Below, piece after piece: positions 1 to 64,000 of a DNA stretch of 64,000 bases (position 1 is its first letter; the number at the start of each line of letters is the position of its first letter). Position numbers and translations under genes: made by a program. The stretch comes from Bacteroidota bacterium. GTDB lineage: Bacteria; Bacteroidota; Ignavibacteria; Kapaibacteriales; UBA961. Below the pieces are notes generated by a model. That model saw only the letters and a program-made list of their open reading frames with translations. It did not search any database and was not told the DNA's origin. The stretch is from the NCBI GenBank assembly GCA_018266765.1, contig JAFDZU010000036.1, positions 22,240 through 86,239 of the forward strand. The letters run 5' to 3'.

Positions 1-1005
1 CATTACAACATTACACGCATAACCGTTCTGAATATTGGTTATTGTATTTGGTTTTATGGATCCAAGGGCAGCGCTCAGAAATAATTCTGCAAAATCTCCT
101 TCAGTTATTGAAATTACTGCTTGTGTTTCTGGATCCCCAAATCTACAGTTAAATTCTACTACACTTGGTTCTCCATTATCTATCATTAAACCAACAAATA
201 AACATCCAATAAATGGAGCTCCTATTTTTCTCATTCCTGCCAATGTAGGTATAATAATTTGCTTTTTTATTTTTTCTAAAACAGAATCTGTTACAATTAA
301 TGCTGGAGCATATGCTCCCATTCCACCTGTGTTCTTACCTTTATCTCCATCTAAAGCTCGTTTATGGTCTTGTGCAGGTGCAAGAGTTATAAAATTTGTC
401 CCATCACATATAGCAAATACTGATACTTCTTCACCTTTAAGGAAATCTTCTATTACAACCTCTTCACCTGCTTTACCAAATGCTCCACCAAAAATTTCTA
501 CAACGGCATTGTGAGCTTGAATATTCGTTTCGGCTACGACTACACCTTTACCAGCCGCTAAACCATCAGCTTTAATAACAAGAGGTAGAGAATGGTGATT
601 TACGTATTCTAATGCTTGATCTTGTTCGTATGATTTGAATCGTTTAAAAGTTGCAGTTGGTATACCATTTAATTGCATAAATTCTTTTGCAAAACCTTTT
701 GATGTTTCTAGTCTTGCGGCATTTTTGGAAGGACCGAATACTACAATACCATTTTCTCTAAGCGTGTCAGATAAACCAGCTTCTAAAGGTTGTTCCGGGC
801 CGATAACAACTAAGTCAATGTGTTTCTGTTTACAAAAATTAACTATAGAATTATGGTCGGATATTGAAATATCAGCATATTCAGCAAACTGAAATATTCC
901 GGGATTGCCAGGTGCTACATAAAATTTTTTTATGTTTAGAGAACGCGAAACTGCTAGAGCTAATGCATGCTCACGACCACCTGAACCAACAAGTAAAATA
1001 TTCAT
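1..1005 (-). CDS. purD: phosphoribosylamine--glycine ligase (GAR synthetase), C-terminus cut off by window edge
   Basis: Absent from the ORF track because it runs off the window. Reverse translation from CAT at 1003-1005 reads MNILLVGSGGREHALALAVSRS..FYVAPGNPG, and further in ..DNGEPSVVEFNCRFGDPETQAV. Both are classic PurD motifs. The + strand ORFs 35-514 and 635-892 are antisense shadows. Confidence 0.9.
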   Translation of the reverse strand, partial: MNILLVGSGGREHALALAVSRSLNIKKFYVAPGNPGIFQFAEYADISISDHNSIVNFCKQKHIDLVVIGPEQPLEAGLSDTLRENGIVVFGPSKNAARLETSKGFAKEFMQLNGIPTATFKRFKSYEQDQALEYVNHHSLPLVIKADGLAAGKGVVVAETNIQAHNAVVEIFGGAFGKAGEEVVIEDFLKGEEVSVFAICDGTNFITLAPAQDHKRALDGDKGKNTGGMGAYAPALIVTDSVLEKIKKQIIIPTLAGMRKIGAPFIGCLFVGLMIDNGEPSVVEFNCRFGDPETQAVISITEGDFAELFLSAALGSIKPNTITNIQNGYACNVVM

Positions 1006-1009
1006 GGAT

Positions 1010-1864
1010 TTAGAAATTAATTTGAAAGTTTGATTGTCCAATAAATTCTGCGGATCCCTCCAACCACACCAATGCTATTTCCGGCTCATATCCAACCGTA
1101 AGAGGGATTTTGCTCGTTGGAATTATAGTTACTGGTGAATAAGCTAAATTATTTGTAATCGCAGAAATTGCGGTAGAAATTGCTCCTGTACCACACGCTC
1201 CTGTTTCGGCCTCAACTCCACGTTCAAAAGTTCGAAGTTGAATGATGTTATTTTCAATCTGAAATATATTAATATTTGCTCCAAAAGGTGCAAATTCGGG
1301 ATGATTCCGAAATGAAGGTGCAAACAATTCAAGATTAAAATTATCAAACGGAAGCTCATAGCAAATTTGTTTGTAATTTATTACAAAATGCTGTGCACCA
1401 ACATCAATGTAGTCACCTGTAACTGATGTAACATTATTTGTTACAGTAACATTTAACTTTTTTTCTTTCGGCATTGGAAAATAAACACAAATTTCATGAT
1501 TGTCATATATTGCTTTGTAATTTGAACCTGCCATTGTAAAAGTTATATACGATATAGAAAATTTATTGTCAGAGTCAATTAACTCCAAAGCATATCGAAC
1601 TGCACAACGACCACCATTTCCACACATTGCCCCAAAAGAACCATCAGGATTATAAAAATTTGCATCGAAATGCAAATTTACAGAATCTGATTGTGTGGTT
1701 AAGTAAATATTCTTTATAATAATTAATCCTTCTGTTTTAATTTCTCCGCTGCAGAGTCTTAATGAGTTTTGTTTCCAATCTTTATTAGATAATGATAAAT
1801 TTCTTCCATCTATAACAGTAAATAAATTACCAGCTCCAGACATGTATGTTACTGTAATATTCAT
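1010..1864 (-). CDS. dapF: diaminopimelate epimerase
   Basis: 284 aa. Two catalytic Cys motifs are present: FYNPDGSFGAMCGNGGRC and ETGACGTGAIS. Overlaps the upstream gene by 4 nt. Confidence 0.9.
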   Translation of the reverse strand: MNITVTYMSGAGNLFTVIDGRNLSLSNKDWKQNSLRLCSGEIKTEGLIIIKNIYLTTQSDSVNLHFDANFYNPDGSFGAMCGNGGRCAVRYALELIDSDNKFSISYITFTMAGSNYKAIYDNHEICVYFPMPKEKKLNVTVTNNVTSVTGDYIDVGAQHFVINYKQICYELPFDNFNLELFAPSFRNHPEFAPFGANINIFQIENNIIQLRTFERGVEAETGACGTGAISTAISAITNNLAYSPVTIIPTSKIPLTVGYEPEIALVWLEGSAEFIGQSNFQINF

Positions 1865-2649
1865 CGAAATACCTCAATTATTTCACCGTGTATTAAAGCG
1901 TTAGTAGCAACAATTGATTTATCGGTTATTGAATACGATTCACCAGAATATTGAGTTACTTTTCCACCAGCTTCTTTTATAATTAAAACTCCAGCGGCAA
2001 CATCCCAAGGACTTAATCCGGCCTCCCAAAACCCATCAAATCTTCCTGCGGCTACATAGGCAAGGTCTAGTGCTGCAGAGCCAAGCCGACGAATTGGTAT
2101 CCCCAATTTAAGAAATCTGTAAAATATATCAATAAATTCTGATGGATTCGCAGAAATATTGTAAGGAAAACCAGTTACGAGAAAACTTTCACTTAATTTA
2201 GGAGCAGATGATACATGTAGTTGTTTGCCGTTTAGCCATGCTCCTTTTCCTTTTTCCGCCACAAATATCTCATTAAGCATTGGATGATAAACGACTCCAC
2301 AAGTTAATTCACCATTTACTTCTGCTGCTATACTTACAGCAAAAATAGGAATCGAATGAGCGAAATTGACAGTTCCATCCAATGGGTCTATTATCCATCG
2401 GGTGGATGAATTTGAAAGTACAATATTGCCTGATTCACCACTTTCTTCTGCCAAAAATATATGATTAGGATAATGTTCCTTTATATGATTAATAATAGAT
2501 TTTTCACATTTGATATCAAATTCAGTCACTAAGTCATGTCGCTCTTTTTTTGAGGAAATCATAAAAGTCGTCCCAAATCCATCGCGGAGAATTTTACCAG
2601 CTAAAAGTGCCGCTTCAATAGCTGTAGTACAAAGTTGTGAAAAGAACAT
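1861..2649 (-). CDS. inositol monophosphatase family protein (SuhB-like)
   Basis: 262 aa with IMPase motifs WIIDPLDGTVNFAH and WDVAAG. Confidence 0.85.
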   Translation of the reverse strand: MFFSQLCTTAIEAALLAGKILRDGFGTTFMISSKKERHDLVTEFDIKCEKSIINHIKEHYPNHIFLAEESGESGNIVLSNSSTRWIIDPLDGTVNFAHSIPIFAVSIAAEVNGELTCGVVYHPMLNEIFVAEKGKGAWLNGKQLHVSSAPKLSESFLVTGFPYNISANPSEFIDIFYRFLKLGIPIRRLGSAALDLAYVAAGRFDGFWEAGLSPWDVAAGVLIIKEAGGKVTQYSGESYSITDKSIVATNALIHGEIIEVFR

Positions 2650-3079
2650 GATAGTTGCAAGTATCTTATAATTAATGAAATGTAGTAATTAAAAACTTTG
2701 AATCATGGGAACAAACTGTTACATGAATCAAGCAAATTTATACCTTGAAATCGAAAATAATGTTCACATAAAATACTAAAATCTAAGCACAAAGTAAAGA
2801 TAGTATTCAAAATTATTGTTCAATTCTATTTTCAATATACACCTAAAAAAAATATGATTATTATTACGTTTCAGATAGTAAATCATTGGTAACCGAACAT
2901 GCTTTTTTTTGTCAACAATAAAGTGTATTTTGCATAAGAAATGGAAAATGAGTGTACCAAAGTTGTTAAAATCATACTCTAATACTCTTTGTACCGTTGG
3001 AAACACAACTTTTTTGTTGTAAATTTACACTTCATTTTACGTTATAGTTCAAAACTTATTCATTTTTTTGGGATTTTCC

Positions 3080-5029
3080 ATGAAAAATATTTTTTCTGGT
3101 TTTCTACTTTCAGCTTTTATTCTCATTGTATTGTCCGGTTGTGGACGTAAAGCGGTAGATCAAGCCGCTGATAAAAAAGGACCAAGTTATAACACCAAAC
3201 TTTGGAAAAAATTTGATAATATCCCACCTGGAGCAGACCCAAGTGTACCCGATTCATTAGGAGGAAACGGATTTGAGAAAATAGCAGATAAAATGGGATT
3301 TGTAACTTATACTCCCAAAGAAGAAGAGTTAAAATATTTTGGAGATTCTCGTGCTACCAAAGGTGGTAAAGTTACTACTATTATCAGTCGTTTTCCGTTC
3401 AATTTCCTTCCTTTTGGTAGAAATTCTCATTTAACTGAGAATCAAATAATCTGTGGTTTTGTTTATGAAACACTTCTCGGTTCACATCCAATAACACGTG
3501 ACTATGTACCTTCACTTGCAACTCATTGGAAAATTTCTCCTGATAAACTTACATATACATTCCGTCTTGACCCTCGTGCTCGTTTTTCAGACGGAACTCC
3601 ACTCACCACAAAAGACGTAGTTGCTACCTTTAAACTTATGATGGATGAAACAATATTAGACCCATCCCAACAATTGACATTTGGCAAATTTGAAGCACCG
3701 AATCCTCTTAGTAAATATATTTTTGAAGTTAAGTGCAAAGAACTTAATTTCAGAAATTTACTTTATTATTCAGGCACTTTTATTCTTCCTGAACATATTA
3801 TCGGAAAAATGACAGGAACTGAATTTATTGACAAGTGTCAGTTTTCAATGCCAACAGGAACCGGTCCTTATATTTTATTAGATAACGATATTAAAAAAGG
3901 ACAGCAATACTCACTTACACGTCGAGACGATTATTGGGCTAAAAATGACCCAATGAGCAAAAATGTAGCAAATTTCGACAGAATTCAATTTGACGTTGTT
4001 GAAGACCAAACAAATCTTGAATATGAAAAATTCAAGAAAGGAGATCAAGACTTCTTCTTATTTACTTCGTTAACTACAGAAAAGTGGCTTAAAGACAAGT
4101 ACGATGCAGTAGATAAAGGATGGATACAAAAACGACGTGTCTTTACAGATGCACCGTTTGGAAATTCAGGTATAGCTTTTAATATGCGAAAACCACCATT
4201 TAACGATATTCGTGTTCGGAAAGCATTCGCAAATCTCTTTAACCGTGAGTCAATCATTAGTAATTTATTGTTTGATGAGTATCAACCTACCGATTCTCAT
4301 CATGATAATTCTCCGTATGCAAATCCTGAAAGCCCTGTTGTTAGATTTAACCCTGAACTTGCTTCTTCCCTGTTAAAAGAAGCAGGTTGGACAAGTAAAA
4401 ATGCAGACGGAATTTTAATGAAAAATGGAAAACCTTTTACACTTGAATTTGGTATTCCAAAACAAGTTGAAAAGTTTGTTTTAATTTATCAACAAGATTT
4501 GAGATCTGCCGGAATTGACCTTCAGTTAAAAGTGCAAGATGGTAATACTCTTTTCAAAAATGCGATGGCACGTAATTTTACTATATGGTGGCAAAACTGG
4601 ACCGGACTTTTGATTCCAAATCCTGAAACATCATATTTATCGGCACTTGCTGATAAAGAAGATAATAATAATATTCCAGGATTTAAAAATCCACGAGTTG
4701 ATGCGTTGTGTAAACAGTATGACACTACTTTTTCTCGTAAAGAACAAATCAAAATTATACAAGAAATTGATAAAATCGTAGGAGAAACATATCCAGATGC
4801 TTTGGCTTGGTATCCAAAAGGAATTCGGATTGCCTATTGGAATAAATTCGGAATGCCTGAATATGTATTGGGTCGTACTACTCAATTTGGATATTTGGAT
4901 GCGACTATATTTAGTTTGTGGTGGTATGATGCAGAAAAAGCAAAAGCATTAGACGATGCAAAAAAATCTGGAGCATCGCTTCCAATTGGTGAAATACCTG
5001 TAATGTATTGGAAGAATTTTAAGGATTAG
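3080..5029 (+). CDS. ABC transporter substrate-binding lipoprotein, family 5 (peptide/nickel, YejA/OppA-like)
   Basis: Long SBP_bac_5-like protein. I prefer the ATG at 3080 over the TTG at 3068, giving MKNIFSGFLLSAFILIVLSGC with an LSGC lipobox. Followed by two permeases and two ATPases. Confidence 0.8.
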   Translation: MKNIFSGFLLSAFILIVLSGCGRKAVDQAADKKGPSYNTKLWKKFDNIPPGADPSVPDSLGGNGFEKIADKMGFVTYTPKEEELKYFGDSRATKGGKVTTIISRFPFNFLPFGRNSHLTENQIICGFVYETLLGSHPITRDYVPSLATHWKISPDKLTYTFRLDPRARFSDGTPLTTKDVVATFKLMMDETILDPSQQLTFGKFEAPNPLSKYIFEVKCKELNFRNLLYYSGTFILPEHIIGKMTGTEFIDKCQFSMPTGTGPYILLDNDIKKGQQYSLTRRDDYWAKNDPMSKNVANFDRIQFDVVEDQTNLEYEKFKKGDQDFFLFTSLTTEKWLKDKYDAVDKGWIQKRRVFTDAPFGNSGIAFNMRKPPFNDIRVRKAFANLFNRESIISNLLFDEYQPTDSHHDNSPYANPESPVVRFNPELASSLLKEAGWTSKNADGILMKNGKPFTLEFGIPKQVEKFVLIYQQDLRSAGIDLQLKVQDGNTLFKNAMARNFTIWWQNWTGLLIPNPETSYLSALADKEDNNNIPGFKNPRVDALCKQYDTTFSRKEQIKIIQEIDKIVGETYPDALAWYPKGIRIAYWNKFGMPEYVLGRTTQFGYLDATIFSLWWYDAEKAKALDDAKKSGASLPIGEIPVMYWKNFKD

Positions 5030-5041
5030 TAAGTCTTATTA

Positions 5042-5080
5042 TTAGGCGGTATTTTTATAAAACATACTGCCTAATTTTTT
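5042..5080 (+). terminator. intrinsic terminator/attenuator between the SBP gene and the permease genes
   Basis: 11-bp stem TTAGGCGGTAT / ATACTGCCTAA followed by TTTTTT. Confidence 0.6.
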
Positions 5081-5114
5081 ATTTAAAAGTGTACAACAAC
5101 AATTATTAATAATT

Positions 5115-6359
5115 ATGGCTGTTTATATATTACGACGATTACTTCTTGCAATTCCAACATTTCTTGGGTGTACATTAGTTGTGTTTTTTATTGTTCAATT
5201 AGCTCCGGGTGGACCACTTGAAGAAGAAATTCGTGCACTGAAAATGGGTGGTGGTGGCGAAGGAGGAGCAATTACACAGCAAGCCGGAAGTGTAACTGCT
5301 TTGCCTCAGGATGCAATGGATGTTTTGAAAGAATATTATGGATTTGACGAACCATTATTTCTTCGATACCCTATTTGGTTGGGAATTTATCCTCGAAAAG
5401 TAGATAGATTTATTATTCAATTAGGAGAAGCTCGTAATATTGGTGACGGAAAATCTGTTGTAGTTCAACAAAAAGGCACTGAATATGAAATATTTGATGC
5501 TGAAAATCCTAATCAAGCATTAAGTGGTTGGAAAGTTCGTAATTACAAAAATGATAAAGGTGAACAGAAACTACAAATTTATAAAGAAAAATTTAGTGGA
5601 ATTTTAACTTTAAATTTTGGTAAATCTCATAAATATAATGAACCTGTTCTAAACTTAATTCAGAGTAGATTACCTGTTTCTATACAGTTTGGAATTATTT
5701 CTGTTATTCTAACCTATACATTCTGTGTTTATTTAGGAATTCAAAAAGCTATCAGACATGGTTCTCCTTTTGATTTTGTGTCAAGTGCTATAGTATTTGT
5801 TGGGTATTCAATACCCGGATGGGCTTTGGGAGCTGTTTTATTAGTTGCATTAGGAGGTGGATCCGGAATCGGTTGGTTACCATTGGGAGGTTTTCAATCA
5901 CAAGATTACGATTCTCTCTTATTGTTTTCTAAAATTGCTGACCGAGCATATTATTTTATTCTGCCAACAATTGCTTTTTGTATTGGTGCTTTTGCTACTA
6001 TAACAATGCTAATGAAAAATTCCTTATTGGATAATTTGAGTCAAGATTATATAAGAACAGCATTTGCAAAAGGTCTAAAAGAGCGGAGAGTAATTTGGGT
6101 TCATGCAATGAGAAATTCAATAATTCCTGTTGCAGCTAACTTTGGTCATCTTATAGGAATATTTCTTGCCGGTTCGTATTTGATAGAAAGAGTTTTTAAT
6201 ATTCAAGGAATCGGTAAATTATCCTTTGAAGCAGCTCTTTCAAGAGATTATTCAATTTTGTTTACGTTTACTGTTATTTATACAGTACTAAGCTTAATTG
6301 GTTCTCTTTTATCGGATGTGATTTTAGCAACAGTTGATCCTCGTATTAGATTTAAGTAA
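5115..6359 (+). CDS. ABC transporter permease (DppB/OppB/YejB-like)
   Basis: 414 aa, multi-TM, with a BPD_transp_1-type C-terminal half (..YIRTAFAKGLKERRV..). A long periplasmic insertion after TM1 resembles YejB-type permeases. Confidence 0.85.
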   Translation: MAVYILRRLLLAIPTFLGCTLVVFFIVQLAPGGPLEEEIRALKMGGGGEGGAITQQAGSVTALPQDAMDVLKEYYGFDEPLFLRYPIWLGIYPRKVDRFIIQLGEARNIGDGKSVVVQQKGTEYEIFDAENPNQALSGWKVRNYKNDKGEQKLQIYKEKFSGILTLNFGKSHKYNEPVLNLIQSRLPVSIQFGIISVILTYTFCVYLGIQKAIRHGSPFDFVSSAIVFVGYSIPGWALGAVLLVALGGGSGIGWLPLGGFQSQDYDSLLLFSKIADRAYYFILPTIAFCIGAFATITMLMKNSLLDNLSQDYIRTAFAKGLKERRVIWVHAMRNSIIPVAANFGHLIGIFLAGSYLIERVFNIQGIGKLSFEAALSRDYSILFTFTVIYTVLSLIGSLLSDVILATVDPRIRFK

Positions 6360-6391
6360 TTATTATTGAACAAACTTACTCCTTACTTCAT

Positions 6392-7543
6392 ATGTTTTCA
6401 AAAAAATCTAAAGTAAACACTGTCGAAGAGAAAATCCCTACAATAATGCAGAGACGTTGGCGAAAATTCAAAAGTATGAAAAGGGGATACAATTCATTTC
6501 GAATACTAACAATGGCATATATATTGTCGTTTTGTCTACCCATACTCGTTAATAATCAAGCACTTATGGTAAGCCATAATGGAGAATGGTCTTTTCCTGC
6601 ATTTCGTACATTTGTTGCAGAATTACCAATCCTCAATACTATTATTCCTAACAAAACTTACCAAGGAATTATCTTCGGTCAAGAAAATAATACAAGCGAA
6701 TGTAAATATAGAGAATTACAAACTCAATATGGAAATGAAAATAAAGGTGATTTTGTGATAATGCCATTATATCCATATGGACCACGAGAGATTGTGAGTG
6801 GAAATGGAGAAAGGGGAGATGTTTTTTTAAAACCATTCTACAGAACTTCAGATGGTGGATTCAGACTATTTGGAACAGATGATTCCGGTGGAGATGTATT
6901 CTCAAAAATAGCATATGGATTTAATATATCAATTTCTTTTGCACTTTTACTGTCTATAATAGAATATCTAATCGGCGTTCCTCTCGGTGGAGCTCTGGGA
7001 TATTTAGGTGGTAAATTTGATCTTATAATGCAAAGAATTATAGAAATTTGGGCATCATTACCAGTTTTATTCTTAATTATCATAGTAGTTTCAATGGCAA
7101 CTCCGAGTTTTGGATTATTGCTATTTCTCCTTTCTATTGTTAGTTGGGTAGGGATTACAACATATGTTCGAGCAGAATTTTATAGAGAAAAAGCTAAAGA
7201 TTACGTTGCTGCAGCAGTATCAATTGGGATTCCAACGTGGAAAATAATGCTTAAACATATCCTTCCAAATTCATTAGTACCTCTCATAACATTTTTCCCT
7301 TTTACTCTTATTGGTGGTATAAGTTCATTGGTTAGTTTAGATTTTTTAGGATTTGGTTTACCTCCGGGAACTCCAAGTTGGGGAAGTATGATTTCAGTTG
7401 GACTTGACCATATAAATGATGGATATTGGTGGATAACAGTTGTTCCGTTAACTGCGATGTTTTTTACATTGATGCTTACTGTATTTATTGGTGAAGCAAT
7501 CAGAGAAGCATTCGACCCAAAAGTATTCTCAAGATTGAGATAA
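6392..7543 (+). CDS. ABC transporter permease (DppC/OppC/YejE-like)
   Basis: 383 aa, multi-TM, with the EAA-loop region ..REKAKDYVAAAVSIGIPTWKIMLKHILPN... Confidence 0.85.
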   Translation: MFSKKSKVNTVEEKIPTIMQRRWRKFKSMKRGYNSFRILTMAYILSFCLPILVNNQALMVSHNGEWSFPAFRTFVAELPILNTIIPNKTYQGIIFGQENNTSECKYRELQTQYGNENKGDFVIMPLYPYGPREIVSGNGERGDVFLKPFYRTSDGGFRLFGTDDSGGDVFSKIAYGFNISISFALLLSIIEYLIGVPLGGALGYLGGKFDLIMQRIIEIWASLPVLFLIIIVVSMATPSFGLLLFLLSIVSWVGITTYVRAEFYREKAKDYVAAAVSIGIPTWKIMLKHILPNSLVPLITFFPFTLIGGISSLVSLDFLGFGLPPGTPSWGSMISVGLDHINDGYWWITVVPLTAMFFTLMLTVFIGEAIREAFDPKVFSRLR

Positions 7544-7640
7544 TTCTTTTGAATACAAGTGATGATTTTTTAATGACATATTTCTTGAAAACTATATTTA
7601 ATTCTCTAAATATGAGAATCAATACAAAAGGAAAATTAGA

Positions 7641-8654
7641 GTGACACAAGAAAAACTATTTGAGATTAAAAACCTAAGAACATATTTTGATATTGAAGGA
7701 AAAATGGCTAAAGCTGTTGATGGTGTTTCTTTTGATATTTATAAAGGTGAAGTACTAGGATTAGTTGGGGAATCCGGTTCTGGTAAGTCGGTTACAGCAC
7801 TTTCTCTGATGAAGTTGATTCCTGATCCTCCCGGAAAAATTGTGGATGGTGAAATATTATATAAAGGACGTGACCTTCTCAAGCTTAGCTATGAAGAAAT
7901 GTATGAAGTTCGCGGTTATGACCTAGCGATGATATTTCAAGAACCAATGACTTCGCTTAATCCTGTGTTTAAAATTGGAATGCAAATTGGCGAAGTTTTA
8001 ATGGCACATGAAAAATTATCAAAAGAAGATGCACGGACTCGGTCAATTGAAATGTTACGCCTTGTTGGTATTCCTGCCCCAGAAAAACGTATTGATGACT
8101 ATCCCCATCAGTTTTCCGGTGGAATGCGTCAGCGAGTAATGATTGCAATTGCTCTAGCATGCAATCCTGCTCTTCTTATTGCTGACGAACCAACTACTGC
8201 GCTCGATGTTACAATTCAAGCTCAGATACTTGATCTCATGTTAACATTAAAAGAAAAAAGAAAAGAAGCAGCCATTTTACTAATAACGCATGATTTAGCA
8301 GTTATCGCTGAGCTTTGCCAACGAGTTATAGTACTCTATGGTGGAAAAATACAAGAAATTGCTTCTGTATATGAATTATTCGACAGACCATTGCATCCTT
8401 ATACGAGAGGATTGATTAAATCAATCCCTCATTCTCATAAACCGGGAGTGAAACACGAAAGATTAGAAGCAATTCCCGGTAATGTACCAAGTATTTTAAA
8501 TTTTCCGGTAGGATGTAAATTCTGTACCCGTTGTACAGAAAAAATTGATATATGTGATACAATCGAACCACCACTTGTGGAGATTTCTCCTGAGCATTTT
8601 GTTCGTTGTCATTTAGTTCAACCTGAAATGACAGGAGGTCAAATCCATGAGTAA
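7641..8654 (+). CDS. ABC transporter ATP-binding protein (OppD/DppD-like)
   Basis: GTG start. Walker A GESGSGKS, signature FSGGMRQR, Walker B LLIADEPTTALD, and an oligopeptide-type C-terminal Cys-rich tail. Confidence 0.9.
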   Translation: MTQEKLFEIKNLRTYFDIEGKMAKAVDGVSFDIYKGEVLGLVGESGSGKSVTALSLMKLIPDPPGKIVDGEILYKGRDLLKLSYEEMYEVRGYDLAMIFQEPMTSLNPVFKIGMQIGEVLMAHEKLSKEDARTRSIEMLRLVGIPAPEKRIDDYPHQFSGGMRQRVMIAIALACNPALLIADEPTTALDVTIQAQILDLMLTLKEKRKEAAILLITHDLAVIAELCQRVIVLYGGKIQEIASVYELFDRPLHPYTRGLIKSIPHSHKPGVKHERLEAIPGNVPSILNFPVGCKFCTRCTEKIDICDTIEPPLVEISPEHFVRCHLVQPEMTGGQIHE

Positions 8655-9672
8655 TTCAACTAATAATAATAATGATATACTTCTTGAAGTAAAAAATTTG
8701 AAAGTGTATTTCCCTGTTCATGGTGGACTACTACAACGAAAAGTAGCTGAAGTTAAAGCAGTAGATAATATTAGCTTCAATATTTATCGTGGAGAAACAT
8801 TAGGACTTGTTGGAGAATCCGGCTGTGGAAAAACAACGGTTGGACGTGCTATTATAAATATTTTACGACATGTTTCGCCCGACGTTTATGTAGATGGAAG
8901 TATCGTTTATCATGAAAAAGACGGAAAACAAACTGACCTTGTTCATTTATCTACAAAAGATATGCGTCAGTATCGTTCAAAAATTCAAATGATATTCCAA
9001 GATCCTTATTCTTCACTAAATTCTCGGCTTTCAGTCAGACAAATAGTTTCAGAACCAATCGAACTTCACAAACCAGAACTTTCAAAAAATGAAATTAGTG
9101 ATCAAGTTATATGGCTTCTTCAAAAAGTTGGTCTTCAACCCGAATATGCCGCACGATTTCCACATGAATTTTCCGGAGGTCAAAGGCAAAGGATTGGAAT
9201 TGCACGTGCGCTTGCAACTAATCCTGACTTGATAATTTGTGATGAACCTGTCTCAGCACTTGATGTATCTGTTCAAGCACAAGTGATTAACTTAATGGAT
9301 GATTTACGAGCAGAGTTTGGAATTTCGTACTTGTTTATTGCTCATGATTTATCGGTTGTTCATCATATTTCAAATAGAATTGCGGTTATGTATTTGGGTA
9401 ATATGGTTGAAATCGGAGAAGCTGACCAAGTGTTTTTTGCTCCAAGGCATCCTTATTCTGAAGCTTTACTTTCTGCTGTTCCTCAACCCGACCCTCGCCG
9501 TAAAGATAAGCAACGTATTGTATTAGAAGGAGATATTCCTAACCCTCTCAATAAACCGAGTGGGTGTAGTTTCCGAACTCGATGTCCGATTGCAAAACCT
9601 CAATGTGCAAATTCAGCTCCGTTAATGCAAGATAAAGGTTCCGGACAATTGGTCGCATGTCCGTATGTATGA
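8647..9672 (+). CDS. ABC transporter ATP-binding protein (OppF/DppF-like)
   Basis: Walker A GESGCGKTT, signature FSGGQRQR, Walker B LIICDEPVSALD. Overlaps the previous gene by 8 nt. Confidence 0.9.
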   Translation: MSNSTNNNNDILLEVKNLKVYFPVHGGLLQRKVAEVKAVDNISFNIYRGETLGLVGESGCGKTTVGRAIINILRHVSPDVYVDGSIVYHEKDGKQTDLVHLSTKDMRQYRSKIQMIFQDPYSSLNSRLSVRQIVSEPIELHKPELSKNEISDQVIWLLQKVGLQPEYAARFPHEFSGGQRQRIGIARALATNPDLIICDEPVSALDVSVQAQVINLMDDLRAEFGISYLFIAHDLSVVHHISNRIAVMYLGNMVEIGEADQVFFAPRHPYSEALLSAVPQPDPRRKDKQRIVLEGDIPNPLNKPSGCSFRTRCPIAKPQCANSAPLMQDKGSGQLVACPYV

Positions 9673-9710
9673 TGTAAATAATTACAGCAATGAAAATAAA
9701 AACTATACAA

Positions 9711-9740
9711 AAAGGCGTTCAATTGAACGCCTTTTCTTTT
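9711..9740 (+). terminator. intrinsic terminator of the ABC transporter operon
   Basis: AAAGGCGTTC-AATT-GAACGCCTTT hairpin followed by TCTTTT. Confidence 0.75.
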
Positions 9741-9904
9741 ATAATCATAACTTTAAGAATCTTCCAAAGTTTTAAATAAAGTGTGGCTCAATAGCCACAT
9801 ATATATAAAATTAATAACACAAGATATAAGAAAATATTTGAAGTATGGTTTGTAAGAAGTACTTAATTCTACAAAATCATTTTTTATCACTTTAATAATA
9901 AACA

Positions 9905-10930
9905 ATGAAAGTATTAGTTTATAGTATTCATGGTTTTGATAAAACTTTCTTAGAACATGCTGCTGGTGATAAACACGAACTGATATTTACTGAGGTTTCA
10001 CTAAATGCCGAAACAGCATATCTTGCAAAAGGTTGCGATGCTGTTGCTTTGTTTACATCAGATCATGCATCTTCGGACGTAGTAGAAACATTACATTCTA
10101 ACAATATCAGGTTTATAGCATTGAGATCAGTTGGTTATGAACATATAGATATTCTAAAAGCACAATCTTTGAGAATAAAAGTGGCAAATGTACCGTCATA
10201 TTCTCCATATGCTATTGCTGAATATACAGTAGCTTTATTACTTTCTCTCGTTCGTAAAATGAATGAAACTCAACAACTAATGAATAATAACAATTTTTTA
10301 CTCGATACTTTGGTCGGATTTGATTTACATGGAAAAACAATCGGAATTGTAGGAACGGGTAAAATAGGTTCAGCTTTTGTAAAAATAATGAATGGTTTTG
10401 GGTGTAAATTAATTGGTTGTGATATTAATGAAAATCTTCAATTAATAAAAGATACTGGAATACGATATACAAATTTAAAGGAATTGTGCCAGCAATCTGA
10501 TGTTATTTCTGTGAATTGTCCATTAAATTCTTCAACTAAATATATGTTTAACAAATCAGTATTTTCACAAATGAAACGTGGGGTTGTATTCCTCAATACT
10601 GCCAGAGGGGGGATTGTGAATACTGTTGATTTACTTGATGCTTTGGATGATGGAATTATAAAATATGCTGGTTTGGATGTGTATGAAAACGAAAAATCTA
10701 TTTTCTTTCATGACTTTACAGGAAAACAAATTGAAGATGAGTTGTTTCGAAACTTGCGATCTCGGTCAAATGTACTCATAACCGGACATCAAGCATTTTT
10801 AACAACGGAAGCTTTGGAGGGTATAGCTAGAACAACTATTTCCAATCTTGATGAATGGGAGAATTATGGAACATGTAAAAATGAAATTAAAATTAACTTT
10901 ACTTTTATCAAACAAAATTATGAAAAGTAA
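9905..10930 (+). CDS. ldhA: D-lactate dehydrogenase (D-isomer specific 2-hydroxyacid dehydrogenase)
   Basis: Colinear by eye with E. coli LdhA. Shared motifs: IALRSVGYEHID, GIVGTGKIG, DVISVNCPL, GLDVYENE and ITGHQAFLTTEAL. Confidence 0.85.
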   Translation: MKVLVYSIHGFDKTFLEHAAGDKHELIFTEVSLNAETAYLAKGCDAVALFTSDHASSDVVETLHSNNIRFIALRSVGYEHIDILKAQSLRIKVANVPSYSPYAIAEYTVALLLSLVRKMNETQQLMNNNNFLLDTLVGFDLHGKTIGIVGTGKIGSAFVKIMNGFGCKLIGCDINENLQLIKDTGIRYTNLKELCQQSDVISVNCPLNSSTKYMFNKSVFSQMKRGVVFLNTARGGIVNTVDLLDALDDGIIKYAGLDVYENEKSIFFHDFTGKQIEDELFRNLRSRSNVLITGHQAFLTTEALEGIARTTISNLDEWENYGTCKNEIKINFTFIKQNYEK

Positions 10931-13508
10931 TTATCATGCAATCTCTGTCTCAGAAATTGAAAAATTATTTGTCACAAGTAGTAATGGTTTAAACTCAGAA
11001 GTAGTATCAAAAAACAGAACTCAGTATGGAAAAAATGAACTTGTAGAGAAAAAGAAGAACCCTGCATATATCCTTTTTTTGCATCAATTTAAGGATATAA
11101 TGATATTGATTCTTGCCGTTGCCGCCCTCATAGCACTTTGGGTAGGTGATATAAAAGATACTGTAGTAATAGTTGTAATAATATTATTAAATGCAATCAT
11201 AGGATTTATTCAAGAATATCGTGCAGGAAAAGCTATCGAAGCACTTAAACGAATGTCAGCTCCGAATGCAACTGTCAGGCGAGACAGAAAAAACATGATT
11301 ATTCCTGCATCTGAATTAGTTCCCGGTGATGTTGTGCTATTAGAAGCAGGAGCTTTAATACCTGCTGATATTCGACTTACTGAAGTACATTCTTTGAAAA
11401 TTAATGAGTCATCTTTAACCGGGGAGTCCGAACCGGTTGAAAAAAAACTTGATAATTTAGTACAAATTGATTCTCCTGTTGGTGATAGAACAACTATGGC
11501 ATTCAAGTCAACGATTGTCACTTATGGGCGTGGAGAGGGGATAGTAGTTGCAATTGGGATGGATACCGAAATCGGACGTATTGCACAACTTCTCCAAGAA
11601 GAAGACAGTCAAACACCATTACAAAAACGATTAGCTGATTTTGGGAAAAAACTTTCTGCCGCAGTAATAGTTATATGCATAATTATTTTTTGCATTGGAT
11701 TGCTAAGAGGTGAAGACCCGATAATTATGTTGTTAACTTCCATTTCACTTGCAGTAGCCGCAATTCCTGAAGCTTTACCGGCTGTCGTTACAATTGCATT
11801 AGCACTCAGTGCAAAACGTATGGTTCATAAAAATGTCCTAATTAGAAAGTTACCTGCAGTTGAAACATTGGGTTCTGTATCATATATATGTTCGGATAAA
11901 ACAGGAACTATAACGCAAAATAAAATGACAGTTGTGGATATATGGTGTTTACCTAATCAAAAGCCATTGAGTGATTTTTCAACCGAAGAATTATTAATTC
12001 TTTGTATTGAACTAAATCATGATGTTTTAACTACTGATTCTACTCTACAGGGTGATCCAACCGAAATTGGACTTGTTGAATTTGCACGACAACAAAAAAT
12101 ATATCATCAAAATTGGATTAAAGACTATAAAAGAATCTTTGAATTACCTTTTGATTCTGATCGGAAAAGAATGTCGACTATTCATGCTTTTAATAATCAA
12201 TTGTTAGTAATTACTAAAGGAGCGGTTGAGTCAGTACTTGATATTTGTACAGATGAAGTAAATAATAATACTATAAATCAAATCACGCGTAATTTTGCAG
12301 AAAATGGCAAACGAGTTTTAGCATATTCTTATAAAATTATTGATACTTTGCCTAAAGTAATTTCAATTAATTCTATTGAAAATAATATGAGATTTGTTGG
12401 ACTGACAGCAATGATTGACCCACCAAGAATTGAAGCAAACAAAGCAATTAGTGATTGTTATTCTGCCGGGATTACACCAGTAATGATAACTGGCGACCAT
12501 CCTATAACAGCCAAAGCTATTGCTATTGAAACCGGAATAATCAGAAATGTAACTGATCTATTAATAACAGGTAGTGAATTATCAGCTTTATCCGATGATG
12601 AGTACGAACACAAATTGGAATTTATTAAAGTTTACGCTCGAGTTTCACCGGAACAAAAACTAAAAATTGTGAGAATATTACAAAAGAAAAACCATTTTGT
12701 AGCAATGACCGGAGATGGAGTCAATGATGCACCAGCCCTCAAACGAGCCGATATTGGTGTTGCAATGGGAATATCTGGAAGCGACGTTTCCAAAGAATCA
12801 GCTGATATGATATTATTGGATGATAATTTTGCAACAATTATAAATGCAGTAAAAGAAGGCAGAAGAATTTATGATAATATCAAGAAATTCGTTAAATATG
12901 TTATGACATGCAATAGTGGGGAAATCTGGACTGTTTTTTTAATTCCTCTCTTGGGAATGCCAGTTCCACTGTTGCCAATCCATATTTTATGGATTAATCT
13001 AGTTACGGATGGTTTACCTGGGCTTGCTATGACATCAGAGCCAGCTGATGATAATATTCTGAAACGTTCACCCCGTAAACCCGATGAGAGTATTTTTAGT
13101 GGAGGAATAGCATACCATATTCTTTGGGTAGGACTTCTCATAGGTGCAGTGAGTATTTTCACAGAATCTTGGGCATTCTATCATAATAATCATAAATGGC
13201 AAACTATGGTGTTTACTGTGCTATGTTTAAGTCAATTAGGTCATGCAATGGCGATTCGAAGTGAAATTAAATCTCTTTTTCAGCAAGGAGTTTTTAGTAA
13301 CAAACAATTAGCATGGTCTGTAATTTTTACTTTAGTTTTACAAATGGTTGTTATTTATATGCCTTATTTTCAAAAAATATTTGGAACGCAATCATTATCT
13401 TTTATGGAATTTATTATTTGTTTTGGATTATCAAGTATTGTATTTTGGGCAGTAGAGTTAGAAAAATTGATAAAGAGAAAATTGCAATTTAATCATAACA
13501 TAAATTAA
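10920..13508 (+). CDS. cation-transporting P-type ATPase (P2 type, Ca2+/Mg2+-like)
   Basis: Motifs TGES, phosphorylation site CSDKTGTITQNKMT, and hinge TGDGVNDAPALKRADIGVAMG. I prefer the ATG at 10920 (MKSNYHAISVSEIEKLF, a typical Cation_ATPase_N start) over the ORF-track start at 10848. Confidence 0.88.
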   Translation: MKSNYHAISVSEIEKLFVTSSNGLNSEVVSKNRTQYGKNELVEKKKNPAYILFLHQFKDIMILILAVAALIALWVGDIKDTVVIVVIILLNAIIGFIQEYRAGKAIEALKRMSAPNATVRRDRKNMIIPASELVPGDVVLLEAGALIPADIRLTEVHSLKINESSLTGESEPVEKKLDNLVQIDSPVGDRTTMAFKSTIVTYGRGEGIVVAIGMDTEIGRIAQLLQEEDSQTPLQKRLADFGKKLSAAVIVICIIIFCIGLLRGEDPIIMLLTSISLAVAAIPEALPAVVTIALALSAKRMVHKNVLIRKLPAVETLGSVSYICSDKTGTITQNKMTVVDIWCLPNQKPLSDFSTEELLILCIELNHDVLTTDSTLQGDPTEIGLVEFARQQKIYHQNWIKDYKRIFELPFDSDRKRMSTIHAFNNQLLVITKGAVESVLDICTDEVNNNTINQITRNFAENGKRVLAYSYKIIDTLPKVISINSIENNMRFVGLTAMIDPPRIEANKAISDCYSAGITPVMITGDHPITAKAIAIETGIIRNVTDLLITGSELSALSDDEYEHKLEFIKVYARVSPEQKLKIVRILQKKNHFVAMTGDGVNDAPALKRADIGVAMGISGSDVSKESADMILLDDNFATIINAVKEGRRIYDNIKKFVKYVMTCNSGEIWTVFLIPLLGMPVPLLPIHILWINLVTDGLPGLAMTSEPADDNILKRSPRKPDESIFSGGIAYHILWVGLLIGAVSIFTESWAFYHNNHKWQTMVFTVLCLSQLGHAMAIRSEIKSLFQQGVFSNKQLAWSVIFTLVLQMVVIYMPYFQKIFGTQSLSFMEFIICFGLSSIVFWAVELEKLIKRKLQFNHNIN

Positions 13509-13541
13509 GATATTGTTGTTTCATTATTCTACATTAAATCA

Positions 13542-14243
13542 ATGGAAAATTTACCTTTATTTATCAAAATTATATTTATCATAACTACCATTGTTACTAT
13601 GTGGTTATTTTATAAAGCATCAAATAACTCTAAAATAACAGTAATATTAATGTTATCTTGGGTGGTAGTACAAAGTGTAATTTCAATTTCGGGGTTTTAT
13701 ACTGTATTACCTGCGACTCCACCAAGATTCCCATTACTCATTTTGCCACCCTTATTATTAATTATGGGGTTATTCTCAACCTTAAAAGGAAGACAATACA
13801 TAGATGGATTAAATAAAAAAACTCTTACTATTCTGCATATCGTGAGAATTCCTGTTGAAATTGTATTGTTTTGGCTCTCTATTTATAAAGTAGTTCCAGA
13901 ACTAATGACCTTAGAAGGAAGAAATTTCGATATTCTATCCGGAATTTCAGCTCCAATAATATTTTATATTGTATTTTATAAACGAATACTAAGCAATTCA
14001 TTATTATTGGTTTGGAACATTGTGTGTCTGGGGTTATTGATAAATATTGTAATAAATGCAGTGCTATCAGCACCATTCCCATTTCAGCAGTTTGCATTTG
14101 ATCAGCCGAATATTGCAGTTCTCTATTTTCCGTTTGTTTGGTTACCGTGTTGTATTGTTCCCATAGTTTTACTTTCACATCTTGCTACTATTCGCCAATT
14201 GATGACGGAAAAGAAAAAAAATGCTAACTACTTTAATAATTAA
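13542..14243 (+). CDS. polytopic membrane protein of unknown function
   Basis: 233 aa, about 6 hydrophobic segments, no recognisable catalytic motif. Confidence 0.55.
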   Translation: MENLPLFIKIIFIITTIVTMWLFYKASNNSKITVILMLSWVVVQSVISISGFYTVLPATPPRFPLLILPPLLLIMGLFSTLKGRQYIDGLNKKTLTILHIVRIPVEIVLFWLSIYKVVPELMTLEGRNFDILSGISAPIIFYIVFYKRILSNSLLLVWNIVCLGLLINIVINAVLSAPFPFQQFAFDQPNIAVLYFPFVWLPCCIVPIVLLSHLATIRQLMTEKKKNANYFNN

Positions 14244-14466
14244 ATATTATAGCTCAGATTTGAATTTTATATTTCGAGCAACTTCAATACATTTTTTTAA
14301 TTTGAAGTTAAATTTTACTTAGAAACAATCCAACATAACAGTTATTCCGTATTTTATAAAAATAAACGTTGTCTATTTTCATAAAAAGTTCTTATTTTTG
14401 GAGTGAAGCGTTGATTGATGGCGTACTTAATTAATTTTCACGCCATTTACTTACTTACTATTTTAC

Positions 14467-14472
14467 AAGGAG
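14467..14472 (+). promoter_or_regulatory. Shine-Dalgarno AAGGAG for the Cys-rich precursor gene
   Basis: AAGGAG lies 7 nt upstream of the ATG at 14480. Confidence 0.6.
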
Positions 14473-14479
14473 ATTCTCT

Positions 14480-14779
14480 ATGAATGGAAAAGATTTTGGA
14501 AAACTCATGATTGGCGCGGCTGTTGCCGGACTTATCAGTGGTGGAGCAGCTTTTGCTTCTGACGGTGGAAAAAAGCCAGCTAAAAAAGCTGCTAAAGCTC
14601 ACAAAGCATCTACTAAAGCCGCAAAAGAACATGCATGTAAAGGTATGAATGAATGCAAAGGCAAAGGCGGTTGTAAAACAGCTGATAATAGTTGCAAAGG
14701 CAAAAATGCTTGTAAAGGCAAAGGTGGTTGCTCAACTGCAATGGCTACTCCTAAAAAAGCAGATGAACCGAAGAAATAA
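14480..14779 (+). CDS. secreted Cys-rich small protein, candidate bufferin-type (BufA2 / 6-Cys class) RiPP precursor
   Basis: 99 aa. Sec signal MNGKDFGKLMIGAAVAGLISGGAAFA|SD, then a Lys/Ala-rich spacer. Two tandem 3-Cys modules follow: ACKGMNECKGKGGCKTA and SCKGKNACKGKGGCSTA. Sits directly upstream of a DUF692 enzyme gene. Confidence 0.7.
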   Translation: MNGKDFGKLMIGAAVAGLISGGAAFASDGGKKPAKKAAKAHKASTKAAKEHACKGMNECKGKGGCKTADNSCKGKNACKGKGGCSTAMATPKKADEPKK

Positions 14780-14815
14780 CTCAATAGTTATACTTCAGTC
14801 TCTCTCAAAATGAAT

Positions 14816-14852
14816 AGGTGATGATAACTATACAAGTGTCATCACCTTTTTT
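14816..14852 (+). terminator. intrinsic terminator between the precursor and enzyme genes
   Basis: 9-bp stem AGGTGATGA / TCATCACCT with a 14-nt loop, followed by TTTTT. Confidence 0.65.
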
Positions 14853-14874
14853 ATAACATAAACAAGAAAATATT

Positions 14875-15705
14875 ATGACACCAAACCGATGGAATTTACC
14901 TGAACTAGGATTTGGAGTGGGATTAAGAACAGTACATTTTCAACATATAATTTCAGAAAAACCGGAAGTAGATTGGTTTGAAATTATTTCTGAAAATTTT
15001 ATGGATACGAAAGGAAAGCCATCCTATATTTTAGATATTGTAAAGGAAAAATATCCTATTGTTATGCATGGTGTTTCACTTTCCATCGCCGGAACAGATT
15101 CGCTGAATATTCCATATATATATAAACTCAAAGAACTCGCAAATCGTGTAAATACTCCTTGGGTTTCTGACCACTTATGCTGGACAGGTTGTAATGCACA
15201 CAATCTCCACGACTTACTCCCAATACTCTATACTGAAGAAAATATACGACATATAGCTTCTAGAATTAGAACAGTTGCTGAAATTATTGAACGTCCAATT
15301 GTTCTCGAAAACGTCTCGACCTACGCTGAATTTTCGATTTCAACAATGTCAGAATGGGAATTCATCAGTAGATTACTTGAAGAAGCTGATTGTGGATTAT
15401 TATTAGATGTCAATAATATTTATGTGAGTTCTTTCAATCACGGATTTGACCCCATTGAATATATAAATGCAATGCCATTCGATAGAATTTGCCAATATCA
15501 TTTAGCTGGGCATACCAACAAAGGTACTCACATCCTCGATACTCATAGTGACCATGTAGTAGATGAAGTTTGGGAATTGTACCGGTATTGTTTCCAAAAG
15601 ACAGGAGAAAGAGCTACTTTGCTTGAATGGGATGAAAACATTCCTTCGTTTGATGTAGTTCATAATGAAGCACTTAAAGCTAAAAATTATCGTTCATTTA
15701 TATAA
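14875..15705 (+). CDS. DUF692 / MNIO family (MbnB/TglH/ChrH-like) RiPP precursor-modifying enzyme
   Basis: 276 aa. Full-length match by eye to the UPF0276/DUF692 consensus: GFGVGLR, DWFEIISENFM, HGVSLSI, VSDHLCW, LENVSTY, LLLDVNNIYVS, HLAGH, LDTHSD and LLEWDENIP. Confidence 0.85.
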   Translation: MTPNRWNLPELGFGVGLRTVHFQHIISEKPEVDWFEIISENFMDTKGKPSYILDIVKEKYPIVMHGVSLSIAGTDSLNIPYIYKLKELANRVNTPWVSDHLCWTGCNAHNLHDLLPILYTEENIRHIASRIRTVAEIIERPIVLENVSTYAEFSISTMSEWEFISRLLEEADCGLLLDVNNIYVSSFNHGFDPIEYINAMPFDRICQYHLAGHTNKGTHILDTHSDHVVDEVWELYRYCFQKTGERATLLEWDENIPSFDVVHNEALKAKNYRSFI

Positions 15706-15726
15706 ATACTATAAAATTCTTGAAGT

Positions 15727-16608
15727 TCAGTTTGAAGCTATTAGTAATCCTAAACTTATAAGTAAACCGAATGCTGCTAGTAAAATTCCTGTTTGAACTA
15801 ACACTGTATTTAGTGATTCTCCATCATTTATTACTACTTTTTGACACAAATTGAATCCAAACGGAGAAGTTAAAAATGGAAGTAATATCCACATCGAATT
15901 TTCAATTAAAAAGAGTAAGAAAGAAGCTAAGTAAGCAACCATTGTCATAACAATATATAATACTCGGGATGAAGTAGCTCCAAACCGAACAGCAAAAGTT
16001 CTTTTTCCTACAATTGAGTCAGAGTCTCTATCTCTTAAATTATTTACACCTAAAATATTCATAGCGAATGCACCGGGAATACATCCAAGAATTACTGCAG
16101 AAGTTGATATATCTCCATGTATTACATAATAAGTTCCACCGGTTGCAACTAATCCAAAAAAGATAAAAACAAAAATATCGCCTAATCCTTTATATGCCAG
16201 TGAAAAACGCCCTCCTGTATACGCCCAAGCTAAAGCTAATGAAATAATACCTATTGACATAACTATAACCCCACGAACCCAAACTAAATATAATCCAAGT
16301 ACGAAGCAAACTCCTACAACCATCCAAGACGCACGAATCATTTGTTTTTCGGAGATTAATCCTGCAGAAACAGCTCGAACCGGACCAACTCTATTGAAAG
16401 AATCAGCTCCTTTACGGAAATCATAAATTTCGTTAATAAAGTTTGTTGCAATTTGAATTAATATTGAGCAAATAAATGCAGTTAGAGCAAGTGTAAATGA
16501 AAATACACCAGCATGATATGCGAGTGCACTTCCTAAAACAACAGGAATTCCACTGGCTACGAGTGTTTTGGGGCGAGTTGCCAAAAACCATAGTTTTGTT
16601 TTGGTCAT
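15727..16608 (-). CDS. menA: 1,4-dihydroxy-2-naphthoate polyprenyltransferase
   Basis: 293 aa UbiA-family membrane protein. N-terminus WFLATRPKTL, Asp-rich motif NEIYDFRKGAD and a second motif NNLRDRDSD. Confidence 0.85.
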   Translation of the reverse strand: MTKTKLWFLATRPKTLVASGIPVVLGSALAYHAGVFSFTLALTAFICSILIQIATNFINEIYDFRKGADSFNRVGPVRAVSAGLISEKQMIRASWMVVGVCFVLGLYLVWVRGVIVMSIGIISLALAWAYTGGRFSLAYKGLGDIFVFIFFGLVATGGTYYVIHGDISTSAVILGCIPGAFAMNILGVNNLRDRDSDSIVGKRTFAVRFGATSSRVLYIVMTMVAYLASFLLFLIENSMWILLPFLTSPFGFNLCQKVVINDGESLNTVLVQTGILLAAFGLLISLGLLIASN

Positions 16609-16692
16609 AGTTGTTCTTTAAATTAATTAACTGATTGTATCTTCTTCATTGTCACAAAAATACTAATTAAATTGCTTGTATTTTTCTAAATA

Positions 16693-16724
16693 TAAAAGCT
16701 CGTAAGAATTGAATCTTACGAGCT
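16693..16724 (-). terminator. intrinsic terminator downstream of the PDZ/T9SS gene
   Basis: Palindrome AGCTCGTAAGA..TCTTACGAGCT, with a T run on the minus strand (AAAA on the + strand just before the stem). Confidence 0.65.
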
Positions 16725-16751
16725 TAGCTAATACAATCTATTCAATCTAAA

Positions 16752-18074
16752 TCAGTTCACTACGATTTTATCAGAAAATTTACGCTCTCCTTGATTAACA
16801 TTTATTATATACATTCCTTTTGGAAATGATGTTAAATCAAGAGTAGCATCAACTGTTCCTGCTGTTAATTCTTGAGTTAATACAACAGCACCTTTCAAAT
16901 CCAAAACAGAGATTTTAGCAACTTGTTTTGCATCATTTTCAAAATGAATATTAGCAATTCCTGAGGTTGGATTTGGTGAAATTGTTAGTTGTAAGAGTTC
17001 AGTCGGTGTATCACCTGACTGAATTCCTGTTTGTGGTAATTGAGAGTTATATAGGTCCGACTCAGGAACAACAACATTACTGCATTCTGCCTCGAGTGAA
17101 GTAACTAATTCTTGACGAGTATCTGCTAAACTGCTTAAAGTAGTATTAACTCTTTGTACTTGACCGTCACGTAAATAAGTAACAACAACTGATTCACCCG
17201 GCTTATGGGAAACGACTGCACGACGAAGTTCAGGGTAAGTTTTTACATCAATTCCACTTACAGAAGTAATAATATCACCATTCTGAAATCCGGCTTGTAG
17301 TGCACTTGTGTTTTCAACTATTCCTTCAACTATAACACCATTTTTAGAATATTGAGAAACATAGACACCAATCAAAGCTGCTCCACGCATTTCACGCAGT
17401 TTTTCACATGGATTTACAGTTTCTTTCTCAGTTGTCCAGTGCATCGAATTTAGTTGTCCCATCTCTGCAAGAGATTGTGCTAATTGATTGGAAGTCCCTT
17501 CAAAATTAATATTTACAGTTTTAAACGCACCTTGTTTATCACCGGATGGTGTTGTAACAGTCCAACTTACACGATGTCTTGTTCCGAGAGTTGCATCAAT
17601 TACTTGTTCACTACCGTTGCGTAAAATAGTTACCGAAATAGTTTCATTTGGTTTTTTAGTTGAAATGATTGATGTTATGTCAGTATGAGATTGAACTTTC
17701 TTTCCGTCTAATGCCAACACAACATCACCTTCATGTAATCCTGCTTTTTCAGCACCTGAATTATCAATAATTTCATTAATTGTTACGCCACCTGACTTTG
17801 CAATTTCTCCGGGTACAATCCCTAGAAGTGGACGTGGCTCGGATTCATTAACTTTTTCAGTACGTATAACAGTTGTATTTCGACGGAGTGAATTTAATTC
17901 ATCTCTTAGTTGTCGTACTTCTTTGGAAATCTCACCGTTGTTTGAAGTAGATCGGGTAAGTGTAATCGCATTACGTTCAATTTTTTTAGCGGGAGATTGT
18001 GCTAATAATGAACCTGTTAAAATTAGACCACTTAGTGCAAAAGCGACGAAAGCAGTCGGACGAAAATATTTCAT
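16752..18074 (-). CDS. secreted protein with two PDZ domains and a T9SS type A C-terminal sorting domain
   Basis: Signal peptide. Two PDZ-like segments (GAEKAGLHEGDVVLALDGKKV and ALQAGFQNGDIITSVSGIDV). C-terminus ..ISPNPTSGIANIHF..GMYIINVNQGERKFSDKIVVN is typical of Por/T9SS tails. Confidence 0.75.
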   Translation of the reverse strand: MKYFRPTAFVAFALSGLILTGSLLAQSPAKKIERNAITLTRSTSNNGEISKEVRQLRDELNSLRRNTTVIRTEKVNESEPRPLLGIVPGEIAKSGGVTINEIIDNSGAEKAGLHEGDVVLALDGKKVQSHTDITSIISTKKPNETISVTILRNGSEQVIDATLGTRHRVSWTVTTPSGDKQGAFKTVNINFEGTSNQLAQSLAEMGQLNSMHWTTEKETVNPCEKLREMRGAALIGVYVSQYSKNGVIVEGIVENTSALQAGFQNGDIITSVSGIDVKTYPELRRAVVSHKPGESVVVTYLRDGQVQRVNTTLSSLADTRQELVTSLEAECSNVVVPESDLYNSQLPQTGIQSGDTPTELLQLTISPNPTSGIANIHFENDAKQVAKISVLDLKGAVVLTQELTAGTVDATLDLTSFPKGMYIINVNQGERKFSDKIVVN

Positions 18075-18239
18075 AAAATTACCTTTGAAAATAATATAAC
18101 AAATTGTGTAATTATACTTTGAAGTAAAAAGTATAGTACAAATCTACAGTAATCTGACTAATTACTACTCGTTAATTTGTGTTAGAGAGTGTTAATGTTA
18201 AATTAAACAATAATTTCATATTAGTTGTTCTTTAGTTTG

Positions 18240-18785
18240 CTATGATAAGGAGTTTGCTATTTCAAGTAATTGGTTGACTGTTTTCCAGTTTCGGGTAGTT
18301 GTAATTACTTTGAGTTTAGTTTCAAAAAATGAATTAGATAGTTTGGTTTTTCCGTAACCGTTAGGACAATACAGATAAATTGCTTTTCCATGAATTACAA
18401 ATTCATCACCTCCAAAAGTCATTTCAGATATTCTATTTTTTAATTCAACGTTTGGTTCAGTCAACAAAAATGTCACATGAAGTTTCATTGAGTCCACGTT
18501 TTTATTTTTAAATGGATTATGAAGAATTAATAGTTCCAATTCATCTTTAGCAATAACAAAAACAGGAATGTCTAAACCAAAATTTTCCAACATTTTCGAT
18601 TTGATTTCTGATTCAAGATTGTTATTAAATTTGTTGTTTGATTGAAAAACAATGTTTCCACTTTGAATATAAGTTTGAACATTTTGAAACAAAAGACTTT
18701 CTGCTAAAGTCTTCAACTCATTCATTTTAACAATATTATGACCACTAACGTTAATACCTCTAAGGATACATATATATGTTTTCAT
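18240..18785 (-). CDS. DUF1697 domain-containing protein
   Basis: N-terminus MKTYICILRGINVSGHNIVKMNELK matches the DUF1697 signature (LRGINVGG..v.M..L). Confidence 0.7.
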   Translation of the reverse strand: MKTYICILRGINVSGHNIVKMNELKTLAESLLFQNVQTYIQSGNIVFQSNNKFNNNLESEIKSKMLENFGLDIPVFVIAKDELELLILHNPFKNKNVDSMKLHVTFLLTEPNVELKNRISEMTFGGDEFVIHGKAIYLYCPNGYGKTKLSNSFFETKLKVITTTRNWKTVNQLLEIANSLS

Positions 18786-18787
18786 GT

Positions 18788-19450
18788 TTATATTTTAGCC
18801 ACTTGATTAATATCTTTAACATCTAATATAGATTTGTCAAAACCATAAATTGAACAATTAATCATAGCAATTCCGATGTCTTTAAGTGTTGATACATAAT
18901 TCGGAATTATTAATTTAAGGATTGGATAAATAAAACTTGAACCAATATAAAATTTCAAAGTGTTTTTAAGTCCTTTCGTCGGTTTGATATATGCAGGACG
19001 AAATGCAAACACTTGTTTAAAAGGTAATGAAAATATATAATTCTCAGTTTTTCCTTTCACCCGTGCCCACATACTTTTGCCTTTTTCAGAGCTGTCTGTA
19101 CCGGCACCTGAGACATAACAAAAAGTCATTTGAGGATTTACTTTAGCAAGTGTTTGAGCGAAGTTAGTCGTTAAATTATATGTAAGTTTAGAATACTCTT
19201 CTTCATTTTTTCCGATCGAAGAAACACCTAAACAAAAGAAACAAGCATCGAATGGAAACAAACGGTTTTCTATTGTAGTAATATCCATAAAATTAGAATG
19301 AATAATCTCTTTCAGTTTTGGATGAGTGATACCACAAGTCTTTCGCGAGATTACTAAAATTGATTCTACTCTTGAATCAAGTAGCGTTTCATGTAAAACA
19401 CCTTCGCCAACCATTCCTGTAACACCGGTAATTATAATATTTAACTTCAT
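18788..19450 (-). CDS. NAD(P)H-binding oxidoreductase (atypical SDR, HTATIP2-like)
   Basis: Rossmann motif MKLNIIITGVTGMVGEGV at the preferred start (CAT at 19448-19450). The ORF-track start at 19492 adds 14 unlikely residues. Confidence 0.65.
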   Translation of the reverse strand: MKLNIIITGVTGMVGEGVLHETLLDSRVESILVISRKTCGITHPKLKEIIHSNFMDITTIENRLFPFDACFFCLGVSSIGKNEEEYSKLTYNLTTNFAQTLAKVNPQMTFCYVSGAGTDSSEKGKSMWARVKGKTENYIFSLPFKQVFAFRPAYIKPTKGLKNTLKFYIGSSFIYPILKLIIPNYVSTLKDIGIAMINCSIYGFDKSILDVKDINQVAKI

Positions 19451-19731
19451 GGTTCCTAAGAATTGTAAAAAAATATCCAAATTTGTATTCAAATTCCAAA
19501 ATTCTATCTACTAAATTAGTAAATTTATAGTGCTTTCTAATAATTAATTTATTCAATTATTCAAATTGTGTTTGGAATATATAAATAACAAGAAATGTTG
19601 AAATTTATTCGATTAAATTATAATAAGTAAATAGTTTTGTGCTTAATTGTTGAAAATATTATAATTTCGTAGTTAACCCATAGAAAGTTATATAAAATTA
19701 TTATCCATTTGCAATTTATACAAGGAATATT

Positions 19732-21681
19732 ATGATTAATCGCATCGTAACCTTCAGTATATTCGTACTAATTTATGTAGTACTATTTAATACATTAATT
19801 GCTCAAACAAATGTTCAGAAATCTATCCAAGACTTGATTAAAGAAAAAACTCGCTATACTCCTGAACAAATAGAATGTGCAATAAAAATTCGGAAACAAG
19901 TTCAAGAATTGATTCGAGAAAAAACAAGATTTACTCCACAGCAAATTCAAAATGCACTTGAAAAACGAACCATAGAAACTCAGAATAACTTTGGAACTTC
20001 AAAATTAAATCCCGAACAAATATCTTCTATTAATGAAGTTATTGTAAGTGATGATATTAGTTCAGAATCGGAACTTCACGCCGCTATAAATCCAAAAGAT
20101 AGTTCTAACCTTGTGGTTTCTCCAATAAAAACATCTCAAAATCCATTTGAAGGATTATACTGTCCAATTTATTATTCAAAAGACTTTGGTAAAACTTGGA
20201 AAAAAAGTAGTTTTCAGACAAAACCTAAAGATGCAACTGCACTTGTTATTGGTGGTGGCGACCCAATGTTTGCTTTTAATGCTGATGGAAAGCTATATTT
20301 ATCATGGATTAATCTCTATATTAAAAATTTTAAATTAGATACTTTATATGAAGAAATGTCATGGGCATTTTCAGTTGATGGGGGAGTTACTTGGCAAAGA
20401 GAAGCAAATGGATTTATAGGTAAAACGATAATTGAAGGTCAAAATCAAACCGAGTTTTTTGATAAACAATGGATGATGGTAGATCAAACAAATTCACAGT
20501 TTCGTGGGAATCTATATGCAGGAATATTTCATCCTAATGGTCTTGACGGTAGAATAGGCATTAGGCGAAAAGAAGCAAGTGCAAAAGATTTTGTTCAAGA
20601 AACAGTTAGGCCTGTTGGAAATGATTATTCTCTGAATCAATTCACGAGTTTGGATATTGACTTACAAGGGGGTGTTCACTTAACATTTTTTGGAGATAAA
20701 TCTTCGAATCCTTTACATCCTGCTTTATATCACTCGATATCTATTGATGGGGGAAAAACACTTCAGCAAGAAACTAAAATATCAGAAGTGCAACTACCAC
20801 GGTTTTCAGAAGGTCAAGAACAAGACTCAATTATTGGAGTTCAACAGACTCGATTATATCCTTGCCCTCACTTTGTAATAGATAAGTCTTTATCAAGTTC
20901 ATACAAAGGAAATTGTTATATGGTTTGGACTGCAAACGGTATAACAAAAAAAGAGGGAAATGGATTAGATATTTATTTCTGTATTTCAACAGATAATGGA
21001 AATACTTGGAGCACTCCTAAAATTATTAATGATGACATCAAAGGAGTTGTAAAAGAACAGTATTATCCAAGTATTACTGTTAATGAAAGAGGTGTTATTT
21101 GTATAGCATGGTATGATAGAAGAAATGATAAATTAAACTTAAATACAGATTACTTCATGACATTTTCATTTGATGGAGGTAAAAGTTTTGTTGAAAATTT
21201 TGTGGTTTCACAAAAGCCCACCGATTTTTCTACCGTTGGTTTAATTAACAACGGGTTTGGTGTTGGTGAATATAACGAAATACTTTCTACGGCAAATTAT
21301 GCAATTCCTTTTTGGGCTGATGCAAGAAATAACGATGGAAACATGAATGTTTATTCAGCCTTTGTACCTATTTCTACAACTACAAATGGAGTTGAGCAAA
21401 TTACTTCTCTTTCTCAAGACTATCAGTTATATGATGCCTCACCTAATCCAAGTAAAGGAGTAACAACTATAAAATATACTTTAAATAAACCTTCAAAAAT
21501 TAAACTGGAATTAACTGATTTATTCGGTAAGTCAATGATGACATTATATAATTCAAAAGAAGTTGGGGAAGGGGAGTATTCTATTGAAGTTAATACAAGC
21601 GACATAAGTTCCGGTTCATATTTCTACAAGTTAACTACAGATTTCGGTTATGCTATTAAGAAATTAATTGTTATTAAATAA
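19732..21681 (+). CDS. BNR/Asp-box repeat (sialidase-fold) secreted protein with T9SS C-terminal sorting domain
   Basis: Signal peptide. Asp-boxes SKDFGKTW, SVDGGVTW, SIDGGKTL, STDNGNTW and SFDGGKSF. C-terminal tail ..ASPNPSKGVTTIKY..GSYFYKLTTDFGYAIKKLIVIK. Confidence 0.75.
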   Translation: MINRIVTFSIFVLIYVVLFNTLIAQTNVQKSIQDLIKEKTRYTPEQIECAIKIRKQVQELIREKTRFTPQQIQNALEKRTIETQNNFGTSKLNPEQISSINEVIVSDDISSESELHAAINPKDSSNLVVSPIKTSQNPFEGLYCPIYYSKDFGKTWKKSSFQTKPKDATALVIGGGDPMFAFNADGKLYLSWINLYIKNFKLDTLYEEMSWAFSVDGGVTWQREANGFIGKTIIEGQNQTEFFDKQWMMVDQTNSQFRGNLYAGIFHPNGLDGRIGIRRKEASAKDFVQETVRPVGNDYSLNQFTSLDIDLQGGVHLTFFGDKSSNPLHPALYHSISIDGGKTLQQETKISEVQLPRFSEGQEQDSIIGVQQTRLYPCPHFVIDKSLSSSYKGNCYMVWTANGITKKEGNGLDIYFCISTDNGNTWSTPKIINDDIKGVVKEQYYPSITVNERGVICIAWYDRRNDKLNLNTDYFMTFSFDGGKSFVENFVVSQKPTDFSTVGLINNGFGVGEYNEILSTANYAIPFWADARNNDGNMNVYSAFVPISTTTNGVEQITSLSQDYQLYDASPNPSKGVTTIKYTLNKPSKIKLELTDLFGKSMMTLYNSKEVGEGEYSIEVNTSDISSGSYFYKLTTDFGYAIKKLIVIK

Positions 21682-21697
21682 AGTATAATTTTTACAA

Positions 21698-24256
21698 TTA
21701 AGTTGATCGAACTATAACAATGGTTCGGTCATCATGTTGTTCAGTATTTCCTTGAAATTCAACAACGGCATTTGTAATACCTGCTTCGATATCTTTAGCA
21801 GTTAGGTCTTTCATTGAATTCACCAGATTGAGCAGATATTCTTCTCCAAACTGTTCCTCATTGGAATTGTGAGATTCCGTTACTCCATCTGTATAAAATA
21901 TTATCACATTATTTTTAATAAAAGGGATAGATATCTCCTCTAACTTTTGAGCAAACAAATCACCTTTCACTAATCCTAATGCCAGTCCAGAACTATGAAC
22001 ATATTCAAATGTGTCGTTCAAACAAATAAGTGGAAGCGACTGTCCTGCACGACAAATTGTTACTGTTTGTGTTTCGGTATCAAACAATGCAAGAATTAAA
22101 GAAATAAAAGATTTGCGGTCTAAAGTGGAATATAAATGCCTGTTTACATGTGTAAGTATCTCTTTAGGTGAAGTATATAAGTGTGCCGCAAGATGCATCA
22201 TGCCTTGTATCTTAGACATATATAAAGCCGCCGACATTCCCTTACCTGATACATCAGCCACTACAACAAGTAATTTGGTAGGGGAAATAGAAATAAAATC
22301 ATAATAATCGCCTCCTACAACAAGTGCAGGTTCATTTGTTCCACAGAGGTCTAATCCAAGAATTTCAGGATTATATTTGGGTAATAATTGTTTCTGAATA
22401 GAACGTGCAAGAGCAAATTCTTCTTGAATCTTAACTTTTTCAAGTTCACCTAAATGTAAACGTGCATTTTCAATTGCAACAGCCGCTTGAGAAGCTACTG
22501 TAAGTAGCAAATCTATATCTTCCTGTGAAAATGGTTTCCCATTCAATTTTCTACCAACATTTATTGTTCCGATTAATTTGTCTTTGAGAATCATTGGAAT
22601 AGATAGTGCGATTCCAAACCCTATTATACGTTCGTATTCAGTTGGGTTTAATCGTGATTGCAAAGCGGCATCTTTATCAGCAAAATAAAGCGGAGTTTTC
22701 CGTTCTGCCATTAAATTATAAAGACTTCCTTCCTCGCTATCAGGAGTGTAATAATCAGGAGGAATAATACTTTCCATCGTAAAATTATCAAACATTGCTG
22801 CAACAACTGTTTCAACATGCATAGTAGAAGTTATGCGTTGCATGGTAGTTTGTAAAATTTCTCTAATATGTATTTTCGATGGTAGTTCGCGACTAAACTC
22901 AAGAAGTGCTTTTTGATAATTTAGTTTTTCTTGGTAGAAAATTCTGTCAATAGCATCTTGAGCTCGACGTTTCATTGGATCCAATGCAAATGCAATTGCC
23001 AGCAAAGCAATAATATTTAACATCCGGCTTTCTGTTAGTCCGAATGAATTTTCTAAAAAATTACCAACTCCAACGACTGTAAGTAGATAGATTGCTGCCA
23101 TAGTTGCTGTTAAACCACCATAAATCAAACTTCTGCGAACAACAGAATCAATATCCATCAAGCCATGTTTGAAAATGCTAAAACCAAAAGAAACGGGTAA
23201 TCCTATAAATAATAATGTTGGTGTCAGTAATATGGGATTTGTAAAAATAGCATCTGATCGCGTAATGTTGAGAATCAACAAATAAGTAAATGTAAGTAGC
23301 GATACACCAATACTTACTACGATTGGTCTAAGTTGCTCTTTAAAGCTAAATGAAGATTTGCTTAAATATACATAAATAAATATACTTAGTCCGAATGTAA
23401 AAAAAATAGTCGGGTTAAATAAAAAAATTAAAGCTCCTTGTGGAATTGGGGTGTTCAAAATTTTGTAAAAAGAAAGAACGAATACCAACCATAAAAAAGT
23501 TGTAGAGCCAATTAGAATAAGATTAAGTAACTTACGATTCTTTGGTACGGTGTCAATTGGAAATCTTGTGAAAAACAGTATAAATATAGGTGGAGCAATC
23601 AATCGAGCAAGAAAAAAAGTAAACCAAGTAATTAAGTTCATTATTCCTTTGAAAGTCCAATAATAGTTTGATGCAAATTGTGGATTAACCTTATATAAAG
23701 TTATGGGATTTGTCCCAACAATACCAGGGTTTTGTACTCCGAAATATATCATGGTTACAAGTCCGAATATCCAAAACCTTCTTTGAAGTTCGCCGGTAGG
23801 TTTTGTAATTCCAACTATATAACCAACCACTAAAAATCCGAAACCAAGGAGAAATAATGACAAGTAGACAAAATCAAAAACTTTAATAATTTTAATTTTT
23901 ACATCAAATTGTTTTCCATCTCTAAGTATTGTATAAGTTGCATAAGAATTCAATGGTACTCGATTAAGCATTTCGATGGCATCATTTCTATTTGTAAAAG
24001 ATTTCCCATTGATTTTAACTAAATAATCACCATCTTTTATTTTGGCTTGGTCAGCTACTCCCCCCTTAACTACTCTTGTAATTAAATGGATTTTCTTCTG
24101 TTCGTCATACAACCATAAACATTCATCATTTCCTTGTGCTTCCAAGACCATAACATTAATAAACATATAAACAGATGGTATCAAAGTTATTATCGTAACA
24201 ACCGAAATGAAAATTCGAAGATTTTTAATAGAAAGAGAGTTAAACACAAGTTTCAT
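21698..24256 (-). CDS. membrane-bound PDZ-GAF-PP2C (SpoIIE-family) protein serine phosphatase
   Basis: 852 aa. N-terminal TM plus PDZ (GGVADQAKIKDGDYLVKINGKSF), about 10 TM segments, a GAF-like region, then PP2C/SpoIIE motifs GGDYYDF, VADVSGKGMSAALYMS, FYTDGVTES and DDRTIVIV. Confidence 0.8.
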   Translation of the reverse strand: MKLVFNSLSIKNLRIFISVVTIITLIPSVYMFINVMVLEAQGNDECLWLYDEQKKIHLITRVVKGGVADQAKIKDGDYLVKINGKSFTNRNDAIEMLNRVPLNSYATYTILRDGKQFDVKIKIIKVFDFVYLSLFLLGFGFLVVGYIVGITKPTGELQRRFWIFGLVTMIYFGVQNPGIVGTNPITLYKVNPQFASNYYWTFKGIMNLITWFTFFLARLIAPPIFILFFTRFPIDTVPKNRKLLNLILIGSTTFLWLVFVLSFYKILNTPIPQGALIFLFNPTIFFTFGLSIFIYVYLSKSSFSFKEQLRPIVVSIGVSLLTFTYLLILNITRSDAIFTNPILLTPTLLFIGLPVSFGFSIFKHGLMDIDSVVRRSLIYGGLTATMAAIYLLTVVGVGNFLENSFGLTESRMLNIIALLAIAFALDPMKRRAQDAIDRIFYQEKLNYQKALLEFSRELPSKIHIREILQTTMQRITSTMHVETVVAAMFDNFTMESIIPPDYYTPDSEEGSLYNLMAERKTPLYFADKDAALQSRLNPTEYERIIGFGIALSIPMILKDKLIGTINVGRKLNGKPFSQEDIDLLLTVASQAAVAIENARLHLGELEKVKIQEEFALARSIQKQLLPKYNPEILGLDLCGTNEPALVVGGDYYDFISISPTKLLVVVADVSGKGMSAALYMSKIQGMMHLAAHLYTSPKEILTHVNRHLYSTLDRKSFISLILALFDTETQTVTICRAGQSLPLICLNDTFEYVHSSGLALGLVKGDLFAQKLEEISIPFIKNNVIIFYTDGVTESHNSNEEQFGEEYLLNLVNSMKDLTAKDIEAGITNAVVEFQGNTEQHDDRTIVIVRST

Positions 24257-24386
24257 AGAGTTGTAAGTTCACCAAAACCGTTAGAGTTTCTTTTGAGTTT
24301 ATTAGAATTGTTGTAAATTTACGAAGGTTTTTGCGATTTTCATTTAAAACAATATGATTTTAACTCTATTTTATGAAGAATATACC

Positions 24387-25208
24387 ATGAAGAAAATTTA
24401 TCGATTAATTTCAATACCCAGATGGAAGTTTTGTATAATTATTTTGAGTGGAATATTAATACAATGTTCCGGTCTAACTAACTTAGTAATGCCTCCGAAA
24501 AACGATGTTGGTTTGGGTGCTCAAATGGATGCACAAATAAGGAGTAACCCTAAAGAATATCCTATTCTAAATGATGCGAATTCAAGGCAATATGTTCAAT
24601 CCATGGTCAATAAGGTTTTACAATCACCAGAGATTAAATATAAAAGTATGTTCCCATATAAAGTTGAAATTATCAAAGATGACAAAACTGTAAATGCTTT
24701 TTGCACACCGGGTGGTTATATATATGTATATACAGGATTGATAAAAATGTTGGATAATGATGCAAGTTTAGCCGGTGTAATTGGTCACGAAATTGCACAT
24801 GCAGAATTACGACATAGCGCGAGTCGCATTGTCAAAGCGTATGGTTTACAATTGGCATTAGAAATTGCTTTAGGAAATAATCCTAACAGAACTGCTGAAG
24901 TCGCTGCGAATATGTTTTCTGGGCTTGCTCTCCTAAAGAACAGCCGGAATGATGAAAGCGACGCTGATGAATATTCATTCAAATATTTGCAATCTACAAA
25001 TTGGTATCCCGGTGCTATTTCATATTTCTTTGAAAAAGTAAAAGGGCAAGGAGGCAGTGCAATTGAGTCTCTTCTATCGACTCATCCATTACCGCAAGAT
25101 AGATTAGATGCGGTCAGCAAAAGAGTGAAAGATGCTCACATTCCATCTCCAAATGAGAATACACTGTCATCGAAAAGTTATACGGAATTCAAAAGAAAAT
25201 TACCTTAA
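24387..25208 (+). CDS. M48 family metallopeptidase lipoprotein
   Basis: HEIAHAELRH zinc motif. N-terminal hydrophobic signal ending ..ILIQC. ATG at 24387 preferred over 24354. Confidence 0.8.
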   Translation: MKKIYRLISIPRWKFCIIILSGILIQCSGLTNLVMPPKNDVGLGAQMDAQIRSNPKEYPILNDANSRQYVQSMVNKVLQSPEIKYKSMFPYKVEIIKDDKTVNAFCTPGGYIYVYTGLIKMLDNDASLAGVIGHEIAHAELRHSASRIVKAYGLQLALEIALGNNPNRTAEVAANMFSGLALLKNSRNDESDADEYSFKYLQSTNWYPGAISYFFEKVKGQGGSAIESLLSTHPLPQDRLDAVSKRVKDAHIPSPNENTLSSKSYTEFKRKLP

Positions 25209-25268
25209 ATACATAAATAAAAAACATATAAATAGATTTATAGACTCATTTCTATATTAAATTATACT

Positions 25269-26060
25269 ATGAGAATTAAAAACAAGCTTTTTGAGATTCA
25301 ACAAATTAATAATACGCGATTATGTGTTGGTTTAGATACTGAACTAACAAAATTACCAATTCATTATGACCAGTCACCGGAAGCTTTGCTTACCTTTAAT
25401 AAATCCATTATAGAAGCAACTAAAGATTTAGTATGTGCCTATAAAATAAATTTTGCATTTTACGAGCAATATGGCGTTGATGGAATGCATGTTTTACGCG
25501 AAACACTTAAGAGTATTCCAAGTAATGTTATAACAATCGCAGATGCAAAAAGGGGAGATATAGGTAATACTTCACGAGCGTATGCTATTTCTATCTTTGA
25601 AGAAATGAAATTTGATTCGATTACAGTAAACCCATATATGGGAAAAGATTCCGTAGAACCGTTTTTGCAATATGAAGATAAAATTATTTTTATACTTGCA
25701 TTAACATCAAACCCAGGTTCTTTTGATTTTCAACGGTTAGTTAGTGATGGCAAACCACTTTACCAACATGTTATAGAAACATCTCAAAAGTGGAATACTA
25801 ATTCTGAGCTCGGATATGTAGTAGGAGCTACTCATCCTAATGAATTGAAAGAAATTAGAACATATTCTCCAAACAGTTTAATGTTGATTCCGGGCATTGG
25901 AACTCAAGGTGGAGATGCAACAGCTACAATGGAGGCAAACGGCAATAGTCCTGCTATAGTTAATGTATCAAGAGGAATTCTTTATGCTTCAAATGGAGCA
26001 GATTTTGCCGAAAAAGCACGTTTAAAAGCAGAATTCTACCAAAAGGAGATTGGGATGTGA
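25269..26060 (+). CDS. pyrF: orotidine-5'-phosphate decarboxylase (type 2)
   Basis: 263 aa with GLDT, the DAKRGDIGNT active-site motif and PGIGTQGG. Confidence 0.9.
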   Translation: MRIKNKLFEIQQINNTRLCVGLDTELTKLPIHYDQSPEALLTFNKSIIEATKDLVCAYKINFAFYEQYGVDGMHVLRETLKSIPSNVITIADAKRGDIGNTSRAYAISIFEEMKFDSITVNPYMGKDSVEPFLQYEDKIIFILALTSNPGSFDFQRLVSDGKPLYQHVIETSQKWNTNSELGYVVGATHPNELKEIRTYSPNSLMLIPGIGTQGGDATATMEANGNSPAIVNVSRGILYASNGADFAEKARLKAEFYQKEIGM

Positions 26061-27139
26061 CTCAGCTTGTGTATAATGAATTCAATGAAATTGAACTTCA
26101 ACATGGTGTCCACAAACTTTTAGGTGAACCATCGCGAATTTGGATTACCGAAAGTGGAAAACAACTTCAATCTTTATCTCCTGGTAAATTGAATGTGCAC
26201 GAAGGACCTGATTTTTTGGATGTTGCGATACTTCTTGATGGTGAAATTATGATTGGAAATGCAGAATTTCACAGGAAAAGTTCGGATTGGATAGTTCATC
26301 GTCATTCACAGAATACAAAATACCATTCAATTTTACTTCATATTGTTTTCATTCATGATAGTAATGGTACTTTCGCTAAGGAAACTTTAGTTGTTCCGAC
26401 TGATGAGGTTGTAGGTATTGCAAAAGCATTTCTAACAAATCAAGATGTTTCAGAAAATCGTGAAGTAATTGAAGATTTACAAGATTATGCTTTACTTCGT
26501 TTATTGCGTAAAACTTCTGAATTTCAAATAGAAGTTAATAAATATGGACTTCAAAAAGCATTTTTCGGTTCAATTCGTGACTTCTTGACTAATTTTAAAC
26601 TAAAGAGAAGACGACCTATCTATTCAAACGACCGTCTTCATTATTTTGAAGAACATATTCGACAATCTCCAATTGTACATTTATTTGATGACATAGTATC
26701 AGGAAATTCAGAAAAAAATATTTCTTTAGTTATGAAGGAGTTACTTAAAAATAAACTTGTCAACGAAGGTTCTGCACTTCGACGAGAAATTATATTAAAT
26801 TGCTTTTTACCAGCCATAATTACTTCCTCAAATTCAACTTTAAGAATCGAAATTTTCGCTTGGTATTGGTCAGTAAAATCAATTGGGAAATATGGAATAC
26901 TTAAACGTGAATTTCCAAACGTTCCACAAAGTTACCTCTGGCAACAGCAAGGATTATTAGAATTTATCCGAACAAACGGATTAAAGGGAATGATGTGTTC
27001 TGAAGCTATTAAAGGATATGGATTTGCTGAAACGTTACATTTTTATCGAACGGCAAGCCAGCCATTAAATCGAGAAGTTAACATTCTATCAAAGGATTTT
27101 GAAACATTTGACACTGAGGACTTTGATGAAATGGATTGA
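26057..27139 (+). CDS. DUF2851 family protein
   Basis: GTG start overlapping the pyrF stop. Motif HEGPDFLDVAILLDGEIMIGNAEFHRKSSDWIVHRH is typical of DUF2851. Confidence 0.65.
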   Translation: MTQLVYNEFNEIELQHGVHKLLGEPSRIWITESGKQLQSLSPGKLNVHEGPDFLDVAILLDGEIMIGNAEFHRKSSDWIVHRHSQNTKYHSILLHIVFIHDSNGTFAKETLVVPTDEVVGIAKAFLTNQDVSENREVIEDLQDYALLRLLRKTSEFQIEVNKYGLQKAFFGSIRDFLTNFKLKRRRPIYSNDRLHYFEEHIRQSPIVHLFDDIVSGNSEKNISLVMKELLKNKLVNEGSALRREIILNCFLPAIITSSNSTLRIEIFAWYWSVKSIGKYGILKREFPNVPQSYLWQQQGLLEFIRTNGLKGMMCSEAIKGYGFAETLHFYRTASQPLNREVNILSKDFETFDTEDFDEMD

Positions 27140-28235
27140 AGAAATTATCCGTAAGTTTGTTTTTTTATTATTTAGGATTATTTTTCGCAATCAACAAGCA
27201 TCATTACCCTTAGATAGTACGAAAATTAAGAAAATACTAATACTTAGATATGATGTGTTAGGGGACATGATTGTTACGACTCCGGTGTTTAATTTACTCA
27301 AAGAAAAATTACCTGAGGTTGAGATTCATGTATTGGGGTCTAAAAGAAATATTGGTTTACTTGCTCACGATAAACGTATTAGTAAAATACTCTGTTATAA
27401 TGGAACACTTAAATCACTATTGAAAATTCGTCGAATCGGTAAGAAAGAAAAGTATGATTTAATCTTTCCAATGGTTTTTTATAAAACTACAAATTCCGGA
27501 CTTTGGGCTAATTGGGTTGGGGGTAAAAAGGCGATTAAGGTAGTATGGGCAAACCCTTGGAGATCTCATTTTTATAAATACTTATTTAATTTACAGATAC
27601 CATCTGATGATAAGACTTTTTTATCATTGTCAATGAGTGATATTTTAGTGAAATTTGTTAGTGCAAGTTTTGGATGGCAATTTACTAAGGGCTTGTCAAA
27701 AATTAAAATTGAATTGGCTTATAAGCATGAATTATATGCCAAAAAAATGTTTGAACAATTCAATAATAGAAAAATACTTCTTATAAATCTTTCTGTTGGT
27801 CACCCAAGTCGAGAAATGTTAGAAGGAACTGTAAAATTATTGATCTCAAAAATCTTAGCGAATAATTCTGAGATAATAATATTACTTAACGCAATACCAA
27901 TTGATTTATATAAAGCTAAATATTTATGTGAAATATTTCCAGATAGTGTACATATTTTACCTCATTCGTCTGATATTCTAAATTTCTGTGCATGTATAAA
28001 TTTATGTGATATAATTATATCACCTGATACTTCTTTAATTCACATGGCAACAGCTTTTGACAAACCAATTGTTGGATTGTATAAAAATTCAGAAAAACAT
28101 TGTAAAGAATGGGGACCACAGCATGAAAAAGCTGTAATCATAGTCCCTGACGGTGAAAAAAATGTGTCTGAAATAGAGTATACTTCTATTTATGAAGCAT
28201 TTAATACATTAAATAAAAAATATTCAATACTATAA
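27126..28235 (+). CDS. glycosyltransferase family 9 (heptosyltransferase-like)
   Basis: KKILILRYDVLGDMIVTTPVF N-terminal motif and C-terminal ISPDTSLIHMA motif. ATG at 27126 preferred (MKWIEE..). Confidence 0.75.
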   Translation: MKWIEEIIRKFVFLLFRIIFRNQQASLPLDSTKIKKILILRYDVLGDMIVTTPVFNLLKEKLPEVEIHVLGSKRNIGLLAHDKRISKILCYNGTLKSLLKIRRIGKKEKYDLIFPMVFYKTTNSGLWANWVGGKKAIKVVWANPWRSHFYKYLFNLQIPSDDKTFLSLSMSDILVKFVSASFGWQFTKGLSKIKIELAYKHELYAKKMFEQFNNRKILLINLSVGHPSREMLEGTVKLLISKILANNSEIIILLNAIPIDLYKAKYLCEIFPDSVHILPHSSDILNFCACINLCDIIISPDTSLIHMATAFDKPIVGLYKNSEKHCKEWGPQHEKAVIIVPDGEKNVSEIEYTSIYEAFNTLNKKYSIL

Positions 28236-28295
28236 CTTCTAAAAATATGATTTATAAATTTCGATTACAATTCCTATCTTATTTTGAATAACATT

Positions 28296-29318
28296 ATGAT
28301 TAAAAAAACTATATTATTAACCGGTGCAAACGGTGAAATTGGGCATACTTTACTTGAAGAGTTAACTTACTCAGGGCATTCTGTTGTTGCAATTGACCTT
28401 CAACCACTTTCAAAAGAGCACGAGGCACTTTGTGAAGAAGTAATTGTCGGTAATATTTTAGATGAAGATGTTATCAGAGCTGCTGAGAAATATGACATTA
28501 ATGAAATTTACCATCTTGCCGCTTTATTGTCTACAAGTTCAGAGAGAAATCCCGAGTTAGGACATCGTGTTAACGTAGAGGGAACACTGAACTTTCTTCA
28601 ATTAGCATATCGTGTAGGAAAAAGAATTGGAGAAGCTGTTAAATTTTTATTTCCAAGTACGATTGCAGTTTTTGGAATTCCATCGTTGGAAGATAAAATT
28701 AGAATCGGAAAAGTAAAAGAAGATGATTGTTTGATGCCTATGACAATGTACGGTGTAAATAAATTATATAATGAACACTTAGGAAGATATTACTCAGAAT
28801 TATATAAACGCCTATCAATAGAAAAAGAAACAGGGTATATTGATTTTAGAGGGGTTCGGTTTCCGGGGTTAATTTCTGCATTTACGGTACCAACAGGCGG
28901 AACAAGCGATTATGCACCTGAGATGATTCATGCTGCTGCTCAACATAAACCGTATAATTGTTTTGTCCGCCCAGATGCACAAATTCCTTTTATGGCTATG
29001 CCTGATGGTGTGAGAGCATTGACTGAACTCGCGGCAGCCCCAGCTGAAAGTTTAACAAGAAGAATTTATAATATTGGAGCATTTGCACCAACGGCATCTG
29101 ATATATTTGATGTTGTTCGAGTTTCTTTCCCTGATGCTAATATAGTATTTAAACCGGATGTTAATCGACAAGCTATCATAGATTCTTGGCCAAGTGATGT
29201 AGATGACTCTGCGGCTAGAAATGATTGGGGGTGGGAACCAAAATATGATTTAGAAAGAACATTTGTTGAATATTTGCTCCCCAATATTACTAGATTATAT
29301 TCTTCATATGAATTGTAA
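28296..29318 (+). CDS. NAD-dependent epimerase/dehydratase family protein, L-threonine 3-dehydrogenase-like
   Basis: LLTGANGEIGHTL Rossmann motif, YGVNKLYNE catalytic YxxxK, FPGLIS..PTGGTSDYA, and C-terminal IIDSWPSDVDDSAARNDWGW typical of extended-SDR threonine dehydrogenases. Confidence 0.7.
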   Translation: MIKKTILLTGANGEIGHTLLEELTYSGHSVVAIDLQPLSKEHEALCEEVIVGNILDEDVIRAAEKYDINEIYHLAALLSTSSERNPELGHRVNVEGTLNFLQLAYRVGKRIGEAVKFLFPSTIAVFGIPSLEDKIRIGKVKEDDCLMPMTMYGVNKLYNEHLGRYYSELYKRLSIEKETGYIDFRGVRFPGLISAFTVPTGGTSDYAPEMIHAAAQHKPYNCFVRPDAQIPFMAMPDGVRALTELAAAPAESLTRRIYNIGAFAPTASDIFDVVRVSFPDANIVFKPDVNRQAIIDSWPSDVDDSAARNDWGWEPKYDLERTFVEYLLPNITRLYSSYEL

Positions 29319-29331
29319 TGAAAAGTAAGAA

Positions 29332-30810
29332 ATGAAATATATTCTAATTCTATTCTCAATATCATTGTTCTTTGGAATATTTCGATTGTTTTCAATTGAT
29401 ACATATTCTGTAACATTGTTTGATATTGGAGTAATTCTTTTTTATGCTTTAGCAGCTAAAAGAATATTTTGGGATGGTGAAGTATTAGTCTTTCCTCGAA
29501 GTATTGGATTCTATGGTGTTTGTGGGATGATAATAGCAGTAGTTCTTTCAGGAATTATGCCAATTTTAGAAGGGAATGATGTTAAACAGTTTCAATTTTT
29601 AAAAACAGGAATTCATTTTCTCTACTTAGTTTTTATATCAATTCTATGTGCAGGTTTAAATATAAAAGTTGAAGATTGGAAAAAAACAATACAAGTCACA
29701 ATGATTTGTGCAGTTTTTATTCACATTTTTGGTATTTACCAATTAGTTGCAAGAGGTTTAGATTTACCACTTGCCTGGCTTAATATTTCAGATATAACTC
29801 TTTCATCATCAACCAGAGGTATCACCTCAGCAGATTTACCTACTGATGCTGACGGAATTACACGACAATTAAGTATTAATTATGGAAACTTCTTCCGTGC
29901 TACCTCAATATTTAGCGAACCGTCAGCTTATGCAGGCTTTTGTAATTTAATATTAATATGTTTATTAGTTCCGATTTTAAGAAATGAAAAACCATTTATT
30001 CCAAATAAGAAGTTTAATGTTTTATTAACTATTCTGACTGTAATTTCTTTATTTCTGACATTTTCTTTAACAGGATTAGTCTTATTTTTTGGTATAATTG
30101 GATTTGCGTTCTTGACTGACAGATCTAAAAATATTATTAAAATTTTAAAAATTATTTCATATGTAATAGTACTTTTGTTTATTACGGATTTAATAGTAGA
30201 AGCTACAACCCAAATAAGTGTTGGTGCACTTTTTACCCAAAGAGTAGGTGGAATAATAAGTTCTTACACCGGTGGACATATAGAAACTACTGGAGGAGAA
30301 TCTTTTTTTTCTCGTGTAAGTACTATTGATAATGCACTTGACATTTGGTTTGCTTATCCTATATTCGGAATTGGAGTTGGATGTTATTATACATTTCTCA
30401 GACTACCGGAATTTGGTTTTTCAGATTCTGGAGTCTTTTCAGCTTTGGCAGAAACAGGTATAATAGGTTTTTTATCATTTGCCGGTATTTTTTATGGACT
30501 TTTCTTTGAATGTAGAAGATTTCTATTTACATCCTATTATAAACAATTAAAAAGAGATTCTAAATTGATGTGTTTGTTTACTCTTTATAATTTACTACTA
30601 TTATCCATTTCTTCAATAACGGCAAATACTTTTCTAAGTTCCTATTTTTGGTTGCAAATTGGACTTATTTTAACAATAATTTCAGTAGCATACAAGGAAA
30701 ATTCTTTACCGATGGTTCGAGTAAAGTTAGTAAAATTTCCACTCAAAGTTTCACTTACTAATAGAATCTATTATATAAAAGGCATTTATCAGCAAACACC
30801 TTCTAAATAA
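29332..30810 (+). CDS. O-antigen ligase/polymerase-like polytopic membrane protein
   Basis: 492 aa with at least 10 TM segments and a large loop in the Wzy_C position. Neighbours are LPS genes. Confidence 0.6.
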   Translation: MKYILILFSISLFFGIFRLFSIDTYSVTLFDIGVILFYALAAKRIFWDGEVLVFPRSIGFYGVCGMIIAVVLSGIMPILEGNDVKQFQFLKTGIHFLYLVFISILCAGLNIKVEDWKKTIQVTMICAVFIHIFGIYQLVARGLDLPLAWLNISDITLSSSTRGITSADLPTDADGITRQLSINYGNFFRATSIFSEPSAYAGFCNLILICLLVPILRNEKPFIPNKKFNVLLTILTVISLFLTFSLTGLVLFFGIIGFAFLTDRSKNIIKILKIISYVIVLLFITDLIVEATTQISVGALFTQRVGGIISSYTGGHIETTGGESFFSRVSTIDNALDIWFAYPIFGIGVGCYYTFLRLPEFGFSDSGVFSALAETGIIGFLSFAGIFYGLFFECRRFLFTSYYKQLKRDSKLMCLFTLYNLLLLSISSITANTFLSSYFWLQIGLILTIISVAYKENSLPMVRVKLVKFPLKVSLTNRIYYIKGIYQQTPSK

Positions 30811-30847
30811 TGTACTAAATATTGTAATATTAATTTCTTAGAAAAGT

Positions 30848-31735
30848 ATGGCACTAATAATTGACGGAAAAATTATAGCTGAACAAATCAGATTTGAAAT
30901 TAAAAATAAAACAGAAAAACTACTAGCTGAACGAGGAATAAAACCCGGACTTGCAGTTTTGTTAATAGGTGAAAATCCAGCATCTCAAGTTTATGTACGG
31001 GCAAAAGAAAAGGCATGTGTTGAAGCAGGTTTCTATTCTTTGGTAATTCGAATGCCTGAAGCTGTTTCTGAAAATGAAGTCCTGTCATTAATAAAATCAT
31101 GGAATACTGACAATAATATTCATGGAATATTAGTTCAACTTCCATTGCCCAAACATATAGATGAAATGAAAGCGTTACTTTCTATTTCTCCTCAAAAAGA
31201 TGTTGATGGATTTCATCCTGAAAATATAGGTCGTTTGGTTGTTGGATTACCAGGATTTGTGCCATGTACTCCTGCTGGTATTATGGAACTTTTTAAACGT
31301 ACAAACATTTTGCTTTCGGGAAAGCATGTCGTTGTAGTAGGTCGAAGTAATATAGTAGGAAAACCAATGCTGAATCTTTTATACCAAAAAAGTAAACATG
31401 CAAATGCAATTGTAACTATCTGTCATACCGGAACAAAAAATATACGGATGTTTACTAAAGAGGCAGATGTTCTGATAGCCGCTATTGGAGTAGCTCATCG
31501 GATCGGTGCTGATGATGTCAAAGAAGGAGTTGTTGTTATAGATGTAGGAATGAATAAAATTGTTGATTCATCAACAAAATCGGGAACTCGATTAGTGGGT
31601 GACGTAGATTTTAATGAAGTATTCCCAAAAGCTTCAGCGATAACTCCTGTTCCTAAAGGCGTTGGGCCAATGACAATAGCAATGCTTCTCGAAAACACCT
31701 ATCGTTCAGCAACAGGAGAAATATTTGTTAAATAA
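30848..31735 (+). CDS. folD: bifunctional methylenetetrahydrofolate dehydrogenase/methenyl-THF cyclohydrolase
   Basis: IIDGK.., PGLAVLLIGENPASQVYVRAKEKA, GILVQLPLP, VVVGRSNIVGKP and PVPKGVGPMTIAML. Confidence 0.92.
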   Translation: MALIIDGKIIAEQIRFEIKNKTEKLLAERGIKPGLAVLLIGENPASQVYVRAKEKACVEAGFYSLVIRMPEAVSENEVLSLIKSWNTDNNIHGILVQLPLPKHIDEMKALLSISPQKDVDGFHPENIGRLVVGLPGFVPCTPAGIMELFKRTNILLSGKHVVVVGRSNIVGKPMLNLLYQKSKHANAIVTICHTGTKNIRMFTKEADVLIAAIGVAHRIGADDVKEGVVVIDVGMNKIVDSSTKSGTRLVGDVDFNEVFPKASAITPVPKGVGPMTIAMLLENTYRSATGEIFVK

Positions 31736-31758
31736 CTCTTAACTCTATAAAATATATA

Positions 31759-32313
31759 ATGGATAAGAAACAATTTACAAATGAAGAAATGCAAGCAATT
31801 CTTCAAAGAGCAATTAATCGAAAATCACGATCAGGCGAAATATCTTATTCTGATTTATCTGAAACTGCGAAAGAATTAGGGATTGATGAACAGGAATTAG
31901 AACAAGCAATCAACGAACACTATGAGGGCGGAGGTATCGAATCAGCACGACTTGAGTGGATGCGTATTCGAAAAAAAAAGTTTTATGATCATGTTCTTGC
32001 TTACGTTATTATTAATTCGTTTTTAACAGCTTTAACTATAATGACTGGAGGAGGAAATTGGTTTGTTTATCCACTCTTGGGTTGGGGAATTGGGCTTGCT
32101 TTTGATGCCGCAAGCACATTTTGGCCTGATGAAAAGCAAGTAGAACGTGGTGCTGAACGAATTCTTCGCAAACGAAAGTCTTCAAGAAAAAGTAGTTTTA
32201 ATATAAGTAGTGGTGAAATAAAAGCAAAATCTGGCAAATATTCTATAGACATCAGTTCTGACAAAATAATAATATCCAACGGCGACAAACATTTTGAAAT
32301 TAATGGTAAATAA
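31759..32313 (+). CDS. 2TM domain-containing protein
   Basis: Central KKKFYDHVLAYVIINSFL...WFVYPLLGWGIGLAFDA matches the 2TM domain pattern. Confidence 0.6.
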   Translation: MDKKQFTNEEMQAILQRAINRKSRSGEISYSDLSETAKELGIDEQELEQAINEHYEGGGIESARLEWMRIRKKKFYDHVLAYVIINSFLTALTIMTGGGNWFVYPLLGWGIGLAFDAASTFWPDEKQVERGAERILRKRKSSRKSSFNISSGEIKAKSGKYSIDISSDKIIISNGDKHFEINGK

Positions 32314-33067
32314 CACAAAACATCTCGAAATACTTTATTCTGATGACTCAATTGTAGCAGTGAATAAACCGGCTGGACTATTAACCTTACCGGATAGATT
32401 CAAATCTGAACTACCAAATGTAAGAGGTTTGTTAATTGAAAAATTCGGAGAAATATTTACAGTCCATCGGCTTGATAAAGCCACAACAGGAGTTATACTT
32501 TTTGCTCGTACTGCCGAGGCACATAAAAATCTTAATACTCAATTCCAACAACACTCTATATTAAAAGTATATCATGGAATTGTGAGTGGGGTTGTTGAAA
32601 ACGACGAAATGGATATAGACATTCCAATAGCTGAAGATACTACAAGAAAAGGGCTTATGCGACCAACTGCTCGAGGTAAAAATTCACTAACAAAGATAAA
32701 AGTAACAGAAAGATTCAAAATAGCAACATTGCTTGAATGCAAACCTATCACCGGAAGGCAACATCAAATTAGAGTTCACCTTGCGGCTATAGGACATCCA
32801 TTGCTTGTAGATGTAGATTACGGAACATTAACTGAATTTATGCTTTCAACAATCAAGCGAAGGTTTAAATTGGCTAAAGAAACAACCGAGCGACCTTTAC
32901 TTTCCAGAACTCCATTACATGCTTATTCGCTGACCTTCGTTCACCCTGACACAAATGAAATACAAACTATATCAGCAGAATATCCTAAAGATATTCGAGC
33001 AACATTACAAGCACTTAGGAAGTATTCTGTTTATGTTTCATATTCTTCTGATGAATATTTTTACTGA
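32294..33067 (+). CDS. RluA family pseudouridine synthase
   Basis: VAVNKPAGL, the catalytic-Asp motif HRLDKATTGVILFA, and GRQHQIRVHLA. The start could instead be 32303. Confidence 0.85.
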   Translation: MKLMVNNTKHLEILYSDDSIVAVNKPAGLLTLPDRFKSELPNVRGLLIEKFGEIFTVHRLDKATTGVILFARTAEAHKNLNTQFQQHSILKVYHGIVSGVVENDEMDIDIPIAEDTTRKGLMRPTARGKNSLTKIKVTERFKIATLLECKPITGRQHQIRVHLAAIGHPLLVDVDYGTLTEFMLSTIKRRFKLAKETTERPLLSRTPLHAYSLTFVHPDTNEIQTISAEYPKDIRATLQALRKYSVYVSYSSDEYFY

Positions 33068-33149
33068 TTATTTTTCACGTTAAAAAGTATATTCTCTTTA
33101 TTTATATTGCTCTAAACAATAACATTGTACACTTCTTGACTTTCATATT

Positions 33150-35225
33150 ATGAAAACTCTTTCAACTATATTAATAATGGTTAGCTCAATGACAATTTCT
33201 GCACAATACTTCAATCCACCACTTACAAAACAAATTCCGGTCACTGACACAATACATGGTACTTTATTGATTGATAAATACCGATGGTTAGAAGACAAAA
33301 CTAATCCTGAAGTTATTGATTGGACAAAGCAACAGCATGATTATACCGTTAACTTTATTAAAAAGTCTATGCCTGAAATTCTCGGATTAAAAGAAGAATT
33401 TTTGCAGTATCTTGATCGAGATTTGAAAGGAGCACCTTTTTTTCGAGGCCAACGTCAGTTTTTTCAAGCAAAGAAAAAAGGCGATTTACAATATAAACTC
33501 TATATAATTGAACATAATAATGAGCGACTTCTATTCGACCCAACAACAATTGATCCAAGCGGGAAAACTTCTATAAGTGGAATGGATTTTAACCGTGACG
33601 CTTCAAAACTTGCAATAGGAACTCAAACAAAGGGTGATGAAATAAATTTTTATCGCATACTTGATGTTGCAACTGGTAAGCAAGAAGGAGAAATACTAAA
33701 AAATATCAATAGTTTTAATTGGACTTTTGATGAAAAGCACGCTTATATCTCGATTCGTGATAAGGATATAATCAAAAACCAAGAACCGATAAAAACCTAT
33801 TTATGGGAAGTAGGTACAGACCAAAATTCTGCAAAATTTATTACTTCACCCATTGATGCAAAAGACGTAGCAAGTGTTTGGGATACAGACGAAGAATCAG
33901 AGCAAAATTATACATTTTTTTCTAAAGGTGATTTTTATTCAAATACACTGAAGGTCAGGAAAGTTGGTATAAACGAAGAACCTGTTATGATTTATTCAAG
34001 TAAAAAATATAGAGCTTATCCTCAGCTTAAAAACAGGAAACTTTATTTTTATACCAATGACCACGCTCCTAACTTTAAGCTAATGGTAGCGGATGCTTCG
34101 AAACCGGAATTTGAACACTGGAAGGAATTTATCCCGGAAAATGAGACAGTTCTTGAAAGTTATACTTTAACATCAGATTATGTATTAATTAAGGATAAAA
34201 AAGATGTATTAAGTAGAATTATGGCTTATGATTACCACGGAAAATTTATCAAACAAGTAGAATTACCTGAGCTTGCAAATGTAAGCAGTATGAGTTATCA
34301 TCGCGAATCGAACACTGTATTTGTCAGTTTGGCTACGTTCAATAACCCTACAAAACTTTATAAATTAGATGGAAAGACTTTGGAATGGACTTTTTACTAT
34401 CAAGATATAAGTGTATTCGATACTAAAGATATAGAATCAAAAATTGTATTTTATCCATCGAAAGACGGAACAAATATTCCAATGTTTATCAGTTATAAAA
34501 GAGGTTTAAAATTTGATGGAAAAAATCCGACCTTAATTTATGGATACGGTGGATTTAATAGTGGTATTTCTCCACGATATTTAGGAACCTTTATTCCGTT
34601 CATAACTCGCGGAGGTGTGTTTGCTGAAGTAGGAATTCGTGGTGGAGATGAATATGGTGAGATGTGGCATAACAACGGAATGCTTATAAAAAAGCAAAAT
34701 TCTTTTGATGATTTTATAGCAGGTGCTGAATATTTAATTAAGGAAAAATATACCAATTCACAAAAACTTGTCGCAGAAGGAAGAAGTAATGGTGGGCTTC
34801 TGATGGGTGCAGTTACTACACAACGACCCGATTTGTTTAAAGCAATAGTTTGCGGAGTGCCATTATTAGATATGATTAGATATCATAAATTTCTAATAGC
34901 TCGGTTTTGGATTCCTGAATATGGAGATCCTGATAAAAAGGAAGATTTTGATAACCTCATAAAATATTCGCCATATCAGAATATTAAACAACATGTAAAT
35001 TATCCAACTATGTTTATATTTGCAGGTGAAAACGATAGTCGTGTTGACCCTCTCCATGCAAAGAAATTTGTTGCTGAAATGCAAAATAGAACTGCACAGA
35101 AAAATCCGGTGATGCTATTTATGGAATTTGATAGTGGGCACGGAAGTGGAAAATCAGTAACTAAAGTTTCAGAAGATTTAGAAATCCAATGGAGATTTAT
35201 TATGAATGAATTAGGTATATATTAA
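33150..35225 (+). CDS. prolyl oligopeptidase (S9A family)
   Basis: 691 aa. Signal peptide, N-terminal DKYRWLED motif, Ser nucleophile GRSNGGLLMG, and C-terminal D..H region (ENDSRVDP, SGHG). Confidence 0.85.
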   Translation: MKTLSTILIMVSSMTISAQYFNPPLTKQIPVTDTIHGTLLIDKYRWLEDKTNPEVIDWTKQQHDYTVNFIKKSMPEILGLKEEFLQYLDRDLKGAPFFRGQRQFFQAKKKGDLQYKLYIIEHNNERLLFDPTTIDPSGKTSISGMDFNRDASKLAIGTQTKGDEINFYRILDVATGKQEGEILKNINSFNWTFDEKHAYISIRDKDIIKNQEPIKTYLWEVGTDQNSAKFITSPIDAKDVASVWDTDEESEQNYTFFSKGDFYSNTLKVRKVGINEEPVMIYSSKKYRAYPQLKNRKLYFYTNDHAPNFKLMVADASKPEFEHWKEFIPENETVLESYTLTSDYVLIKDKKDVLSRIMAYDYHGKFIKQVELPELANVSSMSYHRESNTVFVSLATFNNPTKLYKLDGKTLEWTFYYQDISVFDTKDIESKIVFYPSKDGTNIPMFISYKRGLKFDGKNPTLIYGYGGFNSGISPRYLGTFIPFITRGGVFAEVGIRGGDEYGEMWHNNGMLIKKQNSFDDFIAGAEYLIKEKYTNSQKLVAEGRSNGGLLMGAVTTQRPDLFKAIVCGVPLLDMIRYHKFLIARFWIPEYGDPDKKEDFDNLIKYSPYQNIKQHVNYPTMFIFAGENDSRVDPLHAKKFVAEMQNRTAQKNPVMLFMEFDSGHGSGKSVTKVSEDLEIQWRFIMNELGIY

Positions 35226-35235
35226 TGTAAATATT

Positions 35236-35721
35236 ATGTTGTTTATTTCTGTATATTTTAGAAAAAGTAAGTATAAAAACTACTTGATAATAATGTTAGT
35301 AGCTATATTATTGTCTTCTTGTTCTACAATGTTTACAATGAATTCAATTATGCAACTTAATAAATCTACTACTTCAAAAGATGTACAAAAAATGATTGAT
35401 GTAGATGTAAAAGAGCAGTTTAGTGTAACATATTTGAACAACGATTACCATGTTAAAATATATCCTGTTAAAATTGGAGTAAGTACAACAACAAGCCAAG
35501 TTAATAATTGGGATGGCGGAGTATATTCTACAACGAGAACAAGTACTCAAACTGTTCAAAGTAAAAATCAGCTTTCTTCTGATTATTTTTTTCTTTTTGA
35601 TAGGAATGATACAGTTGTATTTTGGGGTTTTTTACAAGAATTCAGTAAAAATGAAGATTCATTTATAGCAGGAATAGCACCATTAATACAGACAAAATAC
35701 TTTGCTTTAAAAAATAAATAA
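35236..35721 (+). CDS. hypothetical lipoprotein (paralog pair, member 1)
   Basis: Lipobox LLSSC. C-terminal motif SDYFFLFDRNDTVVFWGFLQEF is shared with the next gene. Confidence 0.5.
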   Translation: MLFISVYFRKSKYKNYLIIMLVAILLSSCSTMFTMNSIMQLNKSTTSKDVQKMIDVDVKEQFSVTYLNNDYHVKIYPVKIGVSTTTSQVNNWDGGVYSTTRTSTQTVQSKNQLSSDYFFLFDRNDTVVFWGFLQEFSKNEDSFIAGIAPLIQTKYFALKNK

Positions 35722-35743
35722 ACAATTTGTAGTTGAGTATATT

Positions 35744-36112
35744 ATGAATAAAATAATAGTTAAGTGTATATTAATATTTGCTGTTATTACATCGTGCTTG
35801 ATGTCGTGTTCGCAGTTTACACCTGAAGTATTAGATAAGTATCAAAAAGGAATGGCAGTTTCTCAAACTATAGATATTTCACCTGTTTCACCTAAAACTG
35901 AATTTAATATTACCATACCTTCCGATCCTGCTAAGTTTATTATACATGTTTATGTTCTTTCGTTAGGCGATTATAAATCTGATTATTTTTTAGCATTTCG
36001 TAATGACAAATTAGTTTATTGGGGGTATCCTCATGAATTTGCGCGATCATCTGACCCTTATTTAAACGAAATTGGTAAAATAGCTGTGGAAGAATATTTA
36101 AAAATTAAATAA
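35744..36112 (+). CDS. hypothetical lipoprotein (paralog pair, member 2)
   Basis: Lipobox LMSC. C-terminal motif SDYFLAFRNDKLVYWGYPHEF is shared with the previous gene. Confidence 0.5.
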   Translation: MNKIIVKCILIFAVITSCLMSCSQFTPEVLDKYQKGMAVSQTIDISPVSPKTEFNITIPSDPAKFIIHVYVLSLGDYKSDYFLAFRNDKLVYWGYPHEFARSSDPYLNEIGKIAVEEYLKIK

Positions 36113-36116
36113 CTTA

Positions 36117-37256
36117 ATGAAAACCATCAGAGTTCTTGTGGCAGACGAATCAGTATTTGTACGTCAACAAATAACGAAGATGTTATCAGGTCGGGCAGAT
36201 ATTACCATAATTGGTGGTGCCAGTAATGGTGGGGAAGCGGTTGTAAAGGTTTTAGATTTGCTCCCAAATGTTGTGGTGATGGGATGTAAGATGCCTTTAA
36301 TGAATGGTTTTGAAGCAATGAAGAAAATAATTGAACTCACGGGAATTCCCGTGATAATGTTAATTATTAACAGTAAAAAACCTGAAAACGACATCGAAGA
36401 AGCACGTTCAAACGGAGCATCTGATTGGGTAGTACTTAAATCTGCATTCATATCAAATGTGTTATTAACAATTAAAGTTGAGTTAATTGATAAAATTCTA
36501 AAAGTTTCAGAACATAATACATCTAAGATTATAAAACCAACTATTCATGAAATATCAAACCCCAAAGTAGCAGATTCAACGAACAACTTACCACCCGAAA
36601 ATGATGAATATATTAAATCTATTATTAATAAAGATTTGATAAAACAAAGAGTTCCCAAGATTGTTGAAATAGTTGTAATAGGGGTTTCAACCGGTGGTCC
36701 AATGGCACTTCATCAACTTGTTCCAAAACTTCCGGCTAATTTTCCTGTTCCAATAGTAATAGTCCAGCACATGCCTGCACATTTTACAGCTACTCTTGCT
36801 ATTAGATTGAATGAAATGTCCGATATACAAGTAACAGAAGCTGTTAATGGTATGAATCTTTCTGCAGGAAGCGTTTATCTTGCAAAGGGCGGAAAACAAA
36901 TTCAAGTTACTAAGGATCGAAAGATTCGACTTTCAGATGATGATTTTAATGTCATATACAAACCTTCAATTGATGTCTTAGTAAATTCGATTATAGATGT
37001 TTATGGTGGTAATGTTGTTGGAGTGATGATGACAGGATTAGGAAATGATGGTGTATTAGCTCTCAAGCGACTCCATCGAAAGGGTGGGTATATTATAGCA
37101 CAAGATGAACAATCGAGTATCGTTTTTGGAATGCCAAAAGCAGTTATAGATGCTCAAATAGTGAATGAGATTTCATCATTAAAAGATTTAGCCGAAACAA
37201 TCTGTTTGTGTGTTGGAATCCACGCTTTTAATCCTGAAAACGAGAATAATTTTTGA
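36117..37256 (+). CDS. cheB: CheB-like protein-glutamate methylesterase with degenerate receiver domain
   Basis: Catalytic domain intact: GVSTGGP (Ser), VQHMPAHFT (His), MTGLGNDG (Asp). The N-terminal REC-like domain has VVVMGCKMP, so Gly56 (codon GGA at 36282-36284) replaces the phospho-acceptor Asp. Confidence 0.8.
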   Translation: MKTIRVLVADESVFVRQQITKMLSGRADITIIGGASNGGEAVVKVLDLLPNVVVMGCKMPLMNGFEAMKKIIELTGIPVIMLIINSKKPENDIEEARSNGASDWVVLKSAFISNVLLTIKVELIDKILKVSEHNTSKIIKPTIHEISNPKVADSTNNLPPENDEYIKSIINKDLIKQRVPKIVEIVVIGVSTGGPMALHQLVPKLPANFPVPIVIVQHMPAHFTATLAIRLNEMSDIQVTEAVNGMNLSAGSVYLAKGGKQIQVTKDRKIRLSDDDFNVIYKPSIDVLVNSIIDVYGGNVVGVMMTGLGNDGVLALKRLHRKGGYIIAQDEQSSIVFGMPKAVIDAQIVNEISSLKDLAETICLCVGIHAFNPENENNF

Positions 37257-37294
37257 AAAATTTTCTGATTTTTTAGATAAAAAAGGAATATGCT

Positions 37295-37612
37295 ATGATA
37301 ACTGAAGAATTTGAACCGGAGGATTTTAGTCGCGAAAATATGGAAGATCGTCGTCGTAAAGAATTTAAAGATTTTCTGATAGTAAGAGAAATTGCAGGAA
37401 CTCTCAAAGGAATCCCACATAGTAGTCGTATTCCTAAAGAAATGCTCGTAGATACAGGAGGAAAAGTAGAAATATCCCAATCACTATCAGATGAAATAAA
37501 TGAGCATAATCCAACTATATTAATTCATCGTTCGGATGATAACGAGATTGAAAGCGTAGAAGTGATCTGTACTTGCGGAAAAAAAATATTTGTAAAGTTT
37601 GAATACACATAA
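37295..37612 (+). CDS. hypothetical small acidic protein
   Basis: 105 aa, 38 nt after cheB on the same strand. No recognisable motif except a C-terminal CTCG. Confidence 0.4.
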   Translation: MITEEFEPEDFSRENMEDRRRKEFKDFLIVREIAGTLKGIPHSSRIPKEMLVDTGGKVEISQSLSDEINEHNPTILIHRSDDNEIESVEVICTCGKKIFVKFEYT

Positions 37613-37634
37613 GGGAAGATATTTAAAATACTTT

Positions 37635-38042
37635 TTATTCTAATATTCTATATCTGTTTTTTTGCTCAGGAATCATACATGAGTTAGTCGTACCAAACCA
37701 TTTATATCGATTATTAGCGATGAGTTTGTAGAAATAATCAAATACTACCGGTGGAATAATATTGGAAATATTACCGAGAAATTTCCAATAACTTCCCATA
37801 TTAATTAGAATGAGAATTATTGCCTTCGAGTAATAATAAATCTGGTTGTTATGGAAAACAACTATTGAATCCGGAATGTTTTGTTGAGGATGAATACCTA
37901 TATTTTGTTGGTAAGTTCTTCCTCCATACGGTGCAAAAAACAATGTATGTTGTTTTTCGTGTCGAAGTATAAATTGAACACTACCATTACAGAGTAAGCA
38001 GTGCGAATCAAAAAAAACAATTGGTGATTTAATCGAATCCAT
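37635..38042 (-). CDS. thiol-disulfide oxidoreductase DCC family protein (DUF393)
   Basis: N-terminal FFDSHCLLCNGSVQFILRHE matches the DCC (D-x-x-C-x-x-C) signature. Confidence 0.75.
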   Translation of the reverse strand: MDSIKSPIVFFDSHCLLCNGSVQFILRHEKQHTLFFAPYGGRTYQQNIGIHPQQNIPDSIVVFHNNQIYYYSKAIILILINMGSYWKFLGNISNIIPPVVFDYFYKLIANNRYKWFGTTNSCMIPEQKNRYRILE

Positions 38043-38046
38043 TATT

Positions 38047-39255
38047 TTAAAATGGATTGGGATTGTTTAGCCAATTGATTGCAACTGATGCTAGAAGGGC
38101 AGTTCCATAAGCAAAAGCATCCTCATCGGGTGTAAACTTATCGTTGTGTAATCCCGGCATACTATCAATATCAAGAGGTCGAACACCCATCACCCAAAAG
38201 CAAGCGGGTATCTGTTGAGCATAAAATGCAAAGTCTTCTCCCCACATCTTAGGTTCAAAATCAGTTACTTTTTTCGTCCCAAACAGAGATTCTGCTGTTT
38301 TTCGTGCAAATTCTACAGCTTTGTTGTTGTTTACAAGTGGGGGATAGCCGATTAATGGCTTGAACTCGCAAGTTGCTCCATGTAATTCAGCTACTAGCAA
38401 ACTTCTTCGTTCAATTTCTGAAAGTGCCAGATGTCGCCATTCATCATCAAAAGAGCGTAATGTTCCCATAATTTCAACGGAATCAGGAACAATGTTTGTT
38501 ACATTTCCAGCATGAATTGATGTGATTGCAAGAACACCAGGTGAAAGTGGATTACGCATTTTTGTAATAATTGACTGAAGATGTGAAATAAGTTCAGCTG
38601 CAACCAGAATAGGATCAGTGCCTTGATGTGGCTGTGCTGCATGACAACTTTTGCCTTTTATTGTCCAATAAAGCTCATCAGCTGAAGCCATCATACTTCC
38701 ACTTACAAACGAACATTCTCCAATAGGATTTCCGGGGTACACATGCTGCCCAAAAATTACTTCCGGTGTTGGGTTAGCAAGAACCCCTTCTTTTATAAGT
38801 ATATTCGCTCCGCCGGGTGCTTTTTCTTCGCCGGGTTGGAAAATAAGCTTTATTACTCCACCTAATTCATTTTCTTGACGCTTAAGAAGTTTTGCTGCAC
38901 CGAGTAGCATTGCTGTATGAGCATCATGCCCGCAAGCGTGCATTACACCATCAAATTTAGAAGAGAATTCAAGACCTGTTTCTTCATGAATCGGAAGTGC
39001 ATCAATATCAGCTCTTAAAGCCACACACCTCAATCCTGTACCAATATGTGCAATTACTCCGGTTGAAGCCATTACAGTAAAAGGAATGCCCATTGCTGAA
39101 AGTTTGCCTTGAATATACTGTGAAGTATTATATTCAACAAATGAAAGTTCTGGGTTTTGGTGCAGATAACGGCGATTACTAATTATTTCATCAGAAATAT
39201 CAAGAGCGTCTTTGAGATAATTATTTATCGAGTTTTTAGAATTTACTATTACCAT
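38047..39255 (-). CDS. M20D family amidohydrolase (N-acyl-L-amino acid amidohydrolase-like)
   Basis: LHQNPELSFVE, ALRADIDALP, HACGHDAH and FQPGEE metal-ligand motifs. Confidence 0.85.
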   Translation of the reverse strand: MVIVNSKNSINNYLKDALDISDEIISNRRYLHQNPELSFVEYNTSQYIQGKLSAMGIPFTVMASTGVIAHIGTGLRCVALRADIDALPIHEETGLEFSSKFDGVMHACGHDAHTAMLLGAAKLLKRQENELGGVIKLIFQPGEEKAPGGANILIKEGVLANPTPEVIFGQHVYPGNPIGECSFVSGSMMASADELYWTIKGKSCHAAQPHQGTDPILVAAELISHLQSIITKMRNPLSPGVLAITSIHAGNVTNIVPDSVEIMGTLRSFDDEWRHLALSEIERRSLLVAELHGATCEFKPLIGYPPLVNNNKAVEFARKTAESLFGTKKVTDFEPKMWGEDFAFYAQQIPACFWVMGVRPLDIDSMPGLHNDKFTPDEDAFAYGTALLASVAINWLNNPNPF

Positions 39256-40475
39256 TTTTGATCAATTTTTTGGAGATATTCTTGAGCTTTTATATTACCG
39301 AAGCGTGCTGCAAATTGAAAATATTTGATTTTATCATCAAACAAATTATGTTGTCCGGCTATCATTCCAAGTCCGTAATAAGCATCAGCAAATTTAGGAT
39401 TAAGTTTTACAGTGTGATTCCAATACGCCGCTGCTGTTGAATCATTTCCTTTATTTGCAAATATTAATCCAAGATTATAATACATGAGAGGGTCGTTTGG
39501 TGCAACTTTCGTTCCCTCACTAAAAGCATTAATTGCCATATCATGTTCTTTTAAACTTTCATACGCAACGCCGAGGTTATAATGAGCTTTTGTATAATTA
39601 GGTAATAGTTTTATGGCTTCTCTATAACACTCTATTGCTTTTTCAGTTTGTTTTTTATTAAAATAGGAAATGCCAAGATGCAAATGTAATTGTGCAAAAT
39701 TTGGGTTTTTTGATATTCCAATTTTATACTGTTCAATTGCCAAGTCATCATTACCTTGAGTTGCATAAATAAGTCCAAGATTACTATATGCTTCCGCAAA
39801 ATCCGGCTTTAGAAATATTGCACGTTGATATGCTTCTATTGCTTTGTCATAATTATCAGCATACGCATAACTATTTCCCAAATTACGCCAAGCATCCGGT
39901 AAATCAGAATTAATTGCTATTGCTTCTTTGAATGACTCAGAAGCTTTTGTGAATTCACCAATTTTATTAAACACAATCCCAAGATTTATAAACGCATTTA
40001 CGAATTTAGGATTCAATTGAGTTGCTTTCCGAAATTCATCAACAGCTTTATAATCTTCATTAGTAGCAGACTGAGCTATTGCTAAATTATAATGAGTATT
40101 GGCATTGTCGGGATTTTGTTCTAAAGATTTATTAAAATATTCGATTGCTTTAGAATAATCTTGTTTTGATGAATATGCATTCCCGAGATTTGCTAATGCA
40201 TCCGCATAAAGTGGGCGTAGTTCTAATGCTTTTTGATACGAATTGATTTCATCATCAAAACGACCTAAGTTACCATAACACGTTCCTAAATCATTATATG
40301 CCTCAGCAGTAGGTTTGATTATAATGGATTTATTGTAGAGATTTATTGCCTCTGTGTATTTTCCTTCTGTAGCTAACTCAATAGCTGATTTATGAATTTC
40401 TTCAGCAGTTTGGCTAAATATAGGAGTCACTAACCAAAGAAAAGAAAAAATAAGTATTATGAGGGTGGATTTCAT
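39249..40475 (-). CDS. secreted tetratricopeptide repeat protein
   Basis: Signal peptide followed by about 10 consecutive 34-aa TPR units (..A..Y..AL.L.P..A.A..NLG..Y). Confidence 0.8.
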   Translation of the reverse strand: MKSTLIILIFSFLWLVTPIFSQTAEEIHKSAIELATEGKYTEAINLYNKSIIIKPTAEAYNDLGTCYGNLGRFDDEINSYQKALELRPLYADALANLGNAYSSKQDYSKAIEYFNKSLEQNPDNANTHYNLAIAQSATNEDYKAVDEFRKATQLNPKFVNAFINLGIVFNKIGEFTKASESFKEAIAINSDLPDAWRNLGNSYAYADNYDKAIEAYQRAIFLKPDFAEAYSNLGLIYATQGNDDLAIEQYKIGISKNPNFAQLHLHLGISYFNKKQTEKAIECYREAIKLLPNYTKAHYNLGVAYESLKEHDMAINAFSEGTKVAPNDPLMYYNLGLIFANKGNDSTAAAYWNHTVKLNPKFADAYYGLGMIAGQHNLFDDKIKYFQFAARFGNIKAQEYLQKIDQKW

Positions 40476-40575
40476 AAGTAAAAACCTTTGAATGATTTTG
40501 AAAAGTTATTAACTACACACAATTGGGCAAAATAGAAGGTATTTTTGCCCAATTGATAATGTTAGTAATTAACGA

Positions 40576-41469
40576 TTATTTCCAAGAAACATTGCTTTGA
40601 GTGAGTAACTGTTGGGCTGGCAAATAATTCAATTTAGCTGCTACTTTGAAATTCTCAATAGCTTTTTCTTGGTTACCTAGTTTATTATATACTACACCAA
40701 GATTATTATAAGCAACCGCATAATCTTTATTTAACTTAGTCGCATTATTAAACGATTCTATTGCTTGATTATATTGATTAGAGAAGTAATAAAATAATCC
40801 AAAATTGTTCCATGCTTCAATACCATTTCCTTTTTTATTAAAGCAAACTCCCATTTCAAAATAAGCTGCAGCATAATCTCCTTTGTTTTGTGTTGCAAGA
40901 GAATATGATTCAATGGCTTTGTCAAAATTATTCATTTTAGAGTAACTGTTTCCGGCGTTATAATATGCTTCTACAAATTTAGGGTTAATTTTAATTGCTG
41001 CATTAAATGCTTCAATTGCTTTTGGATAATCACCTTTAGCATGAAGTGCAACACCTAAATTATTATGTCCGAGAGCAGAATCAGGTTTGATTTCGATTGC
41101 TTTTTTATATGTTTCAATCCCTTTGTCATAATCTTCCTTTGCACAATAAGCAAGTCCTAGATTAAAGTATGCATCAAGATATTTTGGATTTAAATCTATA
41201 GCTTTTTTGTATGCTTCTACAAGATGTTCGTAGTCACCCTTACCAGCATAAGCATTACCAAGGTAGAAATAGACTTCAGGCATATCTGATTTACGTTCGA
41301 TTGCTTTTTTATAAGAAGTAATCGCTTTATCCCAATCTTGAAAACGTGCATACGTTTCACCTTTGAAAAATTCGAGAGATGCATCTTTCTCGGCATTCCC
41401 GCAAGAACTTAATAATCCGACAACTGCCGAACAAGTAACCACCAACAAAGAGCGATAGAGGTTTTTCAT
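40576..41469 (-). CDS. tetratricopeptide repeat lipoprotein
   Basis: Lipobox LLSSC followed by consecutive TPR units. Confidence 0.8.
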   Translation of the reverse strand: MKNLYRSLLVVTCSAVVGLLSSCGNAEKDASLEFFKGETYARFQDWDKAITSYKKAIERKSDMPEVYFYLGNAYAGKGDYEHLVEAYKKAIDLNPKYLDAYFNLGLAYCAKEDYDKGIETYKKAIEIKPDSALGHNNLGVALHAKGDYPKAIEAFNAAIKINPKFVEAYYNAGNSYSKMNNFDKAIESYSLATQNKGDYAAAYFEMGVCFNKKGNGIEAWNNFGLFYYFSNQYNQAIESFNNATKLNKDYAVAYNNLGVVYNKLGNQEKAIENFKVAAKLNYLPAQQLLTQSNVSWK

Positions 41470-41534
41470 TAAAACTCCATTTATAAAATTGATAAAACAA
41501 TGAATTGAACTAATAATTTAACTGATTTAATAAG

Positions 41535-42659
41535 TTAATGCTTGTATATATTTTTAAGTTGAGAGCTTTGCATCCCACTGTTTAATTTAGCGACTGTTTT
41601 TGCAATTGATTCTGATTTTACTTTATTACCTGTCTTTTGATACAGTGCTTGTAAATTCAAATATGCATCTATAAATTTAGGTTGAATTTCGGTTACTTTG
41701 GTAAAATATTCGATTGCTTTATCGTTTTTTCCTAAAAGAGCATTTGTAAGTCCCAAATTATAATATGGTTCAGAAGATTTTGGATTCATTTTTACAGATT
41801 GTTCAAATAACGCAATTGCTTCTATATATTTGCCTGATAAAGATGATGAAAGCCCGAGATAGTTAAATCCAACAGCAGAATCACCTTTTTGATTCAACAG
41901 AACTCCTAAATCATGATAAGCAAGCTTATAGTCTGACTTTTGGGAAACTGCTTTTTCAAAACATAATTGAGCTTTGTCTTTATTGTTACTGTTGTAATAT
42001 GTAAGACCCATATAATAATAAGCTTCCGGGAATACCGGCTTTAATGATATCGCATCATTATATGAATTAATTGCTTTATCGAAGTTCTTTTGACGTGCAT
42101 ACGCATTTGCAATATTATAATATGCCTCAGGTAAGAGTTCACGTGTGTATTCAGGTATATGTTTTTTAAGAAGTTCAATTACCTTTTGATAGGTAGAAAT
42201 GCCGATTTCAAATTCTTTCTTTGAAATATATGCAGCGGCAAGATTATTATAACACAAAATAGAGTCAGGTCTTAGTTTAATTGCTGAATTATACTCTTTA
42301 ATAGCTTGGTCAAAAAGATCTTTTTTGTTGTAAGCATTTGCTAATTTATTATGTGCATCAAAATTATCAGGAGATAAGTTAATGGATTTTTCTAATAAAA
42401 TAATCGCAGTATCCAAATTGCTTTGTCGGTAATATAAATCACCTAGAGCATATAACCCTTCTGCAAAATCTGATTTTAAATCAACTGCTTGTCTTAGTAA
42501 TTCTTTTGCCTTCCCAAATTCTCCGTTTTTAGCCAGATTATCCGCTTGGATATATAAATCTTTTGCGTTATCGTCAGAATTAGAGCATGAAGTAATAGCA
42601 CTAACTAATAATAAAGTAAAACAGAAAAAATACGCTAACGAAAATAATTTTTTTAACAT
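41535..42659 (-). CDS. tetratricopeptide repeat lipoprotein
   Basis: Lipobox AITSC followed by consecutive TPR units. Confidence 0.8.
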   Translation of the reverse strand: MLKKLFSLAYFFCFTLLLVSAITSCSNSDDNAKDLYIQADNLAKNGEFGKAKELLRQAVDLKSDFAEGLYALGDLYYRQSNLDTAIILLEKSINLSPDNFDAHNKLANAYNKKDLFDQAIKEYNSAIKLRPDSILCYNNLAAAYISKKEFEIGISTYQKVIELLKKHIPEYTRELLPEAYYNIANAYARQKNFDKAINSYNDAISLKPVFPEAYYYMGLTYYNSNNKDKAQLCFEKAVSQKSDYKLAYHDLGVLLNQKGDSAVGFNYLGLSSSLSGKYIEAIALFEQSVKMNPKSSEPYYNLGLTNALLGKNDKAIEYFTKVTEIQPKFIDAYLNLQALYQKTGNKVKSESIAKTVAKLNSGMQSSQLKNIYKH

Positions 42660-42694
42660 GAAACTATATTCTATTTAAAATAAAGAAATAAATA

Positions 42695-43417
42695 TCAAAA
42701 ATGTAAGAGAGAATCATCTTGAATTTCACTCGAAACTGTTGGATTAAAAGGAGAAATTATAGAATGATGTTTTATTGCTTTTAACGATAAAATTATACCA
42801 ATAATAAGTGACACTATTGCTCCTAAAATAATTATTGGAGTACTGTCAATTAATAAACAGAAGTCGAAAGCACCATGAAAAAAAACAGCTGCAACCAATC
42901 CTGTCAACCGTAGTCGAAATGAATTATTACGAAACTTTGCTAATCCAACATAATAACCCATTATCATACCAAATGTAGCATGAGCCGGAACAGACAAAAA
43001 CATCCTCATAATTGCCACACTAAACCCACCATTGACAACATACATTAAATTTTCTAATGTAGCAAATCCCATTGAAATCATTACAGAATAAGTAATTCCG
43101 TCGTATGGTTCATTAAAATCACTTTTAGGATAAGCGAATCCACAAAGGAAAATATATTTACTCCATTCTTCAGACAGACCTACTATAATAAATGAATGAA
43201 ATGCTACATTAAGTCCATTAGTACGAACTATTACTCCAAACACTTTTTCAGAAACTAACTCTATGATTATTGCAGGAATAATACTCAAGAGCCCAAGTAA
43301 AAAGCACTTTACTAATAGATAAAGTGGTTCTTTATCAAATTTATCACGCCAATATACAAATACTGAGATTGCAATTCCGGGTGCAATGGCAAGGCATAAT
43401 AATAAAAGAAGAAACAT
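42695..43417 (-). CDS. PrsW family intramembrane metalloprotease
   Basis: Multi-TM with the PrsW motifs EEWSKY, FATLENL and HGAFD. Confidence 0.75.
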   Translation of the reverse strand: MFLLLLLCLAIAPGIAISVFVYWRDKFDKEPLYLLVKCFLLGLLSIIPAIIIELVSEKVFGVIVRTNGLNVAFHSFIIVGLSEEWSKYIFLCGFAYPKSDFNEPYDGITYSVMISMGFATLENLMYVVNGGFSVAIMRMFLSVPAHATFGMIMGYYVGLAKFRNNSFRLRLTGLVAAVFFHGAFDFCLLIDSTPIIILGAIVSLIIGIILSLKAIKHHSIISPFNPTVSSEIQDDSLLHF

Positions 43418-43571
43418 CAGTATTATAAATAGTAGAAACAGTTAATGCTTTCTTATAACTCCGATGCAAAAATAAGACGAAAAATTCAAATTTAGTGAGA
43501 AGTTACCTTTTGCGAAAAAAAAACAAGTATTTTTGTGCTCAAGTATTCAAATATTGAAAAAGTATTGTAAC

Positions 43572-44663
43572 GTGAAAACTATATTTATTGTTGCCGGTGA
43601 CCAATCTGGCGATTCTCATGCCGCAAAGTTAATGCGAGAACTTTCTTTGTTGCATCCAAGCGTTAAATTTATTGGAATCGGTGGAATAGAAATGTCAAAA
43701 GCTGGATTACAATCTATAGTTCCTCTCAGTGAAATTAGTGTTGTAGGATTTTGGGAAGTAGCAAAACGATATTTTTATTTCAGACAACTGCTTTCAAAGT
43801 GTGAGCAATTATTACTAACTAGTTCAGTTGATTGCTTTATTCCCGTTGATTATCCAGGTTTTAATATTAGACTTGCAACTTTCGCAAAAAAAAACAATAT
43901 TCCTGTGTATTATTATATAGCACCACAACTTTGGGCTTGGGGAAAAACACGTGCTCAAAAGCTTGCTTCTATTGTAGATAAGTTGCTTGTAGTTTTTCCT
44001 TTTGAAGTCAATTATTTTGCAAAATATGGAATAAACACCGAATTTGTTGGACATCCATTATTAGATAACAAAATATTTTCACTTGATTGTAAACGAGAAT
44101 ATAGAATTGCTTTATTACCGGGAAGCAGACTTCAAGAAATTAAAAAGCATATTCCTATTATGAGAGAAACAGTTGCAATTCTCGAAAAAAAACTACCAGA
44201 TATAAAAATCGGAATTGCAGTTTCACCAATTATTGATCAATCAATCTATAAAAAACTTATACCAAACTCATGGGAAATATTTACAGATTCTCGCTTGCTT
44301 ATGAAAACTTCTACAATTGGAATTATTAAAACAGGAACTTCTACACTAGAAGCTGCACTTTGTGAATTACCATTTGTTATGATATATAAAACTTCGCTCA
44401 TCTCATTTCATTTAAGTAAGTATTTAATTAAACTTCCCTTTGTCTCACTCGTAAACATCTTGATGAATAAAAAGATTGTTCAAGAACTTATTCAAAATGA
44501 TGCCGAACCCAAAAGAGTAGTTTATGAAATATTAGATTTATTAACAATTTCTAAATCGGTAGAAATGAAAGGGGAGTTTGAGAAATTACGAACTTTACTT
44601 GGAAATCCCGGTGCTTCCAAAAGAGCAGCTGAAAGCATATATAATTTGTTACATGATAAATAA
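43572..44663 (+). CDS. lpxB: lipid-A-disaccharide synthase
   Basis: VKTIFIVAGDQSGDSHAAKLM N-terminus (GTG at 43572 preferred over TTG at 43533), DYPGFN, and GTSTLEAAL. Confidence 0.88.
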   Translation: MKTIFIVAGDQSGDSHAAKLMRELSLLHPSVKFIGIGGIEMSKAGLQSIVPLSEISVVGFWEVAKRYFYFRQLLSKCEQLLLTSSVDCFIPVDYPGFNIRLATFAKKNNIPVYYYIAPQLWAWGKTRAQKLASIVDKLLVVFPFEVNYFAKYGINTEFVGHPLLDNKIFSLDCKREYRIALLPGSRLQEIKKHIPIMRETVAILEKKLPDIKIGIAVSPIIDQSIYKKLIPNSWEIFTDSRLLMKTSTIGIIKTGTSTLEAALCELPFVMIYKTSLISFHLSKYLIKLPFVSLVNILMNKKIVQELIQNDAEPKRVVYEILDLLTISKSVEMKGEFEKLRTLLGNPGASKRAAESIYNLLHDK

Positions 44664-45249
44664 TTTACTTCAGTATTTGTTTATTATTGGTTTAAAGGTT
44701 CTTGCAATAACATGGAGAATATCTAAAATTGGAGAAAATGAATACGATAGAGCTGTTATTGCATTTTGGCATGGAAAAATGCTACCGATTTGGAAATTGT
44801 TTAGTCACAAAAATTCTTCAGCAGTTATAAGTTTAAGTAAAGATGGTGATGTACTTGCAAATTTATTACAATCTTGGAATTATGTTGTTTTAAGAGGTTC
44901 TTCTTCAAAAGGGGGGAAGGAAGTGTTAGAAGAAATGGTAAAACATGCAAAAAAATCAAAGCTTTTAATTACGCCTGATGGACCAAGAGGACCAATTTAT
45001 AAATTAAAACCGGGAGCAGTAATTGCATCTCAAAGAGCAGGTGTTCCATTAATAATTTGCAAAGTTGAAATCAAATGGAAAATTACATTAAAATCATGGG
45101 ATAAATTTGAGATACCATTACCTTTCTCTAAAATTTTTATTCAGTTTTTACCTCCAATTACTATTTCACAAAACACAGAACGAAATGATATTTCAATGTT
45201 AATCAACGAATGTGAAATATTGTTATCTGAAAAAATTACTTTTTATTAG
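44653..45249 (+). CDS. DUF374 domain-containing (lysophospholipid acyltransferase-like) protein
   Basis: AFWHGKML, SKDGDVLANLL..RGSSSKGG and ITPDGPRGP motifs. ATG at 44653 overlaps the lpxB stop by 11 nt. Confidence 0.75.
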   Translation: MINNLLQYLFIIGLKVLAITWRISKIGENEYDRAVIAFWHGKMLPIWKLFSHKNSSAVISLSKDGDVLANLLQSWNYVVLRGSSSKGGKEVLEEMVKHAKKSKLLITPDGPRGPIYKLKPGAVIASQRAGVPLIICKVEIKWKITLKSWDKFEIPLPFSKIFIQFLPPITISQNTERNDISMLINECEILLSEKITFY

Positions 45250-45251
45250 TT

Positions 45252-46277
45252 ATGTTTCGACATCTATATTCATTCGTAATTCAAATCAATTCATATCTTT
45301 ATACTAAAAAAATTAGGAAGATAACTAAGTTGAAAGTACCTGTAATTAGTATTGGTAATATTTCAACAGGTGGAAGTGGTAAAACACCTTTCACTCAAAC
45401 TATAGTTAGGAAATTATTATCATTACATCAAAATCCTGCAGTAATTAGTAGGGGATATAAACGAAAAAGCAAAGGTGAAATAATAGTTTCAGATGGAAAT
45501 AAAATTATTTCCAATGTTCAAGATGCTGGTGATGAGCTGTATTTACATGCAATTAAAAATAGTACAACTGTTATTGCAAATTCAAATAAAATAAAATCAT
45601 CACAAAATGCTACAAAAAAATATTTATCGAATGTTATTGTTCTCGATGATGGATTTCAACATATCAAACTTTTTAGAGATTTAGACATTGTATTAATTGA
45701 TAAATTTACAATTAGTCAAAAGTATTTACTTCCAAAAGGAAGATTAAGAGAACCGTTTTCATCGCTAAAGAGAGCAGATGTGATATGTATAGAAGAGGGA
45801 ATTGATATCCAAAGTATGCCTTATACTTTGAAACCAAACCAATTGCTTTTAATCACCAAAACAATCATAGGTAAGCCATATTTACTTAATCAATTATTAA
45901 ATAAGTTTAAATTTAATGATAAATCAGAATTTATTTTACCAATAAATATTATAGCTCTGTCTGCAATTGCCCATCCAAATAAATTTGATAAAACACTTAA
46001 TCTAATACAAGTTGCTCCAACTCAACACATTACATACTCTGACCATCACTTTTATACGCCAAAGGATATAATTGAAATAATAACTATTTGTGAAAAGGAA
46101 TTATCTCAAGCAATTATTACAACTGAAAAAGATGCAGTTAAATTAATTGAATTTGTTCAAGATTTTGAAATGAAAGGAATAATGGTGTTTGTGTTACCGA
46201 TTGAAATAATTATAACTGAAAACGAAGATTTATTCGATAACTTATTATTAGAATTGTTTACTACGAAAGAAAGATAA
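45252..46277 (+). CDS. lpxK: tetraacyldisaccharide 4'-kinase
   Basis: P-loop GNISTGGSGKTPF, VISRGY and DDGFQH motifs. Confidence 0.88.
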   Translation: MFRHLYSFVIQINSYLYTKKIRKITKLKVPVISIGNISTGGSGKTPFTQTIVRKLLSLHQNPAVISRGYKRKSKGEIIVSDGNKIISNVQDAGDELYLHAIKNSTTVIANSNKIKSSQNATKKYLSNVIVLDDGFQHIKLFRDLDIVLIDKFTISQKYLLPKGRLREPFSSLKRADVICIEEGIDIQSMPYTLKPNQLLLITKTIIGKPYLLNQLLNKFKFNDKSEFILPINIIALSAIAHPNKFDKTLNLIQVAPTQHITYSDHHFYTPKDIIEIITICEKELSQAIITTEKDAVKLIEFVQDFEMKGIMVFVLPIEIIITENEDLFDNLLLELFTTKER

Positions 46278-46279
46278 AA

Positions 46280-46996
46280 ATGAAAATAGCAATCTCAAGA
46301 GCAAGTGGTACAGCGAAATACGCTCTATATGCCCATTGGCTCCGATTAGTTAACCCTTCAGTTGAAATTATTGATTTATTTGAGTCAACAGAAAATGCTG
46401 AATCAAATTTAAAAAAATGCTTCGGGTTAATTCTTACCGGTGGTCCTGATGTACATCCTGAAAAATACGGAAAACCGGAAAGGAAATATGATTGTCACCT
46501 TGATGAACAAAGAGATAACCTCGAATTCCCACTTATAGATGTTGCACGTAACTTGAAACTACCGATTCTGGGAATTTGCAGAGGTGCACAGGTGATAAAT
46601 GTAGCATTAGGTGGAAGTCTAATTGTAGATATTCCAACAGATTATCCAACACAAATTAATCACAAAAGTACAACTCAAGGTGATAGTCTTCACAAGATAG
46701 AAGTAGTTGCAGGTTCTTTACTTAAAAAAATTACGAGGTCAAATGAAGGAGAAGTAAATTCAGCTCATCATCAGGCAGTTGATTATATTTCTGAACATTT
46801 ACGTGTTTCCGCCGTATCGCCTGATGGAATCATTGAGGCATTTGAATGGAACGAACCGGCCGGAAAGCCATTTCTTCTTGGAGTACAATGGCATCCTGAG
46901 CGTTTAGATTACGATAATGTGTTTTCAAAACGAATTGCAGAACATTTCTTATTTGAAGTAGAAGCTCGAAGTTTGCTATTTAGAAGTCCAAACTAA
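46280..46996 (+). CDS. class I glutamine amidotransferase / gamma-glutamyl hydrolase family (peptidase C26)
   Basis: GICRGAQVINVALGG (Cys nucleophile), HHQAV and GVQWHPE motifs. Confidence 0.8.
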   Translation: MKIAISRASGTAKYALYAHWLRLVNPSVEIIDLFESTENAESNLKKCFGLILTGGPDVHPEKYGKPERKYDCHLDEQRDNLEFPLIDVARNLKLPILGICRGAQVINVALGGSLIVDIPTDYPTQINHKSTTQGDSLHKIEVVAGSLLKKITRSNEGEVNSAHHQAVDYISEHLRVSAVSPDGIIEAFEWNEPAGKPFLLGVQWHPERLDYDNVFSKRIAEHFLFEVEARSLLFRSPN

Positions 46997-47072
46997 ATTG
47001 GCGTGTATTTTGAGGAAGTAATATTATTGGTATGGTTTTAATTTATTACTCATTAATATTAACAGGTGTTTT

Positions 47073-47390
47073 ATGCAAACGCTTTACAGCCATTTGGAAC
47101 ACGTGCTTGCTTTCGACGAACGATTTTATTCTAAAGGTAAATTATTGCGTAATCAATTAGTTGAATATGCTTTGAGTTCTGATAGTGAATTACTTACTCG
47201 GTTGGTATCCGACCATATAATAAAAATGCTTTTCTTCAAAGATGAAGATGGTAAACTTGTGTTTGATAAAGTGCAATTCCAACAATTTGTTGATAATAAA
47301 TCTTTTGTAGGGAATCAATCTTCGAATGAAAAAGTTAAAATTGAATTTATTTTTGATACAGGAATTCGTTCGTCTCCTTTGGCAGCGTAA
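47073..47390 (+). pseudogene. N-terminal remnant of a type III restriction-modification Mod methyltransferase
   Basis: Residues about 15-85 (ERFYSKGKLLRNQLVEYALSSDSELLTRLVSDHIIKMLFFKDEDGKLVFDKVQFQQFVDNKSF) are colinear with the conserved N-terminus of ModA-type type III methyltransferases as I recall it (..LLDLVEK.D..II.LLL....LK.HFF.EV.GVLVFK...F..FLD...I.NSYT). The ORF ends after 105 aa with no methyltransferase catalytic domain and no res gene. Confidence 0.5.
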
Positions 47391-47408
47391 CTTAATTAAT
47401 ATTCAAAA

Positions 47409-48326
47409 ATGAATAGAAGATATAAACTCCTTATAACTTCTTTAATTCTATTGATAGCAATAGCTTGTTATGGAGTTTATTGGGGTATTTATAATGTATT
47501 GCCTTACTCAGCAATTAAACCACTCCGACTAACTTCACCACTAATAATTGAGAAATTCAAAGAAAAATATACACCAAACAGATTCAATCTTACACTCAAA
47601 CAGTTCTCATTTACTACAAAAGACAGCATTACATTACGTGGTTGGTTCATACCAAGTCAATATAAGGCAAAAGGCACAATTCTTGTACTTCATGGAATTG
47701 CCAGTAGTAAACAACTCATGTTACCTTATGCTTCTGATTTAGTAAAAGACAGTTTTAATGTTGTAGTGTATGATTCACGTGCACATGGTGAAAGTGGAGG
47801 TGAATATTGTACACTCGGTTTCTATGAAAAGTATGACGTAAGTAAATGTATAGATAAAGTTATCGAACAATTTGGTGATTCATGTGTACCGTTTGGAATT
47901 CTTGGTAATTCGATGGGTGCGGCTGTAGCACTCCAAGCTATACCACTCGATAAACGGATTGTTTGCGGTATTTCAGAAAGTTCGTTTGCAAACTTACGTG
48001 AAACTCTTTCCGATTATTTAGAACGTATGATTCCTGTTCGATGGGATTGGATTTCTTCACCTGCTTTCGCTTGAACGGAGGAAATTGTTCATTTCAGAAT
48101 TGATGATGTTTCACCGGAGAATTCTGCACGTTCAATAACTAAACCGGTAATGATTATTCATGGCGATGCCGATGAAAAAATTAATATCAAATACGTTCAT
48201 AGGATATTCGATAATCTACAATCTCCAAAACAACTTTATATAGTAAAAGGTGGTTGACATGAAAACTTACCTCAAAAAGGTGGGGAAGAATACCATAACA
48301 AGATTAAAGAATTTTTTAATAAATGA
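47409..48326 (+). pseudogene. alpha/beta hydrolase interrupted by two in-frame TGA codons
   Basis: The 221-aa track ORF carries the nucleophile elbow GNSMG. Reading on in the same frame past TGA at 48072-48074 gives TEEIVHFRIDDVSPENSARSITKPVMIIHGDADEKINIKYVHRIFDNLQSPKQLYIVKGG. After TGA at 48255-48257 it gives HENLPQKGGEEYHNKIKEFFNK, with the final stop at 48324-48326. The catalytic Asp and His therefore lie beyond the internal stops. Confidence 0.75.
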
Positions 48327-48347
48327 TTTAGTTAACAACTATCATTA

Positions 48348-48383
48348 GAAAGCCCTCTGATTCTAATATATCAAAGGGCTTTC
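48348..48383. terminator. bidirectional hairpin between the convergent hydrolase gene and ssrA
   Basis: 9-bp stem GAAAGCCCT / AGGGCTTTC with an 18-nt loop, T-rich on the + side. Confidence 0.55.
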
Positions 48384-48394
48384 TATTTATGAAG

Positions 48395-48791
48395 TGGAGA
48401 TGGCGGGAGTCGAACCCGCGTCCGAAATGCGTGAGCCGTAGATTCTACAAGCTTATTCGTTTTATAAATTTAACGGAATCAGTTTCCAAACGACAGGAGT
48501 GAAACCGCTGTTTGCGGAGTTATCTTATATGAAACGCCGAAAATCCATTCCATACCAGTTTATCTAAGGTTTAGTTACACCTACCTCAAAAGCCGATAAA
48601 CGAACTTTAGCGCAGATGGTTGGTCACTTAAATTATTAAGCAGCCAAGCTATATACAGGAACTGAGTTCATTGCATATACTGGAGTGTTATTAGCACTTA
48701 TTGTTTTGCAAGTTGAATTTACGTGCACCACTTACCAAGCACGACCTGCTCCTACGTGAACACTTCACCCCGTCGAATCCGGTACATCCCC
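48395..48791 (-). ncRNA. ssrA: transfer-messenger RNA (tmRNA)
   Basis: Minus-strand 5' end is GGGGATGTACCGGATTCGACGGGG. The 3' end is GGACGCGGGTTCGACTCCCGCCATCTCCA. The acceptor stem carries a G3-U pair. An internal reading frame (48695 down to 48639) encodes ANNTPVYAMNSVPVYSLAA followed by TAATAA. Confidence 0.92.
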
Positions 48792-48857
48792 ATAATTTCT
48801 ATTACAAATATACGAAAAATGACTCAAACAACCTTGTTTTACGTGCTTTGCAGGACT

Positions 48858-49967
48858 TTAGAAGTTAATATTACCGGTTGAAATCTTGAATGGATAGAAT
48901 ATATTAAACTTTACAGTATCTCCAAATTCAATAGCAGGTGCAGGAAATTTAAAATAATTAAAACATTGCCGTAACCAGTTGAGAAAATTTGTAGTATTGG
49001 GAATTAGTCTTGCTAAATTGTAATCCAAACTGATAATAAATTTTTTATCACCATAATATGTTCCATTCTCATAATGCAAATCGCGAACAGCATAACCAAA
49101 TGCAAGCTCTAACCACGAAGGATAATATTTTTGCCATGTTTGCGGTAGAAGATTATATACATTTACAGACATCCACCAAGTCCAAGAACTATAATCATCA
49201 ATAAATGAAGATGCTTCCAAACGTGGCTTTTCATTGTACCAACGAGCAGGGAAGTAAGTTGCTTTTGGAGTAAAATTTTGTAAAAACGGAAAGTAATGTT
49301 GGGCAAGATAATATCCGAATCCTGCAAGATCACCAATGAAATCTGAAGTTGAAAATCCCCAGTTCTCACCAAAACCATCCATTATTTCAATATATAATTG
49401 ATATCCGAACCCCATAAATCCACCATAAAGTATTGCATTCTCGTAGCTAAATCCAGAACCAATCAATGCTTCGGTAGAACAATAACTTATAAAATAGGCA
49501 CCCCAGAAATGTCCACCTTTATCAGCATAAAAATCTTGTGCTCCGTCTTCGATAAAACGAAATGTTCGAGTTTTATTCCAAATTGTATTTAATTGATAAA
49601 TATGAAGTCCACCTAATATTCCAAAATATGTTCCCCCGACTAAAGCAGTTGTAACCGGTTTGAGTTTATTAACTTTACGAGGTAAGGAAGCATCAATAGT
49701 GTACCGTGGTTCTCCTGCAATCGTAAATTCTTCTAAAGGTAAAAGTTCATCATCAACTTTCATTTGTGATACAGTATCTTTGGGGGCAGGTTCATTGTTT
49801 AATGGTGCAACTTTTATATCTGTTGCAACTGAATCTTGTTCACAATTATCTATCATAAGCGGATGAGACATACCCGCAAGTGCGGTAGATTCAGTATTAT
49901 TAATTGATTGCCCAAACGTAACAGTGAAAGAACATAGAAAAAGAATCAAATAATGGCGTATAAACAT
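48858..49967 (-). CDS. secreted hypothetical protein, possible DUF2279-like domain
   Basis: Signal peptide. Aromatic/Gly-rich with a YADKGGHFWGAYF motif reminiscent of DUF2279 (DK..H). Assignment is tentative. Confidence 0.4.
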   Translation of the reverse strand: MFIRHYLILFLCSFTVTFGQSINNTESTALAGMSHPLMIDNCEQDSVATDIKVAPLNNEPAPKDTVSQMKVDDELLPLEEFTIAGEPRYTIDASLPRKVNKLKPVTTALVGGTYFGILGGLHIYQLNTIWNKTRTFRFIEDGAQDFYADKGGHFWGAYFISYCSTEALIGSGFSYENAILYGGFMGFGYQLYIEIMDGFGENWGFSTSDFIGDLAGFGYYLAQHYFPFLQNFTPKATYFPARWYNEKPRLEASSFIDDYSSWTWWMSVNVYNLLPQTWQKYYPSWLELAFGYAVRDLHYENGTYYGDKKFIISLDYNLARLIPNTTNFLNWLRQCFNYFKFPAPAIEFGDTVKFNIFYPFKISTGNINF

Positions 49968-50151
49968 TGATGTTTTATTGAAAGTTTAGATTGAAATATT
50001 TAGCGAATTTACAATTTTTCTTTGAATTTTCGGTAGTGACGGAATATCAAACTAAATTGTTGGTTATTCATAAAAATCACTAAATCTTTCGTAATTTCGT
50101 ACTGTATATTGATTATTATTTCTTTCTTTATTATACACGGAGAACAATATT

Positions 50152-51144
50152 ATGGCAATACGAATTGCAATTAACGGATTTGGTCGCATTGGACGTTTGG
50201 TGTTCCGTGCCGCAACCGCACAAACTGGTGAATTTGAAATAGTTGGTATTAATGATTTAACAGATGCCTCTACACTTGCTCATCTACTCAAATATGATTC
50301 TGTTCATGGTAAATTTAACGGTTCAGTTTATGCAGATGGTAATAATTTAGTTGTAAATGGTGTTTCAATTCCAATTTCAGCACAAAAGCAGATTGAAAAT
50401 TTATCGTGGGGAACGGTTGATGCAGTTATTGAATCTACAGGTGTTTTTACAAATCGTGAATCGTTAGAAAAACATTGTGCCAATGGTGCTCGAAAAGTAA
50501 TTCTTTCAGCTCCTGCAAAAGATAAATTAGACAGAACAGTTGTAATGGGAGTAAATGACAGTGAAATTACCGGCAATGAACGAGTGATGTCGAATGCTTC
50601 TTGCACAACTAATTGTTTAGCTCCTATGGTTAAAATTCTCCATGATAATTTTGGAATTCAAAAAGGTTATATGACAACAGTTCATGCTTATACGAACGAC
50701 CAAAATATTTTAGACTTACCACATAAAGATTTACGCAGAGCACGTGCGGCAGGTGTTAGTATTATTCCTACTACAACAGGAGCGGCAAAAGCAGTTTCTG
50801 AAGTTATGCCAGAGCTTAAAGGACGTTTAGACGGGTTTGCTTTCAGGGTTCCCGTTCCTGATGGTTCGATAACTGATTTTACTGCACTTTTAGATCGCGA
50901 AACAACCAAAGAAGAAATTAATGCTTGTTTTAAATCCGCTGCTGATGGTGCAATGTCAGGAGTTTTGGAATATACCGATGAACCACTTGTTTCTGTGGAT
51001 ATTGTCGGTAATTCACATTCGTGTATTTTTGATTCACTTTCTACGATGGCAAGTGGTAACTTTGTGAAAGTTGTCGGATGGTATGATAATGAATGGGGTT
51101 ATTCAAATCGAGTAGTTGATTTGGTAAAGAAAGTTTGCAAATAA
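50152..51144 (+). CDS. gap: type I glyceraldehyde-3-phosphate dehydrogenase
   Basis: INGFGRIGRLVFR, the active-site motif SNASCTTNCLAP, and WYDNEWGYS. Confidence 0.95.
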   Translation: MAIRIAINGFGRIGRLVFRAATAQTGEFEIVGINDLTDASTLAHLLKYDSVHGKFNGSVYADGNNLVVNGVSIPISAQKQIENLSWGTVDAVIESTGVFTNRESLEKHCANGARKVILSAPAKDKLDRTVVMGVNDSEITGNERVMSNASCTTNCLAPMVKILHDNFGIQKGYMTTVHAYTNDQNILDLPHKDLRRARAAGVSIIPTTTGAAKAVSEVMPELKGRLDGFAFRVPVPDGSITDFTALLDRETTKEEINACFKSAADGAMSGVLEYTDEPLVSVDIVGNSHSCIFDSLSTMASGNFVKVVGWYDNEWGYSNRVVDLVKKVCK

Positions 51145-51176
51145 TTTTATTTTGCATTTAAATTTATAGATTCTTT

Positions 51177-51212
51177 AGCCCTATTCCTGATTTTAATGAA
51201 TGGGGCTTTTTT
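51177..51212 (+). terminator. intrinsic terminator after gap
   Basis: 10-bp stem AGCCCTATTC / GAATGGGGCT followed by TTTTT. Confidence 0.7.
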
Positions 51213-51237
51213 ACAAACCAATTTATTTGATTGACTT

Positions 51238-52338
51238 GTGAATGTTATTAATAAATCCGTATGGGATGTAAAAGAAATTCTTGCACTAACTTTTGTTCGT
51301 GGACTAACGGCTGTTACTCTTCGCTCACTTGTTGAAAAATATAATTCTTTAGAGGAGTTATTCGACAAACCACCGGAAAATAAAGTTGGTCAACGTCTTC
51401 TGCAAAACGATTTATTCCTTAAATCCGGTATAGATGCTCTGAGATCTGAAGCTGAGATTCAACTTGAACGTTGTAATAAGCAATCTGTTGATATTTTACA
51501 TTTTTGGGATGAACGCTATCCGGTTTTGTTACGTGAAATACCTTTTCCACCAGCTTTGTTGTTTGTAAAAGGAACTTTAATACCCGAAAAAGATTCAATT
51601 GGTATTGTTGGAACAAGGTTATGTACAAGTTATGGCAAATTAACGACTGAACGGTTTGCAGAGTATTTTGCAAAAAACGATATGATAGTAACAAGTGGAC
51701 TTGCAAATGGGATTGACAGTATTGCACATAAATTTGCTTTAAATACGGGTGGCAAAACGTATGCCGTCATTGCATCAGGGATTGATTGTATATCTCCTCA
51801 ATTATCCGCAAAACTTGCTGAACAAATATCCGAAAATGGCGCAGTAATTAGTGAATACAAATGTGGGGTAAAAGCAATGCCAGCTTATTTTCCACAACGA
51901 AACAGAATTATCAGTGGAGTATCAAAAGCAGTTGTTGTTATTGAAAGCGGACTCAAAGGTGGCGCATTGATTACAGCTCAATTTGCCGCCGATCAATCTC
52001 GTGAACTGTTTGCCGTTCCGGGAAATATCTCATCTGAAAAAAGTATGGGGACAAATAAACTTATTCGCAAGAACATGGCAATTATAGCGTTATCTCCCGA
52101 GGATGTTTTGGATGAACTTGGGTATATGCAAGCATCACATTCACCGGAAGTAGAAATAACATTTACTCATGATATTGAACGTAAAATTTATTCAGCACTT
52201 AGTTTTGAACCAATTCAAATGGATACACTTGCTGACAATCTAAAACTTTCACCTCAAGATGTTATGGTAAATTTGCTTATGCTTGAATTTCGTGGATTAA
52301 TACGTCAAATAGCCGGCAAGCAATTTATTCGTTTGTAA
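51238..52338 (+). CDS. dprA: DNA-processing protein DprA
   Basis: GTG start. GIVGTR.., SGLANGIDSIAH, FPQRNRIISG and VIESGLKGGALITA motifs. Confidence 0.88.
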   Translation: MNVINKSVWDVKEILALTFVRGLTAVTLRSLVEKYNSLEELFDKPPENKVGQRLLQNDLFLKSGIDALRSEAEIQLERCNKQSVDILHFWDERYPVLLREIPFPPALLFVKGTLIPEKDSIGIVGTRLCTSYGKLTTERFAEYFAKNDMIVTSGLANGIDSIAHKFALNTGGKTYAVIASGIDCISPQLSAKLAEQISENGAVISEYKCGVKAMPAYFPQRNRIISGVSKAVVVIESGLKGGALITAQFAADQSRELFAVPGNISSEKSMGTNKLIRKNMAIIALSPEDVLDELGYMQASHSPEVEITFTHDIERKIYSALSFEPIQMDTLADNLKLSPQDVMVNLLMLEFRGLIRQIAGKQFIRL

Positions 52339-52359
52339 CCATCTAATTTTTTAAATGAA

Positions 52360-53394
52360 ATGCAAAAACATACGACTCCATCGAGGAAACAACAACACGT
52401 TGAATTATGTGTAAATGACGATGTAACTTTTCGTAGAAAGACGAATGGATTTGAACGATATGAATTTATTCATAATGCTTTGCCTGAGTGTAATTTTTCA
52501 GATATAAGTACTGTAACAGAGTTTTTGGAATATCGTTGTAGTATGCCTTTGTTAATTTCTTGTATGACAGGAGGTTATCCAGACGCAGAACGTATAAATG
52601 GAGACCTCGCTGAAATCTGTCAAACTTTTAATATTCCGATGGGAGTCGGTTCTCAGCGTCAAGCAATCGAGAATTCTCAATATCATCGCTCATTTCAAAT
52701 TGTAAGAGAAAAAGCCCCTTCTATTCCGCTTCTCAGTAATATTGGTGCACCAGAAGTTGCAAAAATGAAGTCATCAGATGACATATGTCGGATGATAGAT
52801 TTGATTAAAGCGGACGCAATGGTTATTCATTTGAACCCGTTGCAAGAATTGCTACAACCGGAAGGTTCTCCTAATTTTACCGGGGTTCTTTCCGGTATTG
52901 AGCAGCTTGTCCGATGGTTAGAAATTCCAATATTCGTCAAAGAAGTTGGTGCCGGTATTTCCGCTGATGTTGCCAAACGTTTACTATCGGTAGGAGTTAA
53001 AGGAATTGATGTAGCCGGTGCTGGTGGAACAAGTTGGGCTGGAGTGGAAATTCTTCGTAATACAGAGCAAGAAACTTTATCACATTATTGGGATTGGGGT
53101 ATTCCAACAGCCGAATGTGTCAGCCAAATCAAGCCACTAAAAACTGAGAATAACTTTACTTTAGTTTCTTCAGGTGGAATACAATCTGCAATGGAAATTG
53201 CACTTTCACTGGCGTTAGGAGCTGATTTCTGTGCTTCCGCGCGTCCTATGCTCAAAGCTTTATTTACTGGAGGACAGAATGAACTTTCAGCTCAATTAAA
53301 TCAGCTGCAATTGGATTTAAAGAGAATTATGTTTTTAGTTGGAGCAGTTCAAATAAAACAGTTGCAACAAGTTGATATCATATCTGTTTCCTAA
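52360..53394 (+). CDS. fni: type 2 isopentenyl-diphosphate delta-isomerase
   Basis: RK..H, ISCMTGG, GVGSQR, VKEVGAGIS and SGGI motifs of FMN-dependent IDI-2. Confidence 0.88.
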   Translation: MQKHTTPSRKQQHVELCVNDDVTFRRKTNGFERYEFIHNALPECNFSDISTVTEFLEYRCSMPLLISCMTGGYPDAERINGDLAEICQTFNIPMGVGSQRQAIENSQYHRSFQIVREKAPSIPLLSNIGAPEVAKMKSSDDICRMIDLIKADAMVIHLNPLQELLQPEGSPNFTGVLSGIEQLVRWLEIPIFVKEVGAGISADVAKRLLSVGVKGIDVAGAGGTSWAGVEILRNTEQETLSHYWDWGIPTAECVSQIKPLKTENNFTLVSSGGIQSAMEIALSLALGADFCASARPMLKALFTGGQNELSAQLNQLQLDLKRIMFLVGAVQIKQLQQVDIISVS

Positions 53395-53432
53395 AATTAA
53401 CGTTAGTAATTAGAAATGTGAACCATTGAATT

Positions 53433-55139
53433 ATGCTTAAAATTCTTACTATAAAAAATTTCGCATTAATAGAGTCATTGGAACTTGTATTTTCACGTGG
53501 ATTAAATATAATTACTGGAGAAACGGGAGCAGGAAAGTCTATTATTGTAGATGCTTTGATGGTAATTTTAGGTGAACGTGCATCAAGTGATTTGATTCGC
53601 CATAATTCTGAAAAAGCTATAGTAGAAGGCGTGTTTAGCACAGAAGGAAACACGGCAGTAGGTGATTGGTTACTACGCCATAATTATGATTCATTCGGAA
53701 AAGAAATAATTGTCCGTCGTGAACTTGCTCTCAAAGGTTCATCTCGATGCTTTGTAAATGATTCACCTGCTAATGTTAGTATTGTCAAAGAATTAGGCGA
53801 CATTTTAGTTGACTTTCACGGTCAGCACGATCATCAATCATTGCTCAAAACCGAAACCCATCTACAGCAAATTGATATCGCAGGAGGAACCGGTTCCATT
53901 CGAAATGAATATGAAAAATCTTTTCATAAACTCACTGAATTAGTAGAAACTCTCGAAGATTTAATACGCAGAGAACATTCAATGCGACAGCAACAAGAAT
54001 TTCAAAAATTCCAATTAGAAGAAATAGAACAAGTAACACCACTTGAGAACGAAGAAAATATTTTATTATCCGAACTTTCAATAATAGAAAATTCCGAATA
54101 TTTACATAGTTCAACAATGCAAGTATATTCCATGCTTTATGATGAAGAGAATTCACTTCGTGATAAACTAATTAAAGTAAGAAATATACTCGGTGAATTA
54201 CAACAAATTGACAAAAGTTTTACTGATTATTACGAAGAATGTCAGTCAGCAATTGTTGTAATGCAAGAAATAGCAATGTTTGCTCAAAATTATAATTCAC
54301 GCATAGAAATACAACCGGAACGTTTAGAGTTTATTCGTCTAAGAATCGGAAAATTACAACGACTGCGGAAAAAATATGGAAGCTATGAACAGATGTTTGA
54401 ACAATGGGAATTGCTCAAATACGAACTTGGATTAGTTGAGAATTTCGAGAAAGAAATTGAACGACTTGAACGAGAAATAAGTCAGGAACAACAAACAATC
54501 GGAAAACAAGCTTTGCGTCTTTCAATGAAAAGGTCAGAAATTGCTCGAACAGTTGAAAAATCAATTATATCTACTCTGAAAACATTGGGAATTCCTAATG
54601 CAAATTTCAAAGTAATCCTCCGAAAAGAAGTTTGCCTTGAAGAAAAAATAGCGGCTATTATAGATGGAAAAAAATATCGTGCTTTTGTAGATGGAATAGA
54701 TACAGCAGAATTTTATATTTCCACAAATAGTGGGGAAGAGCTCAAACCACTCACGAAGGTAGCTTCGGGTGGTGAAATTTCACGAATTATGCTTGCCTTA
54801 AAAAGTATTTTAGCTAAACAAGACAGATTGCCAATGTTAGTATTTGATGAGATAGACACAGGAATTAGCGGTCGAATTTCTCAAAAAGTGGGAATTGCAA
54901 TGAAAAAACTTGCCAGTTTTCACCAAATAATAGCGATTACTCATCAGCCGCAAATAGCCGCTCTTGCCGATGCACATCTTGCAGTCGAAAAAATAGAATC
55001 CAATGGCAGAACTTATGTTAAAGCTACATTTTTAAATTTAGAACAACGAATTACTGAAATCGCAAAATTATTAAGTGGTGAAAAAATCACATCAGCTTCT
55101 CTTGAAAGTGCGAGAGAATTAATAGAAATAAAGGATTAA
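53433..55139 (+). CDS. recN: DNA repair protein RecN
   Basis: N-terminal Walker A ITGETGAGKSI, long coiled-coil middle, C-terminal SGGEISRIMLALK and LVFDEIDTGISG. Confidence 0.92.
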   Translation: MLKILTIKNFALIESLELVFSRGLNIITGETGAGKSIIVDALMVILGERASSDLIRHNSEKAIVEGVFSTEGNTAVGDWLLRHNYDSFGKEIIVRRELALKGSSRCFVNDSPANVSIVKELGDILVDFHGQHDHQSLLKTETHLQQIDIAGGTGSIRNEYEKSFHKLTELVETLEDLIRREHSMRQQQEFQKFQLEEIEQVTPLENEENILLSELSIIENSEYLHSSTMQVYSMLYDEENSLRDKLIKVRNILGELQQIDKSFTDYYEECQSAIVVMQEIAMFAQNYNSRIEIQPERLEFIRLRIGKLQRLRKKYGSYEQMFEQWELLKYELGLVENFEKEIERLEREISQEQQTIGKQALRLSMKRSEIARTVEKSIISTLKTLGIPNANFKVILRKEVCLEEKIAAIIDGKKYRAFVDGIDTAEFYISTNSGEELKPLTKVASGGEISRIMLALKSILAKQDRLPMLVFDEIDTGISGRISQKVGIAMKKLASFHQIIAITHQPQIAALADAHLAVEKIESNGRTYVKATFLNLEQRITEIAKLLSGEKITSASLESARELIEIKD

Positions 55140-55150
55140 AGGTAACTCGT

Positions 55151-55768
55151 ATGATACCCTACAATAAAACTACATTATCGAGAATAGAACTCGAAGAATC
55201 TTTGGTTCATCACTGTAATCCATTGGAAATCAACAAAGTGATGAGTGCATACGAACTTTCAGAAAGTGTACACTCGGGTCAACTAAGGAGTGATGGTAGT
55301 GAATATTTCTATCACTGTGCTCGCGTTTGTAAAATATTACTTCACGAATTAAGTATTACAGATATTGATATTCTTTCAGCCGCTTTATTACATGATGTTC
55401 TGGAAGATTCACCGAGTTTAATGCCTTCATTGTTTGGTAACGTATTGGAATATAACTTTGGTAGATATGTTGCATATATTGTAGAAACGCTTACTAAAGA
55501 TTTAGTAAGAAGAGAAATTGAACCTGAGGAAGTGGATAGAGAACATATTGAACGATTAAAGCACTCAAGTTCGGACTGTTTATTAATTAAACTCGCCGCT
55601 CGGTTAGATAATTTTCGTTGTTTAGGTTTCAATCTTAAACGGAACCCGCATCGTTATATCAAAGAAACTGAAGAAATTATTATTCCGCTTGCAGAAAATA
55701 GTGAAATAAATCATTTTACTTTTTTAATCAATGAATTAAAACAAGAACGAAATAAATTCTTAGGATAA
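55151..55768 (+). CDS. HD domain protein (RelA/SpoT-type (p)ppGpp hydrolase domain only)
   Basis: YFYHCARV.. and the HD motif AALLHDVLEDS. 205 aa with no synthetase domain. Confidence 0.7.
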   Translation: MIPYNKTTLSRIELEESLVHHCNPLEINKVMSAYELSESVHSGQLRSDGSEYFYHCARVCKILLHELSITDIDILSAALLHDVLEDSPSLMPSLFGNVLEYNFGRYVAYIVETLTKDLVRREIEPEEVDREHIERLKHSSSDCLLIKLAARLDNFRCLGFNLKRNPHRYIKETEEIIIPLAENSEINHFTFLINELKQERNKFLG

Positions 55769-55805
55769 TTCCTTTAAGAATATTTACTTACAATCGCCAA
55801 CAATT

Positions 55806-56219
55806 ATGTTAGACCGATTAACTGATCTAATTTTATTTCGATATACAAATCAAGGAAAAGATGACAATTCTAATTCTACTCCTTATATTACAATGGGTTC
55901 AATTGTTTGGGGTGGACTTGTTCGCATCGGAATAATTATAGTAGTAACTTGGTCTGTCGTTGAATATTATGATTTGAGGGATTATTGGATGATACCGCTT
56001 TTGTTAATCGTTGCTTTTGTAATATATCCGGCATCTCGACAATATTATCATTTTACAGGACGAATTGAAGTGATGCAAGAAGAAACTTTATGTGGCTCAT
56101 GCAAACATTTCGATCCCACAAGTCAATTATGCAGAGTCTTTGATGAACATGTAAGTACAACGTATATTCCTTGTGAAGGTGATAGTTGGGAACCTCTTTC
56201 TTATGAAGAAAGAAGTTGA
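55806..56219 (+). CDS. hypothetical membrane protein with C-terminal Cys cluster
   Basis: Two hydrophobic helices, then CGSCKHF..C..(x17)..C. No recognised family. Confidence 0.4.
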   Translation: MLDRLTDLILFRYTNQGKDDNSNSTPYITMGSIVWGGLVRIGIIIVVTWSVVEYYDLRDYWMIPLLLIVAFVIYPASRQYYHFTGRIEVMQEETLCGSCKHFDPTSQLCRVFDEHVSTTYIPCEGDSWEPLSYEERS

Positions 56220-56299
56220 TATCGTCTATAATAAAATCAATGTTTTTGAAATTCCTATTGTGTAAGAAGCTATAAAATGATATTTTTGCATTCGTTGAT

Positions 56300-56375
56300 G
56301 GCGAACGTAGCTCAGCTGGTAGAGCAGCGGTTTGTGGTTCCGCTGGTCGTGGGTTCAAGCCCCATCGTTCGCCCA
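56300..56375 (+). tRNA. tRNA-His (anticodon GTG)
   Basis: Cloverleaf folded by hand. Encoded extra G-1 pairs with C73. Acceptor GCGAACG/CGTTCGC, D arm GCTC/GAGC, anticodon loop TTGTGGT, T arm GTGGG-TTCAAGC-CCCAT. Confidence 0.9.
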
Positions 56376-56391
56376 AAGCATTGAATTCAAA

Positions 56392-56427
56392 GGGCGTTGC
56401 TACTCCGCAACGTCCTTTCTTTTTTTT
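56392..56427 (+). terminator. intrinsic terminator after tRNA-His
   Basis: 9-bp stem GGGCGTTGC / GCAACGTCC followed by TTTCTTTTTTTT. Confidence 0.8.
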
Positions 56428-56474
56428 GATTTTTTTCTACCATTTATAGAATATATAGTATTTGGAATAAAAGT

Positions 56475-57499
56475 ATGAGGTATAAACTATTGGGTAAAAG
56501 TGGCATTAGAGTATCCGAAATTTGCCTTGGTACGATGACTTTCGGTGAAGAGTGGGGTGGGGAGCAAACAAAGAAGAAAGTCGAGGAATTTTTGATTCGT
56601 TTGTATCAAAAGGTGGAAATTTTATTGATACTGCCAATCGTTATACCGAGGGCACAAGCGAAAAATATGTAGGAGAATTCATAGCATCTGACCGTGAACG
56701 TTTTGTTATTGCAACAAAATATACTCTATTCACTCGTAGAAATGATGTAAGCGCATCCGGCAATAATCGCAAAAGTATGATACAGTCGCTTGAGCAAAGT
56801 TTAAAGCGGCTTGGCACAGATTATATTGATTTATATTGGGTTCACGCATGGGATTTTATGACACCAGAAGAAGAAGTAATGCGTGCATTAGAAGATATGA
56901 TACGGGCAGGAAAAATTCTTACAATTGGAGTTTCCGACACACCGGCTTGGATTGTTTCACGTTCTAATACTATCGCAGAATTAAGAGGATGGTCTCAATT
57001 TGTTGGATTACAAATAGAATATAGTTTAACTCAGCGTACTGTAGAACGAGATTTAACACCGATGGCACGTAGTTTTGATATGGCTATCCTTGCTTGGGCT
57101 CCACTTGCCGGCGGCGCTCTAACCGGTAAATATTTAACTACGAATGATTCATCAAAACGACTTAATCCGCTTAGTTCAAGATTAAACGAGAAAAATACAA
57201 TTATAGCACGAGAAGTAGTTTCAATCGCAAATGAAATTGGATGCAAACCTTCTACTGTTGCGATTAATTGGTTACGTTATCAGAAGGGTATTGTAATTCC
57301 ATTGGTTGGTGCAAGGACAATTATACAAATGGAAGAAAATATGGACTGTTTAAACTTCACTTTGACACCAAAACAAATTGAACGATTAAATAATGTTAGT
57401 GAAATTGAACTAGGGTTTCCCCATGATTTTTATAATAAAACTCAAGATATTATTTTTGGTGGAATGAAAGAAAGTATAGATAATCATTTACTTAAATAG
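56475..57499 (+). pseudogene. aldo/keto reductase split by a 1-nt frameshift
   Basis: ORF 56475-56672 starts MRYKLLGKSGIRVSEICLGTMTFGEEWG. ORF 56552-57499 continues (W)GANKEESRGIFDSFVSKGGNFIDTANRY.. in the +1 frame. The junction is TGGGGTGGGGA at 56553-56563, where TGG-GGN-TGG-GGA would restore a single AKR. Confidence 0.8.
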
Positions 57500-57683
57500 T
57501 CTTTAAAAGTAACACTTTAAACTTGATATATTAGAATTTTAATTATTGAATAAACATAAGTTTCGGATGAATTCTTGAGTAGATATGTAAAATTCATTGT
57601 TTATTTGGTGATAGAACGCTATATTCGTAACTTCTTTTTGGCAGGTAAAACCTGATTTTGATGAACTCACGCAGACTAATTCT

Positions 57684-57688
57684 GGAGG
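57684..57688 (+). promoter_or_regulatory. Shine-Dalgarno GGAGG for secD
   Basis: GGAGG lies 7 nt upstream of the TTG start at 57696. Confidence 0.55.
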
Positions 57689-57695
57689 TAACGCC

Positions 57696-59753
57696 TTGAA
57701 ACCCAATCTATTTTGGAAGTATTTTATTGTTCTTGCGCCACTGATTGCAGCAGGTTTTTTGCTGTATCCGTCGTATCGCTCAAGCGACTTAGAAAAAAAA
57801 GAACGAGCATTCAAAGATGCTAACGGAAATATAATTGATTCTATCGGACTTGCTAATTTCAACAGCAAATATGCTGAAGATATTAAAAGTAACAAAGCAA
57901 AACGAATCAAACTTGGACTTGACCTTCGCGGTGGTATGTACGTGATGCTCGAAGTTGATATTGTACAATTACTTAAAGAAGCCGCAGTACATGATGCAAT
58001 TGATGAAGTATTTGAACAAGTAATTGATAAGACACGTAAAGAAACAGATCTCAACGATGACCAAAACGTATTAGATGTTTTTAAAAAGAATTTTAATACA
58101 ATTGCAAAACCCAAAGGAAGAACTCTCATAAATTATTATGAAATTAGCGGAGAAATTTCAGAAGATAAAATTTTAGAGAAACTTAAAAAAGACGTTGATG
58201 ATGCAATTGACCAAGCCAAAGAGGTTATTCGTCAACGTATTGATAAATATGGTGTAAGCGAACCTACAATTACCAAACAAGGTGCTCGCCGAATCGTTTT
58301 GGAACTCCCTGGAGTTAATAACGAAGAGGAAATGCGTAAACTTATAGAAGTTTCTGCTCGTTTGGAATTCAAACTTGTTAGGAATAATCAAGAAATTGTA
58401 CGAACCTTCTATAAAATTGATGAGTATCTGTCGAAAAGTAAGAAAACTTCAGTAGCAACAACAACAGATACAACTAAGACTGACACTTCAGCAGTTAAAG
58501 TAGATTCTACAAAAGTTGCAGTAAATGATTCAACTAAAAAAGATACTTTAAAAACTGCAAAAGTCGATACAACAGATCCTTATGCAGGTCTTCCCAAAGA
58601 AGAAGCTCAAAAGCGGTATGAAAAAGACCATCCTTTTACTTCACTCTTTATCTCTTATTTTATACAAAATGATAAATCTCAACCGATTAGCTATATTAAG
58701 GATGATTTCCCTGAAGGTGAATATTACTTCCAAATACCTAATTCTACACTAGAAAGATTTAATATAATTCTCAATCGTTCTGATATTAAAAGATTAATTC
58801 CTAATGACTTGCAAATTGTAAGAGCCGCCAAATCCAGCAGCCCTGCTAATGCATCGAATCCGATGTATTCGTTTTACAGTTTGAAACGAGATGCAGAATT
58901 AAAAGGTGATGTAGTGACAAATGCTCATGCATCATTCGACCCTCAAACAAATACACCGGTAGTTATCATGGAAATGAACGCTGATGGTTCTGCATCATGG
59001 GCAAGAATTACCGGAGCGAATATTAAGAAAAAAGTAGCAATTGTTTTAGATGATCAAGTATATTCAGCACCTGTCGTTCAAGCAAAGATTACCGGCGGTA
59101 ACTCTTCAATTACAGGTATGCAAAATGCTGAAGAAGCTCATCTTCTTGAAATTGTGTTGAAAGCCGGAGCTTTGAAAGCACCTGTAAAAATTATGGAAGA
59201 ACGTTTAGTTGGACCGTCTCTCGGAGAAGATTCAATTAATAGTGGTCTTACAGCAAGTGCAATAGCATTCGTTATAGTAATACTTTTCATGGCAATATAT
59301 TATTCTACCGGTGGAATGATTGCAAATATCGCTGTGTTAATTAACGTAACACTTATAATGGCAACATTACCACTGTTCCAAGGCACACTAACACTTCCTG
59401 GGATTGCAGGTATAATTCTCACGATAGGTATGGCAGTTGATGCTAATATTCTAATTTTTGAAAGAATACGAGAAGAAATGCTTCGTGGTCGTTCGATGCG
59501 CGGAGCAATTGATGAAGGGTATGGTAAAGCTATGAGTGCGATTGTTGATTCGAACGTAACTACATTTATAACAGGAATAATTTTGTTCTTTTTGGGAACC
59601 GGACCTATTCAAGGCTTTGCTTTAACTCTTATGCTTGGTATTTTAAGTACATTATTTACGGCTATAACTATTACAAGAGCTATGATTGAAATTATGATTT
59701 CACGTGGTTCTCATACGATTAATTTTGGACAACCTAAATCTCATAATGCTTGA
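57696..59753 (+). CDS. secD: protein translocase subunit SecD
   Basis: TTG start. LGLDLRGG, a large periplasmic domain, and the C-terminal 6-TM bundle with GIAGIILTIGMAVDANILIFERIREE. Confidence 0.9.
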   Translation: MKPNLFWKYFIVLAPLIAAGFLLYPSYRSSDLEKKERAFKDANGNIIDSIGLANFNSKYAEDIKSNKAKRIKLGLDLRGGMYVMLEVDIVQLLKEAAVHDAIDEVFEQVIDKTRKETDLNDDQNVLDVFKKNFNTIAKPKGRTLINYYEISGEISEDKILEKLKKDVDDAIDQAKEVIRQRIDKYGVSEPTITKQGARRIVLELPGVNNEEEMRKLIEVSARLEFKLVRNNQEIVRTFYKIDEYLSKSKKTSVATTTDTTKTDTSAVKVDSTKVAVNDSTKKDTLKTAKVDTTDPYAGLPKEEAQKRYEKDHPFTSLFISYFIQNDKSQPISYIKDDFPEGEYYFQIPNSTLERFNIILNRSDIKRLIPNDLQIVRAAKSSSPANASNPMYSFYSLKRDAELKGDVVTNAHASFDPQTNTPVVIMEMNADGSASWARITGANIKKKVAIVLDDQVYSAPVVQAKITGGNSSITGMQNAEEAHLLEIVLKAGALKAPVKIMEERLVGPSLGEDSINSGLTASAIAFVIVILFMAIYYSTGGMIANIAVLINVTLIMATLPLFQGTLTLPGIAGIILTIGMAVDANILIFERIREEMLRGRSMRGAIDEGYGKAMSAIVDSNVTTFITGIILFFLGTGPIQGFALTLMLGILSTLFTAITITRAMIEIMISRGSHTINFGQPKSHNA

Positions 59754-59768
59754 CTTGGAGAATAAACA

Positions 59769-60731
59769 ATGGAATTTTTTCACGGAACAAAGATAGATTT
59801 TTTAAGTAAACGAAATACTTTCATCTACGTATCATTAATTTTGAACGTCATTGGAATATTAGCTCCTATTGTTTTAGGACTACGCTATGGAATTGATTTC
59901 GAAGGTGGTACAGAGCTTACAATGCGATTTTCTCAGAAAATTAATATTTCTGAAATACGTACAGTAGTAGACAAAGAAATTAAGGGGGCTGAAATCAAAT
60001 CCTATGGGAAAGAAAATCAATTTCTAATAAGAGTTGGTACTTCATTAGGAAAAGACGCAGGTAGTATAGTTAAAATGGCAATTCAAAAAGCATATCCCCA
60101 AGAAAATATAGATATTCTTTCTTCCAGTACGATAGGACCCAAAGTAGGTAAAGAACTACGAACAAGTGCACTCATTGCGGTTATTCTTGCTATTTTTGCA
60201 ATTATGTTGTATTTGGCTTTCAGGTTTGAATTTACGTACGGAGTGGGGGCAGCGATTGCCATTGTTCATGACGTATTGGTGACACTAGCTTTGGTGACAG
60301 TTTTTAGTAAACTGGGTATTGTCAATTTGGAAATAAACCAGTCTATGATTGCCGCATTTCTGACAGTAGTTGGATTTTCAGTTAATGATACAGTGATTAT
60401 ATTTGACCGAGTTCGAGAAAATTTAGAACGTCATAAGGGTATGAATCTCATAAAATTAATGAATCTTAGTATAAATGAAACTTTGAGTCGTACTATTAAT
60501 ACTGTTCTCACTGTAGTAATGGTATTGTTAATTATTACATTATTTGGTGGTGAAGTGTTGCAAGGATTCTCATTTACGATGCTCGTTGGAATTTTAACAG
60601 GTACTTATTCATCAATTTATATCGCTAGTACATTTGTTATTTGGTATATTCAAAAAGTCAAAAAAATTGATATTGAAGGTGAACATCATCGTCAACATTT
60701 AGCTGAACTTTCTAAAGCAGCAAAAGCATAA
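59769..60731 (+). CDS. secF: protein translocase subunit SecF
   Basis: GIDFEGGT, and the TM bundle with VGFSVNDTVIIFDRVREN. Confidence 0.9.
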   Translation: MEFFHGTKIDFLSKRNTFIYVSLILNVIGILAPIVLGLRYGIDFEGGTELTMRFSQKINISEIRTVVDKEIKGAEIKSYGKENQFLIRVGTSLGKDAGSIVKMAIQKAYPQENIDILSSSTIGPKVGKELRTSALIAVILAIFAIMLYLAFRFEFTYGVGAAIAIVHDVLVTLALVTVFSKLGIVNLEINQSMIAAFLTVVGFSVNDTVIIFDRVRENLERHKGMNLIKLMNLSINETLSRTINTVLTVVMVLLIITLFGGEVLQGFSFTMLVGILTGTYSSIYIASTFVIWYIQKVKKIDIEGEHHRQHLAELSKAAKA

Positions 60732-60747
60732 TTTGTAAATTAAAACA

Positions 60748-61080
60748 ATGTCAAACTCAACAAATTCTTCGTTATTTGCAATAATACCTTTACGAAGCCG
60801 AGTAATCGGTGGAGCGGATGCACTTGAGTTTAGTTCTGAGTTACGTAAATTTACAGAACAAAATATACAATATGTGATTGTAGATATGAGTGCGGTTGAA
60901 CTCATTAATAGTAGTGGATTAGGAATGTTAGTTAGCGGATTAAGTATTATGCGCAAAATTGGAGGAACTTTAGTACTAGCTGAAGTACCCGAGAAGGTGA
61001 AAGGACTCTTAGAGATGACACATTTAAATACGGTTCTGCAATCATATCCTACAATTAAACAAGCCGAAGAAAGTATATAA
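60748..61080 (+). CDS. STAS domain anti-sigma-factor antagonist (SpoIIAA/RsbV-like)
   Basis: 110 aa. VIVDMSAVELINSSGLGMLV contains the conserved phosphorylatable Ser context. Confidence 0.75.
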   Translation: MSNSTNSSLFAIIPLRSRVIGGADALEFSSELRKFTEQNIQYVIVDMSAVELINSSGLGMLVSGLSIMRKIGGTLVLAEVPEKVKGLLEMTHLNTVLQSYPTIKQAEESI

Positions 61081-61104
61081 TGCTCTCGAATATTACAACA
61101 CAAG

Positions 61105-61140
61105 CTCCGATTTTAGAAGTAAAGTCGGAGTTTTGTATTT
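61105..61140 (+). terminator. intrinsic terminator after the secDF-STAS unit
   Basis: Stem CTCCGATTTT / AAAGTCGGAG followed by TTTTGTATTTT. Confidence 0.65.
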
Positions 61141-61199
61141 TATATATTCTGAAACTAAAAATCTCGATAAATAATTCTTATTAATTACATATAAATTAA

Positions 61200-62486
<1,287 letters not shown>

Positions 62487-62535
62487 TTATAAAGAAAATA
62501 ATTCAAAACGATATTAATTTTGGAGATACTAAATA

Positions 62536-63990
62536 ATGACAACTCAAAAAATTATTGGCGAAGGTCTTACTTTCGATGATGTTCTACTAATACCGGCGTA
62601 TTCAGAGGTGCTTCCACGTGAAACCAACCTTGCTACAAAACTTACTAATACTATATCACTCAATGTTCCAATTCTTTCGGCAGCAATGGATACCGTTACG
62701 GAATCGGATATGGCAATAGGTCTTGCTCGTGAAGGTGGAATGGGAGTAATTCATAAAAATATGACAATAGTTAGGCAAGCTGAAGAAGTTGACAAGGTAA
62801 AACGGTCGGAATCCGGGATGATATTGCAACCCATTGTCTTAAAAGCAAATGACACTGTTCAAGATGCACTTAATCTTATGTCTAAATACCGTATTTCTGG
62901 ATTTCCCGTAGTCGATTCTTTTGGTAAATTAATCGGTGTGGTTACAAATAGAGATTTACGATTTCAATTGTTTGCTCATAGAGAAATAGAATCTGTGATG
63001 ACAAAAGATAATTTAATTACCGCTCCCATCGGAACAACACTCGAAGATGCCGAATTATTATTACAACAACATAGAATTGAAAAATTACCTGTTGTAGATG
63101 ATAAAAACTTACTTTGTGGATTAATCACCTTTAAGGATATTCAGAAGAAGAAAAAATATCCAAATGCTTGCAAAGATAAGCTCGGACGTTTGCGAGTTGG
63201 AGCCGCATTAGGTATTAGTGAAGATACTTTAGAACGTGTTGCCGCACTTCACAAAGTCAACGTAGATTGTGTCTTTATTGATACAGCTCATGGACATTCT
63301 CGCGGAGTAATTGATATGGTTAAGATTGTTAAAGCTGAATTTCCAAAAATACAAGTTGTTGCCGGTAATATTGCAACTGCTTCAGCCGCCGAAGCATTAG
63401 TTAAAGCAGGTGCTGACGGTCTTAAAGTAGGAATCGGACCAGGAAGTATTTGTACAACCAGAATTATAGCCGGAGTAGGAGTTCCGCAACTAACTGCAAT
63501 TATGAACGTAGCACAAGCTTCGAGTGTACCGGTAATTGCCGACGGAGGGATTAAGCAAACAGGAGATATTGCTAAAGCAATTGTTGCAGGTGCAGATGTG
63601 GTTATGATAGGTGGATTATTTGCCGGGCATGAAGAATCACCCGGTGAAAGGGTACTTCTCGAAGGTCGTGCATATAAAACATATAGAGGAATGGGAAGTC
63701 TCGGTGCAATGAATTCTGGTTCCGCAGACCGTTATTTTCAAGATGTAGAAGAAGAAATTAGTAAGCTTGTACCCGAAGGTATCGAAGGAAGAGTTCCATA
63801 CAAAGGTACGGTTGCCGATACAATTTTTCAAATGGCGGGTGGACTACGTGCAGCTATGGGATATTGTGGTTGCAAGACAATTGAAGAAATGAAAATAAAT
63901 GCACAATTTATTAAAATGACAGGTGCAGGATTCAGAGAATCTCATCCTCATGATGTAATTGTGACAAAAGAATCTCCTAACTATTACTGA
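62536..63990 (+). CDS. guaB: IMP dehydrogenase
   Basis: [10 protein letters not shown], tandem CBS domains, catalytic loop [18 protein letters not shown] and YRGMGS. Confidence 0.95.
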
Positions 63991-64000
63991 TATTTTACAA

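Follow-up and report, generated by a model that had tools for sequence, protein, structure and literature searches.

A two-gene bufferin-2-like locus without BufC and DoxX in an Ignavibacteria/Kapaibacteria-like genome

Results

Organization of the locus

The window analyzed here, a stretch of 64,000 nucleotides of contig JAFDZU010000036.1, carries two adjacent genes on the forward strand. The gene for a Cys-rich precursor of 99 aa (bufA2-like, 14480 to 14779, + strand) is followed, 95 nt after its stop codon, by the gene for an MNIO of 276 aa (bufB-type, DUF692, 14875 to 15705, + strand), which lacks a signal peptide. The 3′ neighbor of the MNIO gene is a convergent menA. The order of precursor, MNIO, and convergent menA was found in four independent contigs, namely the window and three related contigs (L001, L006, and L007), which are referred to as the clade in the following. 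A second Cys-rich precursor and a second MNIO were looked for in the window, and neither was found. A chance ORF or an annotation artifact was ruled out by homology and purifying selection.

The window has a GC content of 33.4%, and its purA shares 91% identity with an Ignavibacteriae MAG gene and 85% with a Kapaibacterium MAG gene, in agreement with the AT-rich genome of the FCB group that an earlier note on this DNA had proposed. The same note had described a 99-aa protein with a Sec-type signal and two near-identical 3-Cys modules, followed 95 nt downstream by a full-length DUF692 protein, and each of these elements is borne out by the analysis below.

The precursor resembles one unit of the 6/12-Cys bufferins

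The precursor sequence consists of MNGKDFGKLMIGAAVAGLISGGAAFA followed by SDGGKKPAKKAAKAHKASTKAAKEHACKGMNECKGKGGCKTADNSCKGKNACKGKGGCSTAMATPKKADEPKK, with the predicted signal-peptide cleavage site between the two. The putative signal peptide comprises aa 1-26 (14480 to 14557, + strand) and was read from the sequence and compared with related precursors. Judged by its n-, h-, and c-regions, it combines a positive n-region and a hydrophobic core of 18 residues with an AFA cleavage motif directly before a Ser. Homologous leaders of the form (RR/RQ)DFxKLxxGAAVAG are found in related precursors; the leader of the window has GK where these have RR.

The core peptide (14633 to 14740, + strand) was delineated from the sequence and by comparison with homologs, and is made up from two 3-Cys modules, ACKGMNECKGKGGCKTA and SCKGKNACKGKGGCSTA. 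These 17-aa modules carry CKG motifs and are identical at 13/17 residues. The six Cys residues at positions 53, 59, 65, 72, 78, and 84 are the presumed modification sites, and the core peptide is nearly invariant across the clade. A total of 3,798 homologs were retrieved at E <= 1e-3, and the module is present in one or two copies in homologs, giving 6 or 12 Cys. Stand-alone precursors of the same type as that of the window also exist (e.g., P0117).

Assignment to the BufA2 class, which the earlier note had put forward, holds in part. The precursor matches the BufA2 profile NF050166 with E = 4.1e-11, and its score of 42.9 bits lies under the curated equivalog cut-off of 60, with the match spanning only profile positions 16-69 of 79. 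In the controls, canonical BufA2 proteins scored 90-95 bits, 12-Cys forms 65-68 bits, and other single-module forms 36-46 bits. With a putative signal peptide, six Cys residues in Cys-Lys-Gly context, and a gene that immediately precedes an MNIO gene, the precursor is, on sequence grounds, a member of the Buf_6/12Cys or 'Cys-Lys' captophorin group. More specifically, it falls in a single-module subgroup: its sequence corresponds to one repeat unit of the 6/12-Cys forms, and the C-terminal hairpin of canonical BufA2 is missing.

A BufB-type MNIO with an intact set of iron ligands

The MNIO aligns with PF05114 over its full length (profile positions 2-261 of 263; E = 1.5e-105). Its score of 344 bits against the BufB profile NF050167 passes the curated equivalog cut-off of 310, while the next-best model, HvfB, reaches 267 bits and falls under its own cut-off of 360. 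By these profile matches the enzyme is classified as a BufB-type MNIO, as had been suspected before. Alignment to the MbnB ligands (H54, H90, E133, D163, N166, H192, D208, H210, and E239), a check suggested by the earlier note, showed that all nine iron ligands are kept (H65, H100, E145, D178, N181, H209, D222, H224, and E251), together with the catalytic base D253. The ligand and catalytic Asp columns are invariant in 71-72 of the 72 aligned relatives. Within the clade, the set is complete in 3/4 members; the MNIO of L007 carries E251G/W252C, and E251 is a ligand position. Position 254 is acidic in the window MNIO, as has been described for MNIOs of the Cys-Lys type (PMC13097082).

The AF2 model of the enzyme (pLDDT 85.5) is a TIM barrel. 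The top Foldseek matches are 3BWW, TglH, and MbnB, with a TM-score of 0.78-0.84 to 3BWW, an HvfB homolog matched with E = 1.2e-48. As a bare TIM barrel of 276 aa, the enzyme stands at the short end of the size range of MNIOs among its relatives. Among the clade-specific changes are G72A and Q135A, at positions that are otherwise almost invariant, and the clade MNIOs lack the C-terminal tail that overlaps bufC in sister loci. A short tail was considered as a sign of partner loss and rejected, because some BufC-linked MNIOs (e.g., those of the cyanobacterial Buf1 type) are equally short. For the MbnB-MbnC interface, the main text of the literature speaks of 'two extended loops'.

Expression signals around the two genes

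A candidate -7 promoter box, TATTTTTG, lies upstream of the precursor gene (14393 to 14400, + strand). It matches TAnnTTTG, the Bacteroidota-type -7 consensus, on which the promoter reading is based. The block around it, CTTATTTTTGG, is identical in 4/4 loci in the alignment of the upstream regions (window, L001, L006, and L007), despite the different genes found upstream. A sigma-70 scan at 14393 to 14400 gave nothing above chance.

The leader segment that follows (14415 to 14448, + strand) contains an inverted repeat of GGCGT (14420-14424) and ACGCC (14440-14444) around a TTAATTAA palindrome, and 3-4 of the 4 loci share this segment. The repeat may be an operator or a 5′-UTR hairpin. Since its RNA structure is weakly supported, with a consensus fold of -2.8 kcal/mol, the conserved leader is treated as a promoter/operator candidate at the DNA level only. 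The leader and the intergenic region gave chance-level matches only against Rfam. A Shine-Dalgarno-like AAGGAGA is found 6 nt before the precursor start codon (14467 to 14473, + strand), and its GGAGA core is invariant in 4/4 loci; a comparable ribosome-binding site was not found at the MNIO gene.

Between the two genes, a terminator hairpin (14817 to 14852, + strand) folds with an MFE of -17.2 kcal/mol (z = -5.4). L001, L006, and L007 each have an equivalent intergenic hairpin (z = -6 to -8); that of L007 shows a compensatory change from G-C to A-U. The hairpin is presumed to be an attenuator that sets a high ratio of precursor to enzyme. There is no room for a separate MNIO promoter, because the T-run ends only ~22 nt from the MNIO start codon.

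Strong purifying selection on precursor and MNIO

The precursor has a dN/dS of 0.05-0.11 against the three related contigs. For the MNIO, the same comparison gave a pN of 0.05-0.09 and a saturated pS. Both genes evolve under strong purifying selection. The MNIO of the window shares 86-90% identity with those of L001, L006, and L007, and MNIO identity amounts to 86-92% where that of the neighboring menA is 66-81%. Recent horizontal transfer as the source of this high identity was ruled out, because the synonymous sites of the MNIO are saturated like those of menA. Gene order, spacing, and the attenuator hairpin are kept across clade genomes with 33-40% GC.

BufC and DoxX have been lost from the locus

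The DUF2063-RRE partner gene (BufC, PME-1) that would be expected after the MNIO gene in a bufABC cluster is missing. An exhaustive search with a jackhmmer profile and an FCB-specific HMM (hmmsearch --max) covered the window with its 10-kb flanks (~83 kb of contig) and the three related contigs of 8-11 kb, and BufC was absent from all of them, with best E-values of ~0.5 or worse. Likewise, the sequence searched for BufC contained no match to a DoxX HMM built from sister loci; DoxX is frequent, not universal, in bufferin clusters. The locus is therefore indeed more compact than bufABCD, as had been noted before. The missing BufC poses a mechanistic problem that the earlier note did not see.

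For comparison, 69 of the 76 scanned loci have BufC directly after the MNIO, and 'strict conservation of gene order bufABC' has been reported for bufferin clusters (PMC12452194). The nearest relatives with BufC are the Ignavibacteria/Kapaibacteria MAG loci L002, L004/L005, L226, L227, and L228, whose MNIOs share 64-70% identity with that of the window. In the fetched sister loci, MNIO and BufC have overlapping reading frames in 6/6 cases, and DoxX is present in all except L228. Together, these comparisons show that the locus lost the DUF2063/RRE partner and DoxX along the branch that gave rise to the clade of the window.

Stand-ins for BufC were sought among the neighboring genes. A conserved neighbor was set aside, as the recurring genes beside the precursor-MNIO pair in the clade are limited to menA and one for a secreted PDZ/T9SS protein. 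A 233-aa membrane ORF upstream of the pair in the window and a 544-aa ORF upstream in L006 and L007 were also set aside, neither being common to the clade. Two pattern scans of GTDB representatives detected FCB-type BufC in 8 MAGs and none in the MAGs of L006 and L007, a weak negative given that the scans use two short motifs and the MAGs are incomplete.

Comparison with related systems

The locus shares with Caulobacter vibrioides Buf2 (BufA2-BufB2-BufC2) a precursor with a signal peptide and Cys-Lys-Gly motifs, the register of the first five Cys (C-x5-C-x5-C-x6-C-x5-C), and an MNIO in the BufB equivalog whose gene directly follows that of the precursor. The buf2 operon of C. vibrioides also lacks DoxX (PMC11626156). 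In contrast, the window has no bufC, its precursor lacks the C-terminal hairpin that carries the sixth Cys of canonical BufA2, and its host is Ignavibacteria/Kapaibacteria-like, whereas C. vibrioides belongs to the Pseudomonadota.

The sister bufABCD-type operons are closer. Their precursors share with that of the window a near-identical signal peptide, MN(R/G)(Q/K)DF(S/G)KLM(V/I)GAAVAG(L/M)ISG, and a Lys-rich spacer. They differ from the window in that BufC is translationally coupled to the MNIO, usually with DoxX and sometimes with a redoxin or an ECF sigma/anti-sigma pair. Furthermore, the sister precursors have cores with CKGKDGCKG modules, and the sister MNIOs retain G72 and Q135 and possess a C-terminal tail of 10-40 aa.

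With HvfABC (oxazolin) and FonABC (fontiphorin), the locus shares the MNIO fold and the ligands found in the HvfB homolog 3BWW and, by analogy, the expected products, which would be 5-thiooxazole copper binders exported via a signal peptide. These systems differ in the EGKCG (Lys-Cys) repeats of their precursors and in a Phe after the catalytic Asp, where the window MNIO has an acidic residue. Both systems also have a partner protein. HvfB has a strict need for PME-1 (bioRxiv 10.64898/2026.07.17.739211) and yields no product without HvfC (PMC11626156; bioRxiv 10.64898/2026.07.17.739211), while FonB and FonC associate in a stable heterodimer, FonBC having been reconstituted as a complex (PMC13097082). 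Among the bufferins, BufB1 together with BufC1 was reported to be required and sufficient (PMC11626156).

The one MNIO reported to be active without a partner is MovX of the Vibrio methanobactin-like cluster, which resembles the window locus in having no separate partner gene (PMC12452194). MovX differs in an extra winged-helix domain, which may replace the partner, and in acting on a C-terminal Asn (PMC12452194). As a whole, the locus is a variant of a known RiPP class, and the loss of the partner sets it apart from every characterized system.

Discussion

We consider that the locus probably encodes a functional, Cys-modifying system of the captophorin type. A single promoter in front of the precursor gene would drive both genes, and a leaky terminator hairpin between them would ensure that more precursor than enzyme is made. 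The iron-dependent MNIO may act in the cytoplasm and oxidize the CKG-motif Cys residues to 5-thiooxazoles, as suggested by its family membership and intact active site. The signal peptide would then take the modified peptide through Sec and be cut off after AFA, and the Lys-rich product of ~73 aa may chelate copper in the periplasm in the manner of its characterized relatives. For Buf2, the thiooxazole chemistry rests on mass loss and UV data, with no full structure (PMC12452194).

The step that sets this locus apart is more tentative. Whether we are dealing with a functional, reduced bufferin-2 or 'Cys-Lys captophorin' RiPP locus of only two genes and a partner-free MNIO is, taken as a whole statement, nearly in balance, leaning slightly toward doubt. 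The partner-free part, i.e., that the window MNIO works without a DUF2063 partner, is the reading we favor among those considered, and we regard it as somewhat more doubtful than the whole. In its most specific form, the proposal is that the clade MNIO is a naturally partner-independent 5-thiooxazole former, in which the bare TIM barrel recognizes the signal-peptide-bearing precursor and reaches the mixed-valent iron state without a DUF2063/RRE protein, resulting in a minimal two-gene captophorin pathway. We put this forward with clear reservation.

A rather unlikely alternative leaves the thiooxazole chemistry unchanged and has the MNIO still depend on a DUF2063/RRE partner encoded elsewhere in the genome, most plausibly a BufC from another, complete bufABC(D) operon, as in sister Ignavibacteria/Kapaibacteria. 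A partner was required in the relatives tested (PMC11626156; bioRxiv 10.64898/2026.07.17.739211), and complete operons exist in sister lineages, where BufC-served precursors have a signal peptide nearly equal to that of the window. PME-1 is present in 863/864 complete genomes with Buf2 (Buf_6/12Cys) precursors and an MNIO, leaving a single genome with precursor and MNIO and no PME-1 anywhere (PMC12452194, Table 3). Furthermore, MNIO genes outnumber DUF2063 genes in some genomes, such as Legionella with 7 versus 6 (PMC12452194). However, PME-1 genes are reported to adjoin an MNIO gene almost always (PMC13097082), and no partner was found in 83 kb of contig or, by pattern scan, in the two MAGs of the clade. 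Moreover, the clade MNIO no longer has the tail that in sister loci overlaps bufC, and two near-invariant residues are changed, which also speaks against a partner acting in trans.

The absence of bufC could also mean that the locus is a relic, with an MNIO that is inactive on the peptide or has drifted to another role, and an unmodified Cys/Lys-rich peptide that serves as a periplasmic thiol metal binder. Unmodified or non-functional precursors have been proposed for orphan cases by the authors of a survey (PMC12452194, Discussion), and both the ligand-position change in L007 and the stand-alone precursors such as P0117 would fit. We nevertheless judge decay improbable: conservation is higher in the MNIO than in the housekeeping neighbor menA, the MNIO combines low non-synonymous with saturated synonymous change, three of the four members keep all ligands and the catalytic Asp, and the arrangement with its attenuator has been maintained in genomes of differing GC content. 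Our confidence is similarly low in a modification other than 5-thiooxazole (e.g., an oxazolone-thioamide or a cross-link), for which the changes in the enzyme and the lack of a partner would open the way. The range of reactions catalyzed by MNIOs is very wide (PMC12452194, Table 1 text), no structure has been solved for the Buf2 PTM (PMC12452194, Discussion), and the clade-specific changes fall on conserved positions. Against this stand the placement of the enzyme inside the BufB equivalog, its 64-70% identity to ordinary BufC-linked enzymes, and the finding that all MNIO-PME1-type enzymes tested so far give 5-thiooxazoles (PMC13097082).

Bufferins and captophorins are among the largest RiPP classes, and the prevailing view is that the MNIO needs its PME-1 partner for substrate recognition and, for HvfB, also for the active oxidation state of the iron. 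The need for a partner is directly testable at this locus, because a BufB-type enzyme under selection, with no partner in cis, can be set beside partner-dependent relatives of 64-70% identity that differ by a handful of diagnostic sequence changes. Should a partner be supplied in trans, the locus would be an ordinary satellite of an already known system. If instead the enzyme works alone, it would offer a simpler tool for thiooxazole installation, and one would have to ask how the precursor escapes premature Sec export.

A two-gene bufferin-type locus

The 99-aa bufA2-like precursor and 276-aa MNIO encoded in the window belong to a known class; what is new is a conserved, selected two-gene form, without partner or DoxX in cis, in an Ignavibacteria/Kapaibacteria-like lineage. 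The bufferin-like reading of the earlier note is supported overall, the finding being real and described correctly at every point.

The precursor ORF (14480-14779, plus strand) carries all the claimed elements: a predicted N-terminal signal peptide, MNGKDFGKLMIGAAVAGLISGGAAFA, followed by SD, a Lys/Ala-rich spacer, and two 17-residue, three-Cys modules, ACKGMNECKGKGGCKTA and SCKGKNACKGKGGCSTA, with cysteines at positions 53, 59, 65, 72, 78 and 84. The proposed BufA2 relationship held as a match (E = 4.1e-11) but not at the level of the cut-off (42.9 bits against 60), with the NF050166 (NCBIfam BufA2) alignment spanning only profile positions 16-69 of 79. Control scores were 90-95 bits for canonical proteobacterial BufA2 and 65-68 for tandem forms with 12 Cys, while single-module 6-Cys forms, the kind found here, reached 36-46; one single-module form, at L027, lies in a locus that includes BufC, the DUF2063/RRE partner (PME-1) of the MNIO. 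We retrieved 3,798 precursor homologues at E <= 1e-3. Comparison with homologues revealed that the 6-Cys core is a single copy of HxCKGxNxCKGxGGCKxxDxxCxGKNxCKGKGGC, of which 12-Cys proteins carry two. The register of the first five cysteines is identical to that of canonical BufA2, whereas the C-terminal hairpin bearing the sixth canonical Cys is absent. Because of the profile scores, this repeat unit and the comparison with canonical BufA2, the precursor is, as judged from its sequence, a sub-threshold subgroup of Buf_6/12Cys ('Cys-Lys' captophorin) outside the curated BufA2 equivalog.

The MNIO (DUF692) ORF (14875-15705, plus strand) starts 95 nt 3' of the precursor stop, as reported. Its match to PF05114 covers the full length (E = 1.5e-105). 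In the NCBIfam scan it scores 344 bits, over the BufB equivalog cut-off of 310, and fails the HvfB, ApyH, ChrH and MbnB models. Alignment to the MbnB, TglH and 3BWW chains showed that all nine metal ligands, on which the earlier note had made its reading depend, are kept (H65, H100, E145, D178, N181, H209, D222, H224 and E251), and these columns are invariant among 72 aligned relatives with the sole exception of one change in the related contig L007. D253, the Asp after the last ligand, is invariant in the MNIO alignment and corresponds to the catalytic base FonB-D249 (PMC13097082). It is followed by Glu; this position is acidic in 'Cys-Lys'-type enzymes and Phe in EGKCG-type enzymes (PMC13097082). 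An AlphaFold2 model predicts a TIM barrel (pLDDT 85.5), with 3BWW (TM 0.78/0.84), TglH and MbnB as its best PDB matches.

Loss of BufC and DoxX

In bufferin clusters the bufA-bufB-bufC order is reported to be strictly conserved, with DoxX often fourth (PMC12452194). In the window, a convergent menA begins 21 nt past the MNIO stop. Using a BufC profile made by jackhmmer, we scanned 76 loci and found BufC immediately 3' of the MNIO in 69, six of which have both fused in one reading frame. In these fused ORFs (L022, L024, L028, L030, L037 and L039), a C-terminal 'tail' of 280-363 aa aligns to BufC, making them natural counterparts of the engineered HvfBC fusion. The same profile had no match across the whole window or in the related contigs L001, L006 and L007; likewise, an FCB-specific BufC HMM and a DoxX HMM had no match in the window and 10 kb past each of its ends (~83 kb in total), which bears out the earlier description of the locus as more compact than bufABCD.

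L001, L006 and L007 are from separate assemblies (37-40% GC), and their MNIOs are 86-90% identical to that of the window. All share the precursor, a 96-113-nt spacer, the MNIO and convergent menA, while the upstream genes vary; the two-gene layout is a property of the lineage and no accident of a single contig. The nearest other MNIOs (64-70% identity) lie in six fetched sister loci (L002, L004/L005, L226, L227 and L228), from Ignavibacteria or Kapaibacteria MAGs wherever the organism is labelled. HvfC_N/BufC overlaps the MNIO stop in all six, and DoxX is present in all but one. Both genes were therefore lost on the branch to the window's clade.

Outside this clade, BufC is missing from only two of the loci whose downstream sequence is long enough to judge, both singletons. 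L056:7528-8801, from a Caldora cyanobacterial MAG, has a Buf1/DUF2282-type precursor and MNIO followed by a convergent gene; L020:3751-5299, from a Planctomycetaceae MAG, is a Buf2-type locus followed by a 479-aa ORF.

Proposed function without a partner in cis

We infer the function and chemistry of the pair from relatives. In the periplasm, the 5-thiooxazoles carried by Buf1 bind Cu(I)/Cu(II). Every MNIO-PME1 cluster tested to date installs 5-thiooxazoles, and such clusters are now classed together as captophorins (PMC13097082). With ~83 kb and three contigs searched, we tentatively favour an MNIO that may act independently of a partner. [quoted passage not shown] Among the 864 complete genomes that contain Buf_6/12Cys genes, a single one has a precursor and an MNIO but no PME-1, and MovX, the sole MNIO reported active alone, has an extra winged-helix domain (PMC12452194) that the window enzyme lacks. 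A partner supplied in trans would accommodate this precedent, and we consider it somewhat less likely than independent action. That the locus is a relic appears improbable, as does a different chemistry of the MNIO.

The pair is under selection: within the clade, precursor dN/dS is 0.05-0.11, MNIO pN is 0.05-0.09 against a saturated pS of 0.69-0.87, and amino-acid identity is 86-92% for the MNIO compared with 66-81% for the neighbouring menA. In L007 (L007:3740-3760, residues 251-252; Ignavibacteria-labelled MAG), LLGCDEN replaces LLEWDEN; this E251G/W252C change removes the last iron ligand along with W252, and may stem from an assembly error or from genuine decay. Two substitutions, G72A and Q135A, are fixed in the clade at sites that 97% or more of the remaining relatives conserve, a Gln also aligning with residue 135 in the 3BWW, TglH and 7TCR MbnB chains, and the clade enzymes lack a C-terminal tail (10-60 residues) seen in their nearest relatives.

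Many of the closest non-FCB MNIOs end, after a variable linker, in a conserved VPHPLHHVxAEVE-like motif (L008-L010, L012, L013, L016, L018, L020, L023, L026, L032, L034 and L070) that is absent from the window clade.

Expression signals

A predicted hairpin, GGTGATGA...TCATCACC, followed by T6, lies between the two genes (14817-14852; -17.2 kcal/mol, z = -5.4). Equivalents occur at L001, L006 and L007, the last with a compensatory G-C to A-U change. With only ~22 nt between the T-run and the start codon of the MNIO, the enzyme gene is probably expressed by terminator read-through, which would keep the precursor in excess. Such read-through is the usual route to precursor excess in RiPP operons.

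Upstream, a block of ~75 nt (14375-14450) is kept in all four loci despite their unlike upstream genes. Within it, a putative promoter box, TATTTTTG (14393-14400), matches the -7 consensus of Bacteroidota (TAnnTTTG), and an inverted repeat, GGCGT-N15-ACGCC, encloses TTAATTAA. This repeat is conserved in the clade, as is the AAGGAGA ribosome-binding site of the precursor. The block could be a candidate site for some regulator, perhaps metal-responsive. The leader RNA folds weakly and had no family match in an Rfam search.

Signal peptides and export

The signal peptides of FCB sister precursors match that of the window almost residue for residue, whereas their cores differ (CKGKDGCKG). In the Kapaibacteria-like sister locus L227, three small ORFs were called upstream of the MNIO (L227:3112-3886); of these, only the ORF at 3439-3654 encodes a precursor of the CKG type, with a start that looks truncated relative to L002.

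Many related Buf2-type precursors of Planctomycetota, Acidobacteriota and Verrucomicrobiota have twin-arginine-like starts (S/T-RR-x-F-x-K-L), namely the ORFs upstream of the MNIO at L008, L010-L013, L015, L017-L019, L021, L023 and L029, and homologues P0005, P0018, P0035 and P0037. The position homologous to RR is GK in the window clade and RQ in FCB sisters. The bufferin descriptions compared here mention Sec signal peptides alone, 'Tat' and 'twin-arginine' being absent from their text. Tat export of a pre-modified peptide, if it occurs, would be a different answer to the export-timing problem.

Genome neighbourhood

The window forms part of a metagenome contig of 176 kb. The AT-rich FCB-group setting agrees with a window GC content of 33.4% and with a purA 91% identical to that of an Ignavibacteriae MAG and 85% to that of a Kapaibacterium MAG; the purA identities therefore indicate an uncultured Ignavibacteria/Kapaibacteria-like FCB-group organism. 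Besides housekeeping genes (pyrF, folD, lpxB, lpxK, recN, secDF, purA and guaB) and T9SS-tailed proteins, the window encodes a CheB chemotaxis methylesterase (36117-37256, plus strand; 324 bits, over cut-off), which is more in keeping with the biology of Ignavibacteria-like organisms than with that of classical Bacteroidia. A 233-aa multi-pass membrane ORF (13542-14243, plus strand) separates the precursor from a P-type cation ATPase (10848-13508); it has no Pfam/NCBIfam match and does not neighbour the locus in L001, L006 or L007. In the DNA beyond the window's right end, 9-19 kb away (L240:12937-21455), we found an alternative-complex-III-like set (ActD, NrfD, Mo/Fe-S subunit and multihaem cytochromes), accompanied by a SCO1/SenC copper chaperone gene, the sole copper-related gene seen near the locus.
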